A stretch of DNA of 61,656 nucleotides, filler included, from Basidioascus undulatus (lineage: Eukaryota): NCBI GenBank assembly GCA_000826855.1. It is 4 parts of 4 records of this genome, joined end to end, with 100 filler letters (N's around TTAATTAATTAA, not from the genome) between each part and the next. Parts side by side here need not be neighbours in the genome. Positions count along the whole stretch, not along the records: positions 1 to 15,441 come from JTLS01000645.1; 3 more parts are not named here. One strand, given 5' to 3'. The notes beneath the pieces are model-generated. The model saw only the letters and a list, made by a program, of their open reading frames with translations. It had not been told where the DNA came from and did not search any database. Position numbers and translations under genes: made by a program. Shown here piece after piece: positions 1 through 61,656 of this stretch (position 1 is the first letter of the stretch; every line of letters begins with the position of its first letter).

Positions 1-869
1 CCGATCACCACACTCAACTTCACCAGACGAGCAACTCCTCAACCTCGTTCCCACCCTCACCCTCTCAACCTCCTCGCCCGCACCCTCTTAACCCCCCCAA
101 CCTCGCCCTACGTGTTAGCTGACCCTCATCCTCTCGGCAGCTTACCCTCGTTCTTCCTCCCGACTATTGTATCGTAAGTATTCCTCTCCTTCTTTTCCTA
201 CTGCTTCCCACCAACTCACCTCCTTCCTCTCCGACAAACCACCCTCATCTCCTTCGTTTCCCACCAACTCACTTCCGTTCTCCTTCAACTTGCAGCCTCC
301 GCGAGTTTCAGCGCGGTTCTCCTCTGACAGTTTTCTCCCTACACAGGTACTGCGACAGCGAGAGTAACAGCGTACTATTTCGCTTGACTGCTGGTCGCTT
401 CGGCTCTTACTTCTTCATCCTCTCCCACAGATTCCGAGCATTGACGATCGCGACTCTGAGCTCCTTGACCTCTCTAGATGGCCATTAAGTTCTAAACAGG
501 CCAGGTCAGACTTGGGCTGGGGCAGGGAAGTAGGAAACATGAGAAACTTTCTTTTGCAACACGCTCGTTGCCATGACCCTTGCGGAGGAAGATGCGGGTC
601 GCGCTGGCGTGCATGGCCGCCGATAGGCTTTTTGTCGGCTGCGGCGAAGGCGGGAGCGGCGCCGAGGTCGTCTTGGACTTGGTTCGTGATACTGCAGACT
701 CTTCACGGCCCTTTCCTCAAATGCGCAGACTTGAATCAAACACCAAATATTGACTCCTGTCATCAGTTTTTAACCTGAACTGCGTATGAAAGACCTTGAA
801 AAAGCGGTGTTCTTCCGCAGATGGTAGATTGATCCTGTACGGATTGGTCGAAGAATATAAGATATACTC

Positions 870-1815
870 AAGCGATGTACACGGGGGTTGATGCGCGGAA
901 CATCAGTATGACTTCGGAAGCTCTAGAACCCTCCGCGATACATAGTTCCTGTGCTGAAAAACATCAGAGAGCGTTCACGTAGAGTAAGCGGGAAGGAACA
1001 CTCACAAGATCATCTCCCTCGAAACGGGCGTAATGCGAGGCACAAACACCTCCCGCAGGTACCGCTGGATTCGCGGGCGGTGTCAGCCGTGTAGCACGGC
1101 CCAGTTTCGCGGGAGCAAAGCCTGCCGTGCGCCAGATAGTGACGAGCTCGAGCTCGTGAGCTCGTGCAAGCGCAGGATAGACCTGTTCATCAGGGCTTTA
1201 TGAGATATTACTGTTCAACTTGGTTGTAGCACGGGAGAAAAAGCTACCTGACGCGAACATCTCCAGCCCCCACTTCGATGGTACCTTATCCAGGCGGGAA
1301 GCCGTTTCAGTTGCAAGAGCGCGCAGGCGCGTATGGTTCATTTACCTCCGAACGGCCGATCCAGAATGTTCAGCTTGCGGCTGTACCAGTCTGCCCGGAC
1401 GAACCACAATATGAGGCGAAGCCTTTCTGTTGAAACGCCGAGGCTAACGTACCGGCAAAGTTCAGCGACACCTCCTTCTTGCCAACCGAACTGGGTCAAG
1501 TTAGGAACGCTCGAAAGCCTTGCCAATTTTCCCGACCTTATATGATTACCGAGAGCTACAAGAGTACTCACCTTCCCCAAACACGACCACCATGCCCGGC
1601 GTCCCAGCCCGGCGTCCCAGCATCCTCCACCGAGCCATCTGGGCTCGAGTCTCCCAGGGACTCCGTATTCCTCATTGCTCCCTGCAGCAATGAGGCGACA
1701 TTGTGCGTCTCGTGAGGCCATAGAAAGTGGTAGCAAGTGATAGCAGCCCGCAGAAGACGAGGAAGACGACGGCTGCCTCTCGCACGATGCTGATGGTCGA
1801 GTCGAACTTGGGCAT
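870..1815 (-). pseudogene. Decayed paralog of the adjacent membrane-anchored IAH1-like SGNH esterase
   Basis: ATG at 1815 gives MPKFDSTISIVREAAVVFLVFCGLLSLATTFYGL (hydrophobic anchor), then ...AGTPGMVVVFG, LTQFGWQEGG, WYSRKLNILDRPFGG and VYPALARAHELELVTIW. These are exon-by-exon homologous to the gene at 2840-4068. Lesions: in-frame TGA at 1672-1674; 1-nt deletion in the GDS codons (ttt ggg ga-ag|gt versus ttc ggg gac ag|gt); acceptor AG replaced by AA at about 1502. The 3' boundary is approximate. Confidence 0.8.
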
Positions 1816-2839
1816 GGCTGCGCGTGGGGATGAATAGAGAGAAGAGTCGGCTTAGCCGGGCGAAGAATAGTAAGGGAAATAATGGATGGTGGGTGAGTAA
1901 GGACGGAGCGTCGTCTCAGCGACGGTTCCAACAGACCTGGTACTACAGAGTCGCGACGCGTCCCGGCCTCATTCTGACCGCTACGCCATCGTACCGGCAC
2001 ACGGATCATCATCAATACCAACCAATTTTCGAGATGCTGGCATGGCACCGTTTCTCCGACTCCTGAGGAACGACGCTGTCGAGGCCGTGAAGGGAAGTAC
2101 TACCGTCTCGCGAGTGGCGTCTTGGTGGCGTCGGGACTTGGCCCATCAAGTTGCCACTTGTCCCGACGCGCCTGTCGTGTGCAACTCGGGCCAAGTCCTG
2201 GAACATTATAATGACTTACGGATATATTTGAGCGGAAGTCAAGCAAAAATATCAGGAAGTTTAGAATTTCGTACCCGGAAGCGTACGAGAAATTGAAGGC
2301 TCCGGGCCTTGTTCAGTCGCGGAGTGTGGGCATTCACTTCGCGGCATCTTCACCCCCAAGCGATTCTCTCTACCAGTCTCCGGGGGAACAATGAGGTGGT
2401 ATGATTAGTGTTCTTTCTGAGCATTCGCGTCTGTTATTGATGACGGTTGATGCTACTTCGATTCATGCAAGCCGTCCGTCAGACCCGCTGCGTCACCGCA
2501 GTGTCCTAAGCCGTAGACACCCACAATTTTGCCAACTTATGCCAATTGTATGTGATGGAGTAGACCGTTCTTTCAACATCTGGTGGATGAGTTGCCAGAT
2601 GAAGGGATAACAGGACCAGAGGGCACGGTCGCGGAAGCCTGCCCGGCGGGGCTCCTGAGCAACGTGGCCTTCCTCGTGAATTACACTCCTGGCAGGCGCA
2701 AGCCAGCGCAGAAGAAACGCAAAAGGGGTATTTTATAATACAACAGAAGATGCACATGTGGTGCCAAGTAGCTCTAAGGAACGATCGGTGCGCCGTGATA
2801 GAAAATGTCCGATGGCCTGCAAGCTCCGAATGGCCTCCA

Positions 2840-4068
2840 TTAGTAACTGTAGCCCGCGAGGAATTCGTCGTAGAACGCACTGGGGATAGAATGTATGAAG
2901 TTGATTCGGATGCATCTCGGGCCACGTCTCCGCAATCTTCTTAGAGATTTCCGAGAACACCAACTGCAAAGAGCATCATAAGTCAACCGTTGCGGCAAGC
3001 GTCGCGCGGAATCAGCAGAGCGTTTGACCACTTACCTTGTTCCCCAGAGCGTTGTGATGGAGCCCATCCGACCAGAGCCCCCCTTGCGCTTCAGCACCGG
3101 GTATGGCCTTTTCGAAGGCGCCATACAGGTCCACCACGGGCACACCGCGCTCGGCGCCGATCGAGCGCACGGCCTCCGCGTACTCGTCGAAGCGCCAACC
3201 TTGCCATGGGTTGGGCGTCTGGTTCGGATCGACGGGTGTAGGGGTGATGAGGAGGACGCGTTGGGATTCGGGGAGGAGCGACAGCATCGCGTTGAGGTTG
3301 GACTTGTATTCGTCCTGAGGAACGCCCGGACCGTTCGGTATCATGTTGGCATCGTTATCACCTGAGTAGGAGTCAAGTCCTCAGGGATGTGCCTCTGGCT
3401 CCGCTTCTCTCCTGCCGAAAAACGCACCATACCAAAGCACGACAAGCTCTACGTTTAGCCTGTGGACGTCGACGAGCGCTGGGTAGACCTGTCGTTACAG
3501 GTAAGCAAGCGAGAAGTAAGAAGGAAAGGAAAGGGTTACTTGGGAGAACATTTGGAGGCCCCATCGGCTGGTATAGCCTGTAGAGATGAAGTGAGCCTCT
3601 TCCGGCACTCCAGCTCGTCCGCAACCACTCACCTCCAAAGCCTCGGTTGATAATGTCCAGCTTGCGCTCGTACCACACTTCCAAGGAGAAATATAAGAAT
3701 CCCTTGAAAAATATCCCCACTCCCAATAAAAGAGATAGCTTACAACTCATCAGGTGCACCCATCCACCTTCTCGCCAACCAAACTCCGTCAGGCTGTAGC
3801 GACACAGCGCTTTCAGCACGCGTTCGAATCCAGACTCGAGAGAGTTTCACGGCGCTCACCTGTCCCCGAACATGACTACCGTCCCCGGCGACCCCGCCCC
3901 GCCCACTGCGCTCACATCGCCTGCGGATGCGCCCAGCCGCTTCAACGAACCAGGTAGTGGCAGTCGTCCGCCACTCTCGAGGGAGGACATGGCGAGCAAG
4001 ACGAGCCCGAAGAGCGCGGTGAGGAGGACGAGCACATATCGCAAAACTGGAGATTCGGAGGCGTGCAT
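2840..4068 (-). CDS. SGNH/GDSL hydrolase, IAH1 (isoamyl acetate esterase)-like, with N-terminal transmembrane anchor; multi-exon
   Basis: Spliced translation shows all SGNH blocks: VVMFGD|SLTEFGW (block I), KLDIINRGFGG (II), VLWY|GDNDA (III), LLITPTPVD and LWSDGLH (V). The N-terminus YVLVLLTALFGLVLLAM is hydrophobic. Introns are GT-AG. Predicted end FYPHY* at 2840. Confidence 0.9.
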
Positions 4069-4716
4069 GTCGGTAAGGGTGCGGATGAGGGAGGAGGACG
4101 GAGAGAAGAAGGAAGATGACGGCGACGACGCGACTGTGCTCTGAATATCATACCTGCTCTAGCCAAGCACGTGGTGCGCCGCCATCCCCCCACAAAAGGG
4201 CCTAGTTGCGTCTGAAATAGATCCCTCCAAAATCAGGGACGTGATGCTTTGCACGGCGACGCAATCGGTCGACTCAAGAGCAGGATCGACATGGCAAACC
4301 TTTCAGCTGTCGACGATGGATGGCGATCAAGCCAGGGCCTCCGGCAGTCTCAGCCTCATTGTGCCTCACTCAGGTCTGCTCCCGTTTCTCCTGAATAGGA
4401 CAACCAAGAAAATGCTACCGCAATCGGTCGAACTAAATTTTAAAAAACCGCTTACTCGCTCTGCAAGATAAGAGTATGGCTGTTCGCTCAGGGCCCGAAA
4501 GTCGTGCAGCTGTTGGTGTGACTGTCAGCTGTCAAAGTGATCCTAGAGGAGTGCGTTGGACTTGGTAGGACCAGGGAAGCTCTTGGGGAAGCTCGCTTCC
4601 TCGCTTCGCAGCTTCCCTCACGACGATCTACGTAACGCATATATCCAGGGCAGGAGCCCTTAATACCTGTTTCTCTACGTCCCACTCACGTCTTTTCGCA
4701 TCGCAATTGCGTAGTG

Positions 4717-7074
4717 ATGCCGCGATATCCGACCAGTCGGCTGGCCATCGTCTCGGCCGTGGTCGCGAGCGCGCTCATCCTCCTCGCGGCTCACCGCTCG
4801 GGCACGTCCTCGAGCGACGTTATCGAGGCCTACCACCGCCATGTCGCGCCTCAAATACCATGGTTCTCTGATGCCGAAACCTGCATGTACGCCAAACACC
4901 CATGTCACTCAGAGCCTTGACGCCAATCACCGTTGCCGCCGCCCTGCAGAGACATACCCACACACCGCGACTCGGGCTTCGCAGCCTCGCTCTGCCGCCG
5001 GCGAAGAGCATGCGACGTCGCGCATGTCGAGATATGGAGGACGGATGAGGAAGCGTGCGCGGCTGCGGAAGCGCGCAGGCCGACCGCGGAGGAGGACCAG
5101 GTCGCGTTGGAGGAGACGTGGAGGGGCCCGGACTTGATACACGTTTTGGTGGATGGGGATCAGACGTGGGCTGTGGAGGATGAGGTGGAGTATTTTGGAG
5201 GTTGTAGGTACGTCTGTGGTTTATTTCTTGAAAGAGGGGAGGCATGCGCATGGGGTGAAGGCTAATACTGGGTGACCAGGTATCGGTATCGCTTGGAAGG
5301 CGGTCGCGATGACCAGGGGAAGCCGCTGAACGGGGAGCTCAGCCTCAAGGTGCGTTTATGTACAGTCTTTATCGCAACCCTCGCTCATCGGACTCTTATC
5401 TCTTGCAGATTGTACTGATGTTCGAGAACTGTGCGCTCCCCGAACCCACGTCTTCGTTTTCACACGCTGACCCGCTACCTCCCGCAGACGACTACTGGCG
5501 CCCCGAGCCGGCCGTTGTCTGGCGGTCCATGCAGCCAATCGTGCCCTCTTCCGCGGACGCGTCACTCCCCCTAGCGAACTGGACGTCCTACGCACCCCCA
5601 ACGCCGCTCCTCTGTTCCTCCACCGCGCGTCCCCGCGCGCCGGCGCTCTACCCCTCCTCCTCGCGCGCCCAACTCCCGCCTTGCTCGCGCACTCGTCCGG
5701 TCCGTGGGAACTACCTCCCCCCCGAAGAGAGCGACGCGGAATGGAGCTGGCAGGGGTACCAGTGGACGCCCGAGGGGTGCAGCATGACGGACATCATGCC
5801 GGACCCGTATGCGCCGCCGGAGGAGGCGGAGCGCTGGACGCGAAGGAAGAGGATGATTCTGTTCTGGGGGGACTCTCACCTGCGTGCGTTGGGATAGCGT
5901 TCGGTAACCGAGGGGCGAAAAATGGCTGATGAGGATTCCCGGTGGGCAGGTTTCGCGTTCCGGCATTTCAACGCTGTCATCCAGCAGGACATCGAGCACT
6001 TGCACGAACCTGTGAGACCATCGCGTTGTCCTTACTTACCCTGGACTGTAACTTATCGTGGATACTTGCAGATCACGGGCAAGACCGAATCCGAGACGAG
6101 CATCGTCCGCAATGTGACATCGCGGTACTTCGTGAGTGCCGACGCCTCGTCCAAACAGCAACTCCCGGGAGACTGACCAGTAATATTGCGCTCAGTGGAA
6201 CACCCATGCCACGTCAGTTTCCTTTCGTTCTCGTTTCCGCTTTTTCCCCGCCGACATGATGTCCATCTCTCAGTTTCCCTGGCTGCGGCGCAACAGTCTG
6301 GGACACGATCGTGATCAGCGCAGTAAGTCGCGATTTCCTACGTCCACACGAAGTTGTTCATCTAACGAGCTGTCCCTCGCAAGGGCCATCATAACCTCCT
6401 GCATCTCGCGCGGGTGACGAACCCGCAGGACGCGTATGGACACGTCTACGTCCTCGACGAATGGACTCGTCAGATCTTGGACCTGTTCGAGTCTCTGCAG
6501 AAGTGTTTCGACGATAAGTAAGCGTCTCGCGCTTCTTTGAGATGAGTGGGCGGCGGTGGCTGATGGAGAGATGGATGGGTTCACCAGCAATATACCTAAG
6601 CCCCGGTGAGCAGCGCTGGTAACAGGATATGCTGGGGGTCTCCGCTAAGATTCCTTCCTGTTTCAGTCTGATCTTCATGAGCCCTCCCGCTCGCGACCCT
6701 ACCACAGCCGGTCCTGTCAGTGCGTCCCGGGTTCACTTCACTCTCTCCTCTTCCTCCCCCTAAATCATGCCCAACTCCACGCAGACATCGACCTCGGCGA
6801 CGTAGACGGGCGCTCGAACGCCCGCCTGGCGCGGTACACGTACTCGGCGTTCGACGCGCTCTCCGCCTCCCCCGCGCTCGCCGACGCGGGCGCGGACGTC
6901 CGACTGGTCGACCAGTTCGCGCTCACGCTGCCGTTCATGTGGCACGCGCCGGACGGGCTGCACTTCCACCACACGGACGCGATGAGCGCGATCACGCACG
7001 AGCTGCTGTGGAAGATCGGGCTTGTCGAAGGCTTAGGCGAGGAGTGGGAGAAGCGGTATGACGAGTCGGGCTAG
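4717..7074 (+). CDS. Type II membrane SGNH-like (PC-esterase/NXPE/TBL-like) putative glycan O-acyltransferase or esterase; multi-exon
   Basis: N-terminal anchor LAIVSAVVASALILLAA. Motifs GPD, YQWTPEGC, MILFWGDSHL|R, LIFMSPPA, DGRSNARL and VDQFALTLPFMWHAPDGLHF (GDS...DxxH catalytic pattern). The exons checked join in frame through GT-AG introns. Stop TAG at 7072-7074. The family assignment rests on motif pattern, not a database search. Confidence 0.75.
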
Positions 7075-7977
7075 GACTTTGGGTAACTGCTGCGTAGACG
7101 TTCGGATGGTTCTTTGGACTTGAAGTCAGGCTTAATCGAGCATATTTATTGAACGTGCATGCTTCGTTTGTTCAGCTCGAATGTGGCAGCTCGATGGCTC
7201 GGTCAGTGAGGGCGCCGATTAGTGAGGGCTTGCCACCCTCGATAAATCACAACGTTCCACCGCTGTATGGTGGCCTTAGGGTCGAACTCCGAGCGCTAAC
7301 CACTACCGGAACTTGTAAGGACGCCTCCAGCGCTGAAAACCGTATCGGTAACACGTACGCCCGCCGCTGCTCAGTAGTGCACATGGGTCATGGACGCGCC
7401 GCTGGGCTCGCAGGCAGGACTAAGGAGGTGGCTAGGAGCACGGCCGATGTGAGGGAGGAGCTTGTTGACGAAAATGAATGTGGAGAAGTGCGACGCGTCA
7501 AGCGGCGTTCTAAAGAGGCAAATCCGCAGTGGCGAGCGCGCTGCGGCGCAGGATGCAGAGGGCCGGGCCGCATGCAGGCCGGCAACATTTCGTTGTGTCG
7601 TAGCCCTCGTTTCACAAGCCGGCGTACCGGTTTCAAGATGTATTCCGACTGGTTTCGAGTATCTCGGCATGACGATGAGTGTTTATCGAGGTAGAGAATA
7701 TATGTCTTGTGGGTGTACAGGTGCGCGTTTGGGAGATTATCTTGAAGCAGGTTTTGTGACGTCGATCGGAGTCCAATGTTGCCGCTAAGCAGCAGGCGCG
7801 GGTCAGGGCCGCTGCGGGAGCGATTGAAGGGGACGGCGAGTCACCTGTCTCCCTCTGTCTTCTCTCTCTACCTCCTCCCCCCATCACCGCCGCCTTCACC
7901 GCCCCCGGGCACACACTCGCTTTTCGTTTTCCACCCTCTGATCCGCCCAGCAGCCGGGACTCGATCTACGCGCAGCC

Positions 7978-9977
7978 ATGGCCGCGACGACCCACCAGCA
8001 GAAGCAGGATGAGATCGACCTCGAGGCGCTCCTGCCAGAGCATGACCCCAACGCCAAAGATGCCGCCGGCGTCGAGGCTCCCGCGCCCTCATCGCAACCC
8101 AAAGACGCTGGCGCCCAGGACAAGAAGACCTTGAGTCCTTATGTTATCATGTGCGTTGGAGACGGACAGGGGAGGCGACGGAGCAAGGCGAGGCTGAGGC
8201 TGATGGTCTCTTCGCGGCAGTCCGATTTGGATCGCGTTGTCTTCTGTGAGTCGCCGTTCGGTCGCTTCTTTAGAGGGCACATGCTGACGTGCTGGTGTGC
8301 GGTATGTATAGTCTGTGTGAGTTTGAGATTGGAATGCTTGATGGGCCTGGGTACACCGAAATCTGACTGTCGTGTCGTGCTTCTTGCGGATAGCATCTTG
8401 TACAACAAGGTACGCCGTGGCAGGCCTCCCAGTTTCTCCCTTACGTGTTAACATGGCCATCTGCCCGCAGTTGATCTTCACCACCCTCAAGTTCGAATAC
8501 CCCATCTTCCTCGTCACCTTCCACCTTGTACGCCTCTCCCGGCTCTCCTGTCTCCTAGGCAGCCCCTGACGCGACTCTTCACTCCAGACCTTCGCTGTAC
8601 GTGCCCCATCTCATCTGCAGAAATGAGGCCCAAGATCGAGACTAACGACGCCTGCGCCGCCGCAGACCATCGGCACGCGCATTCTCCGCCGCTTCACCCA
8701 CCTCCTCGATGATCTGAACGAGATCAACATGACGCGCGAGACCTGGACGCGCCGGATCCTGCCCATCGGCGTCCTCTTCTCCGGCAGTCTCATCTTCAGC
8801 AACATGGCCTACCTCTATCTCTCCGTGTCGTTCGTCCAGATGCTCAAGGTGCGCTCTTCGCCCTCTGCCTCCCTTCTCGCCCCTACCGTAACTCGCTGAC
8901 TCCTAACATTCACTTGATCTCAGGCGTTCACTCCCGTCTCCATCCTGTGCGCCTTTGAGATGCTCTGCATTGCTATGGAGAATTTAACTGAGTTGCGTGA
9001 ATGCTCCTCAACAGCATCATCTCGTTCGCCTTCGGCCTCTCCGCGATGGACCGCAAGCTGTTCGGCATCGTGTTCCTCATCTCCGCCGGTGTCTGCATCG
9101 CCTCATACGGCGAGGCCTCCTGGGACACGCGCGGCTTTATCTGCCAAGTCCTGGCCATCGTGGTGCGTCTTGCTTGCCTGGGAGTGCTTGGAGGCGGAAC
9201 GAGGGGCTCACTCGGGGGCGGGCGCGCAGCTCGAGAGCTCTCGCCTCGTCATGATTCAGCTCATCCTGCACGGCATGAAGGTGCGTCCTATCTCGCTTCA
9301 ATCTTTCACGACGAAATCGGACCTGATGGCCTCTTTCGTCACCACGCAGATGGGCCCGCTCACCTCGCTCTACTTCGTACGCCGCGTTTCCTGCCATATG
9401 TCTCGCCTGAAGCGCTCCAGACTAATTCATTCGTACAGTTCGCTCCCGTCTGCGCGGTCCTCAACGCCCTTGTCATCCCCTTCACCGAGGGCTGGGCGCC
9501 GTTCTACGCGCTCAAGGACCTCGGCGCCTTCGTGCTCCTCTCCAACGCGAGCATCGCGTTCGCGCTCAACGTCGCTGCTGTGTTCCTCATCGGCGCCGCG
9601 AGCAGCTTGTGCGTCAGCTTAGGACCTAATCTTGGCGTCTCTGAGGAGAGCGACTGACAGTTGTGGTGGACGGACAGGATCCTGACGCTTGCTGGTATCG
9701 GCAAGGGTGTGTGACTGGTCAAGGTTTGCGTGGGTCGGAAGACTGAATGCTGATACGGGCGACGCCCGATGCAGATCTCCTCCTTATCATGGGCTCCGTC
9801 GTCTTCTTCGGCACCCCCATCACGGGCGTCCAAATCATAGGGTACGCGATCGCCCTCGGCGGTCTCGTCCTGTTCAAGACTCAAGGCCAGGTACGTCTTC
9901 TACCATCCATGCGCTTCGTTCCTCTGGTTCATCTCATCTGACTCCCAACGCGCCCCTCGCTTTCACAGAAGAAGTAA
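7978..9977 (+). CDS. Triose-phosphate transporter (TPT)/SLC35-type nucleotide-sugar transporter; many short exons
   Basis: Spliced protein contains [93 protein letters not shown] and [12 protein letters not shown], all typical of the TPT/DUF250 family. It ends KTQGQKK* (TAA 9975-9977). Confidence 0.92.
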
Positions 9978-10670
9978 ACGCGTTATTCAAGACGGGTGGG
10001 GGAGCCGATCGGGGATCAGGAAGACGGCAGCAGCAGCATCGGGCAGAAGGGAATGAGGAGAGAAGAGGAGTATTGAAGATGCGGACCTTCTTTCCATCGC
10101 TTGTCGAGCGCAGGCCGCCGGGCAGCCGGGCGCCTCAGCAAAGCAAAGCACAACTTGTTTCTTCTTGTGTTGTTTGTATCACACCTCAAACCTCACTCAT
10201 TTCGTCTCTCCCCTCTTCTCTCTTTTTCTGCTTCTGCGCCTTCCGTTCCTTTTTTGCTCTCTTTCCCGGCACATCATTATCATAGAGCTTGTGTGGCACC
10301 TGAGTCCCGAGCGTGCAACGGTGGATGGCGGGGTCTGGTCGAGGAGGCAGGCTACGAAGCGGCCTTCGAGCTCGGTAGCCCATGACTCGCTTGACTTTAT
10401 CGAACAGTCTCGGTTATCAACATGATGCATACCTATCTCTGGAGGTCGACGCAGCACTTCGCACTGTAAGCTCACGACATGCGACATCCTCTGCATTAGC
10501 GGAGCTTGACAAGCTGTCAAAGACGCGTCTTCCTGCACTTTGCCAGCTGCCCGCGTCTTCGTCGCGTGAATCCTCGACGAGCCGTCGGTCGGTCATGCCC
10601 ACGCACACACAGAAGACCGTCACTCGTTCGCCTCTTGTTCACTGACCATCACGACGACGGCTCTGGGGCG

Positions 10671-13182
10671 ATGCTCACCTTTGCGCCCTGCGTGCGGCGC
10701 CTCGTCAACGCGCCGCCGCGCTCGCTGCCGCCGCTCTTCCTCACCTTTGACGCTGCTCGCTGTACTCGTCGCGCCGGTCTTGGCAATCGTTTTTCACGCC
10801 CCGTCACGGCAGGCAGTCCTGTCTTCTAGCACCCTTTCGCACCAGCAACCTCTTGGGCTCGGCACATCCTCCTCATGTCCATCGCCATTCCGTCCACCCT
10901 CGACCTCCCCCATTCCCCTTTCCTTTTCCCGCTATCCTGTCGACTCGGCTCTCGCGGAATGGAACGCGACACTATGTCGCCCGACTCCCGGCTCCCATGA
11001 CCATTGCAGCATCAGCAGCACCTTCACCCTCCTCATTGCGCGGACCGACCTGTCCATATGCACCGCGGACTTCGCTCCCGGCACGCTCAGGGCGGATCCC
11101 TATCTCGAGCGCTGGATCCACACCCAGCGCGGATCGGATTCGTTTTATGTCCGCACCAGCGGCGCGCAAGGCTGGGCGAGCGAGACGCCTGTGTATGACG
11201 CTGAGAAGTGTACATGGCGGTATGATGTGAGGCTTGGGAACGTCGGGAAAGTGAAGCTGGAGGCGTGGTGGACTTTCAAGGTAAGTTGTGTCTCTCGCGT
11301 AAACTTGACCTGTGTGTCCCGAAGGCTCAAACTGGAGGGACACCCGGGAACAGGACTACAACGCCTTCAACGACTCGAACGCTGGCCAAACTGTGTGACC
11401 CGACCAGCTCTTCACACCGCTCTTTCCTTCTCCCATCTCACCCGATATCTGCCCCTCATCCTCTTCTCCGAGCAGCTGCGCGCCGCAGCCCATTCCGCCT
11501 ACGGCTCCGTCTTCCCTCCCGTCATGCTCCGGCCCTGGGCCGATAGAGGGCTCGTACCTCCCCGCTCGGGCTTCTTCGCTCGACCGCCTCGAGGACGACC
11601 TCCCGGGCGGGTCTGGGCGGTACGCGTTCGTACCATCTACGTGCAGGTGGGACCACGCGGGCCTGCGGGCAGGGACCACACGCCGTGCCTGTTGAACGGC
11701 GAAAAGGGCGTGCTTGTGTTGGGGGATAGTCATAGGTGCGTTCGTTCTTCCAGCTTGGCGGCGTTTGTATAGACGCGCTGAAAGAATAGGGAACGTGCTG
11801 TGAAGGCGCGTCGCGTACGACAGCATGGTGCATTTCTGGGGCTACGACTCAATTTTGACAGTATCGGTGCGTCTTCCGACTGGCTGTACCGGCCGCAGTA
11901 CCGACTTGTTGTTGCAGGAGAAAGTAGGGCACAAGCTCGACATCCTTGGCGAAACGCAGTTCGCTTCTGGCTGGTAAGGCCATGTCTGTCCGCGACTGGC
12001 TTTATACTGTACTGACAATCGCCCTTCAACCCCAGGGACCCGATGGCGCAAGCGCTTGAGACCGCCTTCACATGCGAGCACCTATTGCGCTCGTTCTGCA
12101 GGCTGCAAGTTGCAAGTGGCATAGACGGTGGTATGGTATAGATAAAAATTTGGGGTCAAGAATGATGTGTAGAGGGTAGCAATGCGTGGCGAATGCGTCT
12201 CGTCTCGTGAGAGTCTCAGTCCGTTGTCTATGGAAGCTGCCGCGGGGGGCAGCAATTTGCACAGAATGAGGGTGAAAAGCAATAGAATAGAGAGGGGTTA
12301 GGCAGAGGAAGGTCGGATGGATTAAGCTGCGCTGGCGACAGGCGGTTGCTGCTGCTGCATGCTCCGCTTCGTCCCAAACTCGTGGGGCGGTTCCGAGATC
12401 CTTTCACCGAAGGACATCAAGCGTCAGCTCCCCTCCATCCCACGCAGGAAGACAAGGAGCAAGCCACTCACTCCTCCAAATCGTTCGACAGCGTAAGCGG
12501 CCCAAACTGGCCCACGCCATCCCCATTCCCATTCGGGCCCGCCCTCCTCACCGCCTGGGGCAAATCACAGCCATCGTCTTGTCTCTCGTAAGTTTCGGCC
12601 ATTCGTTCTCCCCCTCCGTCTTCTCACTTCCCGCTCGCTTCCAACACCCAGGGATCCTGGTACGCCTCCGCGCACCTCTCCATGTCCGACGCCCTCTCCC
12701 GCATTCTGTCCGTGCTTTCCACGCTGCACACGCTCTCCGAAGGAACCCCCCCGCACGCGTCCGGCCGTGCACAAAACCTCGTCTACCTCCTCCCGCCCGC
12801 GCAGCCGCCGCGGCAGGACAAGGGCGGAGCCTCGACCAGCGAACGAACGTTCGCCCTCGCGTACTGGCGCGACCGCCTCCTCCTTGGCACGCTCGAGCGC
12901 GGGTGGAAGGTCGTTGATCAGTACGAGGTCACGCTGCCGATGAGCGTGGAGCCAATGGAGCTGGACCATGTGCGCGCATTTTTGGAGAGAGCAGTTGGAA
13001 AGCGATGTGCTGACTTGACCTGCCTGCCTGATAGGCACATTACCTTATGACGGATGGTACGTCAGCCGTGGTCCACGGAGGTCACGAAGCTCAGAGTCTG
13101 ACCAGGGGCGGGGTGCACAGCAAACGATCCGCCGGTCGACGAGATCAACGAAGACGGGAATATGCGATGTGGACAGCGCTGA
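10671..13182 (+). pseudogene. Disrupted paralog of the PC-esterase-like gene at 4717-7074
   Basis: Same motif order: TM anchor LTLLAVLVAPVLAIVF, GSDSFYVRTSG, YAFVPSTC, VLVLGDSH, LVYLLPPAQPPRQD, VDQYEVTLP..ELDH|AHY. Lesions: frameshift at about 10746 between the ATG frame and the anchor frame, in-frame TGA at 11396-11398, frameshift at about 11670, and an unrelated stretch at about 12090-12550. Confidence 0.75.
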
Positions 13183-13799
13183 AGGGGACAGATGGTAGGG
13201 GGCTGGGTCGCTTGAAGAAGGAGCTCTTGATCTTGACGTATTTATTCGGGCTTGCGGTGCTTGTTCTAGGCTTGGCGTGAGGAGGAAGGTGGGCACATCC
13301 ATGCGGGTTCGTCCCCGGTTCCTTGCTGTACGGCAGTCTTGAGCGCAGCACGGTCTGTCCCGCAGCTCAGCTATATGAGCCATTGTGAGCCAACATTGAA
13401 GCGTGTGACGATCTTTGCTCGTCCCTGGGCAGCTGGAAGGCAGATTCGAGACACAGTGCCGGCGCACTACGCACGGGCGCTTACGACGAGTGAGGCAGGC
13501 AGCTTGCCTGAGTTAGGCCCATAACAAGAACCAACTTCGTCTGCACCAAACTAAAATATTTATAAGGCGTATAAATTTTGGCGAGTCGCGGCAGTGTACA
13601 GCCTGAGTAGTAGTCCAGGCGGTGACTCGCAATCCCGTTCCACCTTGCACGTACAAAATCAATCTCATGCACCATGAGAGAGAGCTATGGAGTCACTGTT
13701 TCCAGGTTCGACACCAGAATATGTGTTCTAGCGGCAGAGCTACCACCGTCTATCCCACCCATCGAGCATCGCTAGTTGCGCAATCTCAAAATTGATACC

Positions 13800-14281
13800 C
13801 AGCTCTCGACGTGGCTCACAAGCTCGACGATCTGTTCTCCTTCTTGACCCACTGCACGCTTCCGTCACTAGAGAGCTTCTGGACGGAAATCTTCGAGTTG
13901 CCCGCGGATGTGCTCCGGCCTTTCTGCGCTCGTCACGGTCTCCGACTGTGCAAGCTCTCCGCGATCTCGCTTGACGACGAAGGCGCCTTTTCAGGCATTG
14001 TGTACCTCTGCCCGCGCCTCGAGGTCATTAAAGTCGTGCTGTAGGACATCGAGTTCTTCGACTCCATCATAGCAGCGTGACCTCCCTCGCTCGTCGAGTT
14101 TGACGTGTTCTTCGACGGGAACGAGGCCCGCGTCATTGCGGGACTCCAACAGTTCATCCATGGAAACTACCCTTCGCTAAAGCGCATCATGCTCGACCCG
14201 TGTGTACCCGAGTCGCACGATTCTTTCATCGAGATCTGCAACCTTGCGAAGCGGATCTCCAGTCGTGTTGCATTACAATAA
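13800..14281 (+). pseudogene. Leucine-rich-repeat (F-box/RNI-like) gene relic
   Basis: Reads LTHCTLPSLESF...LCPRLEVIKVVL*DIEFF...AA*PPSLVEFDV...YPSLKRIMLD. LxxL-type repeats are interrupted by in-frame stops. Confidence 0.45.
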
Positions 14282-15149
14282 CCAGGGGATGTATTCGTCA
14301 TTGTACATCAACCAGCAAACATTTTTGAACGCTGAAACGCCGATATCCCCTCTGTCTCCCATGCCTTCGCAGCAGGGGGATCATGGGTAGGCGCTCGCCC
14401 CCTTACACAGCCGGCGTGGTCGATTTTGAGCCACAGCCAGCTCGAGCGGGCGGGCGTCGTGCTGCATGCCTATGGAGCCTTTGACGATCCGCGCTGCCGG
14501 AGCGACAGCTCGAACCCGACCTTTGCTCCGAGTGCGCTCGCACGGCCCAACAGGCGTGCGGCTGGGCTCCGACCTTCCCATGGGCAACTGAGCAGACCCA
14601 TACACAATCCGGCAAAGGTAATGGAATGCTCAGGCACCTAGCATTATCCAGAAGCTCTCGATTTGGCATGCTGGCGTAGCTTTCACACGGAACTAGCGGT
14701 TCCGTGAAGAGTAGTGAATCCTCGACGGAAGGGCGGAAACCAGTTCAGCGCACAACACTAGACTATAGCCTCGGATCCTACTGTATTAAAGGGGAGAGAA
14801 TAATCTGTGTAAAGATCTGACTCATTACATTGGGTCTGGCGCAGCGGAGCTTGCCTGACTGTAGCCTTGTTCGGGTTCCGCTGGCGGAACGCCAGCTGTT
14901 CTTCGCGACCCGCCAACTGACAATACTAGTTGGGAACACTTGTTAGAACTGAACCTGTCTGTACTGTAGTTGTTGCTTCAAGCAGAGTATTTTGTTTGGC
15001 AACACGAGATCGAGGAAATATTCATCTTCTCTATCCACGGTGCGAGGCCCTGCGGCGCTAGTCTTTGGTGCAGCTGCTACGCTTATCATCCTACGCTCAT
15101 CATCTCATCTTGCAACGTCCAGATTCTTCGCATTAGCCTTGGAGCCGCC

Positions 15150-15441
15150 ATGCCTAACCCTTCGCTCCCTGCTGAGGTTTGGTCCCGCGTCTTCGAGCTG
15201 GTTGTCGGCGACACGGCCAATGTCGGTGACGCCGGCGATGGTGGTGCACCTCGCGCTTGTCTGTCGATCTTGGAATGTGAGTGTGACACCCATGCCGCTT
15301 GCATGGTGAGCTAAACGTTTAAATCCTTCTGATCAACCTATAGCAACTCTCAGAGCCGTCTCGTCATCGCTCCTTGACTCTCGAGAGCGACGAGGAGATT
15401 CGCATGTTCGCTCGCCTGCTCGTCTCCCTCGGTCTTGCTGG
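15150..15441 (+). pseudogene. F-box protein 5' fragment, disrupted and cut by the gap
   Basis: MPNPSLPAEVWSRVFELV...AACMVS*TF matches the F-box pattern LP.E....IF...L..VSK.F, with a TAA at the K position. Confidence 0.5.
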
Positions 15442-15541
15442 NNNNNNNNNNNNNNNNNNNNNNNNNNNNNNNNNNNNNNNNNNNNTTAATTAATTAANNN
15501 NNNNNNNNNNNNNNNNNNNNNNNNNNNNNNNNNNNNNNNNN
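15442..15541. other. Assembly gap with artificial TTAATTAATTAA linker
   Basis: 44 N + TTAATTAATTAA (stops in all six frames) + 44 N. Confidence 0.98.
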
Positions 15542-16671
15542 ATTCGAGATACCCCAGGTTCTGTACGGACGTAGCCTGGTCGTCGTAGTCCCCGCTCAAA
15601 TCTACACCACCATCCCTCACTGTACATCAGGATCTGCCTTCCTCCCCATTCCGCCTTTCTCCCACGCACCGGATACCCGCGCCTTCACGCGCCCAACCAG
15701 CCTCTCGACCCCGCCCAAGCCGTCCTCGAACCGATCGATCCCCTCGCGCACCTCCGAGAAGCGCTCGTCGGGCTTGCGCACGCGCGCGAAGGCGTTGAGG
15801 AGCGTGTCGGAGATGTTGTCGATGAGAGAGGGCGGGTCGGGGTGCGGCGGGTGGGCAATGTGTTGATGCATCTCGATGTTCTGTGTCGTCCCGTCGCGTG
15901 AGCTACAGGAGCGGAACGCTGTTGGTAGGGGAGAGAAGGCGCACCCATTCGGTGGAGGAGAGGAAGGCGATGAGGAGCTTGCTGCGCTGGAGGGTTGGGT
16001 GCCGCGCAACGCGCTGGACGAAGCGTTCGAGACTGCACAGTCGTCCGCCCGTCCGCATCATCAACCTTCGTCCGCGCTCTACTGCCCGGAACTCACGCAC
16101 TCGAGTCGTCGCCGCTCAATGAACTCCTGGCTGAACCGGTCGCCCGTCAAGTACTCTAGAGCAGCGCGATCCATCAGCCGATGTGCAAGAAGGGGGACAG
16201 GGGGGAGGCAGCAGGCTTACCCATGCGGTGCTTGTCTGGCAAGGGGGGCACGACGCAGGCTGGGAAGTCCTTGGCGAGATGATGGCGCAGGAAGCGGAAG
16301 TCCTGAAAGCGCCTCCTGGCGCTGGTCGTCGTAGTCGGATACACGGGCAAGTTGGTCTGCCCTCCGCGCCGTCGATCAGCCGTGCCCCGCCCGCGCTCCC
16401 ACAACAGATATCCAGCACACACCTTGGCCACGACCTCATAAGCGACATACTGCTCCTTTGTTCCCTCAAGCTCGATGGTCGGGCGCACGACGCGCACGTT
16501 GAGAAAGTGGTTTGTGTCAAGGAGGACGTCCGGCGCGGGCGGGCGCGGCTCGGACGTCGATGGCTGTGGCTGGGACTGCGACTGGGGCTGCTGCGCGGGG
16601 TGCGGAGGAGAGACAGGCGGGGCATCGCGCTCCCACTGCACAGACGTGAATTGATCGTCATACTCGTCCAT
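15542..16671 (-). CDS. SNX4: Sorting nexin-4 (Snx4/Atg24), PX domain and start of BAR domain; 3' end lost in the gap
   Basis: MDEYDDQFTSVQW...YVAYEV, ARRRFQDFRFLRHHLAKDFPACVVPPLPDKHRM|EYLTGDRFSQEFIERRR, ARHPTLQRS, DTLLNAFARVRKPDERF. Confidence 0.93.
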
Positions 16672-18821
16672 CCTCAGCGTACGCGTAAGGTAAGAGTGAG
16701 CAAGGTGGAGAGGAGGAGGTGAGAGCGCGGGTTGATCACGGCGAGACGGCAACTTGCGCGTGAACGCGGCGGGGGGTGTCGCCAAAGCACAAGTCGCACC
16801 GGCTGCAGGCATTTCATCAACAGCGCATTCTTTGTCCAGCTGCACATACGCGAGGTCCATTGGATGGGTAATCCATCAAAGGAGATTAGAGAAAGACAAG
16901 CCGGGAGTCACCCAAAACACCATTCGTCAGGCCGGGAGGCAGTTGGGATGTCAGGGCGCAATATTACGCGTCCATTGGCAGCTACAGAGCTATTCAAGTA
17001 AAACATCCGAATGAGAAAAGTAAACAAGCCCGAATGATCCCAAGGTAAGCAGAAAATATGAAAGCTACTACTGCGAACGGCGTCGTTGCGAGTCCAGCTT
17101 AGCGAGCCTCTCATCCTCCCCTCCCAACCACTGGTCGCACCGGCTCGTGTTCAAGTAGTTCTTCCTGCACCGACTGAATTTCCGCCCACTGTTCTTAGCC
17201 GTGTGTGACGTCCACAGCTTCGCAGTCAGGCCGCACTTTCAGCGCGGGATGGTGGGGTCCACGTCTGACTGAAGGAACTCGCAGTTGCGGCATTTGATGT
17301 ACGGCTTGCCCCTCACGCGGCGTTAGACCGGTATCGTTCGTATCCCCTGCAGCGAGGGCACTGGGGGAGGAATTCTAGTGTTGCACGTGGGGTGTAAAAA
17401 CGGCGCTTGCCGAGGAGAGGGGGAGGGGGCAAGGTGTGACAGAAATGCGCTCTCGCCGTGGATTGATTCTGTGGAGACGGAGAGACGTGGGGAGCCCGCT
17501 CAGCGCGCTTCTCCTCCTTGATCCTCCGCCGCCTTGAATCACCCACATCGTCCGCATCCGCCGTGGGCGTCTCCTCCCTCTTCGCAGCCGTCGCCTCAGC
17601 CTCCTCCACCTTCACCTCCACCTCCTAGGTATAGCACCATCTCATCAGTTAACGACGACAACGACGACAATGCACAAGAAAGAAAAGACACACAACTTCC
17701 TCCGATTTACGCTTCCGCTTCGGCTGTGTCTTAGAGGGCTTGGGCGTGACGGGCAGGGTAGCCATCTTGAACGTGCGGGTGGTGCGAGGAGGGACTCGGC
17801 TTCTGAGGAGTGGAGATCTAACGTGATCCCGGGTTGCTCAGATGTATGGCAAGACAAATTAAACGCACTTGGGAGTTATGTGAGAAGATGAAATGAGGGG
17901 TGTGGTATGTAAGGGAAAGGGGAGGGGGACAAAGACGCTCGGGCTCAGCGGGCTCAGCGGTGTTGGAATGAAATGTAGACAATCGGAGATAGCGCGATAA
18001 TCCTGATAGCGTCATTTCAAGGGCCGCCTGCCTGTTGCCGCCTTTGCTCTTTTGCACCAAAACACCTTTTGAAGGTTAAAGATGTTGAAATACATTCAGG
18101 ACAACCTCAGTGAAAAACCTTCACACTTTACTCGACTTCTCATTTATGCCGCGGTGACCTTCGCTGGTATCTGTTCGACTGCTGTCGGTCGGCAGCCATG
18201 CATGCACGGGCTCGCACCTGAATCTTGCACGTCTCCGAATTGGCTGGACAGAAGCGTTGAAGGAGAGACTTCTTGGTGATTTAGTCTGCAAGAGCCACTC
18301 CAGCCGTAGCTTGAGGTGTACGGTGCTGAAGTGCGGGCAGATGGAAGGCGGGCGACTGTGCAAAGGAAGCGCTCGATGTAGATTGTTGTGGAGGCGAGGA
18401 GGTGCGGAAAATTGCTGCATTTGTTCATCGAACAAGCCCCGATGCCGGGCCAAAACAGGCGAGCGAGACAGTCTGACGAACCACAGTCTGGACAGCAGGG
18501 TCGCCTGCACATGCACTTGCACGCTCGTTGCAACTTGCTCCTCCCATGATTCCTTGCGTCCTTCTTGAATGTGGCAGGCTCCCGATAATACAGCTGCTTC
18601 GGACTTGAATCGCCGGACTACAAGGACGTATGGTTCAAACAGTCTAGTACACCTGCAACAGTGCTCTGGCTCACAAGCATCGACCGCAATTTGACGGTGT
18701 CGTGAGATGCATGCAGCCTCCAGCACGAGGTCTCCTTTATGCGAGCGACCATGGAGCAAGCGGGCTTGAATTCTGACAAACTATCATGACCTCGGTGAGT
18801 TACACAGCACCTATACATGCC

Positions 18822-19420
18822 TTAACTGCACGACTGGTACCGGCTAGAGAAAGAAGGACTCACCGGTGTGATGCGCTCCGATCTCAGGCGCTCCCTTGTG
18901 CTCATGCTTCAGGTCCTAATTGTGCTGACCGAAGTAGTCCATTTCAGTCTGCGGAACGAGGGAAATCAATATTAGCCGTGCTTTCGTGTATTCAGCCCAG
19001 TGTGCAAATCGGATGCAATGCGCTGTTTGTTCGCACTCACCTCCATGAAGTCTGCAGGTAGTTCGTGTCCAGTGCCACATCCTCACCTTCCAGCTCTCGT
19101 GGTCTATCCAGAAAAGCAAGGTAACTCACTCGTCGGCAGGTCTTTTCCACCCACGCTCTTGAGGTACTCGAGGGTGGGAAGTCTTATTGAGCTCGTCGCA
19201 GACCTTGGAGTCAAGAAGAATGTTGATCAGGTGCGGCTCGCGCTCGTAGATAGGTTGCAGGAGGTCGGAGATGTATCAAAAGCGCATTCAGATGGCATGC
19301 TCTGCTACGGAAACAGGACACGGGACTTACTGGATGATACATCCGGCTGGCCAGATCTACTTGCATCAGGCTTCAACTGCATGTCCCAGTACAGCCAGGC
19401 GCTACCTTTCCGACACGCAC
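18822..19420 (-). pseudogene. 6-phosphogluconate dehydrogenase C-terminal relic
   Basis: Fragments IWPAGCII(Q), YISDLLQPIYEREPHLINILLD, TLEYLKSVGGKDLPT and EMDYFGQHN*DL match the 6PGD motifs IWRxGCII, LEY...LP and DYFGxH. There is an in-frame TAG at 18916-18918 and an internal deletion, and no N-terminal half was found. Confidence 0.75.
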
Positions 19421-19564
19421 GCATTGGCTGTGACATGCATCATTGCCATCAATCATAGGACAAGGTACAACAGTGGTTACAGGTGGTGAGGAAATATGCT
19501 AATAAGTGTCAATGTTCACGAGCGCGAGATGCAAATAATAAACAACCAGCAAGAAACGTGGGTA

Positions 19565-20685
19565 TCAAGACGCGTAGATAGAGGTCCAGACGTCGGGGAC
19601 AGAAGGGAAGAGTGGGGAGTCGATCTCGCCCTCAGGGAACGACAACCCGAGAGCGGCGTTCCAGTCCGTGGAAGATACTGGCGTCGTAACGTAGGAGGTC
19701 CTCGCCGGGTCGTGCTCCATTGGCGGCGTCGGGAAGTATCCGTAGTCGGCAGGGGCAGTCGCGTGCCGCATGAGGCGAGGCATGCTCGACTGAGCGGAGA
19801 GCGGCGTCATCGGCGGGGAGCTGTATACGTCGGAGCCCCCACCGAATGCCAAGGCTAGTGACGAGCGGGGCGGGGAGCTGATAGAAGGGGAGGGGACAGG
19901 GGTGACGGGAGCGGACCAGCCGGCGACGGGTAGAGGCGAATGGATTGGGGGTGGGGGACGTCGAATGCGGGGTAGCTCGTGTGGAGAGGGGACGAAGGAA
20001 GATCCGCGGAGTACGGAAGGGAACACCACCTGCTCGACCGGTGGCGGCGGTGGCAGGGGCGCGGCAGCGCGCTGCGCAGTCAGGAGGCCGTACGTCTCCC
20101 AACTCGCGCCGACCTCGAGCTCGTCGTCGTACGCGGCGCCGATGGGTTGCAGCCCATGGTTCGGATCGAAGTAGGTCGGGTAGATCGAGGAAGATGGGGA
20201 GTGGACAGGCTGCTGTGCCTGCGCGGCGAAGTAGGCGGCCGGGAACGGATGCGGCGGAGGCTGCTGCTGCGAAGGCGATCCTGCTCGCAGCGCAGCGGCT
20301 TTGGCCGCTTTGGATGCCGCCTTGCGCTCGCGAGCGGCTCGGTTCTCCGCCTCGGAGACTGCGTTGTACACGCAGACGCGGCCGGTACGAATGCAGTTGT
20401 CGCAGGTCTCGGCGCCGTTGCACTTGATCTTTCTGTGAGGGGACAGCGAGAAGTCATCAGTGGTGTACCTTCATGTCGGAATGAGTGTTACTCTTCAAAC
20501 CCCAATAGGTATCCCGAATCCCTTGGAATAATCCCAACCAGGCCCCCTTCGGTGCACGTATCCGGTCGACAAACTCACCTGTACCGACAGTAGGCACAAG
20601 CTATGTTGTTGCGCTGCCTGCGACGGCAGAGCCCTCCGTCCTGACTCGTAACCGAGGCCGCCTTGGAGGAAGATGAGGAGGACAT
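19565..20685 (-). CDS. Zn(II)2Cys6 binuclear cluster transcription factor with Pro/Ser-rich C-terminus
   Basis: MSSSSSSKAAS...RRRQRNNIACAYCRY|RKIKCNGAETCDNCIRTGRVCVY fits C-x2-C-x6-C-x5-C-x2-C-x6-C. One GT-AG intron lies at about 20433-20579, followed by the long ORF ending at 19565. Confidence 0.9.
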
Positions 20686-23600
20686 GTCGGCGTCCTTGCG
20701 AAGTGGACAGTCGGTGACTGCGGGAGAGGAGGACGGGGGCGGGAACGGAAACGGGGAGGACGAGGCGGTCGGGGCGCAGGGGTTGGGGGATGGAAAGGCC
20801 TCAAAGAGGAGACGGGGGCGAGATCCGACAGTCCCGCGTCCTTATACGAGCGGGCGTGTTGGCGATCGCAGCAATTGGAAGCGAAACAGGGTAGGGCGGT
20901 TTCGGACGTCAGGAGCGGGGAAGCGTAGGCGAGACGGGTTGCAGCTCTAGTAGCTGAGCTCTGTAGGATAGTGGGCTAACATGGGGTAAACCGGCTCCGC
21001 CGCAAGATATCGTAAGAGATGAAGGGTGTAGTGGATCAAGAAGAGTCTCCTCGATGGTGAGCAGAGGACTTAATACAGCAGATTCGCCTTACTAAAGCGA
21101 GTGAAGACTCGACGACCGCAGGCACTGCGCCTTGCGAGTGACTTCGCGGCCCGTGCCAAAAGATCAGTGACCCCTTCACCGTATGAGGCGTCGAGCAGGG
21201 CCGATCAACTACCGCCTCCCAGCAAGCTGGGAAGAAATCCCGAAAGTGGCATGGAGGCCCCGCGTGTTGGCTCCGAGACGAAACATCCCGCCATGGCCGA
21301 CTGCAGCTGCAGCGGGAGACATTGCCGAGAGCTTAATAATGAGAAGCTGGCCAAGCGAGCGAGAACATTTGTCCGCAAGGCGGATGCTGATCGGTTACAA
21401 TTGTTTACACTAATTCTTTCATACTCGTACGCTCTCATCGAACAGCAGCATAATTTTTCTCACGGAAGAACGCCGGTTCAACAAACAGAATTAGTGGTTC
21501 AACCTCAAATTATATCCGCGAGGCGGCCATATCAGGTTGTCACACTCTCCTGCACACTGTCTAAAGCCGATCTCAAGGGACCTGCAGTCCTCAAAATATT
21601 ACAGTCTGTCAGTTTGGGGTCACACAACATCGGAACGAGTGCTCCACCGGTGTGAGAAGGCGTTGCTGAAGATGCAATATGAGGAGTCAGCTTGGAGCAA
21701 GTACGAAGTACGTGCCTTCAGTCTGATGTCAGTCGGCTTCCTATTGTGAAACGCAAGGCGTTGTAGACGTCTACCCCTGCCGATCCTCCAGCACTGCGGC
21801 CATGATGCTACCTCCTGAGGGATGTGACGATCTTGCATGGACGCCTGCGCCTTCAGCCAACTTCAGCCGGCCGTCACGGCACCCGAGGACTGGTTGTGGC
21901 TGTTCATTTAGCGGAGACCGCTTCCGACGGGTTGGGGGCCACTCCGAATGGATCCAATGGTCCATACTCACAAAGTTGCGGTGCCCCATCTGACTATGAG
22001 GCTGGAAGCGCAGAGGCGATGCAACCATGTGAGCGGAAGACAGCACGTACGTGTCCCCAGGTGTTCACTGTTTGCATGCGAAGGTCGCGAATAATTCCAG
22101 CGTGATCCAGGCAGGCCTGCCGGATAAATGAACAGGGTTTACATCCTCATTGTGAGAGTACTCCGTTATTCATATGAGCGGCGGCAAGAGCGGGTGCATG
22201 GTAGATCAGGGGCTGCGTGAGCGTTGCGGACCACGTTCTCGATTCAGTTCTCTGCAGTGCTGTGTAAAAATGCAGGAAATATTATTCTGTACTCTTCCTT
22301 GAAACTGACATTGCCTTGCCGCTTGATAGAAAGCGAGCACCCGATGTAGCACCTGGAGCTCTGAGTGGACCGCGGCCGCCTGCGCCGTGTCTTCTGCTGA
22401 TCCTTGCTCCAGCGACCAGGGTGTGGGGATTTGGGAAGCCCGCTGACGACGAGCCAAATAAACTTGTTATACCTTATTGCACCAAAGATTCGGCTTCAAT
22501 GCAAAAGTACTGCGTCTTGCGCAAGTCGATCTGCGAGCCCGAATATCTGGCGCGTTAACTGTTCAGTACCACGTAACCCTTCGCCACTGACACATCGTTG
22601 CAGATTAGGTCCGACCTGCGCCACGGTCTCGCTGATACTCGTTGCTGAACGCTTGCTTCATGCTGCTTCCCAAGCCTCCGTCGACCATAACTAAAACCAT
22701 AGATAACAAAGGATAGGCGTCCCCGGGCCCTCCGGTGTTTTCCGAAGGTGAGCGGCCGTCTTCTCTATTTCCCAAATCTCCAGAGGGAACACACGTGAGA
22801 CGACCGAAGTCTTTGCATCTATATCGGTCTTAGAGGACCTGTGTAAACGGCTTACATGTATGTGGTGGAATAGGTTGGAATACGCACGATAGAAGGTGTC
22901 TTTTCAAGCATCTGGTCGCCCAGGTATGGGTCAGTAAGACACAAGCAGCTCCATGATTGTGCACGCCGCATGCCAGCAAGTTACCCTCAACCACCGGGTT
23001 CTGTGAATGACGGTGTCGAGAACCCCTGTGGAGCGCTCTCACTATCGCAAACGTGAACGGGAGGCATTGCACATGGCGACCTTCAGAGGGCGCCAACAAA
23101 TATGAGATGCACGCAAGCACACAGATGAAGACGACCACACATTCCCGGTGACAAGAGGTGTGTGTGCTGCGCAAGCTGAAAGACAACGGGGAGAAGCATT
23201 CCATAGTACAGTGACAGCAGAAAATGAAGAAAAGATCTTTAAAGTTCCCGGACTCGATGAGGGGATGGACAACCCGGCGGGCCTTGGCGAACGTTCTCAC
23301 TCCGCCCGCTACGCACTCATGTCGAAGCGGCGCTGTGTCTGTAAAACCGCTGGGCACTGGAGGCTGCTGTATGTACCAACAAGTTTCCGCTGTCCCGGAC
23401 TGCCATATTCGACTCCATTCGTTGCATGGTGCTTGACCTCAGGTTTCCGACGGACCTGATGTTGTCTGAAAGGCCTCAGCCGCCGACAGCTGTTAATGCA
23501 ACAGCTGTCCCATACCAAGGCCTTTAATATTTTCTTGTTCCTTTCTTGTGAGTACAATTCATGTTGAGAGAAGAAGCTACGCAGTAGATTATCGAACCGA

Positions 23601-23780
23601 ACCAAGAGTCCAAACCTTTGCACTGCTTTACGTACCTTGAGGATCCGCAACAGGTTGCGGGTCAGCATGTTGACCAACCTGAAAAAAACATCTTCTCGTT
23701 CAATTGAATTGCGGAAGTGAATTGCAGCCTGTATGTGCCTTCCAGGCAGCCTGGACAGTTCGCAAACCCGCACGGGCTGT

Positions 23781-24660
23781 AAGAAACTGACGAACACCGG
23801 CGAACAAGGCACGCAGCGAACTATTGATTTACTACAGTATCGCTCTCGCTATTCGCCACTGTTCGTCAGTCATGTTCGCCATGTTCGCCACTCTGCTTGA
23901 CCATTCCCACGCATAGTAAAGTGCCTTTGTTTAGATATTTTGGCAATGAAATTACTTAAGACTTGAATGGTGCCTTACGGAGAGGCGAACAGACTGGCGA
24001 ACACTGGCGTGATCAACGCGATCTCCGCTTGCTAATCCGCCGCAGATCCCTGGCTCTTTACTCCGCCCTATCTTATCTGAGCTGCCATAGTCTATATTAG
24101 CATGAGCAATGATCGTTGCGCCAAATAGCAAACATAAGGCAAACAAGCAGTTAAAGACCGCTTGACTTTGACAACTTTTCACTTGCCTGATGAAGGCCCA
24201 TTCAAGCCTACCTATTGGCAAATTGGAATCTTTTAATGCAAGTAAAGATCTTTCGAATCGGGTAGGTACCCTGTCAGGCATGCTCCACCATGAGAAACAC
24301 CGGCCTGGCAGGACAGAGAATTTTGCCAATGAATGCCGATGCCGCCACACATTCACACAGATACTCAACTTCAGTCCTTCAGTCACGATTCAGTGGGAAA
24401 GCCTATTTTCGATTCTCACTTCAGATATCACGCGGAAGGAGACTGTCAGAAGTGAGAAGCAGCGGTGAGCGCAGGCCGTCTCTTGCAGAGTTTGTATGTT
24501 CTCTCGACGGATAGCGAACGAAGGCGAACACTCCCCACATTTTTCAACCTTGGCGGTCCTAAAATGGTACTGTACTGGCGAACACGAGTGGCGAACACGG
24601 CGAACGCATACTGTATTGAACACTAGTTCGCCAGTTGTTCACCGCGTTCGTCAGTTCTTC
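23781..24660. mobile_element. Degenerate inverted-repeat element (non-autonomous DNA transposon/MITE-like)
   Basis: 23781-23890 aligns to the reverse complement of 24570-24660 (aagaa-ctgacgaac...gcgaacta.tg.tt.a.tacagtat..g.t..cgc...ttcgccact). Both arms are rich in GCGAAC/GTTCGC motifs, and TA|CAGTA ... TACTG|TA occurs within the arms. No transposase ORF lies between them. Confidence 0.55.
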
Positions 24661-25433
24661 AAGCGCACCGCAGTCACTTTCAGAATTTCAGACTGTCAGC
24701 CGAGGTAGCGCTCGCAGCTTGTGCCAACCTCCGTTCATTTGAAAGTACGATCGATCAATTACAACGATCACTCAGTTGACCCCGGTAATTGTCCGACTGA
24801 ATGAGACGACGTATAAGTCAGGCGTAGGAGACGGAAGGGACCGGCATGGACCATGCTGGGGGGTGGGAGGAGAAAAGGGACCTCGAGTGAGGGAAAAGTG
24901 GAACATACTCGACTTCCTTATCAATCCACCAATTGGATTCGCCATAACATCGAAAGTAGGTGATACGGTTGATACGGCCAGCATCTCGTGAGGGACGTGT
25001 GCAACTCCAGTGGGCACAGTGACTTGCAAAAAACCGACATATAAGAGGGAATTGGAATGGGACGGCCCAGGGAGGGCACAGTGGACTCCATTACCTGCTG
25101 AACTCCTTCTTTGTAGGAAGAGAGGGGAAGAGAACGGCGACGGACGGTGGCAACTGCCCTGCAGCTGTAGCAAGCGACGCGCTCGTTTTTCTGTTTCAAA
25201 ACAGAGGGTTCTTCACTCAAACTGTTGAACGGCTGTATATGTGAACGATTTATGTTTCAATTCTGTTTGTTCACAAACATGCGTGTTGTGGTTTCCAAAG
25301 TTACCAGGCGTCGCGACCTTGGATTAGCTGGGCCGACGACTGAATTCCCAAAGTCCGAAAGGAGGAGGCCGCGTTCGCGTCGCGGACGCGTCCAAGGACC
25401 TGCTTTAATCGTCCACCACAATCCACCGTCGCC

Positions 25434-27504
25434 ATGCCGGAGCTCACGCTCGACACTCTCCGCGCCGAGATCAAGAAGGCCGTCAAGTCTCTGAGCAAAA
25501 CTCACGCACTCGAGTACGTGTCATTGGGCGCTCGTATGCCTTGTGTCGACTGCTGACTGCCTTTGCTCCACTCGCTGCGCCTCATCTTCGCGGTTCAGCA
25601 CGCTCACCACGAAGCAGATCCGTCCTGTAGTAGCGGAGGGATTGGAGGTCGAAGAATATTCACTTAAAAAGGAACAGCCCTGGAAAACGGCTTTGCCGGA
25701 GGCCGCCAGCGAGATCATCGTACGCGTTCACATTTCGCTGGGCCGCGTCCTGCTCGGGTCTTGCGACTGAACTAGAGGTGTATGGGACAGGACGAACTTC
25801 TAGCGGCCGAGGAGGATGGAGAAGCTGGAGAGGCTGAGCATGTCAAGGAGGCGAAGAAGAAGAAGCCAGCGGCGGCAAAGGGCAAGAAGCGGAAGAGTGG
25901 CGGAAACGATGCGGACGAGCTGCACTCGGATCAGGTGGTACGCATTTAGTTCCTCTCATCCCAGTCATTGTGATGCTGACCTCACGAACGCGTATGGGCA
26001 GCTCGTACGCTCGCCACCCCCGCAGAAGAAGCCCAAGAAGCGGGCGCCTGCTAAGGCGAAAGCGAGCCAAGCTGTGACGGAGGACGAGGACCAGGACGAG
26101 AGCGAGGGCGAGGACAAGGTGCGTTGCGCCTTCTTTCATCTTGCACATTCACTCGCTGACATCCGATACAGAAGAGCGAGGAGTCGTCGAAGGGGGCCAA
26201 GAAGAGTGACGGAGACGATGAGGAGCAGGTACGTCTTTTTGGCTTATTCTTCCGATGACCGGCATGAGCTGACGCAAAGCGTCTATCCCAGCCCGAATCG
26301 TCCAAACTTACATCTGCCGCTGTCGCCAAGCTTTCCTCCGATTCGAAGGTCAGTCCATACGGCCCAATTTGCGAGCGACGACTCAACTTCTGACCATCGC
26401 GGCATCTTACCAGACCAACTCGCCTGCGGTGTGTTCCTGTGCTGAATCCTTCTACATAAATTTTACTGATGTCAGCGACTGCCCCCAGAAATCCGAATCC
26501 GAGCTCTCATCTCTGATCGACGAGGCTCCAAAACGCAAACGCGGGGGCTCCAAGAAAAGCTCGGAAGGGAAGAAGGTAGGTGCACGGAAGAGTGGGGAGT
26601 CCTGCCTGGTTGGCGGTATGTCTGAAGTCGTACCTCTGTAATTCATAGGAGACGAAGCCGAAGGGAAATAAGCGCGAAAAGGTGAGTGAGCCCCAAAGCG
26701 GATTCGGTCCCTCTCGCGTTGTGGCAAGCACCTGACGCCGTATACCATACCTGCAGAAGGCTGCGCCCGCCCTCACACCGGCGCAGGAGGAGGTCGACAA
26801 GCTGAAGAAGATTATCGTTGCCTGCGTGCGTTCCCACTCTGCCCTGTCTTGCTGATCCTGTTCCTGACTGACTATTCGTCGACATTTCAGGGGGTGCGCA
26901 AGCAATGGTCCGCTTCCGCATCCGTACTTGTTCGGGATGTATCGCCCCTGATTACGTGTCGGTTTGCAGGAAGAAGGAGATCGGCGAGAAGACGGATGCG
27001 GAAGCAAAGGACCGCTTGCTGGAGATCCTGCGGGACGACCTGGGAATGAAGGGGGTGCGTGTGCCTTTCTCACGTCATACCCCATCCAACCGAGAGCGTA
27101 CGTGGGAAGTCCGGGCACTCACCCTCAACCGGATCTCAGGCGCCAACTTTGGGCAAGGCTGCTAGCATCAAGGCTAAGCGGGAGATGGAACGCGAGCTGC
27201 GTACGCTTGCGCCGCTTCATGACCTACACGGCTGCACTCGCTGACGTTGACCGTTGGGCAGGCGACATCGGCATCGGCGCGTCCTCGCCGTCCGACCGTT
27301 GCAGCGCTTCGAGGTCGAAGGCGACCGAGGCGTCGGAGGAGGAGAGCGAGGACGAGGGACCGAAAGAGAAGAGGGTGCGTTCTCTTTTTGGCTGTCATTG
27401 ATCGGCAGTGACATGGGCGCTGACAGGGGGGCTGTGGTCCTTTTCAGAGACGGGGCAACGACCTATTCGCGTTCCTGGGCGACCAGGGGGAGGAGTCTGA
27501 CTGA
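25434..27504 (+). CDS. HIRIP3-like acidic/lysine-rich chromatin protein (DEK-C-like N-terminus); multi-exon
   Basis: MPELTLDTLRAEIKKAV...TLTTKQIRPVVAEGL, charged linker, SELSSLIDEAPKRKR, EVDKLKKIIVAC|GVRKQW, LRDDLGMKG|APTLGKAASIKAKREMEREL, ending FAFLGDQGEESD*. Confidence 0.75.
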
Positions 27505-27891
27505 GGGATAAGCGAGAGCTTGTCGCGACAAGTGGGGCCGGGGAGAGCAAGCCAGAAGCCACACATTCTCTGCTGACGCTGTAACATGTCGATCCCACAT
27601 CGATTTCGAGCTTCGGCCGCCGTGGTCACACGAAAAAGACAGTGTTGAGGGCAGAACCCGTTGCTGCGCCGGTCATTATCAAGCCTACATCACCCGTCAG
27701 TGATGCAGCAGACGGAGGTCAGAAATACAGACTGGTCCTTGAATGTCCCAAGTGCAGCTTATTGAAGGCGCATTGAGGACAGTTCTGAGTTTAGGCTCGT
27801 CATTCATAGCACCAGCGCGGTGTCGAAGTCAGGCTTGACCGCCCAATCCCCAATCTCTAGAACTCTACCAACGTCATTCGACGTCGACTCA

Positions 27892-28200
27892 ATGGGCGAC
27901 GCAGAGTACATTGTCACACTCAACCCTGGGACGGAGGCGAACATTCATCTCGCTGCAGTCCGGCGCGATGTCGGAGAGGACACGACTGGCAAGTCGAGCC
28001 TCGATCCCGGTCTCATAGAATTCAACAGTCCGAACATCGCGCAGGGCCTCTACGCTGGCGAGTTCTCGCAAGATGTAAGTTGTCTGACGCCGAAGTTCGC
28101 GACAGCACTCGAGTACTGCAGTGTGCCGGTCCTCACAAAGCTTGCGGACAATCAGGAGACGAGCTGCTGGGCTTGGACAAAAGGCATACAGTGCTAAGAA
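27892..28200 (+). CDS. Small peptidase inhibitor I9-like protein, possibly decayed
   Basis: MGDAEYIVTLNPGT...HLAAV...GLYAGEFSQD|gt resembles the I9 YIVxL...GYAG.F pattern. The second exon does not join cleanly. Confidence 0.45.
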
Positions 28201-29512
28201 TGCACTAGGTGCTGCAATTTATGGGGAAGACCGCAAGTTATGTCTTGAGTGTCCGTTGAAGCAGTTTCACCCGATTGTCGAAGCTCTCTGCGCTGCCCCA
28301 GCTGTTGTCAGCCTAACCATACCAATCCATGGTGCCTTAGCCAATGCCTTCCGACACAAAAATGTCTGGAAATTATGGAGTACAGTACAATTTGGAGAAG
28401 ACGCGTCGAGGACGCGCTCCGAGTTCAGCCCGGTCATTCATAACACAAGCATCCCTACGGAACCGCCTCCGTCTTCTTCCGCTCGCAAAGTCCATCCACA
28501 ATTTCTTCCGTAACTCTCATAATGACATGTCCCCTATTTCCCCTATCCCGCCACCTGACGTGAAATCCTTGAGCACTATGCGCGATGCCACATACATCGT
28601 CGACAGTGCATGAGGAGCAAGACTGGCAGCCTGTTGTCGAAGACGAGTTGGATGCCTGTCCCCACCAACAACCACGAGGGTCCCGCCACTCGACGTCGAT
28701 TCCTTCACACCATGGGCGACGACCCGTACGTTACCACCCTCAATGAAGGAACAGACATCAATGCGCACTTCGATGCGCAGAGGACCCCACTGGCAAAGGG
28801 CCCCTTCAACGACAAGCTCCTAGTGTGACCAGCGTTTCAAAATGCAAAACTACATAAAACATTCAGAATGACATGCTGTTGCTGGAGTCAAGGTAGCAAG
28901 CCTGGCAATCGATCCATTCCTCCCGTGTTTGCGGCGCAATGCCCAACCGCTCCGCTAACCAAGCTGTTTATGTTTCGAAGCGAACAAGTTCAAGATCCAA
29001 AAGCTTCACAAGTAATAAATACTACCTACGTCCTGGCGTCTTGAGCTTCCCTAAGCGTTGTCAGTTCGTTGACAGCATAAAGGACTACAACAGGCAGTCA
29101 GGCGAAAGCCGCCGCAAGACTCGTCTTTTCTAAGACTTTCGTAACCCATTCAAGGACGTCAAATGGCACAAAGTTGTCTCCTATGGCCTCGCTCCTTGCC
29201 TGGCCCGGCGATGAAAGGGTATGCGCGAGGCGGCTCAGCGTGACGCAGTCCGTTCCTCCCAACTTTCTCTTCCAAGCAAGACCACCATTGCGTCCGATAT
29301 ATAGGCTGCGCCAACCGTGTACAAAATCAGAGGTCCCCACATCGGTTGTCTTTGTACCTTGACTATCAGAAAGCACGAGCGAGAGCACACTCACCGCCAC
29401 TTCCAAATTAGCCCCCTCGTATGCTTCTGTCAACCCTCCGCCCACACCCCCGTGGCCCACGAAACCAAAGCTCACCATCCTCATTGGCCACAGAAAAGCC
29501 TTCAAAATAGCC

Positions 29513-30250
29513 ATGTCCGACGCACCCCGTGCCCGCGCCGGGACCCAAGACGTCCCCGGCTCCCTGCCCACGGCGGGGCTTTCGGGGCTGTCCTCTGGCG
29601 AGGCCGGTGCCGGTCGTCAGGCGCCTGCGCGGCGCACCGGTCAGCCTGGTCGCCAGCAGCAGGGTGGTCGCCAGCAGCGCCAGGGACAACAAGGCCGTCG
29701 CGCGGGGACGGGCCAGGCCGAGCGCGGCGCGGCGGACGATGATGACGACGTCGTCGGTGCGTCTCGTCTGCTTCTCTGGGTGCGGAAAAGCGACAGACAC
29801 TGATGCGTTGGGAGGTGGGGCGCAGCGCTGTACCATGTTGAGGTGGACGGCCTCGCTCCCACGACCGACGAGGACACCCTGCGCGACGTCCGTCCATTTC
29901 CCTTACCTCCTTTCCCACCAGCTAGCTCAATGCTCAAGCCCTATCAACTGGTTTAATTTATTCAGACGTTCGGTGTCTTTGGGGATGTTTTAGATGTCAC
30001 CATCCCTGACGTCGGCCGTGGTGTCGTTCGTATTCGCCATCTATCCCTTTCCATCTTCTCGTAAGCCCATAACGCACCTTCTTCCAGGTGGACTACGGCT
30101 CCCGCGACGAGGCCGACCGTGCTGTCGTGGCGATGCACGCGCAGGATCTTGTACGCACCGTTTATCTGCTATTCCGGCCGATCTTTGATCGAGGCTCCTT
30201 CACAGGATGGCAACGTGATCTCGGTCACCGAGACGGTCGAGCAGCTCTGA
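29513..30250 (+). CDS. Small protein with G/Q/R-rich N-terminus and a C-terminal RRM-like domain
   Basis: Low-complexity GRQQ repeats, then LYHVEVDGLAPTTDEDTLRD ... VDYGSRDEADRAVVAMHAQDL|DGNVISVTE (RNP2/RNP1-like spacing). Middle exon boundaries are uncertain. Confidence 0.55.
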
Positions 30251-30608
30251 TCAGCGCACGAGTCAAAGCGAAAGGGACTGGTTGATACGGACGTGATAAC
30301 AGCAAATGATGCTCCACGACGGTGGTGCTTTGATCGATAAAGGGAAAGCTGAGCTTTGAAGGCGAACGTGATTGATCTTGATCGTGCCGAGGCGGGCACG
30401 GTGCGTTGCGATACGACCCCTATCCGGTGCCCGGTGCTGCGATTGGATGAAAACAGATTGGATGCGAGAATGATGAGATATGCAATAGAGGCTGCTGAAC
30501 GATGAACGAAGGGACGAGGATGGGAACGTATGCGACAGGATAGGAGATGAAAATGCGAGAAACAAGAAGGGTACGACGGATAGGTAAGTGTATTGAAGAA
30601 GAAGAAAG

Positions 30609-30849
30609 TCAGAACCACTTCTTTTTCTTTCCCTGTGCACGAAAACACCACGTCAGCATCAACAACACAGGCTCCCAAAGCTCCCAAGCTCCCGACGCAC
30701 CTCCGCCTTCTCCTTCTCCTTCCTCAGCTTCTTCTCCTCCTTTGCGCTCAGGCCTCCCAAGCTCGGGACGCTCTCCGACTTCCCCAACTTGCTCGCCTTC
30801 CCCGTCTGGACGGCCGCCGGCGGCGGGGTGGTCTGGAGGGGGGGGGGCG
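30609..30849 (-). CDS. 3' fragment of an unidentified gene emerging from the gap
   Basis: ...KSESVPSLGGLSAKEEKKLRKEKEKAE|GT-AG intron|GKKKKWF*, with high GC3 codon usage. Confidence 0.5.
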
Positions 30850-30949
30850 NNNNNNNNNNNNNNNNNNNNNNNNNNNNNNNNNNNNNNNNNNNNTTAATTA
30901 ATTAANNNNNNNNNNNNNNNNNNNNNNNNNNNNNNNNNNNNNNNNNNNN
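30850..30949. other. Assembly gap with artificial TTAATTAATTAA linker
   Basis: 44 N + 12-mer + 44 N. Confidence 0.98.
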
Positions 30950-31015
30950 GCCCGCGAATGCAAAATTACGCGTGATGAGCTCGGTGGGGAGCGAAAGAAG
31001 GTACCTCGACGGCAT
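30950..31015 (-). CDS. Possible F-box protein start running into the gap
   Basis: MPSRYLLSLPTELITRNFAF resembles the F-box motif LLSLP.EL...IF. Confidence 0.4.
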
Positions 31016-32025
31016 AGCGCTGTAACGGTAGGCGTAGAGGGCTTGGATAGGATGGAGTTTGGGGCAATGGAGGAGCAGACGTTCAGCAATGAGCGAGGAT
31101 GGTGAAAGGCGGGAAGGTGAGGGAGGTCGCTGCACGCTGGCGTCGGAGTTCTGCTTGGCACGTTGCATGCGTTGCACGCCGCTGTCGCCGCTCGAGCCGT
31201 CAGCGGATTTAAAAATCTTGGTGAGATCAAGCACGGTAATGTTACTCGGTAAAATCCTTGTCCTTAAACATGTGGCTGCAATTGGGCCGTGCAACAACAA
31301 GCTTGCAGAACCGCCGTCCAACTGTCCGCGAAACTTCGACTGTCGCCTGCAAAAGAACACTTAATAATGGAGAGATAAAGACCCGGCGCGCCACTTAGAA
31401 CATGATACATGCACTTTTTAAAAGAAGGCTCCCGTAGCCACTCCCCAGCATCCTTCGATATCCTTCGTCGGCTCTCCCCATGAGAATCTCGCCATGTTCC
31501 ACCGCTCATCCTCAAGTTCCGCCAAAACGGACGACCAGAAACAGAGAGAGAATGCCCCAGAATCGACGCGTTCAGCGCCTGCTGAATATGCCCATGGTGT
31601 CCGGAGCTGTGCGGAGAAGTGGAGCTCGTACTTGAGCGCCTTGACCGAGTGCTGGCCACTGCTAAGACGGGCAGTCGGAGAACCGATTGCACTTTAATAT
31701 CCATATACAACCTCCTATTTGTACATTGAAGCACCCCATAAGGCAGCATTAGACAGACCTTCGCGCACAGCTCCGACTTGTAGGACGGGCGATGAATCTG
31801 TGCTTGCGCAGCCCTCCATCTAGTCTCGGGACGCTGAGAGTCCGTTCCACAGGCTTTATGTCTTCCCCAAGAGTTAACAGGCGCAGTTGCCTACCCGTGC
31901 TTGGTCCCATATCACGCAGCGGCCGCTGCCCGCTGCGCAAGCTGCAAAGCGGTATATAACGCTCGCTGGTACGGCTCAGCAGTTACGCATCAGCCTCTTC
32001 ATCACTATCTTGAAGCCACCCAGCA

Positions 32026-32835
32026 ATGCGCACCGCCGTCATCCTCTCCGTCCTCTCCCTCTCCGCCACCACCGCCTTTGCCGCGGCGCTGCCCGGCTTC
32101 CACAGCGGGAACGTGCACATTGTGCCACGGCATGGACAGAGGGATGGGCACCACCAGAAAGAGGTATGCCTCGGTTGACACATGGTATGGTTTAGGTTGG
32201 CATGTAGATGCTTACGCGGTAGCAACACAGCATTACAAGCCGAAGAAAGTCGAGCACAAGCTGAGAAAGCACTACCCGAAGAAAAAGAAGGTCGAGCACA
32301 AGGTCCGTTGTCTTCCATGAACGGCTATGTTCCATGTTCCACATACTCCTCAGGATCATGGTCTGAATCGATGACAGCCCAAGGAGATTATCAAAGTGGT
32401 AGAAAAGCCGGTGTACAAGGTTGTCGAGAAGCCGGTGATCAAGGAGAAGATTGTGGAGAAGCCGGTGGAGGTCATCAAGTACATTGAGAAGCCCGAGAAG
32501 AAGAAGGAGGAGAAGAAGTCGGCATCTTCTGGCTGGTACATGGAAGGAATCCAGGCTCAAGTCGTTCATTAGGCTAAACCGTTCGTTCGTCTCGCACAGG
32601 GTTGGACGGGCGGTAAGCATCTCAGGCTAGAACTGGTTGTAACGGTGGCGCTGATAACAAAATTTCCAACCTATGAAAGCGTTCCGTGGAATGTGGTAAG
32701 TCAAGCCGCTTGTGTTCACACAGACCCGGCGTCTCACTCTGTGGTCGTCGCGTACAGCCGACGTTGGCGGCAATTCCTATCGGGATGTCCTTTACCCTCA
32801 TCTTCATTTACTTCCTGGTTCGTCGTTACTTAGTC
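32026..32835 (+). CDS. Secreted or membrane protein with signal peptide, His/Lys-rich segment and (K/E)xVEKPV repeats
   Basis: TATA-like TATATAA at about 31953. MRTAVILSVLSLSATTAFAAALP signal peptide; KEIIKVVEKPVYKVVEKPVIKEKIVEKPVEVIKYIEKPE; a possible downstream TM exon LAAIPIGMSFTLIFIYFLVRR. The 3' end is uncertain. Confidence 0.6.
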
Positions 32836-33224
32836 GTGATAAGTTGATCGTGCGCGGTGCTGATACTGGCTGGTTTCGCACAGTCGTACTCGGTGTGTTG
32901 CTAAGAGTGCCTGACCTAGGAGCTGTACTCACACGTTGAATATTTGGTGGGGACTCCTACCTATGATTGAATCCAGTAGCGTGTTCTGTGGTGACCTGAC
33001 TGGAAGTTGCACCGTATAGCATGTTCTCCGCTAGCGTGCTGGGTGGTCCCCGATAACATGCTCATGTTTCCGTATTCATTTCCAGCCGCCAACACCGCCG
33101 TCCGCTCTGGTACGTATTGACACGATAGCTGGCTCTGAGTTCTCGACATTGACTTGACTTTCCGCGCGTGGCATTTGGTGCAGGTACGTGTGGACAGAAT
33201 GACCGCTCTTCTTTCCTGAGCCTG

Positions 33225-33640
33225 ATATAATCGAGTATTCGCGCGCAGCATTCCCTTTATTCACAACTCAGGTACGGTTTACCGGGCGCTACGCTCTCTA
33301 TATATAACGGGCGCTAACCCAGCGCTCATATGTTCAACAAGGTACGACCTGTCGACTCGTGGTGACCTGCTTCATGACACTGATCTCTCTTGTACAGCTG
33401 GGTCTACAATGGGCTTGCACCTTCATCGGATGCTTGGCCGTCCTTTTGGCGCCGTCGCCGTTCCTTTTCTGCCGCTATGGTGCCACGAACCGGCGTCGCA
33501 GCAAAGTCGCGCCCTGTTTGGTACGTCGTACCGCTTTTCAGCCTTCAACCTTCTTTCCACTGACAGGCACGGTGAAACAGGACTTCCGCTCGACGCACCC
33601 TGGTTGGGAGCATCAGGACCCTTCACGTCCGAGGTGCCCG
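33225..33640 (+). pseudogene. MFS (DHA1-type) transporter C-terminal relic
   Basis: AAFPLFTTQ|MFNK|LGLQWACTFIGCLAVLLAPSPFLFCRYG..RRRSK matches the last TM helices of DHA1 MFS transporters. No upstream exons were found. Confidence 0.65.
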
Positions 33641-34352
33641 TGAGAAGCGCGGAGTTGCGAGTGAAGCTGAAGGTCCAGTCTCCCTCGTTAGTGCCAGAGA
33701 CAGGCTCGCCTGTACACTTCACCCGAATCTCACTGAGAATGGCACAGACCAAGCTCTTCCCGTTTCGGAGTTTGAAACCGGACGTTTGCAAAGGTTATTG
33801 AGTTTCGTGCACTGTCCGTTCCACATTGCGAGCGCAACAACAGCAGAGCAGACCGCGAGCGCGGACAGTCCGCCACCCTCAGTCCTGACATTTACAAGCT
33901 GGTCGGCGCGCCGAATTATGTGCTGTAGTGCCTGCTCGACCTACGTAAAAAGATTGGCGAGGTGCGTGACCTTGCCTATGTGTGAGCTTTCCGTTGAAAT
34001 TAACCGGGCCAACCTCTGCCCCGATTTCAGCAGCGACTCAGTTCTGCGCAGCAGCCTCAGATCTCTTGAGGCCTGGAAGGATTCCGATGGGAAAGGCACC
34101 ACTGCAGAGTCGGCTCTGGTCTCATTTCATGGCGAGGGCCTGCGGCCGGCTTGGTAGACGAGCAGAAATTTTTCACAATCGAGTGGCGGACTATGTTCAC
34201 AAGCTTGTATCTGGCAGTTCCGGCCCACTTACTCAAGACGCCTACGTTCACGCAGGTCGGGGCCTCCGTAACAGCGCTCGAAAAGAACAATCTCAACAAC
34301 AGCTCAGATTTATTGTCAAATCCGCAGGTACCGCTCCACGGTCTTCCGCCGC

Positions 34353-36242
34353 TCAGTCAACCTTGATGACAACCTTGCCAATGTGCTTCTGGCTAGCCAA
34401 GTACTGTGATGGGTAAAACCGTCTCAGTGCATCGATTGTGAGTCACTAAGATAGCGAAGAAGGCATACCTTGTACGCCTCCTTCGCCTCGGTGAAAGGGA
34501 AAACCTGTTCAGAGTCCTTTTCAGACAGCGAGCCCCGCGGGAAACAGCGTAAGGGGTTCTCAAGACTGACCTTGTCGACGACGGGGCGCAACTTATGAGC
34601 CTCGATGGCGTTGTTCATGGCCTCGAACCTGCGAGAAATAACAGTTTAGTGACGCGAAGAGCAAAACGAATGCCCAGAAGCGTCGCACTGGTGCCGGGAG
34701 CCAACGTAGAGACCGCGCGTAATCGCCTCTTTCACGAACGCCAGCATAGGGATGTTCGGGGCAGGCGCGTCCTTCGGCAGCTGAGCGAGGAACCCAATCA
34801 AGTGAACGCTGCCGCCAAGTCGGATGGCCTTGAGCGACCTGCGAAGGAATTGTCAGAACTGCAGGCCAGCAAAGCGGGCACCTGTCAAGGATGTACTTCT
34901 CGAAGGTACCAATCCCGCCAACCTGAACCACGGCACCAGAGCGTTAGTGAACATACGTTTGATCGAGTACAGTAGTTTGACGGTCTCACCTCCACAACCA
35001 GGTCGACGCCCTGCTTAGACGTGAGCTTCATGGCCTCCTCATCCCAGTCGGGGTGCTCCTTGTAGTTGATCGTCGAAATCGCATCGGGGCTGTCATTAAA
35101 CCACAACCTGTCAGTTTTCGAGGTCTCACGCTGAAGCTATCGCAGATACTCACGCGCCACCGGCCTCCTTCCAAATCTGCTTCGCCTTCTCCCGCTTCTC
35201 GTCAGACGAAGAGGTGATGATGACCTTCAGGCCGGCCGCCGCGGCGAACTGCAGCGCGAAAATGGAGACACTGCAAGTACACATGTGAGCCAACCATTGC
35301 GAGTCAATGAAGCAGACGACATACCCGCCTGTGCCCTGCAGCAAAATGGTTTGACCGGCGTGGATCTACAGTTGCAGAACCAAGCTGGTCAGCACGGCGT
35401 TCCACAGGAAACGCCTCTGGAAAATATACCTTGGTGTCCGTGACCTCGCTGCGATTCAACTTTTGGTCAGACCGAAACTACGCGCACGACGTTGCCATCC
35501 ACGCACCTGTACAGCGCGTTCCAGCTGGTAACCGCAGCGCAGGGAAGGCAGGCACCCTCCTCCTGAGTGAGATGCGCAGGCTTGTGCACGAGGCCGCTGG
35601 AAATTTAGGAAAAATTGTCAGCCCGGATAAGCAATTGGTCGACATCTCGCGCAAACTTACTGCTCGGCGAAGACGCGGTACTGCTGAAGAACACCCGGGA
35701 TGGAGCCGCCGAGACCGGTCTGAATCGACTCGTTGTCCAGCCGGCCGGACACATGGCCTTGGTTGAACTGGCCCAGAACCTTGTCGCCGACCTTGAACTT
35801 GGTAACCTGCAGCCCTCCCATCATTTGTCAGTAAGACGATTTGAAGATGGTAGCCAATGAGGATGCGTACATCCGGGCCGACTTCAATGACTTCGCCAGA
35901 CGCGTCAGAGCACGTAATGACATCCTTCGGGATGGGCATCGGGTAGCGCCCGTCGGAGATCTACGAAGGAAGACGTTGTGAGCACAAACGAGAACTGCCT
36001 CGCATCCCCTGCGTCACGCACAAGCAGGTCGCGGTAGTTAAGGCTGCCAGATTAACGTCAGTGCTGTGGGAAGGAGCATTGTGTATTTTGAGTAAATAAA
36101 CTTACGAGACTGCATTGATCTTTACCAAGACGCCCTTCGGGCTATGGATCTTCGGCGTAGGGGCGTCCTCAACGAGGTGAAGGGCGTCAATGCCAGTCTG
36201 CTCGGCAAGGCGCCACTGCTTCTGGGTGGTAGGGACGGGCAT
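34353..36242 (-). CDS. Medium-chain dehydrogenase/reductase (quinone oxidoreductase-like, 'zinc-type ADH-like'); many exons
   Basis: [118 protein letters not shown]. Confidence 0.92.
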
Positions 36243-36906
36243 TGGGGAGAGTCTGTGAAAAGGTGGGATTGAAGAGGATAAGGCTGAAGGGACGAGGATG
36301 TGGTAAAGGGGAAGAAATCGAAACTTCATCCGATCGCTCGTTTATACCCAGCGGCTCTATCACGGGCGCAAATATTGCTGAATCTCCTGACGAACAGTCG
36401 AGCCTTTACCATCCAACCGAGGGGTACTGTGGAGGTGACCTCTTACGTTCGTCATCCGTAGCCTCTGCTGGGTTTGCGCCTGGCACGCGCAGAACAGCGG
36501 AGAAGGCAGGAGATAGCCCTCTGCCTGGGGGAGTCGTTTGCGCGGCAGGAGAATCCGGTGGAGGAGGCATATATCTTTTTGAGAGGAGGTGGAGATTTGA
36601 CCGTGTCGATGAGGCGGTCCGAAGAGGCTGTCATCTGCGAAGGCGAAAATAACGCTTCACTTTCGGTGGTCAGGAAACGGCCGCCTGTGGTTGAGATGCC
36701 ACTCAAAGCTCTCCTTGGCTCTCCGTTTACCGGTCGTTTACTAAGTTCGTGGTAGATAAACATGCTGGGTGATTACAAGACTATAACAAACGGAGGGACT
36801 TGAAGGGTATAGTATACCGATAGCGACGCTCCGAAATTACAGGATTCGAGGTTCGCAGTTATCGGCAGGGAGGCTGCAATGGTGCTGCTCGCCAGCGTCC
36901 TCGCGG

Positions 36907-38785
36907 TTAAGCGAACTTGCCGATGAATCTGAGCAAGGCCTGCCCATTGTTAGTGTTGGTACTTAGCGAAGGATGGTTGTAGGAGGACAGCGTACGACAT
37001 GGTTGCATTCCCGGTGGCGAAGGCAGCGAGCGCGAAAAAGATCTTGGAGTTCGGCGCGCTGACTGTGAGCGCACCCGGAAGCATCGGATGAGCAATGTAA
37101 GAGAAAGTATCGGATACCGGGGACATTGTCAAGCCGACTGAGGAAGAAGCTACGCACGCATGTCGTCCGACATCCAGTCCTGAGGAACTCACCGCATTCA
37201 GCACGTCGTCCGGAACCGCAATGGGGAAGAAGGTAAAAGGACTCACATGCGCCAACATGTTGACTAAGCCCGCGTATAAAATGATTCCGGCACTCAAGCA
37301 TTCGAGAGTGCCGATAAACTAGAAGGCCAAAATGAGCTTCAGTCGAAGAAGAAGCTATGAGCTTCAGACCCACCCAAATCGACACGGGCAGGTTTGGGTC
37401 GAAGGTGGTGTGCTACACAGTCCCCAATTTCAGCACCGGAACATCCCGATAATGTGATAGTGAGCTTACGATCCCCATGCCAATGCCAATCCCAACGCTC
37501 GTAACCACCGAGAAGTAAACGACAAGCAGCCATTTCTACGCGCTATGGGCATCAGTCGACGGTTCCTGCGCCGGGGTGGCACGAGAGAGACAGACCTTCA
37601 GCCTCTTCTCGCGAGGCCAGTTGATGGAGGCGATACGACTGCCGAGGCCCATGCCCTCGAAGGTCTGGCTGAAAGCGACGGGGCGTTAGTCTCATGAGCT
37701 TGCGTTGGTTACTGTACTGCGTACTGGAAAGTCGTAGCTGTGTTTTCCTCCCCAATGTAAGCGGGACGTTATGGGAATGGAGTGGTAGTGGGCGCACCGA
37801 TCATGAGCGGAAGCCACGAGCTGCCTCCAGCGACCCCAAGAGCGATTCCAACCATCAGCGAGTGAAACACGATGCCGAATTCGAGCAGCGTGAGGTCTGG
37901 CCGAAAGCAACGATGAGATGCGAATCTCTGCCAACACGACGATATCGATACTGACCGAAGAGTGCCTTCTCCTGCTCCATCTTGTCCTCGAGCGCGGCCA
38001 GAGCAATCTCCACGTCCCTGTCAAGCGGGAGCATGCCCTTCTCGCTGCGGAAGGAGGCGACCGAAGCGCGGCGCGGCATAGGCGCAGGGCCGTGGCTGTG
38101 TCCGCCCCCGCCCGCGCCGACGCCGTACTTGCGTCGGATTGCGCGTGCGCCCCAGAAGTCGATTAGGAAGACGATGATCGAAGCGCTCATGATGAGCGTT
38201 GCTGGGGTTGGCTCGAAGGGCAGCTCGCCGAGACACTCGTTCGCCATCGTTTGGATCGCCTCGGTGAGAAGGTGCACGAACGCCGTGGCGATGATGATTC
38301 CGGTGCCAAAGTGCTTGAAGAACTCGAAGACCTTCGACTCTCCCATGGCGGCAGCGCGGCCTGGAGGAAGAAGGGAATGTGAGTTTCCGAAGTCGTGTCA
38401 GCGCTGAAGTCGGGCTCGAGCGGAGGGGAGGCAGCGTCGCACGGCGGGATAAGATGGGGATCCTGAGCAAATACGATTCAGATTTCCAGGTAATATTAGA
38501 AGCGAATTTTGAAGGTTGCGGTAAGAAGATGCCCACATGATGCCGATGAAGGACCCGACGAGCGTGATGAAGATCGCTGCGACGTGGAGCGGCTGGACGT
38601 CCAACCCCTTGATCAGTACGACTCTCTCCCGTATAAAAGACAGGAAACGGGCCCACAATGTCATAGAACCCCAAATCCTCTGCCGAGCAGACGGCAGCCG
38701 CGGGAGCGGTGTCCGCTGCGGCAACCGCGAGGGTGCTCTGCTGCGTGCCGGGGAGTGCGACGGGGCCGAGGACGTTGATGGACAT
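36907..38785 (-). CDS. ZIP-family (Zrt/Irt) zinc/iron transporter
   Basis: LHVAAIFITLVGS, FKHFGTGIIIATAFVHLL, loop GHSHGP, LEFGIVFHSLMVGIALG, FEGMGLGSRIA, SAGIILYAGLVNML, ending IGKFA*. Confidence 0.93.
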
Positions 38786-39053
38786 GGTGGGTGTGTATCG
38801 GAGAAATAGTGGAAGGAGGGAGAACAGGGCGAGGCCTGCTCGTCGGCGAACAGAAAGATGTAGGGGAGGTAGGGCCGCGGCGGCGCGCGCTACAAACAAA
38901 ACGAGAGCGAAGGGTACGCCTTGGGCGACTAGTCGACCGATGCGGCTGGATGGGGCATGTCGAACGAAAGCGACCTGAAGGGGGCCTATTTTGGTGATAT
39001 GAGCAAACGCTTGGGTAGGTCGTCGGCGGCGGGCAAGCTGACTCGTGGAGGAA

Positions 39054-39098
39054 TGCCGGCTTGAGGGCGCAGCGCAGCGTGCCGGCTTGAGGGCGCAG
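39054..39098. promoter_or_regulatory. Perfect 19-bp direct repeat upstream of the ZIP transporter (candidate zinc-response element)
   Basis: TGCCGGCTTGAGGGCGCAG at 39054-39072 and 39080-39098, about 270-310 bp upstream of the ATG. Confidence 0.4.
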
Positions 39099-40779
39099 AG
39101 GGAACGACGATCAGGGCGATGCTTGGTTACTGGCCTCCTTCTTGCCCAGATGCTTCAGGCTGGTACGCATATTTGATGAAACGGGGCGACAAGCATGTTC
39201 TCGAGAGAAACTTTCCAAAGAGCAGGCGCAGAAGGGGGGGGACTCCGGAAGGGGCGCAGCAGTTAATGGAGTGTCCCTAGCAACCAGTCAGTGACGGCTG
39301 ATCGAAGTCGTAAAAGGATCATTTCACTGTGTATGCTAACCGTATTACACATTCCTTGGTCCCCAACACTTGCATAGGATGCTTTGAGGGCCCCATTTCC
39401 GGTCAGTCGTGCTTGCGTTCCGTCCTAAGAGCTGTAACTGCCCAGTCCAGAGATGCTTCTGCTGGTGTATGCCGGTGCACGGCAAAAGGAATCCCTTGGA
39501 ATGGATGGAATGCTGCGCTTCTGGTCAAACACAGACGGAACAGCCGCTCACCACGTCTACGTAGCTCATTGTTCACAGTATGCCACAAGTCGTCAACGGA
39601 AGTTACCGCAGCGATCGACCCTGTGCGCCGCTGCCTCGGTTCTCGTAGCCTCTGTCTAGCCGCTCATCCCCTACAACATCTCGCAGATCCATCATACCCT
39701 CGGCGACGCCACTGCTTCGGTCAACAACCAGCCCGTCTTCCCTTCCCGGTACGCTGAGCCGCATGTAGTGTCTGTTGCTGAAAATGTTCCTTCATATACT
39801 ATCCATCCCTCGACCGTCTGTGCCAAACTTTTGCGCTATCGCGCGAAGGCTGTCCCGCATTTTCTCACACGCTTATTTCCACGCCGGGTCCGTATTGCAA
39901 ACCCCTCAACATCGCATCCCACTTGCTCAACCTTGACCTCCATGTAACCCTGCAGGAAGTCGCCACGGCGTGCGAGGCCGCGTCCTCCCTGTACGTGCTT
40001 CCTTAGCCTCTCAGATACGTACTTGCTTTTCCCGCCCGACTTCCTCTTCAACCTGCCCCCACCCCCGGCACCGCCGACCTAGCCATAGTCGGCGGAAACT
40101 AATCCGAAACGGACTCTTCCCCAGAACTGCCTGCCCACGCACCGGATCCACACCCCCATCGACGGACAACGTCCAGGCTCCCGTATCAGCTCGCGGACGT
40201 CGGGCCGATCGCGAAGGAGAAAGATGCCGAGTCGTCGTGTGAGGAGTGAAGCTGATCTCGTTGAAATTCTGACACTTTTTCCATTCTTTCTTTCCTTTCG
40301 TTGTACGGCTGCAGTTGCAACTTTGGCTCGCCTTGGCTGTCGGACCGGTCTCCACACATCGCTCTTGCCTTTTCTTTTCGAACGCTTCTGGCAGCTAATG
40401 TTCTGCTTTCCTCATTCTTTGGCTCGTGGGGACTTGCGCTTGTAGCCCTGCATACGTCGCTGATACGTCCGCTGGCGCTTCTGCTTGTCGAGGCTCGGTT
40501 GCCGGGGGTTGTACCAAGCCCCAGAGAGTGTTTTCGGGTCTGAAAGCACGCCAAGCGGCAATTGCGTCCGTCAGGGCTCGCTTTACAAGTGAATGCCGGA
40601 TGTTTGGACAGTAGGACTCTAGGTCGCGGCAGCGTACGCGTCAACAACGGCAGCAGATGAACACGTACGGACAAGCGTCATTATCAACCACGACTTATAT
40701 GCAACAAGAATACGGGTCTTTTCACTCAAGCAAGCCGTCACTGGCGGTCTCGAGCAGCATCCCCCCTCACTGAAGACGG

Positions 40780-41450
40780 TTCGCCTTGCACCACTGTTGG
40801 AAGTGATACTTAGCACTGGCGATTCCGAGGGAAGAAAAGGGAGGATGGCACCTTCTTGTGCTTGGCCCAGTCCTGGCGCTGGTGCGCGACGGAGCAGTAG
40901 ACAGCACATTTTGCACCGATCGCAAATCGAGTTGCAGGGCACGCCACAGACCTCGCACCACGACCGGCTGATGAAGCCTAGAAGCTTAAGCTCGTCACAG
41001 AGAGTCTTCGGCAAGTAAAAAAGCGGCAAGCCGAGCGAGACATCAATCAACCGCGAATCCACACTCCCACGCAGGATGCCGAATGGCGTCGAACGGGCTC
41101 ACGCAGCTGCAGGCTGCACAACAAACGACGCGTAAGGTCGTTGGGAGGCGTGGGTGGCATGAAACGGCCACAATCGAACTGCAGCCACGTATCTGCCATG
41201 GCCACCTGTCCGGATATGAAGTGCATCTCTTGAATCAGGTTGGCGTAGACTCGACGCATCTCCAGTGTGTCGAAGTCATGAAGATCCATCCAGTTCCAGA
41301 GGCGTACAGCACGATCACTTTGCCCTGGACAGAGGGCCGTGATGCTGCCGTCCATGGAGACCGTCAATGAGGCATTCCAGCCGAGGCGCGTGGGATGACC
41401 AGGATATAAGATGATCGGGTTGACACCGGAGATACTCGTCAGTTCGGCGA
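40780..41450 (-). pseudogene. MYND-type zinc-finger gene with a frameshift
   Basis: WCEVCGVPCNSICDRCK, then a frame change, then AVYCSVAHQRQDWAKHKK. This matches the MYND pattern C-x2-C...C-x2-C...YCS...Q..DW..HK. Confidence 0.65.
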
Positions 41451-44400
41451 TGATAGCCTGTGGGATCGGTTGGCCAAGGCTGCCATCGTTTCGGCGCTCC
41501 CTCGCATGGCTTCAAGTAGTGTGTCTTGCGGTCCTCGACAGCAGAGAGCATCATATTGGGTCCTCTGTAGCACGCGGGTAAAATCATAGTGTCACACTGC
41601 CAACATACCTGTGCGTTGCGCTGACACTGCAAAGGGGACACGGACTTTAAGTACCTTCAAGAATGAAGTATTTGCCGTACAAAAATATTGGGGATGTGGA
41701 GCTCGGTCGTTGCTGGGCACCCGGTCGCAGCTTGCCACCAGCTGGCTTGGTACTTCCCGCCGCCCGCTGCCCTTCACGACCATTTAGCTTCTGCAAGCAT
41801 ACGAATGTATTATATGAAGGTGTTATACTTTTACTTTCAAAAAATTCATCTTTTTCCGTTGAGACACCAGAGTCGTAACACTTCCGCTGTGCACAAGTCC
41901 GGACAATCTACGTTTCCCTGTAGCTCTGCATGGCGTTTGCAAACGTGAAGATGGCAAAAAAGCAGGATGTGTCATTCAACAAAAGCATTCTTAATAAACT
42001 CTCGAAGCATGGCCCTGGTTCTGAGCATGTTCAGCAAAGGTTCAGGAACCCCATGCGAGAGTGACTTCTCCATGAACGTCCTCCCATACGTGACGCTCAA
42101 AGCGAACATCCAATTGAGTTCCAGATCTACCTTCATGAGATATTTCCTGCAGTTGATGTAATCTTCTGAGTATTTCCCCATCTAGAAGCAGTCCCGCATA
42201 CCTCACAGGCTCCTACCAATGAAAACATCCCGACTGACGCTACCGAGGGTTTGAATCCCTAACCCATGGCGAACTAACACGCGTCTGTCTCTGCGTCTAT
42301 TGCAACGCCCTTGTACCAACACAACGCACAACGCTTCGGGAAACGGATGTTTCTGAAGCTTGCCCATGCGTCCTTATTTAGATTGAAATGCTCCGCCCAG
42401 GCGCGTCTGGGTAGGTCAAAAGGGTTTTTCTGTACAGGAGTCGAAGCACGCAAGGTGGACGGTTCTGTCATCGCATCGTCCACCCGCAATACTTCCTGCT
42501 CATTGTTCCGACATGTCAATTGTATGGGGAGCAACTACATAATCGTGCATGTGGGATGACTGCCTGGGCGGTATGGACGAGTTTGGCTGCACATGGTTGA
42601 CGAGCTTGACAGGACTATGCTGGTCATTATGCCCAAAAGGACTGTTCAGGGAGATCTTGGCACATTTCCATCCAGGTCCCAAGGAAATATGCTCAAGGAG
42701 GCCCATTTTGAGAAAACTTGAACACGTCCACGATGGCGATGCGGCAAGTCCGGAAACACGCCTTTTGAAGCGAGTTTGAAAAGCATTGAAGAGCACATGC
42801 ATACTCTGCAGCCATAGCCGTGAAAAAAAAAAAACATCACGGCTTGGCCCTAAAGTTCTTGAAAGCAAAAAGTGTGGTGGGCGTTGAACGCAGTACCGGT
42901 TTTCGGTGTCCAAGGATTCACGGGCCCGGACCGCCAGGCTGTGCTGCCACACTCCCTGAAGTTTCGATAGGGCAGCCACCTGTGGACATGGCTGTTGATT
43001 GTTGACAGGCATGTCGTCCCGATTGAAGGCGGTGGTGGAGAATCGGCCGTCGCGCTTGGGTGGTTGTGGACCGACTGGCAGAGCGTCGTGGACGAGCCGG
43101 GTACCCCGTGCGGTGATCAAGAACACAGCTTGTGCCAGGTACTTAATGCCTGAAGTATGCCTCCTTGTATCCTGACTCCTCACATCTAAACATGGCGCCA
43201 TTCTCCCTTCAGCCATGCCAAAGTCGAAGCGCCGCACGCAGCAGCGGTTGAACCGGCTCCCAAGCCTAGCCTCCAAACACACGTCGCATTCTTCGGCACC
43301 GACAAGGACGGAATTATTACCGTGAGGGAGACGTGAGTGAAATAGTGCTCTTAGGAATTCTCATCTTGGGGATTGAGATGAGCATGCGAGACAGGTACAA
43401 CGGCTTCAGGGCTCTCGGCTTCGGAGTCGTGCTTACTCTCTGGCCTGCCTCCGGTTTGCAAGGTACTCAAATATGTCTCCCTGTAATAACTGAGTCAACT
43501 GCCCTGCCCCGACTACAAACTCTGAATTAAATGTGTGCGAGGGGCACGCACCGTCATAACGCCTTTGACGTCTTCCCTCGCCATCTTGCCATCCTTGTCC
43601 GAAAGCAGGACCCATGTCGCAGTCCACTACAAAACCGCGCCAAAGGCGCCCATGATGTAGAGGAGTTCGCGTATGACACGGTCTACAGGAGGCTGTTGTG
43701 CTCGTGCGGCTCGCTATACTGCGGAGTTGGTCTTTGCGTAGCGTACACTCTCTTCCATGGCATGACAGATGTAAACTACACACTCGAATGCGTTTCCGCA
43801 GAACAAAAACATAGATGTTGTCAGTGAGGCGGCCACGATTGGTGTCATGAACGTTTGTCACAGTGTTGAAACGGTGCTCATCGAACTCTCCGGTGCTTGT
43901 GAAGAATTCGACGTCAGAGCCGTGCTTTGCTCTGAATAAACTAAACATCTTTTAAACAGTGCATTTCATACTGATTTGAACAGGACTTACCGGTGGATGC
44001 CAGCGACACGGATGCGGAACAGAGGGTCTGGCAACAGCTTGTCCCAGGTGGCGTACCTGGATAGGAAGCCCGTCCGTTATCCTTCCACACCTGATTCAGA
44101 CCCACTCTGGGGTGGTAAACTGACAAAAACCGGTATGAAGGGTAAGCGCCCACAAGAAGGGGAAGTCCGCGTAGGGCACCGGATCTCCGAGACTTGATCG
44201 CGTCGGTCCTCCTGTAATGCCCTTCAGTGCAATACACACAAACACCTCCGCACACTATGACAAACACAGCTTGGTGTTCACTTACCTTCGGTATCTCACC
44301 ATGGACTATGTCGCTAGCTAGCCGCTCATAAGCCCGTCGTCTGCTCCGCTGTCTCCAAACGTGTGCTAGAAGATGACAACACGTTCCTTCAGAACACAAC

Positions 44401-46253
44401 TGTGACTCACGGCAACACTTTCAGGTTTATTTGGCTCCTTGTAACTGTACTATTTGGTAGATGTACCACACATCCCACTTGTTCCATTGCATCCTGCTGT
44501 CCATGGCTGCACCGCCGGTCGAACACAGCAAGAAAGCCTGCGATGGCCCCCGGCGCTTAGGGGTTGAAGCTTCGAGCTTAAAAGATACTCGATTAGCCTG
44601 AGGTCCGTCCAGCAATGAATTCCTGCGATGCGTCCGGACCTTTGCCTCTTCAGACCAGGACGGGAGCGGGTGGTTCGTGAACGAATTTCTGTGGCAGTGC
44701 TTGTATAGGTCGTAGAGAAAAAAAAAACCTACTAGCTGGCGGAAAGGAAGGGGGGGGGGAGGATCGCGCATCCCGGCAGAGAGACGGATGCTGCATGTCG
44801 CTTTCACCTGCGACTTCACCTTGAGAACGTCCGTCTCAGAGCCTCGCTCCCGCCCCGCTAATGGTCAGCACCTTTTGATAAGAGTGACTGTTTCGCAATG
44901 GCACAGCTGCGGTGCCCGATCTGAGGAGGGCAGCGGCTGGTCTTGCGCCGTCGGCCTTGAACTGGGTAAGTACCTGTGGATTTGATAGGATAGTTGAAGA
45001 ATAGTTTGGTTTGTTTTCGGCCATTAGAAACGCTCAACGCTCTGATGCCAGTGGAAGCCTATAAGTGGATGCGAAAGGGGTTGTGGAAGGAGCTGCGTGG
45101 ATTCGTACGCATTCAATGCTTGGGGTGAGGCGGTGTGCAGGTCGAAGGGGTATTATTGCACTCGCTGTGCACAATTGAGTTCAGAGGGATTAGCGTGCGT
45201 TGGGCCCATAGCAGCAAACAGCAGCGTGCGCAGTCCGGTGCCCGATGAGCATCAGCGCGGTGCGGCGGCCTCGAGCTCCGAGTCCGTTCTCGCGTCGGCC
45301 TCGGCGCCGGCAGCGCCAAGGAAGTAAACGCCGAGGAACAAGTGATGATCTGCAATGGGTTCAATGGAGATGTTCTTCATTTTCTATGCTGCAATTGAAG
45401 CGTAGGTATTGAAAGCCTGGATGTGGCGTTGTAACGCAGGGCGCTGACGCATCTTGTTGCCGCACCCCTTGCCTCAGGCGGCCGCGCCGTCCGTCGCGCC
45501 CTGCTGTTCGATCTTGCAGCCAGCCGGCCCGGCTCCTGTATTCCTTCTCCTCCCCGCAACCTCAACACTTCACCCTCACCTTCCTCATCTCCCTCGTCTC
45601 CATCCCCATCAGCGAGCGCGCACACGGTGAGCAGCGCCGCGGTCAGCAGATCCTCCGTCGCTCCACACACACACACACTCGACTCGTCGACGCGCAACGG
45701 GCCGACTTCCAGTATCATTTAATTTGACTCGGTCCCTCCACCACCGCACTCGATATTCGACGCGGTCGCTTCACAAGCGATCTTCTTCGCGCCCAGGGCT
45801 TGATACACTCGATCGGCTTGCATCGGGAAGCGCAGTGCTGCTGAGCTGCGCGACGAGGACTCCTTGCTGAGAGGTGAGTGAGAAGGCGCGTGTGGACCGG
45901 GACGCGGTCAGCAGCGGCGGCCGGGATGGCTTGGGCCTTGGGCTGGCGAGAAGGGCCGAGCAGGGAAGGATGGGCTTTTTTGCAGGGGGAATGAGATCGA
46001 GAGCTCTCGAAAGAATGGCAGGCGGGGGGGCGTATGGCTTCACGGGCAGAGGCGGGTGTGCGCTCGCAGGGCGTGTCGCAGTCGCAGTGCCTGTTGATAT
46101 TATCCCGTCCTGGCCAGCATCTGCTCCGATCATCGCTTACTGCACATGGCCAAGGCTCAACAGAAGCTGATCATCCTTCCTCTCAACGCAGTCCACCGCC
46201 AAACACATCCAGCCTCACCCTCTTCCTCCCCTTCCAAGACTCGCAGGCCTCCC

Positions 46254-46353
46254 NNNNNNNNNNNNNNNNNNNNNNNNNNNNNNNNNNNNNNNNNNNNTTA
46301 ATTAATTAANNNNNNNNNNNNNNNNNNNNNNNNNNNNNNNNNNNNNNNNNNNN
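46254..46353. other. Assembly gap with artificial TTAATTAATTAA linker
   Basis: 44 N + 12-mer + 44 N. Confidence 0.98.
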
Positions 46354-47731
46354 CCGTGCCCCGGGAGGGACATAGGCGTTCGGACCGCGGACGACGGCAC
46401 CGTACCTGAGTGAGGAAAGAAGACGATGAGAAGGGAGAAAAGGGGAAAGGAGGGGGCACTCGTCTTACTTGTCTTCCTCGCCCATCCCTGAGTCGTCGAC
46501 CTGGCCGCGCTCCTCGAGAATGTGGGGATTGGAGGAGGCCGTCTGCCACGACCCGACAACCCGTCAGCAAGCGAGTCCCGTTCCACCTCACCCTTCCTCC
46601 CTCCCCTTCCCCAAAAGCCCAGCAAGCAAGCGAACCACTCACGCCCATGATCTCCCTGGCGAGCCTGTCAGCGCGCTTCTCGCGCTCCTTGTAGTCCTTC
46701 CCCGAGCGGTCGAGCTTGGTTGTGTAGAGCTCCTCGTCGAAGTCGGTGCCGATGCCGAAGAGCTGCTCGTTCGCCCGGAACTGGTCCCAGCCGCCGATCT
46801 TGCCCTCGAGGCCGCCCACGGGCGCGGCCATCGGGTCGTCGTCTGCCCATGAGATCGGGTCCGCCGAGGAGGAGAGGATGGCCGGGTCGTTCAGCAGGGG
46901 GGGAGGGGACGGCTGCCACGGCTGCAGCTCGCGCTCTTGCAGCGGCCGAGGCGTGCCGGAGATCTCGGTGTCGGTGCGGAACGCTGTGAGAGAGCAGCAG
47001 GCTTAAAGGATGAGCAGGTGCTCTCTAGCTCTTTAGCGTAGGGAAAGACGCACTGTCCCGCTCGTCGGAATCGAGATCGACCCCGACCGCCTCGAGCTCG
47101 TCCAGGTCCTTGGCGGGCACGATGAGCGTCGGGCGCAGGGGCGCGGGCGTGCTGCCCTCGGCGGCGCTGTCGCCGCCGCTGACGAGCCGGGCGGCCTTGA
47201 GGACGACGCTGAGCTCGCCGTCGGTGTGCGCCGAGGAGAGGATGCCCTCGTGCCGCTGCCCGAGACGGGTCGTCACCGAGACCTTGGTGCCCTGCATGCA
47301 TCATCATCAACCCCCACCAAACCAAACACGTGTTTCCACCCCACTCGTCTCATTAGCCTCGCGCACTCCCGAGCAGCCGAGGAAGGGCACTGCACGCACG
47401 ATGAGGTTCATGATGAGGAACAGCACGCGGTCGTGCATCGCGCGCTTGGCCTGCTCCTCCGCCGTGGGCGCGTACGTCGCCTGCGCGGGCGTCGGGAACG
47501 CGTTGCCCACGCTCGGGGGCGGCGCGCGCGGGGTGTTGTTGTTGAAGGAGGGGAGTGGGCCGTTGGAGTTGCCGCGCCAGCTGCCGCGTCTGTAAGCACA
47601 GGCGATCAGCTAGGTGCGAGATGGTAGCGAGACAGGCAGGCAGCGGGGAGGAAGACGCACCGCGAGTTGGGACCGAACGAGTCGTGCCCGCCGCGGCCGC
47701 CTCGCTTTCCGCGCGTTGCGGTGGTCGCCAT
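46354..47731 (-). CDS. PBP1: Pbp1/Ataxin-2 homolog (Sm-ATX and LsmAD domains); 3' part lost in the gap
   Basis: HDRVLFLIMNLI|GTKVSVTTRLGQRHEGILSS, FRTDTEIS, ERELQPW, WDQFRANEQLFGIGTDFDEELYTTKLDRS, ADRLAREI, NPHILEERG, EEDK|YGAVVR. Confidence 0.93.
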
Positions 47732-48973
47732 TGCTGGAGTGGGATGCGGTGTGAATATGTGTAGTGGTAGGATGTGCAGCTCGCAGGGTGTAGGCTGCTA
47801 AGGATGTGCTAATCCAAGAGGACTGCGCGCCTGATCAGTGATCGGTGGGTGCTCGTCGTCGTCGTCGTCGTCGTACGCTCCTCGGTCCACTATGGCGGGC
47901 GGTACAGCGGGAAGGGGTCGGGTGAGGGGGTGCCGGGAGAGAAGGCAAGCGAGGGCGAGGGACCGAGCGGGGAGCTGAGAGCCCGGCGGGGTGTCTCGCA
48001 GTGGGCTGCTGCTGAATGACGCGGACTACGCGTCTGAGCTGGCGATAACAACAAGATAAACCGGCCCGGAATTGGTGGGGAGGGCAGGAGGTGGTGTGCA
48101 CCGGGCCTGCTGCTGGGGAATATGCAAGCTAGATGAGGGCGCGCGGGGTGGGCAAGACACCGGGGCCGCTTGGCGCGAGGGCGTTGGCAGTGCTCAGCCT
48201 ACGAACAGCGAGGGAGCGCGTGCACAGGCGCAAGTCCAGCCCCTTTCGGTGAACGACCTGAATTCAGAATACCGACGGACTGAAACGCCTGCGTTTTCTT
48301 TTTCACACTCAGCTTCATTATATGCAATATCAGGCAGCAGTACTCGGTATCTCGAGACATCGGAAGGCTTTGGAGTGGCAGGACTGATTTAGAAAGACCA
48401 AGAAATCCGAGATGTGCTTTCAGCTGAATCCCTTGCATGTCCCAAGTTTGACAGCGTTGTCGAGCCCCCTGCCTTCGTTACAGTTGTTCTCCTTTCAATT
48501 CTACCCCAGTCCCTCTACAAACTGGCTATTATGAACCTGTTGATTTCTGTAGTCGACAAGCATCGGACGTTCAACAACGATGTCGACGTTGCGAGTGGAG
48601 AAGACGCTCTGAAGTGGAGGCAATTCGGCAGCGCTTCAACACCTCCGCTACCTATCGCACCGATAGCGACCCTCGCTGGCGATAGGCTGCCACCGCTGCC
48701 CAGCGTCTCCAGCTCAAAAAACTATTACCATCCGATCAAGCACCATATCAGCTCCTTCAAACGTAACCAAATACCGAGAAGACTTGATATCTGCGTCGTG
48801 GGTGAACGAGCGTTGATCGACGGCAGGTAAGATGACGTCGTAAAGAGGCAACCTCCTCAGCTCCTCCAGTCCTTTGGAGAGGCACATCAGCGTCCCCATA
48901 TCACCCTCCCCTTGGTCGTCCCTCTTGTTCCCGTTCTTCCGCGTACCACCACCCAACGAACTAAACCATCAAC

Positions 48974-50213
48974 ATGTCCACCCAGGTGCGCCCTCACCTC
49001 CCAACCAGAAGGACGACTTGGCTCACCCCTTCGGGAGCAGCACACCTTCAACCTCCCCGAGGGCCTCCCGCCCATCTGCTTCGCCTTGCATGAGGCCAAA
49101 ACCAAGAAGCGTGCGTCTCCTTCCCTTTCCTCTTTTCTTCTCACTCCCCCTCCACTTACACTTCCTCGGAACGCAGAGCTCTCCTTCGAGCAGATCGCGA
49201 AGGAGATCGGGCGCGGCGAGGTGCGCTTTCGTTTCTCCCTCTCATTGGTTGAGAACTTGCAGGGGACTCACGCTGGGATCGACTGGATGGCAGGTCTTTG
49301 TTGCCGCCCTCTTCTATGGCCAGGCGAAACCGGAGAAGGAGGAGTGCGTGTTTCGGGATTGTGCGTAGGGAGGATGGGGGGGCTGATGGGGGAGGAGGAA
49401 CAGCATCACGAAGCTCTCGAAGGTGCTCAACATCCCTGAGGACCACTTGACCGCGCAGGTACGTCTCCCCTTCCCCCTCAAACTCTGGTTGAAGAAGGCA
49501 TAGCTCACCTGAGGGACGTGGGATCCAGCTCGGCGAGCACTTCTACCCCTCCAAGGGCTCCCTCGGCCACGGGCCCCCCACGGATCCGACGCTGTACCGT
49601 GCGTCTTTTCCCTTCTCCCTTCCGCCTTCTCCTCCCCTCCCCCTTTTCCCTTTTCCTTCCCCATCGCACCCTGACTCTCTCCCGCTCAACAGGCCTGCAC
49701 GAGATCATGCTCGTCTACGGGCAGCCCTTCAAGTCGCTCATCAACGAGAAGGTCTGTCCATCCTCCCTCCCCTCCTCCCCTTCTGCCCTTCTCCCCTTTA
49801 TCCCTTTCCCTTCTTAGCGCCACCGCTGACGCCCGGATACGAACACCAGTTCGGCGACGGTATCATGAGCGCCATCGACTTCACCGCAGACGTGCAGAAG
49901 AAGGAAGACCCGAAGGGCGACCGCGTGGTGATCACGCTCGAGTGCGTCTTCCATTCCCTCTCTCCCTCCCCTCCCCTCCGCTTTTTTATCTTTCGATCTG
50001 ACACCTCGTCTCTGAAAACAGCGGGAAGTTCCTGCCTGTACGCCTCCCTCTTTCACCTTCCAGAAAAAAACGAGAAACACGCTAACATCCTCATCCCTGG
50101 TTCTTTCTCGCACGGTGCAGTACAAGCGTGCGTCCCTCTTGACCCTCCTCCGGAAACGAAATGGAGGAGATCGCTGACTTGAGTTTGTATCTTGAAACGC
50201 TGCAGGCTGGTGA
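48974..50213 (+). CDS. CYN1: Cyanate hydratase (cyanase), about 11 exons
   Basis: LSFEQIAKEIGRGE|VFVAALFYGQA, PPTDPTLYR|LHEIMLVYGQPFKSLINEK|FGDGIMSAIDF, KGDRVVITL|DGKFLP|YK|RW*. These are diagnostic cyanase motifs. Confidence 0.96.
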
Positions 50214-50369
50214 AAGCTTGGTTCAGTATGAAGATATGAGTAGTGAGAGAAAGGAAGCGAAGGGATTGTAGAACGAGAATGAGTGATTGAATGCAAGTCT
50301 GTTTATTGGGTTCTTATTGAGCTGCTTGCATACCTCGTGAGATGGATGGGTCCCACGGACAGAAACTCA

Positions 50370-51406
50370 GACGAGAGCCCTGGCTGTATCTTGTGCCACG
50401 ACCTGCCCGGTCGTCTCTAAGGTGAGCATGGTTGGGATCTCTTTGATGGTGGTTTCAGCGTTTGCATTGTGTGTATTAACTATCCTCAGATAATCGAGCC
50501 GAGGTAGACGAAATGAGTCACAGTCGGCATGGAAGTAGTCGATGTCATGGAAGACAGCCACGGCGGTGCCGCGACTAAGTATAGGCCGCAGCTTATGGGT
50601 CTGCTATGGTCCGTGTGTGCTCAATATGTAAAACTTACGCAAGTGGTAGTCAAAATAATCCTTACTGAAACACATCAGCCGCGTTACCACAAGTTTGCGA
50701 GAGACAAGAAACGCACCTGTTCCGCTGCCCACGACCTGCATCGCCTTCGGCTTCGCTACGTTGCACTGTTGTTCTCAGAGCTGAGGTAGAACGCAATAAA
50801 TCTCGGGGAGACGCCGGGCACATCGCTCGTCAGGACGAGAGTTCGCATCCCTTCTTCTTGTTCTTCTTGTTCTTCTTATCTTCTTCTCTCTCCTCCCCTC
50901 CCCTCCCGCTTCCGTTTTACCCCTTACCCTTGAACTCTGCAAGATTTCCGGGAAGAATGAAGAAGGCTGGCGGCTCCGCTCGCGATGTCTTACGCACAGC
51001 CCCAAATTTCGTCGTGTTGGGTGCTGGGCACACGAGCGCAACAGCCGTGCACGACAAATGGGTGCATGTCATCTTCCACAAGGGACTTTCCCTCCAGACA
51101 GCCGCCAGCAGTGTCTTCATGCGATATCAACCAAGAAGCATAAAGACACAGCGTAACAGCCAAAGTCGCTAACACGTTCCCCTAATGAGACCCGCCACCC
51201 CGACCGTGATGATTCCCTTCAAGCGGACCGCATCGTATATAGGACCAGAGTAGCGGACGTGCAACAGAGCACAGCGACCGAGAGGCGAGGCAGATGTTGC
51301 TAAGGGACGCGTTGTCGGGCGGTTCGCGGGGAGAGGGCCCGGGGGTGGGAAGCAAGTATCGAGCAATCTCCGCGAGCGTCTCGACAGGAAGTTGAGATGG
51401 CGGCAT
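50370..51406 (-). pseudogene. F-box/LRR gene relic
   Basis: MPPSQLPVETLAEIARYL...SLSNICLASRSLCSVARPLLWSYI (F-box) followed by a stop. A downstream fragment FRLPRLDYLRI is separated by a CTT-rich stretch at about 50850-50930. Confidence 0.55.
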
Positions 51407-52261
51407 GCCAGAGTCACCAAAAGAATTGATCGAAACCCGTCAGCCAAGAGACGGACGATCGAAATGTGGCGCGCTTTGCACGGCAGGGTGGGGTGTTGGT
51501 GGGTGGGCGAACAAGGACGAAACACGAAAGGAAGGTTCAGACGAGGGCAAGGTCGACGAGCGGCAGTCGCTCTGATTGTCAATGAAGCCGTCACATACTC
51601 GATATATATGCGAGCATTTTCGGGCAGGCTTGCTACTTGGATTGAGTTTCAGATTAAACGAGAAAAAGGAGCAAGAGCTTGGCCCGCAGTTTGACAGTCT
51701 TGTGTGCAGCGTCACGGCAGTCGGGCGCTGCTCAGCCGCAGGCACTTGCCCTGAGCGGGTAGGCCTTGACAAGGCCGTAGGTGAGTTTTTGGCGTGGTGT
51801 ATTCGGCCCTCGCTGACTTGGAAGTCTCTGCATGAACACGTTGTTGCTTCTCGTATTGCCTGACTTCGTGCATCGCGACCGCCTGTTCATCACTAATCCC
51901 ACCATCTCACCCTTCCATCGGACTTCACAGACAGCTTATCAGCTGCACCTCAAACTTTGCTAAAAATGGCTGTGCCTGTGAGCAACAGAACACGTATTGG
52001 GCATGTTGCCCGAAGTCCGCAAAAGCCCTCCGTTCTTTTATTCTCATTTGCATTGCGAAGGAGACATGGTTCTTATGAATAATCCCGGTGCCTTTAGACA
52101 TGCTCATTGGCGACGGGCGGACATATGGCAGTGAAGCAGGCCGAGCCATTCAGGTCGGTTTCGACCGCGCAAGCTGAAACTGTGCCCCCGCGCCGGACCC
52201 CCAGTCCCGAATGACACGGTGAATGAGCGCAGCCCTCTTGACAGACTCACTGGCGACGGGG

Positions 52262-52306
52262 GCAGTGAAGCAGTGAAGCAGTGAAGCAGTGAAGCAGTGA
52301 AGCAGT
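52262..52306 (+). repeat. Octamer tandem repeat (GCAGTGAA)5+
   Basis: Read directly from the sequence; one more GCAGTGAAGCAG occurs at about 52128. Confidence 0.9.
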
Positions 52307-52745
52307 CAACCACCGCTGTCGAAGCTGGCATTCCGGGTCCACCGCCCAAGCTGAAAGCTGAACCTGTGCGCAACGGCCGGCACCCAAAGTTCGGAAGCAC
52401 CCTCAATACAAACCCGAAAATTTTGTAAAGATTCCCAAACACACTTACAGGGTCGTATCGTATCCCAAGTCCACATACCTCCTTCGAAATAGACGCTCTG
52501 TGAGTCGAGCGAACTTGCCCTGCGTTTGTACGCGGCTGGTTTCTGTGCGCCGTGGTCGGAGGGGTTAAAACCAAGCTAGATCTTGTACGAAATGCAGAAG
52601 GTATCCAGGGAGGCTGTTATTGCAAGCCGACGACAGCTCAACAGAAAGCGCATGGTAATGCAATGGTATACTGTGATACAATGGGCGGTGGTACAACGAT
52701 GGAGCGCACACAATGCGAGGGTAGAAGTACAAGCGACGGGTCAAA

Positions 52746-53915
52746 TCAGGCGTACTGTCATCGAGAGCAGAATGTTAGCTGAGCTTTGCGGACCGATAGG
52801 TCAATGGACGTACGCGAGTCCAGGTGCCGCGGGTCATCCAGCTCTCGGTCTGCTGGTCCTTCTTGTCTTTCGGACCGACTGTGGACGCACTCAAGGATCA
52901 ACATCACAGCCAGGAAGAGCACCAAGGCGAGGGAGGAACGCACAAATGGACTGGACGGCATCGCTCCGCGGCTTCGCCACCGAGCTCTCCTTGAGCGCGG
53001 CCGCAACGGCCTTGCGCGCCCCCAGAACGACGTCACTAGTCGGGCCGAGCGCAGGCCCAACGACGGGGGCCTTCTTCGCCTTTTTCGCCTTCCCCTCTCC
53101 CTCCCTGTCCGCCTTGCGCTTCTTCTTCTTCCCCTCGCCCTCCGCTTCCCGCGCCGCCAGCAGCGCATGCAGGAGCGTGAGCTGGTCCTCCTCCTTCGGG
53201 TTGAGCTCCACGACGTCCTTGGTCGGATCGTACCGCGCGCCCGTCGTGGGGCACGTCGGCGTGTCGGAGGACGAGATGGCGCGCAGGCCCGCCTCGGAGA
53301 AGACGCAGCCGGACGGGCGGAGGTAGACGAAGCGGTGCATGCCGTTCATCTCCTTGAGCGTGAGCGGGCAGACGAAGGGTGCTTTGGTGGGTGCGGAGGA
53401 GTCAACGGGGGCGGTGGTGGCGGAGGGGGAGAGGGAAGGGTTCGGCGTGAGGACGATCTGCTTCACATCCTGTGTATCCTCCCGGTCTGCGTGAGAAGGC
53501 TGCGGGAACAGCGGGTGCGGTGTACACGACTTACCTTCAGGGACCGGATATGCCCGCAGATCTTATCCCCATCGCCATATGCAGACTTGTCCAGCAAGTA
53601 CTCTAGCAGCGCGTCCTTGTTGTAGAGCTTGCCGAGCGCGCACGCGACGACAGGCTCCTGGAGCGGCTTCTGCTCACCATACCCGTTCGTGAGTTGCGCG
53701 CATCTTCACCGCTGTAGGAAGTGCTCAACGAACCTTGGACAAGGCGCAGAAGAACCACTTTGCGGCGCGGGCGCTGTCCTCGTCGCGCTGCTCGGGCTTC
53801 TTGCGGGTCTTGACCAGCTCCGTGCGCTTGACAAACGAGCCACCGTCATTACCCTGCGGGAGGAAAGGAAGCTCAGCAACTTCAGATAGTCTCCGAATCG
53901 GAGCTCCCGTACCAT
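52746..53915 (-). CDS. RTF2: Replication termination factor 2 (Rtf2, RING-like)
   Basis: M|GNDGGSFVKRTELVK, WFFCALSK|KPLQEPVVACALGKLYNKDALLEYLL, HIRSLK|DV, FVCPLTLKEMNG..RFVYLRPSGCVFSE, WMTRGTWTR|YA*. Confidence 0.95.
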
Positions 53916-54827
53916 TGTAAACTGTTATAAACGAACGGAGGATGGGGGACAGGAGGGAAAGTCGGAGGGTGATGGTGGCGAGATGGTGAGCGTCGACGCG
54001 GGCGAACTTTGGCAAAACGAGTGGATTCGGGGCCGTGGGAAAGGCTGATGCGGCTGCGTGTTCATTTCAGTGCCTCGACCTAGTTTTGCGGAATTGTGGA
54101 GCTACAAAAGAATGCAGGGTGGTCTGGGTAAGAGTACCAGCCCAGGTTGGTTTCAGTTTCACATTAATGGGCCACTGAGTTTCACGAAGTGCCTGCAGCC
54201 GAGGCAGCGGCTGAGGTAGCTCTGTCCTCATTCTGCTCACCATCGATGCGTGTCGCTCGCTAACACGAGAGCATCTGCAGTTGGGAGTAAAAGAGGACAG
54301 AGATAGCCGATGGGTCGGCTGGAACATTAGGGCAGCGGTGAGAGGGCTCAAACAAGACAAGGAACTTGAGCGAGGACCATGACTGCCGCTCTTTGACTGC
54401 GCTTGAAAGCGGCCAGAGCTGATATGACTATAAAGTACAAAGATATTAACCAATAATGCAGGTAAAGGAACCTTCGAGGGCTTTACAACTTCTTGTGATT
54501 GATTTGTCTCAGCTACATGTTCACCACCACCGCCCATCGTCTGCCGATGTGAACGCAGTACGCTGCACACGACAATCAAGTCAGGAATTTCGCAGAAGAG
54601 CATGTTTGTCCTGCCCAACGTTCGCCGAAGACACATCTTTACATAACGCGAGAACGACACCTGTCTACGTTGTCTTATCAGCTGCGTCGGGATCCCGCAT
54701 CGACCCACGCACTTCTGGTGTGGACTCGCGGGAACGCAATGGTATGGAGTAGATAAAGCAGGGCACTATTTCTCAACACAGTCCCTCTTGCGTTCATTAT
54801 CTTAGCTGAACTTACCAACCCTGAACG

Positions 54828-56409
54828 ATGTCGACGTCGCCTCCCTTCGATCCGGCTGTTCACCTGGCTTACGAGCCGCCGAAGGCAGCTGAACTTTTAA
54901 GACCCTTCACAAAGTGGTATCTGACAGCCCTGTTTTTATGAGTAGTCTGTTCTTACCATGAAAGACCTCGGCCTCTCCGGCCGGGGCGAGATCTCTCACA
55001 TCGCCGTGACCGACCCGTTCCCGCTCTTTACGCGCGAGGGCGTCGAAGCCATGCGTGCGGAGATCTTCACGCCGGAAGTACTGAAGACTTTCAGGGTTTC
55101 TTCAAGCAGTAAGGGGACTGGCAGTTGAAAGCTTCCCGTCTGAGGTGTTGACGAGAATGCCTGTCGCGATAGTCGCCAAATGCCAGATCCGGGGCTTCAA
55201 CGACTCGACGCCGTTCATCAACGCCGCCTGGACATCACCAGAGCTGCTCAGGGCAGTGTCCGAAGCGGCGGGGATGGAGCTGGTGCCCATCATGCCAGTG
55301 TGTCATCTTCACCTCACTCTTTTCCCCTTGTCAGCCCTTCCACTGTAACTCACCGCTCACCGCATCCCCCTCAGTACGAGATCGCGCACATCAACGTGCA
55401 AGTTGACGGTGGTGCCGGAGCGCTCGAGAATCTCAGGCCGCAGCCGTCTCCTCCCCTTCCGGGACTCACGATGAGCGACAGCGACTCGAGCTCATCGTCG
55501 GAAGAGGACGAGACAATGGACAATGTCGCGACTTCCGTGCACTGGCACCGGGACTCGTACCCCTGGTGAGGCCACATTGTGTACTAGGTGAAATAGGTTT
55601 GGAGAAAGAGCTGAAATGAAAGCTTTGGCAGGGTCTGCGTCGTCATGCTCTCTGACGTCTCTACCATGCGCGGCGGCGAGACATGCATCGTCAAAGGAGA
55701 CGGCACGATCGTGCGGACTCGCGGACCTCAACTGGGCACAGCTGTGATGATGCAGGGTGGGTCTAAACTTATGTGAATTGCGGGAAGTTATTTTGCTGAA
55801 TTTCGTGATCCCAGGGCGGTACATCGACCATGCGGCCCTCCAAGCTCTGGGCGCAAGCGAAAGAGTGGCCATGGTGCGGCATCTCCCTGGACGTTTTCAT
55901 ATTCAGGCTGACACTGATCTTTTCGCTTCCATAGGTCACCTCCTTCCGGGCGAAAGACCCCCTCGTCCCCGATGACTCAGTCTTGACCGTGCGCTGTCCA
56001 TCCCTCTATCCCTCATTTAACATTATGCTTAATGTAAATGTACATGTGTCCCATAGACGATTCGCCCTATCGCGAACCTGGAGGAGCTGTACTACCGTGA
56101 GTCCAAACGCCAACGCTCTGCCTAGCTTCTCATTCACCATCAGACAAAAAATTGCAGAGTGGTCCTCATACCGCCTCGAGCTTCTCGCGGCACGCTTCGA
56201 GGCCAAAGCGAAGGAGCTGCACGAGTTGAAGAAGCGCAGCCCGGGATGGGGCCACCCGATCTTTGATCGAGCGCAATTCAAAGAATGGGCTGTAGGGCAG
56301 GTCGCGTACCTTCAGGTGCGTACTGAATTAAAGGAACAATGAGGCTCGTTTTGCAGGAATTCTAATTAGTGGGGTGTTGGGGCAGAGGACGCTCGATGAA
56401 ATGGTCTGA
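54828..56409 (+). CDS. Fungal 2OG-Fe(II) dioxygenase-fold protein
   Basis: FDPAVHLAYEPP, AVTDPFPLFTREGVEAMRAEI, YEIAHINVQ, WHRDSYPW|VCVVMLSD (HxD), GGET, GTAVMMQG|RYIDHAA (distal His), ERVAM|VTSFR, ending RTLDEMV*. Confidence 0.8.
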
Positions 56410-57660
56410 GGGCCATCCTCCGACGCAGAGGGCTTATTTGTGTTACATTGGGTTGATGAGAGGATACAGGCTGGGAGCTTGTATTGAAGGACGTGTATGA
56501 GGGAAAGCGGACATGAAGGCGCGCTGTTGAACGAAACCACGCGCAGCAAATCAGTGTGCACTACTGCCCTTGAGCTCGAAGCCCTGCAGTACCATATCGA
56601 ACCCTCTTGGGACTTGAAACGGCCTCTGATGATTCGAAACTCAAGAAACCCAACGGCACGGCCTAGCCTTCGACAAGGGAAGCAGTTGAATGTTCCACAG
56701 CGGATCTGAAATTTCGTAGACAGCACGCCTGGGCAACAGGACCAAAGTGGAGCGCATTGACTGAGAGTCGCAAGTTTTGAACGGCGCGAACAGGCTAGCT
56801 AACATCAGAACAGTTTGTTTTAAACCGAGTAAAGAAGGCCACCGCCTCGACTGCTAAACATCAGCGCCTCCATGCCCGAGCAACATGGCCCGACAGGGGG
56901 AGGTGTCGCACAATTCTTTATATTCTTTTTGAAAACACTTGTATAAGGTCTCTCTGGAGCTGTAACCTGAAAGTCTGCCCCCATTCGATGCCGTTGCCCA
57001 CTTCGCGCGGAGGTGTGTGAAACGAGGACACTCATCGTAGGCGCTCTGTGGATCACTGGGTCGAAGATACACCCTGCCCTTGGGTCTTGGGTGTACCCAC
57101 TCAAGGCGTGGCGGTGCGGCCGCGGTGTCGGTCGCGGCTGCGACTGTCACAGCGAGATAAGAGTCGGTCGCGCAGAGATAAGCAGGCTGTGATGGCATGT
57201 TTCAATGCCATATACGCCTCCTCACGGAAGCTATCAATAAAGAGATGCCCGCTTACCGGACATCTCAAAGAACGCTGGCCGACACGGGAACGGGCTCGAC
57301 AAGCCATTTCACGGCCGCACTCACGTCGCCTCGCACAGCACACACTCACATAAAGCGGCCACCGATATGAGAAATGTGGCAGAATATTGAATCTGTGGAT
57401 AGCTGCCCTAAAATTCGAGTCGCGTTGAAAGCAGCAAGCCTCCTGTTCCCAGCAACCTCGCGCTGCACTTGTCTTCGTTTTGATCTTGCCCTGCCTTTCC
57501 TTGGCACCATCACTCTCTGGCACCAAAAATCTAAGAGCGCCTAGAGGACCATCATTTGGAAGTCAGGTATCACCTCCATGAGCGCGGTCATATACAGCGT
57601 GGGTGAGTGCGAGGCTGATGCTGAACTCCAGCCCCAGAACTGACCCTCGTCGGACTCGCA

Positions 57661-58084
57661 GGAGGACTCGCACCATGTCCGTCTCCAAAAAGACAGTCGG
57701 ACTGATTCTATCCTTATTCGCGGTCTGTAAGTGACTTTTGCAAGCACCGCCCCACGGCTATATCACACCTTGCTTACCCGCACCTTCCCAGTCGTATTCT
57801 GCATCCTCCTCTTCACCTACCTCTTCCTCCGCAAACGACGCTACTTCCGACAGCAAGGCCAGCGCAGCTTAGATTCCGAGGACGTACGCGACGAGGGTGG
57901 GCCAACGGCGATGCTGCCAACCCTCGAGAAGCACCAGATCACGCTCGCGCTGGAGCGCTCGGCGTCGGTCGACTCTCAGGTGCTGGAGAAGCTCGGGGCG
58001 ATCGCGGAGGCGGAGGAGGCCAGGGCGAAGGAGGAGGAGGACCGAAGAATGTTGGTTCGGGGGAGTGGGCATTGTGGCGTCTGA
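57661..58084 (+). CDS. C-terminal exons of an unidentified membrane protein; 5' part not found
   Basis: KTVGLILSLFAV|FVFCILLFTYLFLRKRR (TM helix plus basic stop-transfer) followed by a charged tail, with GT-AG introns. Confidence 0.4.
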
Positions 58085-58773
58085 GAAGTATGTCTAGGCG
58101 GGATACCAGTTGATTTTACTTGCTGCAAGTTTGTGAGGGCCTGAAGGCCACGTCTTGTGGCTGTGGCCGGCCTTACCGTCAAGCGGATGTTCACCGTGCT
58201 AGATAGTCAAATGGGGTTACTGTACAGTGAACAGTGATGCTCAGACTCGAGCAGCATTGTTGTCGAGGATTCATGAAGTCCCTATCCTCTCCTAGACCAT
58301 ACACACCTAATCGCGAAGAGACTTTGTCGCACACTTGCTCTTCTTTGCCGGCGATGGTTCGGGGAAAGTATTCCATGGAAGACTTATTACTGAATGTTTC
58401 ATGTTTCTATTTCATTATGAGCATGCAAAATTACGGAGGCTGCTTGTTCGATGCAACGGTCTCGCTTCACAGACGGCCAAAACTCAGTCAAAAGTGCTTG
58501 CCGTCTTTGACATAAACCCTAGTGAACTTCGGTGCCTACGCTGTGCGCCAAGATCAGCATCATTTGTGCGTCTCTATCGAAGATTCCAACTGTTACGGCA
58601 TTGACGACGATTCCGCTCTTCTGGCGCCTTCAAGCTCCAAACCAGGGGTCGCTCCGTCCTCATTCTCCGTCCTCGTGCCGCAGTCACATAAACCCTCGAC
58701 AATGCAACATCTTGAAATTGAAGCGGTCTCATGGTTCACCCTCATCATAACACACTCACTCCGAGTTCCAGCA

Positions 58774-61254
58774 ATGACAGCCGCAATTTCCGACCAGCAT
58801 GCCTACACACCGAGCGGGCGCGAAACACCAAGCGCACCAAGCGGTGCTTCGAGGCGAAATCTCTTGAACGATGCGCAGCGCTCCGATGCCTCCCTCTCGA
58901 CCCACGAGTCGGCCCACATCCATCACCAGTCACACCCACTCTCATGGCGGCACATCATCAAGAAGCCTGTTGTGAGGCAGTGCGTTCCGAGTACCAGCTG
59001 TGTTGTCGAGTGACTTGATGCTCCTCTCTGCGCGTTTGAAGGTGTATCCAAGACGGCATGCTCATCTGCGAGGGACGCTCGCGGGAGGCGAGTAATGTTG
59101 AACTGGCTTCCGATGTGAGTTTCTCATGAACTCCCTCTCACCAGAAACCGGCGAGTCTGACACTCCTCCTCACACAGCTCATTTTCGTGGGACTGTGGGT
59201 GTGGAGACTTCCTCCCTCGTGGCCTAGCACGACGCCAATTCCTGCCCACCAGCATCCACATTCTCGCCCACTCCGCTGCAGAGCCACCGTCGGGTGTCAA
59301 CATTCTCAAGTTTCTCCTCTTGTACCCCGCTTGTGCGTCCCACAGCTGACCTCGGGAGCACGATGGGCTAACCGTTGCTTGCTACCGTAGGCATGTCTGG
59401 TCCGACACCCTCAACGTCCGCTAAAAGATCATATCTCGAGATTTTTCTCTGGAATTTGACCCTCCCCCTTCAGTTCATCAATACCTCCGGCACCGACGAC
59501 CTCCCGCCGCGGCTCGCCATCCTCGCGATCATGCTGACGCTTCTTGGTTACTCCGCCAACGGATCTGGCGTGCAATTGGAGAAGCATGAGGGGAGCTGGG
59601 AGTTCGGCCATGGCTCAGTCAGCGAGGTCAGGGCGGCTGTCGCGTGCTTCCTTGTTGCGAAGGCGTTTAGAAGTGCGCAAAGCATTCCGGCCTCTTTTTC
59701 TACGGGCTTCGCCTCTGACTTCTCAGCCGCGGATTAACTGCCGTCGGACTCTACATCATCTAGTGCGCCTTTCCGCCCTCTTCTGAGGCTCAGCCAGCTA
59801 AACTTGTTACTTCTGCAGTGCCTTCCAGCTCGCGCTCTTCCGCGTCGCACTGATCGTCAACGCAGTCGCCATGCTGCTCACCGCTGTGCCCTACTTACCG
59901 CTGATGTTCGTTCTCGAGGGTTCGAACCGAATTATTCATCGTCCTCGCTGTGGAGGGGCTATCCCTCGACATGCGAGCGGTATGTGGTCTCGCTCGTCAA
60001 CAGGCACATCCGCGAGCGGGCGAAGCCCGGAAGTATGTTGTTGCCCGCGATCAAAATCGCGCAGGTCATGGTGATCTTTCTTATCGAATTTAGGCTTCGT
60101 GTGGAGCAGGAGTCTGACCTGCCGTACGCTTGCACGCCTCCAGCTACGTGTGCTGTCGACAACGCAGTGCTCATGCTTCGCCTGCCAGGTCCTCGTGCTT
60201 GGAGAGATCATCATCAAGTAGGCCAAGCTCTAATATTTCCAAGCCGGCTCTCATTGTTTATCCCTTTGATCGCGTTGTCTATACGGCCGCCGGCGACGAG
60301 ATCGGCATCGGCGAGCAGTACGGTCGCGCTGCGCTTTGTGTCATGACCGTTTTCTACATCAAGGGTGTTTCTTATTGTCAGAAAGATGGGGACGACTTTG
60401 TCTGACATCGAAGCTGTCTTTCCCAGTTGGCTGTAATTCGATGCAGACGCATCCAGGCACTACCGTTACATCATTCCTGATGAAACACCCGCTCAGAAGT
60501 ACTGATATTCTGGACCTCGAAATATCTTGCTCTCCGTCGAACATGGTGGAGTAGGCGCTCGAGTTTTCCGCTTCTATGAGAGGCGACACGGAGCTGACCG
60601 ATTCGTTGTGCAGCATCCATCACATTTACTCATCTGCACTGGCCGCTGTGGGCTGCGATCATCCTCATGTCTACGGCGATGGCAGCTGTCGTGGCGGATG
60701 CTGCTGTGGCGGATTATGCTGGAATGCCCTGGTCAGCCTTTCAAGTTTTCTGCACTACTGAAGCGGTTAACGGCACTAATCCCTTGTCAACAGGTTCATC
60801 GGCGGTGGGCTCGGCGTAATCATGGTTACCCTAACGCTGCGCAAGTGCCTATCCCTCCCTAACGTTAGTTACTGCGCTGACACCGCACATGCAGTCGGTC
60901 TTGTCCACATAAACCTCGACACCCCGTCCTCCCCTCTCATTCCCCGCCCCTTCCGCCTCGGCCTGCGCTTCCTCGCCGGCGTGCTGTTCGTCCTTCTTCC
61001 CTTGACTGAGCCTGTCGGCGCTTGGGATGCTCGGCGTCGATACGGCGATACTCGTAGCGCTTGTTACGGTCGAGGTTGCGGGGAAGCTAGGCGCGCATGG
61101 AGGGCACGAGAGGGCGGGGGTGGTCACGGAGGGGGAGCGCGGCGAGGTGCGTTGGTGGTCTCAGGATGATGCATTTAGGGGGGTAGGCGGCTCATTCTGG
61201 GAGAGGTGGGCAGGATATCTGGGTGTGGGGGGGAATCCGGGGAACGTCGTGTAG
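58774..61254 (+). pseudogene. LtrA (low temperature requirement A)-like multi-pass membrane gene, probably disrupted
   Basis: IIKKPVVRQ|W.IQDGML...REASNVELASD|LIFVG, LSVEH, HLLICTG and RLGLRFLAGVLFVLLPL resemble fungal LtrA motifs (ELFFDL.FV; EH..ER). The motifs are degenerate and there is an apparent frameshift at about 61025. Confidence 0.55.
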
Positions 61255-61576
61255 GAGAAGGTTACTAGGGGGAAAGAGACTACGTATGCGAGTTAACATT
61301 GTCGGGTAGGGCGACGAAGTGGTCTTGTCCTTTACCCTCATTGCTTGAGACCATGGTTCACTGCATTCCCATCAACGGCACCCATCAACGACACGTCCTG
61401 TGTGTTCGGGCAGAAGAGGTAGTTGCAGGGATACCAAACGCAGCGTTAGGAGTGGAACAGCCGTGCCTTTCACATATATTGCTCGTAGTTCCGCATTATG
61501 CACTTGAGTTTACGACGCCTGCCGCGAGTAGAAACAGAAACAGTGATGGAGATAGCTTTGCTGCGGCAAAAAGCTA

Positions 61577-61649
61577 AGCCCCACGCGGGGGTCGAACCCG
61601 CAGCCTTGAGATTAAGAGTCTCACGCTCTACCGATTGAGCTAGCGAGGC
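61577..61649 (-). tRNA. tRNA-Lys, anticodon CTT, intronless
   Basis: GCCTCGCTAGCTCAATCGGTAGAGCGTGAGACT-CTT-AATCTCAAGGCTGCGGGTTCGACCCCCGCGTGGGGCT folds as a cloverleaf with A and B boxes. A T5 Pol III terminator lies just downstream (61568-61572). Confidence 0.97.
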
Positions 61650-61656
61650 TTGTTGA

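Follow-up and report, generated by a model that had tools for sequence, protein, structure and literature searches.

PC-esterases are defined within the SGNH superfamily by the absence of the canonical GxND block, with W or H at the equivalent position (PMC2824669). The members closest to the proteins considered here are the NXPE/FAM55 proteins, including the human sialic acid O-acetyltransferase NXPE1, the plant TBL proteins, including the xylan O-acetyltransferase XOAT1 (ESK1), and the lumenal domain of Cas1p/CASD1. NXPE1 requires acetyl-CoA and XOAT1 likewise uses it, acetyl supply is ascribed to membrane domains of the RWA/Cas1 type, and NXPE1 and CASD1 acylate CMP-sialic acid. Among basidiomycetes, the capsule-modifying proteins Cap64/Cas3 of Cryptococcus are linked to O-acetylation in PMC10889740 and PMC12892975, and Cryptococcus CAS4/CAS41 share locus numbers with the UDP-Xyl/UDP-Galf transporters Uxt1/Uxt2. 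Clustering of fungal glycan genes has precedents in Aspergillus, namely the galactosaminogalactan (GAG) cluster (PMC4817252) and the ugmA-ugtA pair (PMC4630932). No characterised fungal member of the NXPE-like group was found in the literature surveyed, and no report of a fungal NXPE/PC-esterase function or of such a cluster was found there, most subscription journals lying outside its scope.

We analysed a window of 61,656 nucleotides of Basidioascus undulatus, in which positions 1–15441 are contig C2598. Five loci, g1–g5, fill most of these 15.4 kb, in the order and orientation given in a preliminary description of the locus, and the outer loci stop 1.1 kb and 2.3 kb short of the contig ends, with a gene end at 1–370. 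The features are as follows.

519..1069, minus strand: captured 3′ end of an acyl-CoA dehydrogenase gene, now decayed, 73% identical to a donor on contig C113
1127..1815, minus strand: g1, truncated pseudogene and tandem paralogue of g2, exons 1–5 only, from gene modelling
2774..4068, minus strand: g2, intact canonical SGNH/GDSL esterase, from gene model and RNA contig, with a predicted last exon
4069..4716, no strand: divergent g2–g3 intergenic region, 648 bp between start codons, from model coordinates
4717..7074, plus strand: g3, intact type II NXPE-like PC-esterase, 13-exon model equal to the RNA contig
7978..9977, plus strand: g4, intact TPT/SLC35 transporter of 346 aa, 15-exon model with RNA joints
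10671..13182, plus strand: g5, pseudogene from the second NXPE-like clade, with frameshifts, a stop and an insertion
12086..12561, minus strand: insertion in g5, a copy of a protein-kinase gene 3′ end and its downstream flank, 90% identical to contig C2340

The intactness of g2, g3 and g4 is borne out by gene models free of internal stops, with GT-AG introns of 51–78 nt (g2, 284 aa in 8 exons; g3, 532 aa in 13 exons; g4, 346 aa in 15 exons). Run X3, taken as RNA from the GT..AG joints in its contigs and not used for ranking genes by contig depth, yielded from this one library contigs spliced like all three models. A 1756-nt contig, among the pieces listed, equals the g3 model to the base and exposed a stopless 57-nt intron; a 901-nt contig covers g2; and at least 11 splice joints were recovered for g4, including its micro-exons of 5, 9 and 16 nt. 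The g3 RNA contig begins at 4617, inside the divergent intergenic region, which is a candidate shared promoter of g2 and g3. DNA contigs from runs X1 and X2 show no differences from the assembly over pieces spanning 582–12157, so the lesions of g1 and g5 are not peculiar to the assembly, an agreement that is not independent in so far as the assembly may itself derive from both runs. On the same agreement, there is no support for the pseudogenes being assembly artefacts.

Both pseudogenes carry damage from captured gene fragments, in each case a 3′ piece from an unrelated gene. In g1, there is a stop at codon 48 (1674–1672), the GDS motif is not intact, splice acceptors are lost and the DxxH exon is absent. 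Where its missing 3′ half would be stands the piece at 519–1069, which is not part of the esterase and matches the donor on C113 at 73% across 567 columns, the donor exon scoring PF00441 at E 1.4e-4; the adjoining 1070–1128 matches contig C544 at 85%. A dead anchored SGNH esterase had been placed from position 870. The gene is indeed broken but spans only about 1127–1815, and the earlier start falls outside it because 519–1069 is the acyl-CoA dehydrogenase copy. The second GDS...DxxH gene, g5, is dead as described, with frameshifts near 10750 and 11671, an in-frame stop at 11396–11398 and a 476-bp insertion, while its GDSH and DHAH motifs are still legible. X1 and X2 DNA contigs span the left junction of the insertion. 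The donor exon on C2340 scores Pkinase at E 0.004, and we take the kinase to be of MAP-kinase type from its motif. Contig C2598 also carries repeats alongside its captured gene fragments.

The assignment of g3 and g5 to the PC-esterase superfamily, with an SGNH fold, is upheld by sequence profiles and by a predicted structure. The RNA-checked g3 model has a single hydrophobic segment (residues 7–25, an anchor), 10 Cys, 2 sequons and the motifs GDSH (301–304, S303), AGHH (368–371) and DGLH (493–496, D493/H496). It lacks GxND; His371 replaces the SGNH Asn and this His is conserved in the alignment column. g3 scores 235 bits against the family profile over residues 5–518, GDS is present in 28 of 32 aligned family rows, and the family has an invariant Cys. 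Against PDB sequences, the family profile matched ESK1/XOAT1 best (E 0.0023, among three matches at E ≤ 10), and against the genome's own Cas1 lumenal exon it gave a probability of 95.9 and E 5e-9. The short profile A2 matched nothing meaningful in the PDB; its library search also drew repeat-rich proteins, and only the BLAST-supported ones were kept (39 of 75 match g3 and 43 of 75 match g5). The fold was read on a stand-in, P0045, which shares 27% identity with g3 across 475 columns, using an AF2 model with pLDDT 86.8. Among 48,161 chains, XOAT1 ranked first (Z 15.8, rmsd 4.7, 240 aligned residues; next Z 12.8), and an Atlas structural match aligned the stand-in with an NXPE1-like cluster over 347 residues and both domains (TM 0.55). 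The stand-in model predicts an Ig-like N-domain for g3. Brr2 helicases, top by Foldseek E-value, were discarded as noise (TM 0.14, rmsd >16). Searches with single exons gave no match for g3 in a word-indexed protein search, which is weak evidence, and no usable match for g5 in the Atlas.

Sequence and model place g3 and g5 in a fungal, NXPE-like branch of the PC-esterases, as yet uncharacterised. The branch shares with NXPE/FAM55 a type II anchor, a predicted Ig-like N-terminal part, the GDS...DxxH domain and similar length, and 4 of 22 relatives give weak NXPE4_C matches. It differs in that all 22 stay below the Pfam cut-off and the relatives gave no Neurexophilin match; sialic acid cannot be assumed as the acceptor. 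With XOAT1, the top structural and top PDB sequence match, the branch has in common a Cys segment before GDS and a single anchor, but identity is 13% and the fungal protein has an extra N-terminal beta domain. The lumenal domain of Cas1p/CASD1 is homologous to g3 and g5, which lack its multi-pass acyltransferase domain PF07779; a separate CAS1 lies on contig C2580, where all five PF07779 matches fall, and is thus unlinked to C2598. Relatives occur in Agaricomycetes, Dacrymycetes, Sporidiobolales and Mortierellaceae, carry only the name 'hypothetical' and score above cut-off against no Pfam model. Of 20 relative clusters looked up, 15 bore organism names, and among these there was no Tremellomycete and no capsule name. 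The genome holds at least six NXPE-like loci. g3 and g5 share 20.6% identity across 442 columns. A tree restricted to match columns, for which the g3 model was a 551-aa version retaining the 57-nt intron, places each in a clade of its own (UFBoot 100 for both). With so deep a split between their clades, the two did not arise by recent tandem duplication.

For g4, membership of the TPT family holds by proxy. The protein has eight hydrophobic segments over threshold and is 59% identical to an intronless ORF, L056, that scores PF03151 at E 2e-23; g4's own short exons gave no PF03151 score. A paralogue at about 47% lies on contig C2316, with at least four TPT loci in the genome. g4 is probably a nucleotide-sugar transporter, as its family suggests, and we presume a likeness to the Uxt/GlfB group (UDP-xylose/UDP-galactofuranose). 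Uxt1/Uxt2 (Cas4/Cas41) and Aspergillus GlfB/UgtA are also TPT proteins of similar size, and the paralogue pair in Cryptococcus has a counterpart in the pair of g4 type here; UgtA adjoins its own pathway enzyme, a mutase, whereas the neighbour of g4 is acyltransferase-like. A similarity to the CAP64/CAS3 and CAS4 families had been suggested and finds partial backing: CAS4/CAS41 correspond to Uxt1/Uxt2 by locus number, and an SGNH-type annotation is attached to two Cas3-like loci.

The description of g2 as an intact anchored SGNH esterase stands. All four SGNH blocks are present (GDS with S70, the block II Gly, GxND at 135–138 and DGLH at 233–236), PF13472 matches above cut-off (E 6e-11), and the one N-terminal hydrophobic segment, residues 12–30, provides the anchor. 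A word-indexed protein search with a single g2 exon found no match, which is weak evidence. The nearest solved relatives are mixed, including general lipase/acylhydrolases, yeast isoamyl-acetate esterase and acetylxylan esterases. g2 shares its four blocks with yeast IAH1 and the canonical SGNH esterases, with a weak match to 3mil (E 0.022), but carries an N-terminal anchor and comes from a lineage-expanded set of at least eight loci on six contigs, mostly with hydrophobic N-termini where visible.

The families are small in this genome (at least six NXPE-like, eight g2-like and four TPT loci), so that adjacency of g2, g3 and g4 is not trivially expected. In a simple chance model with assumed gene numbers, an NXPE-like gene beside a TPT gene is expected 0.004–0.008 times per genome. 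For a run of four from a glycan class of 100–300 genes, again assumed, the expectation is 6e-5 to 0.04, and for a run of three, with g2 left out of the class, 0.007–0.75, this broad class having been picked after the locus was seen. For this one genome, the adjacency is unlikely to be due to chance. None of the 13 other contigs bearing a g2-like, NXPE-like or TPT member (10 whole and 3 partial, most <20 kb) has a second family beside the first. Beside them lie genes for sterol, P450, helicase, trafficking and similar functions, according to Pfam scans that covered 115 of 703 ORFs in one case and 148 of 1334 in the other. Contigs C2510, C2514 and C2515 were rejected as a second cluster; contig numbers follow size, not neighbourhood. 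Likewise, no NXPE-like or g2-like neighbour was seen at 30 metagenomic loci with g4 relatives, which are mostly short and distant (4 of 19 measured have ≥9 kb on one side). The GAG cluster resembles g2–g4 in linking exopolysaccharide genes, including a de-acylating enzyme, without PKS or NRPS; it comprises five co-regulated genes conserved across Pezizomycotina, with a deacetylase of another family. On C2598, by comparison, we could find no synthase and no fatty-acid gene, and the 20 ORFs scanned at its ends include neither a glycosyltransferase nor an epimerase.

We regard a lineage-specific, partly decayed glycan-modification neighbourhood as plausible, at slightly less than an even chance. 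Going by the stand-in's fold and motifs, g3 would be a lumen-facing Ser303-His496-Asp493 O-acyltransferase, most likely acetylating a secreted or wall glycan via an acyl-enzyme intermediate, like XOAT1, CASD1 and NXPE1. From its family, its acyl donor would be acetyl-CoA, or a carrier supplied from an unlinked locus, for instance by the Cas1 membrane domain, rather than anything brought by g4. g4 may import a nucleotide sugar for the same glycan, probably UDP-xylose or UDP-galactofuranose, with the glycosyltransferases encoded elsewhere. As the weakest step, g2 may edit or remove esters set by g3. By family, the products would be expected in the Golgi. The second writer, g5, of an older clade, and the esterase copy g1 are dead, and the working unit today is therefore three genes.

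The locus could instead be a coincidental juxtaposition, in which scattered SGNH-esterase and NXPE-like copies, products of birth and death, either landed next to a conserved housekeeping transporter or stayed there as remnants of an old tandem array, their partners unlinked and position uninformative. We consider this somewhat less likely than the functional neighbourhood. The g2-like and NXPE-like loci are otherwise dispersed and several are degenerate, the pairing recurs at none of the 13 contigs or 30 metagenomic loci, two of the five genes are dead, the contig carries repeats and captured fragments, and the locus was selected out of a very large scan. In Coprinopsis, too, stand-alone PC-esterase genes bear locus numbers that are almost consecutive (CC1G_05882/05884/05885; PMC2824669 supplement). 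Against coincidence, family-specific adjacency is expected far below once per genome, and the g3/g5 split predates the divergence of Agaricomycotina and Sporidiobolales relatives on the tree, so that a retained tandem would be very old.

Other readings keep the linkage functional. The unit might serve a secreted glycolipid or small glycoside instead of a wall or capsule polymer, with g4 supplying the sugar nucleotide, g3 adding the acyl group and g2 trimming it. The lipase/acylhydrolase and isoamyl-acetate esterase relatives of g2 fit this, as do several NXPE-like members in Sporidiobolales and Dacryopinax, groups that secrete acetylated glycolipids; yet the characterised PC-esterase-type transferases compared all have a glycan or a nucleotide sugar as substrate and neither a fatty-acid nor a glycosyltransferase gene was found on C2598, and we think it unlikely. 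By analogy with NXPE1 and CASD1, which act on CMP-sialic acid, g4 might import a UDP-sugar that is itself the acceptor, acylated by g3 in the Golgi before polymerisation with g2 editing the product, which we hold to be about as unlikely. Very improbable is the scheme originally put forward, a conserved and self-contained cassette whose transporter, g4, brings in the donor that g3 uses. g3 and g4 are adjacent on the same strand, and SLC35/TPT carriers do bring activated donors into the Golgi (PMC5773217). Donor import is nevertheless not supported for this writer, because enzymes of the NXPE1/XOAT1 type use acetyl-CoA; the g4 family carries nucleotide sugars, CAS1 is unlinked on C2580, and none of the 30 metagenomic g4 loci has the pairing.

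If the juxtaposition is coincidence, the NXPE-like family assignment holds and the locus is an ordinary one. If the linkage is functional, the transporter would indicate the sugar and the esterase its turnover, and such clusters would escape standard cluster finders. Were UDP-sugar acylation to be true, the linkage of transporter and acyltransferase would be mechanistic, the NXPE-like family of fungi would gain its first function, and a class of glycan-tailoring cluster without PKS or NRPS would be defined for basidiomycetes. g3 is a testable, expressed candidate for the O-acetylation of gels or wall polymers in fungi besides Cryptococcus.

All five loci of the glycan O-acylation and de-acylation cassette proposed in the preliminary description are present on contig C2598, the whole of which forms window 1-15441; the remaining window belongs to other contigs of the 32.1 Mb, 2992-contig assembly. 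Short GT-AG introns, and the organisms named among the relatives of its proteins, indicate a basidiomycete. The observation is largely right once its left boundary, placed at 870, is corrected, as the sequence left of g1 that had been read as the 3′ part of this gene was rejected, matching instead the terminal part of a C113 gene for an acyl-CoA dehydrogenase.

Features of contig C2598 (window coordinates)
519-1069, decayed copy, 73% identical, of the acyl-CoA dehydrogenase 3′ end (donor on C113)
about 1815-1127, g1, tandem paralog of g2, exons 1-5 only; stop at codon 48, GDS not intact, DxxH exon missing
4068-2774, minus strand, g2, anchored SGNH esterase, 284 aa, no internal stops in model
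4717-7074, plus strand, g3, NXPE-like PC-esterase, 532 aa, no internal stops in model
7978-9977, plus strand, g4, TPT/SLC35 transporter, 346 aa, no internal stops in model
10671-13182, g5, NXPE-like pseudogene; two frameshifts, one in-frame stop, 476-bp insertion

Window 1-370 holds the plus-strand 3′ end of an intron-containing gene without a Pfam match, and a DNA contig reaches 2.1 kb further upstream. To the right of g5, a multi-copy repeat region occupies window 13734-14700, where depth is raised and variant contigs are numerous; ORF fragments nearby gave no Pfam match. The genes on the other contigs (window 15542-61656) have no connection with this locus; they include PX-domain, Zn2Cys6, ZIP transporter, cyanase and Rtf2 genes.

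Contigs from three public sequencing runs (X1, X2 and X3) were aligned to C2598. The GT..AG joints in X3 identify this run, listed as ‘DNA?’, as RNA. A 1756-nt X3 contig is identical to the 13-exon model of g3, in which a 57-nt stopless intron is spliced out; for g4, X3 yielded 11 splice joints and two micro-exon inserts, and the RNA contig confirms micro-exons of 5 nt (8312-8316) and 9 nt (8588-8596); and a 901-nt contig covers g2, agreeing with the model length on both sides. These contigs are evidence of splicing in one library, not of co-expression. In the pieces spanning 582-12157, the X1 and X2 DNA contigs equal the window at every base, and both runs are possibly the source of the assembly.

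The exons of g3 and g5 had no Pfam match. A profile from five exon pieces retrieved 75 proteins among 1.84 billion; BLAST links 39 of the 75 to g3 and 43 to g5. Among 20 clusters consulted, 15 carry an organism name (Mycena, Schizophyllum, Exidia, Dacryopinax, Rhodotorula, Rhodosporidiobolus, Sporobolomyces, Pseudohyphozyma and Mortierellaceae), every one ‘hypothetical’ or ‘uncharacterized’. None of 22 relatives reached the curated cut-off for any SGNH-type family, and four gave weak NXPE4_C matches. The full-length family profile, which scores g3 at 235 bits, found ESK1/XOAT1 as its best PDB match (E 0.0023) and aligned to the genome’s own Cas1 lumenal exon (probability 95.9). The structure model of P0045, an Exidia protein used as stand-in for g3 (pLDDT 86.8), matched XOAT1 first among 48,161 chains (Z 15.8, rmsd 4.7, 240 aligned; runner-up Z 12.8). 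In the Atlas it matched an NXPE1-like cluster across both domains (TM 0.55, 347 residues) and unnamed clusters from Mucoromycota, Zoopagomycota and diatoms. g3 carries GDS, DxxH and a His where the SGNH Asn would be, the PC-esterase signature described in PMC2824669, whose supplement already lists stand-alone signal-plus-PC-esterase proteins for Laccaria, Coprinopsis, Phycomyces and a diatom. The XOAT1 profile and stand-in fold matches, with the g3 motifs, bear out the original PC-esterase assignment of g3 and g5.

g2 combines the full set of four canonical SGNH blocks with an N-terminal anchor. Its solved relatives (14 matches) include lipase/acylhydrolases, yeast isoamyl-acetate esterase and acetylxylan esterases; since their functions are mixed, a role for g2 as an eraser of acyl groups is possible. 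Related esterases are expanded in this lineage (C2510, L019; C2514, L023; C2658, L032; C366, L033; C2, L035; L numbers denote stretches of these contigs), several of them with hydrophobic N-termini and some with altered catalytic motifs; C2514 holds a second tandem pair. The TPT assignment of g4 also held, the protein being 59% identical to an intronless protein bearing PF03151 (2e-23). g4 may belong to the Uxt1/Uxt2 transporter group. In Cryptococcus, Uxt1 and Uxt2 are described as transporting UDP-Xyl and UDP-Galf (PMC5773217), and their locus numbers are those listed for CAS4 and CAS41 (PMC10826398).

The suggestion that g4 imports the acyl donor did not hold up. NXPE1 is reported to require acetyl-CoA and its own GDS serine, acetylating CMP-sialic acid in vitro (PMC12216134), and XOAT1 to act through a Ser-His-Asp triad, likewise using acetyl-CoA (bioRxiv 10.64898/2026.05.20.726592). 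Acetyl delivery is ascribed, unproven, to RWA/Cas1-type membrane domains (PMC6110886), and CAS1 of this genome lies on a separate contig, C2580 (5/5 PF07779 matches). By analogy, g4 is therefore unlikely to import the donor of g3. It might instead bring in a sugar destined for the glycan that g3 would modify or, in the boldest version, the acceptor of g3 itself.

Fungal glycan genes do cluster, as described for the GAG cluster (PMC4817252) and, in a second instance, for ugmA-ugtA linkage (PMC4630932). Capsule O-acetylation is reportedly affected by Cas1 and Cas3 (PMC10889740, PMC12892975); the Cas3/Cap64 family is said to be confined to basidiomycetes (PMC8374607), and two of its members are annotated as SGNH-type (PMC12506587). 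A literature search for such a gene arrangement, or for a function of fungal NXPE-like proteins, found no report. Jelly fungi are said to yield acetylated gel polysaccharides.

As lower bounds, the genome holds at least eight g2-like loci on six contigs (seven sequence matches plus g1), at least six NXPE-like loci (taking C988 and C2072 as two halves of one gene) and at least four TPT loci. In the g3 paralog on C2072 (L011:2-250), GES replaces GDS; the N-terminal half of this paralog probably lies at the end of C988. Assuming 6,000-12,000 genes, an NXPE-like gene would adjoin a TPT gene by chance 0.004-0.008 times per genome, and runs of three or four genes from a broad glycan class would occur 0.007-0.75 and 6e-5 to 0.04 times, respectively. 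These figures make chance less likely without removing it, since the glycan class was defined in hindsight and the locus emerged from a very large scan.

Several results speak against a cassette. None of the 13 other contigs bearing a member of one of the three families carries a second. Their Pfam neighbours (scans took in 115/703 and 148/1334 ORFs) are Sir2, squalene epoxidase, ERG4/24, P450, helicases, trafficking genes and similar; the ORFs scanned gave a single carbohydrate-related match, an Fn3-like domain located 12 kb away from an esterase. On C2515, two squalene-epoxidase-like genes, or pieces of such genes, lie in tandem (L026:41-4205). Among 30 metagenomic loci with g4 relatives, none had NXPE-like or g2-like neighbours, a weak test as flanks are mostly short (of the 19 loci measured, only 4 extend ≥9 kb on one side). 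No glycosyltransferase was found among 20 ORFs at the C2598 ends. The strict cassette is very improbable, and a glycolipid target unlikely. Coincidental juxtaposition is a serious contender; we tentatively favour a loose, partly decayed glycan-modification neighbourhood, and the locus as a gene cluster is unproven.

A tree of 32 rows (LG+G4, UFBoot), with Mortierellaceae plus the outgroup protein P0064 as root, places g3 with two paralogs of the same genome (UFBoot 96), beside Auriculariales-type proteins (UFBoot 100). g5 and a copy on C2515 cluster with Mycena, Schizophyllum, Dacryopinax and Sporidiobolales proteins (UFBoot 100). g3 and g5 share 20.6% identity and, on sequence grounds, are not a recent tandem pair. 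The g5 insertion (12086-12561) matches the 3′ end of a C2340 kinase gene at 90% identity. The C2798 paralog (L031:7486-8255) has asparaginase-family sequence immediately upstream of its GDS exon, and no N-terminal half was seen. That captured 3′ ends of unrelated genes recur (g1, g5 and C2798) points to templated insertion, or the capture of gene fragments, as a frequent event in this genome. RNA contigs touching g5 comprise a 378-nt piece (10650-11028) and a kinase-transcript contig (12035-12399), possibly chimeric, that extends as far as the splice acceptor of g5 at 12036. This hints at continuing transcription of the pseudogene, with its insert included in splicing. The C2515 copy (L025:5400-7320), the sole other g5-clade member found in the genome, shows three apparent frame changes in the assembly sequence; the otherwise widespread g5 clade may therefore be dying or being lost in this lineage, while the g3 clade expanded.
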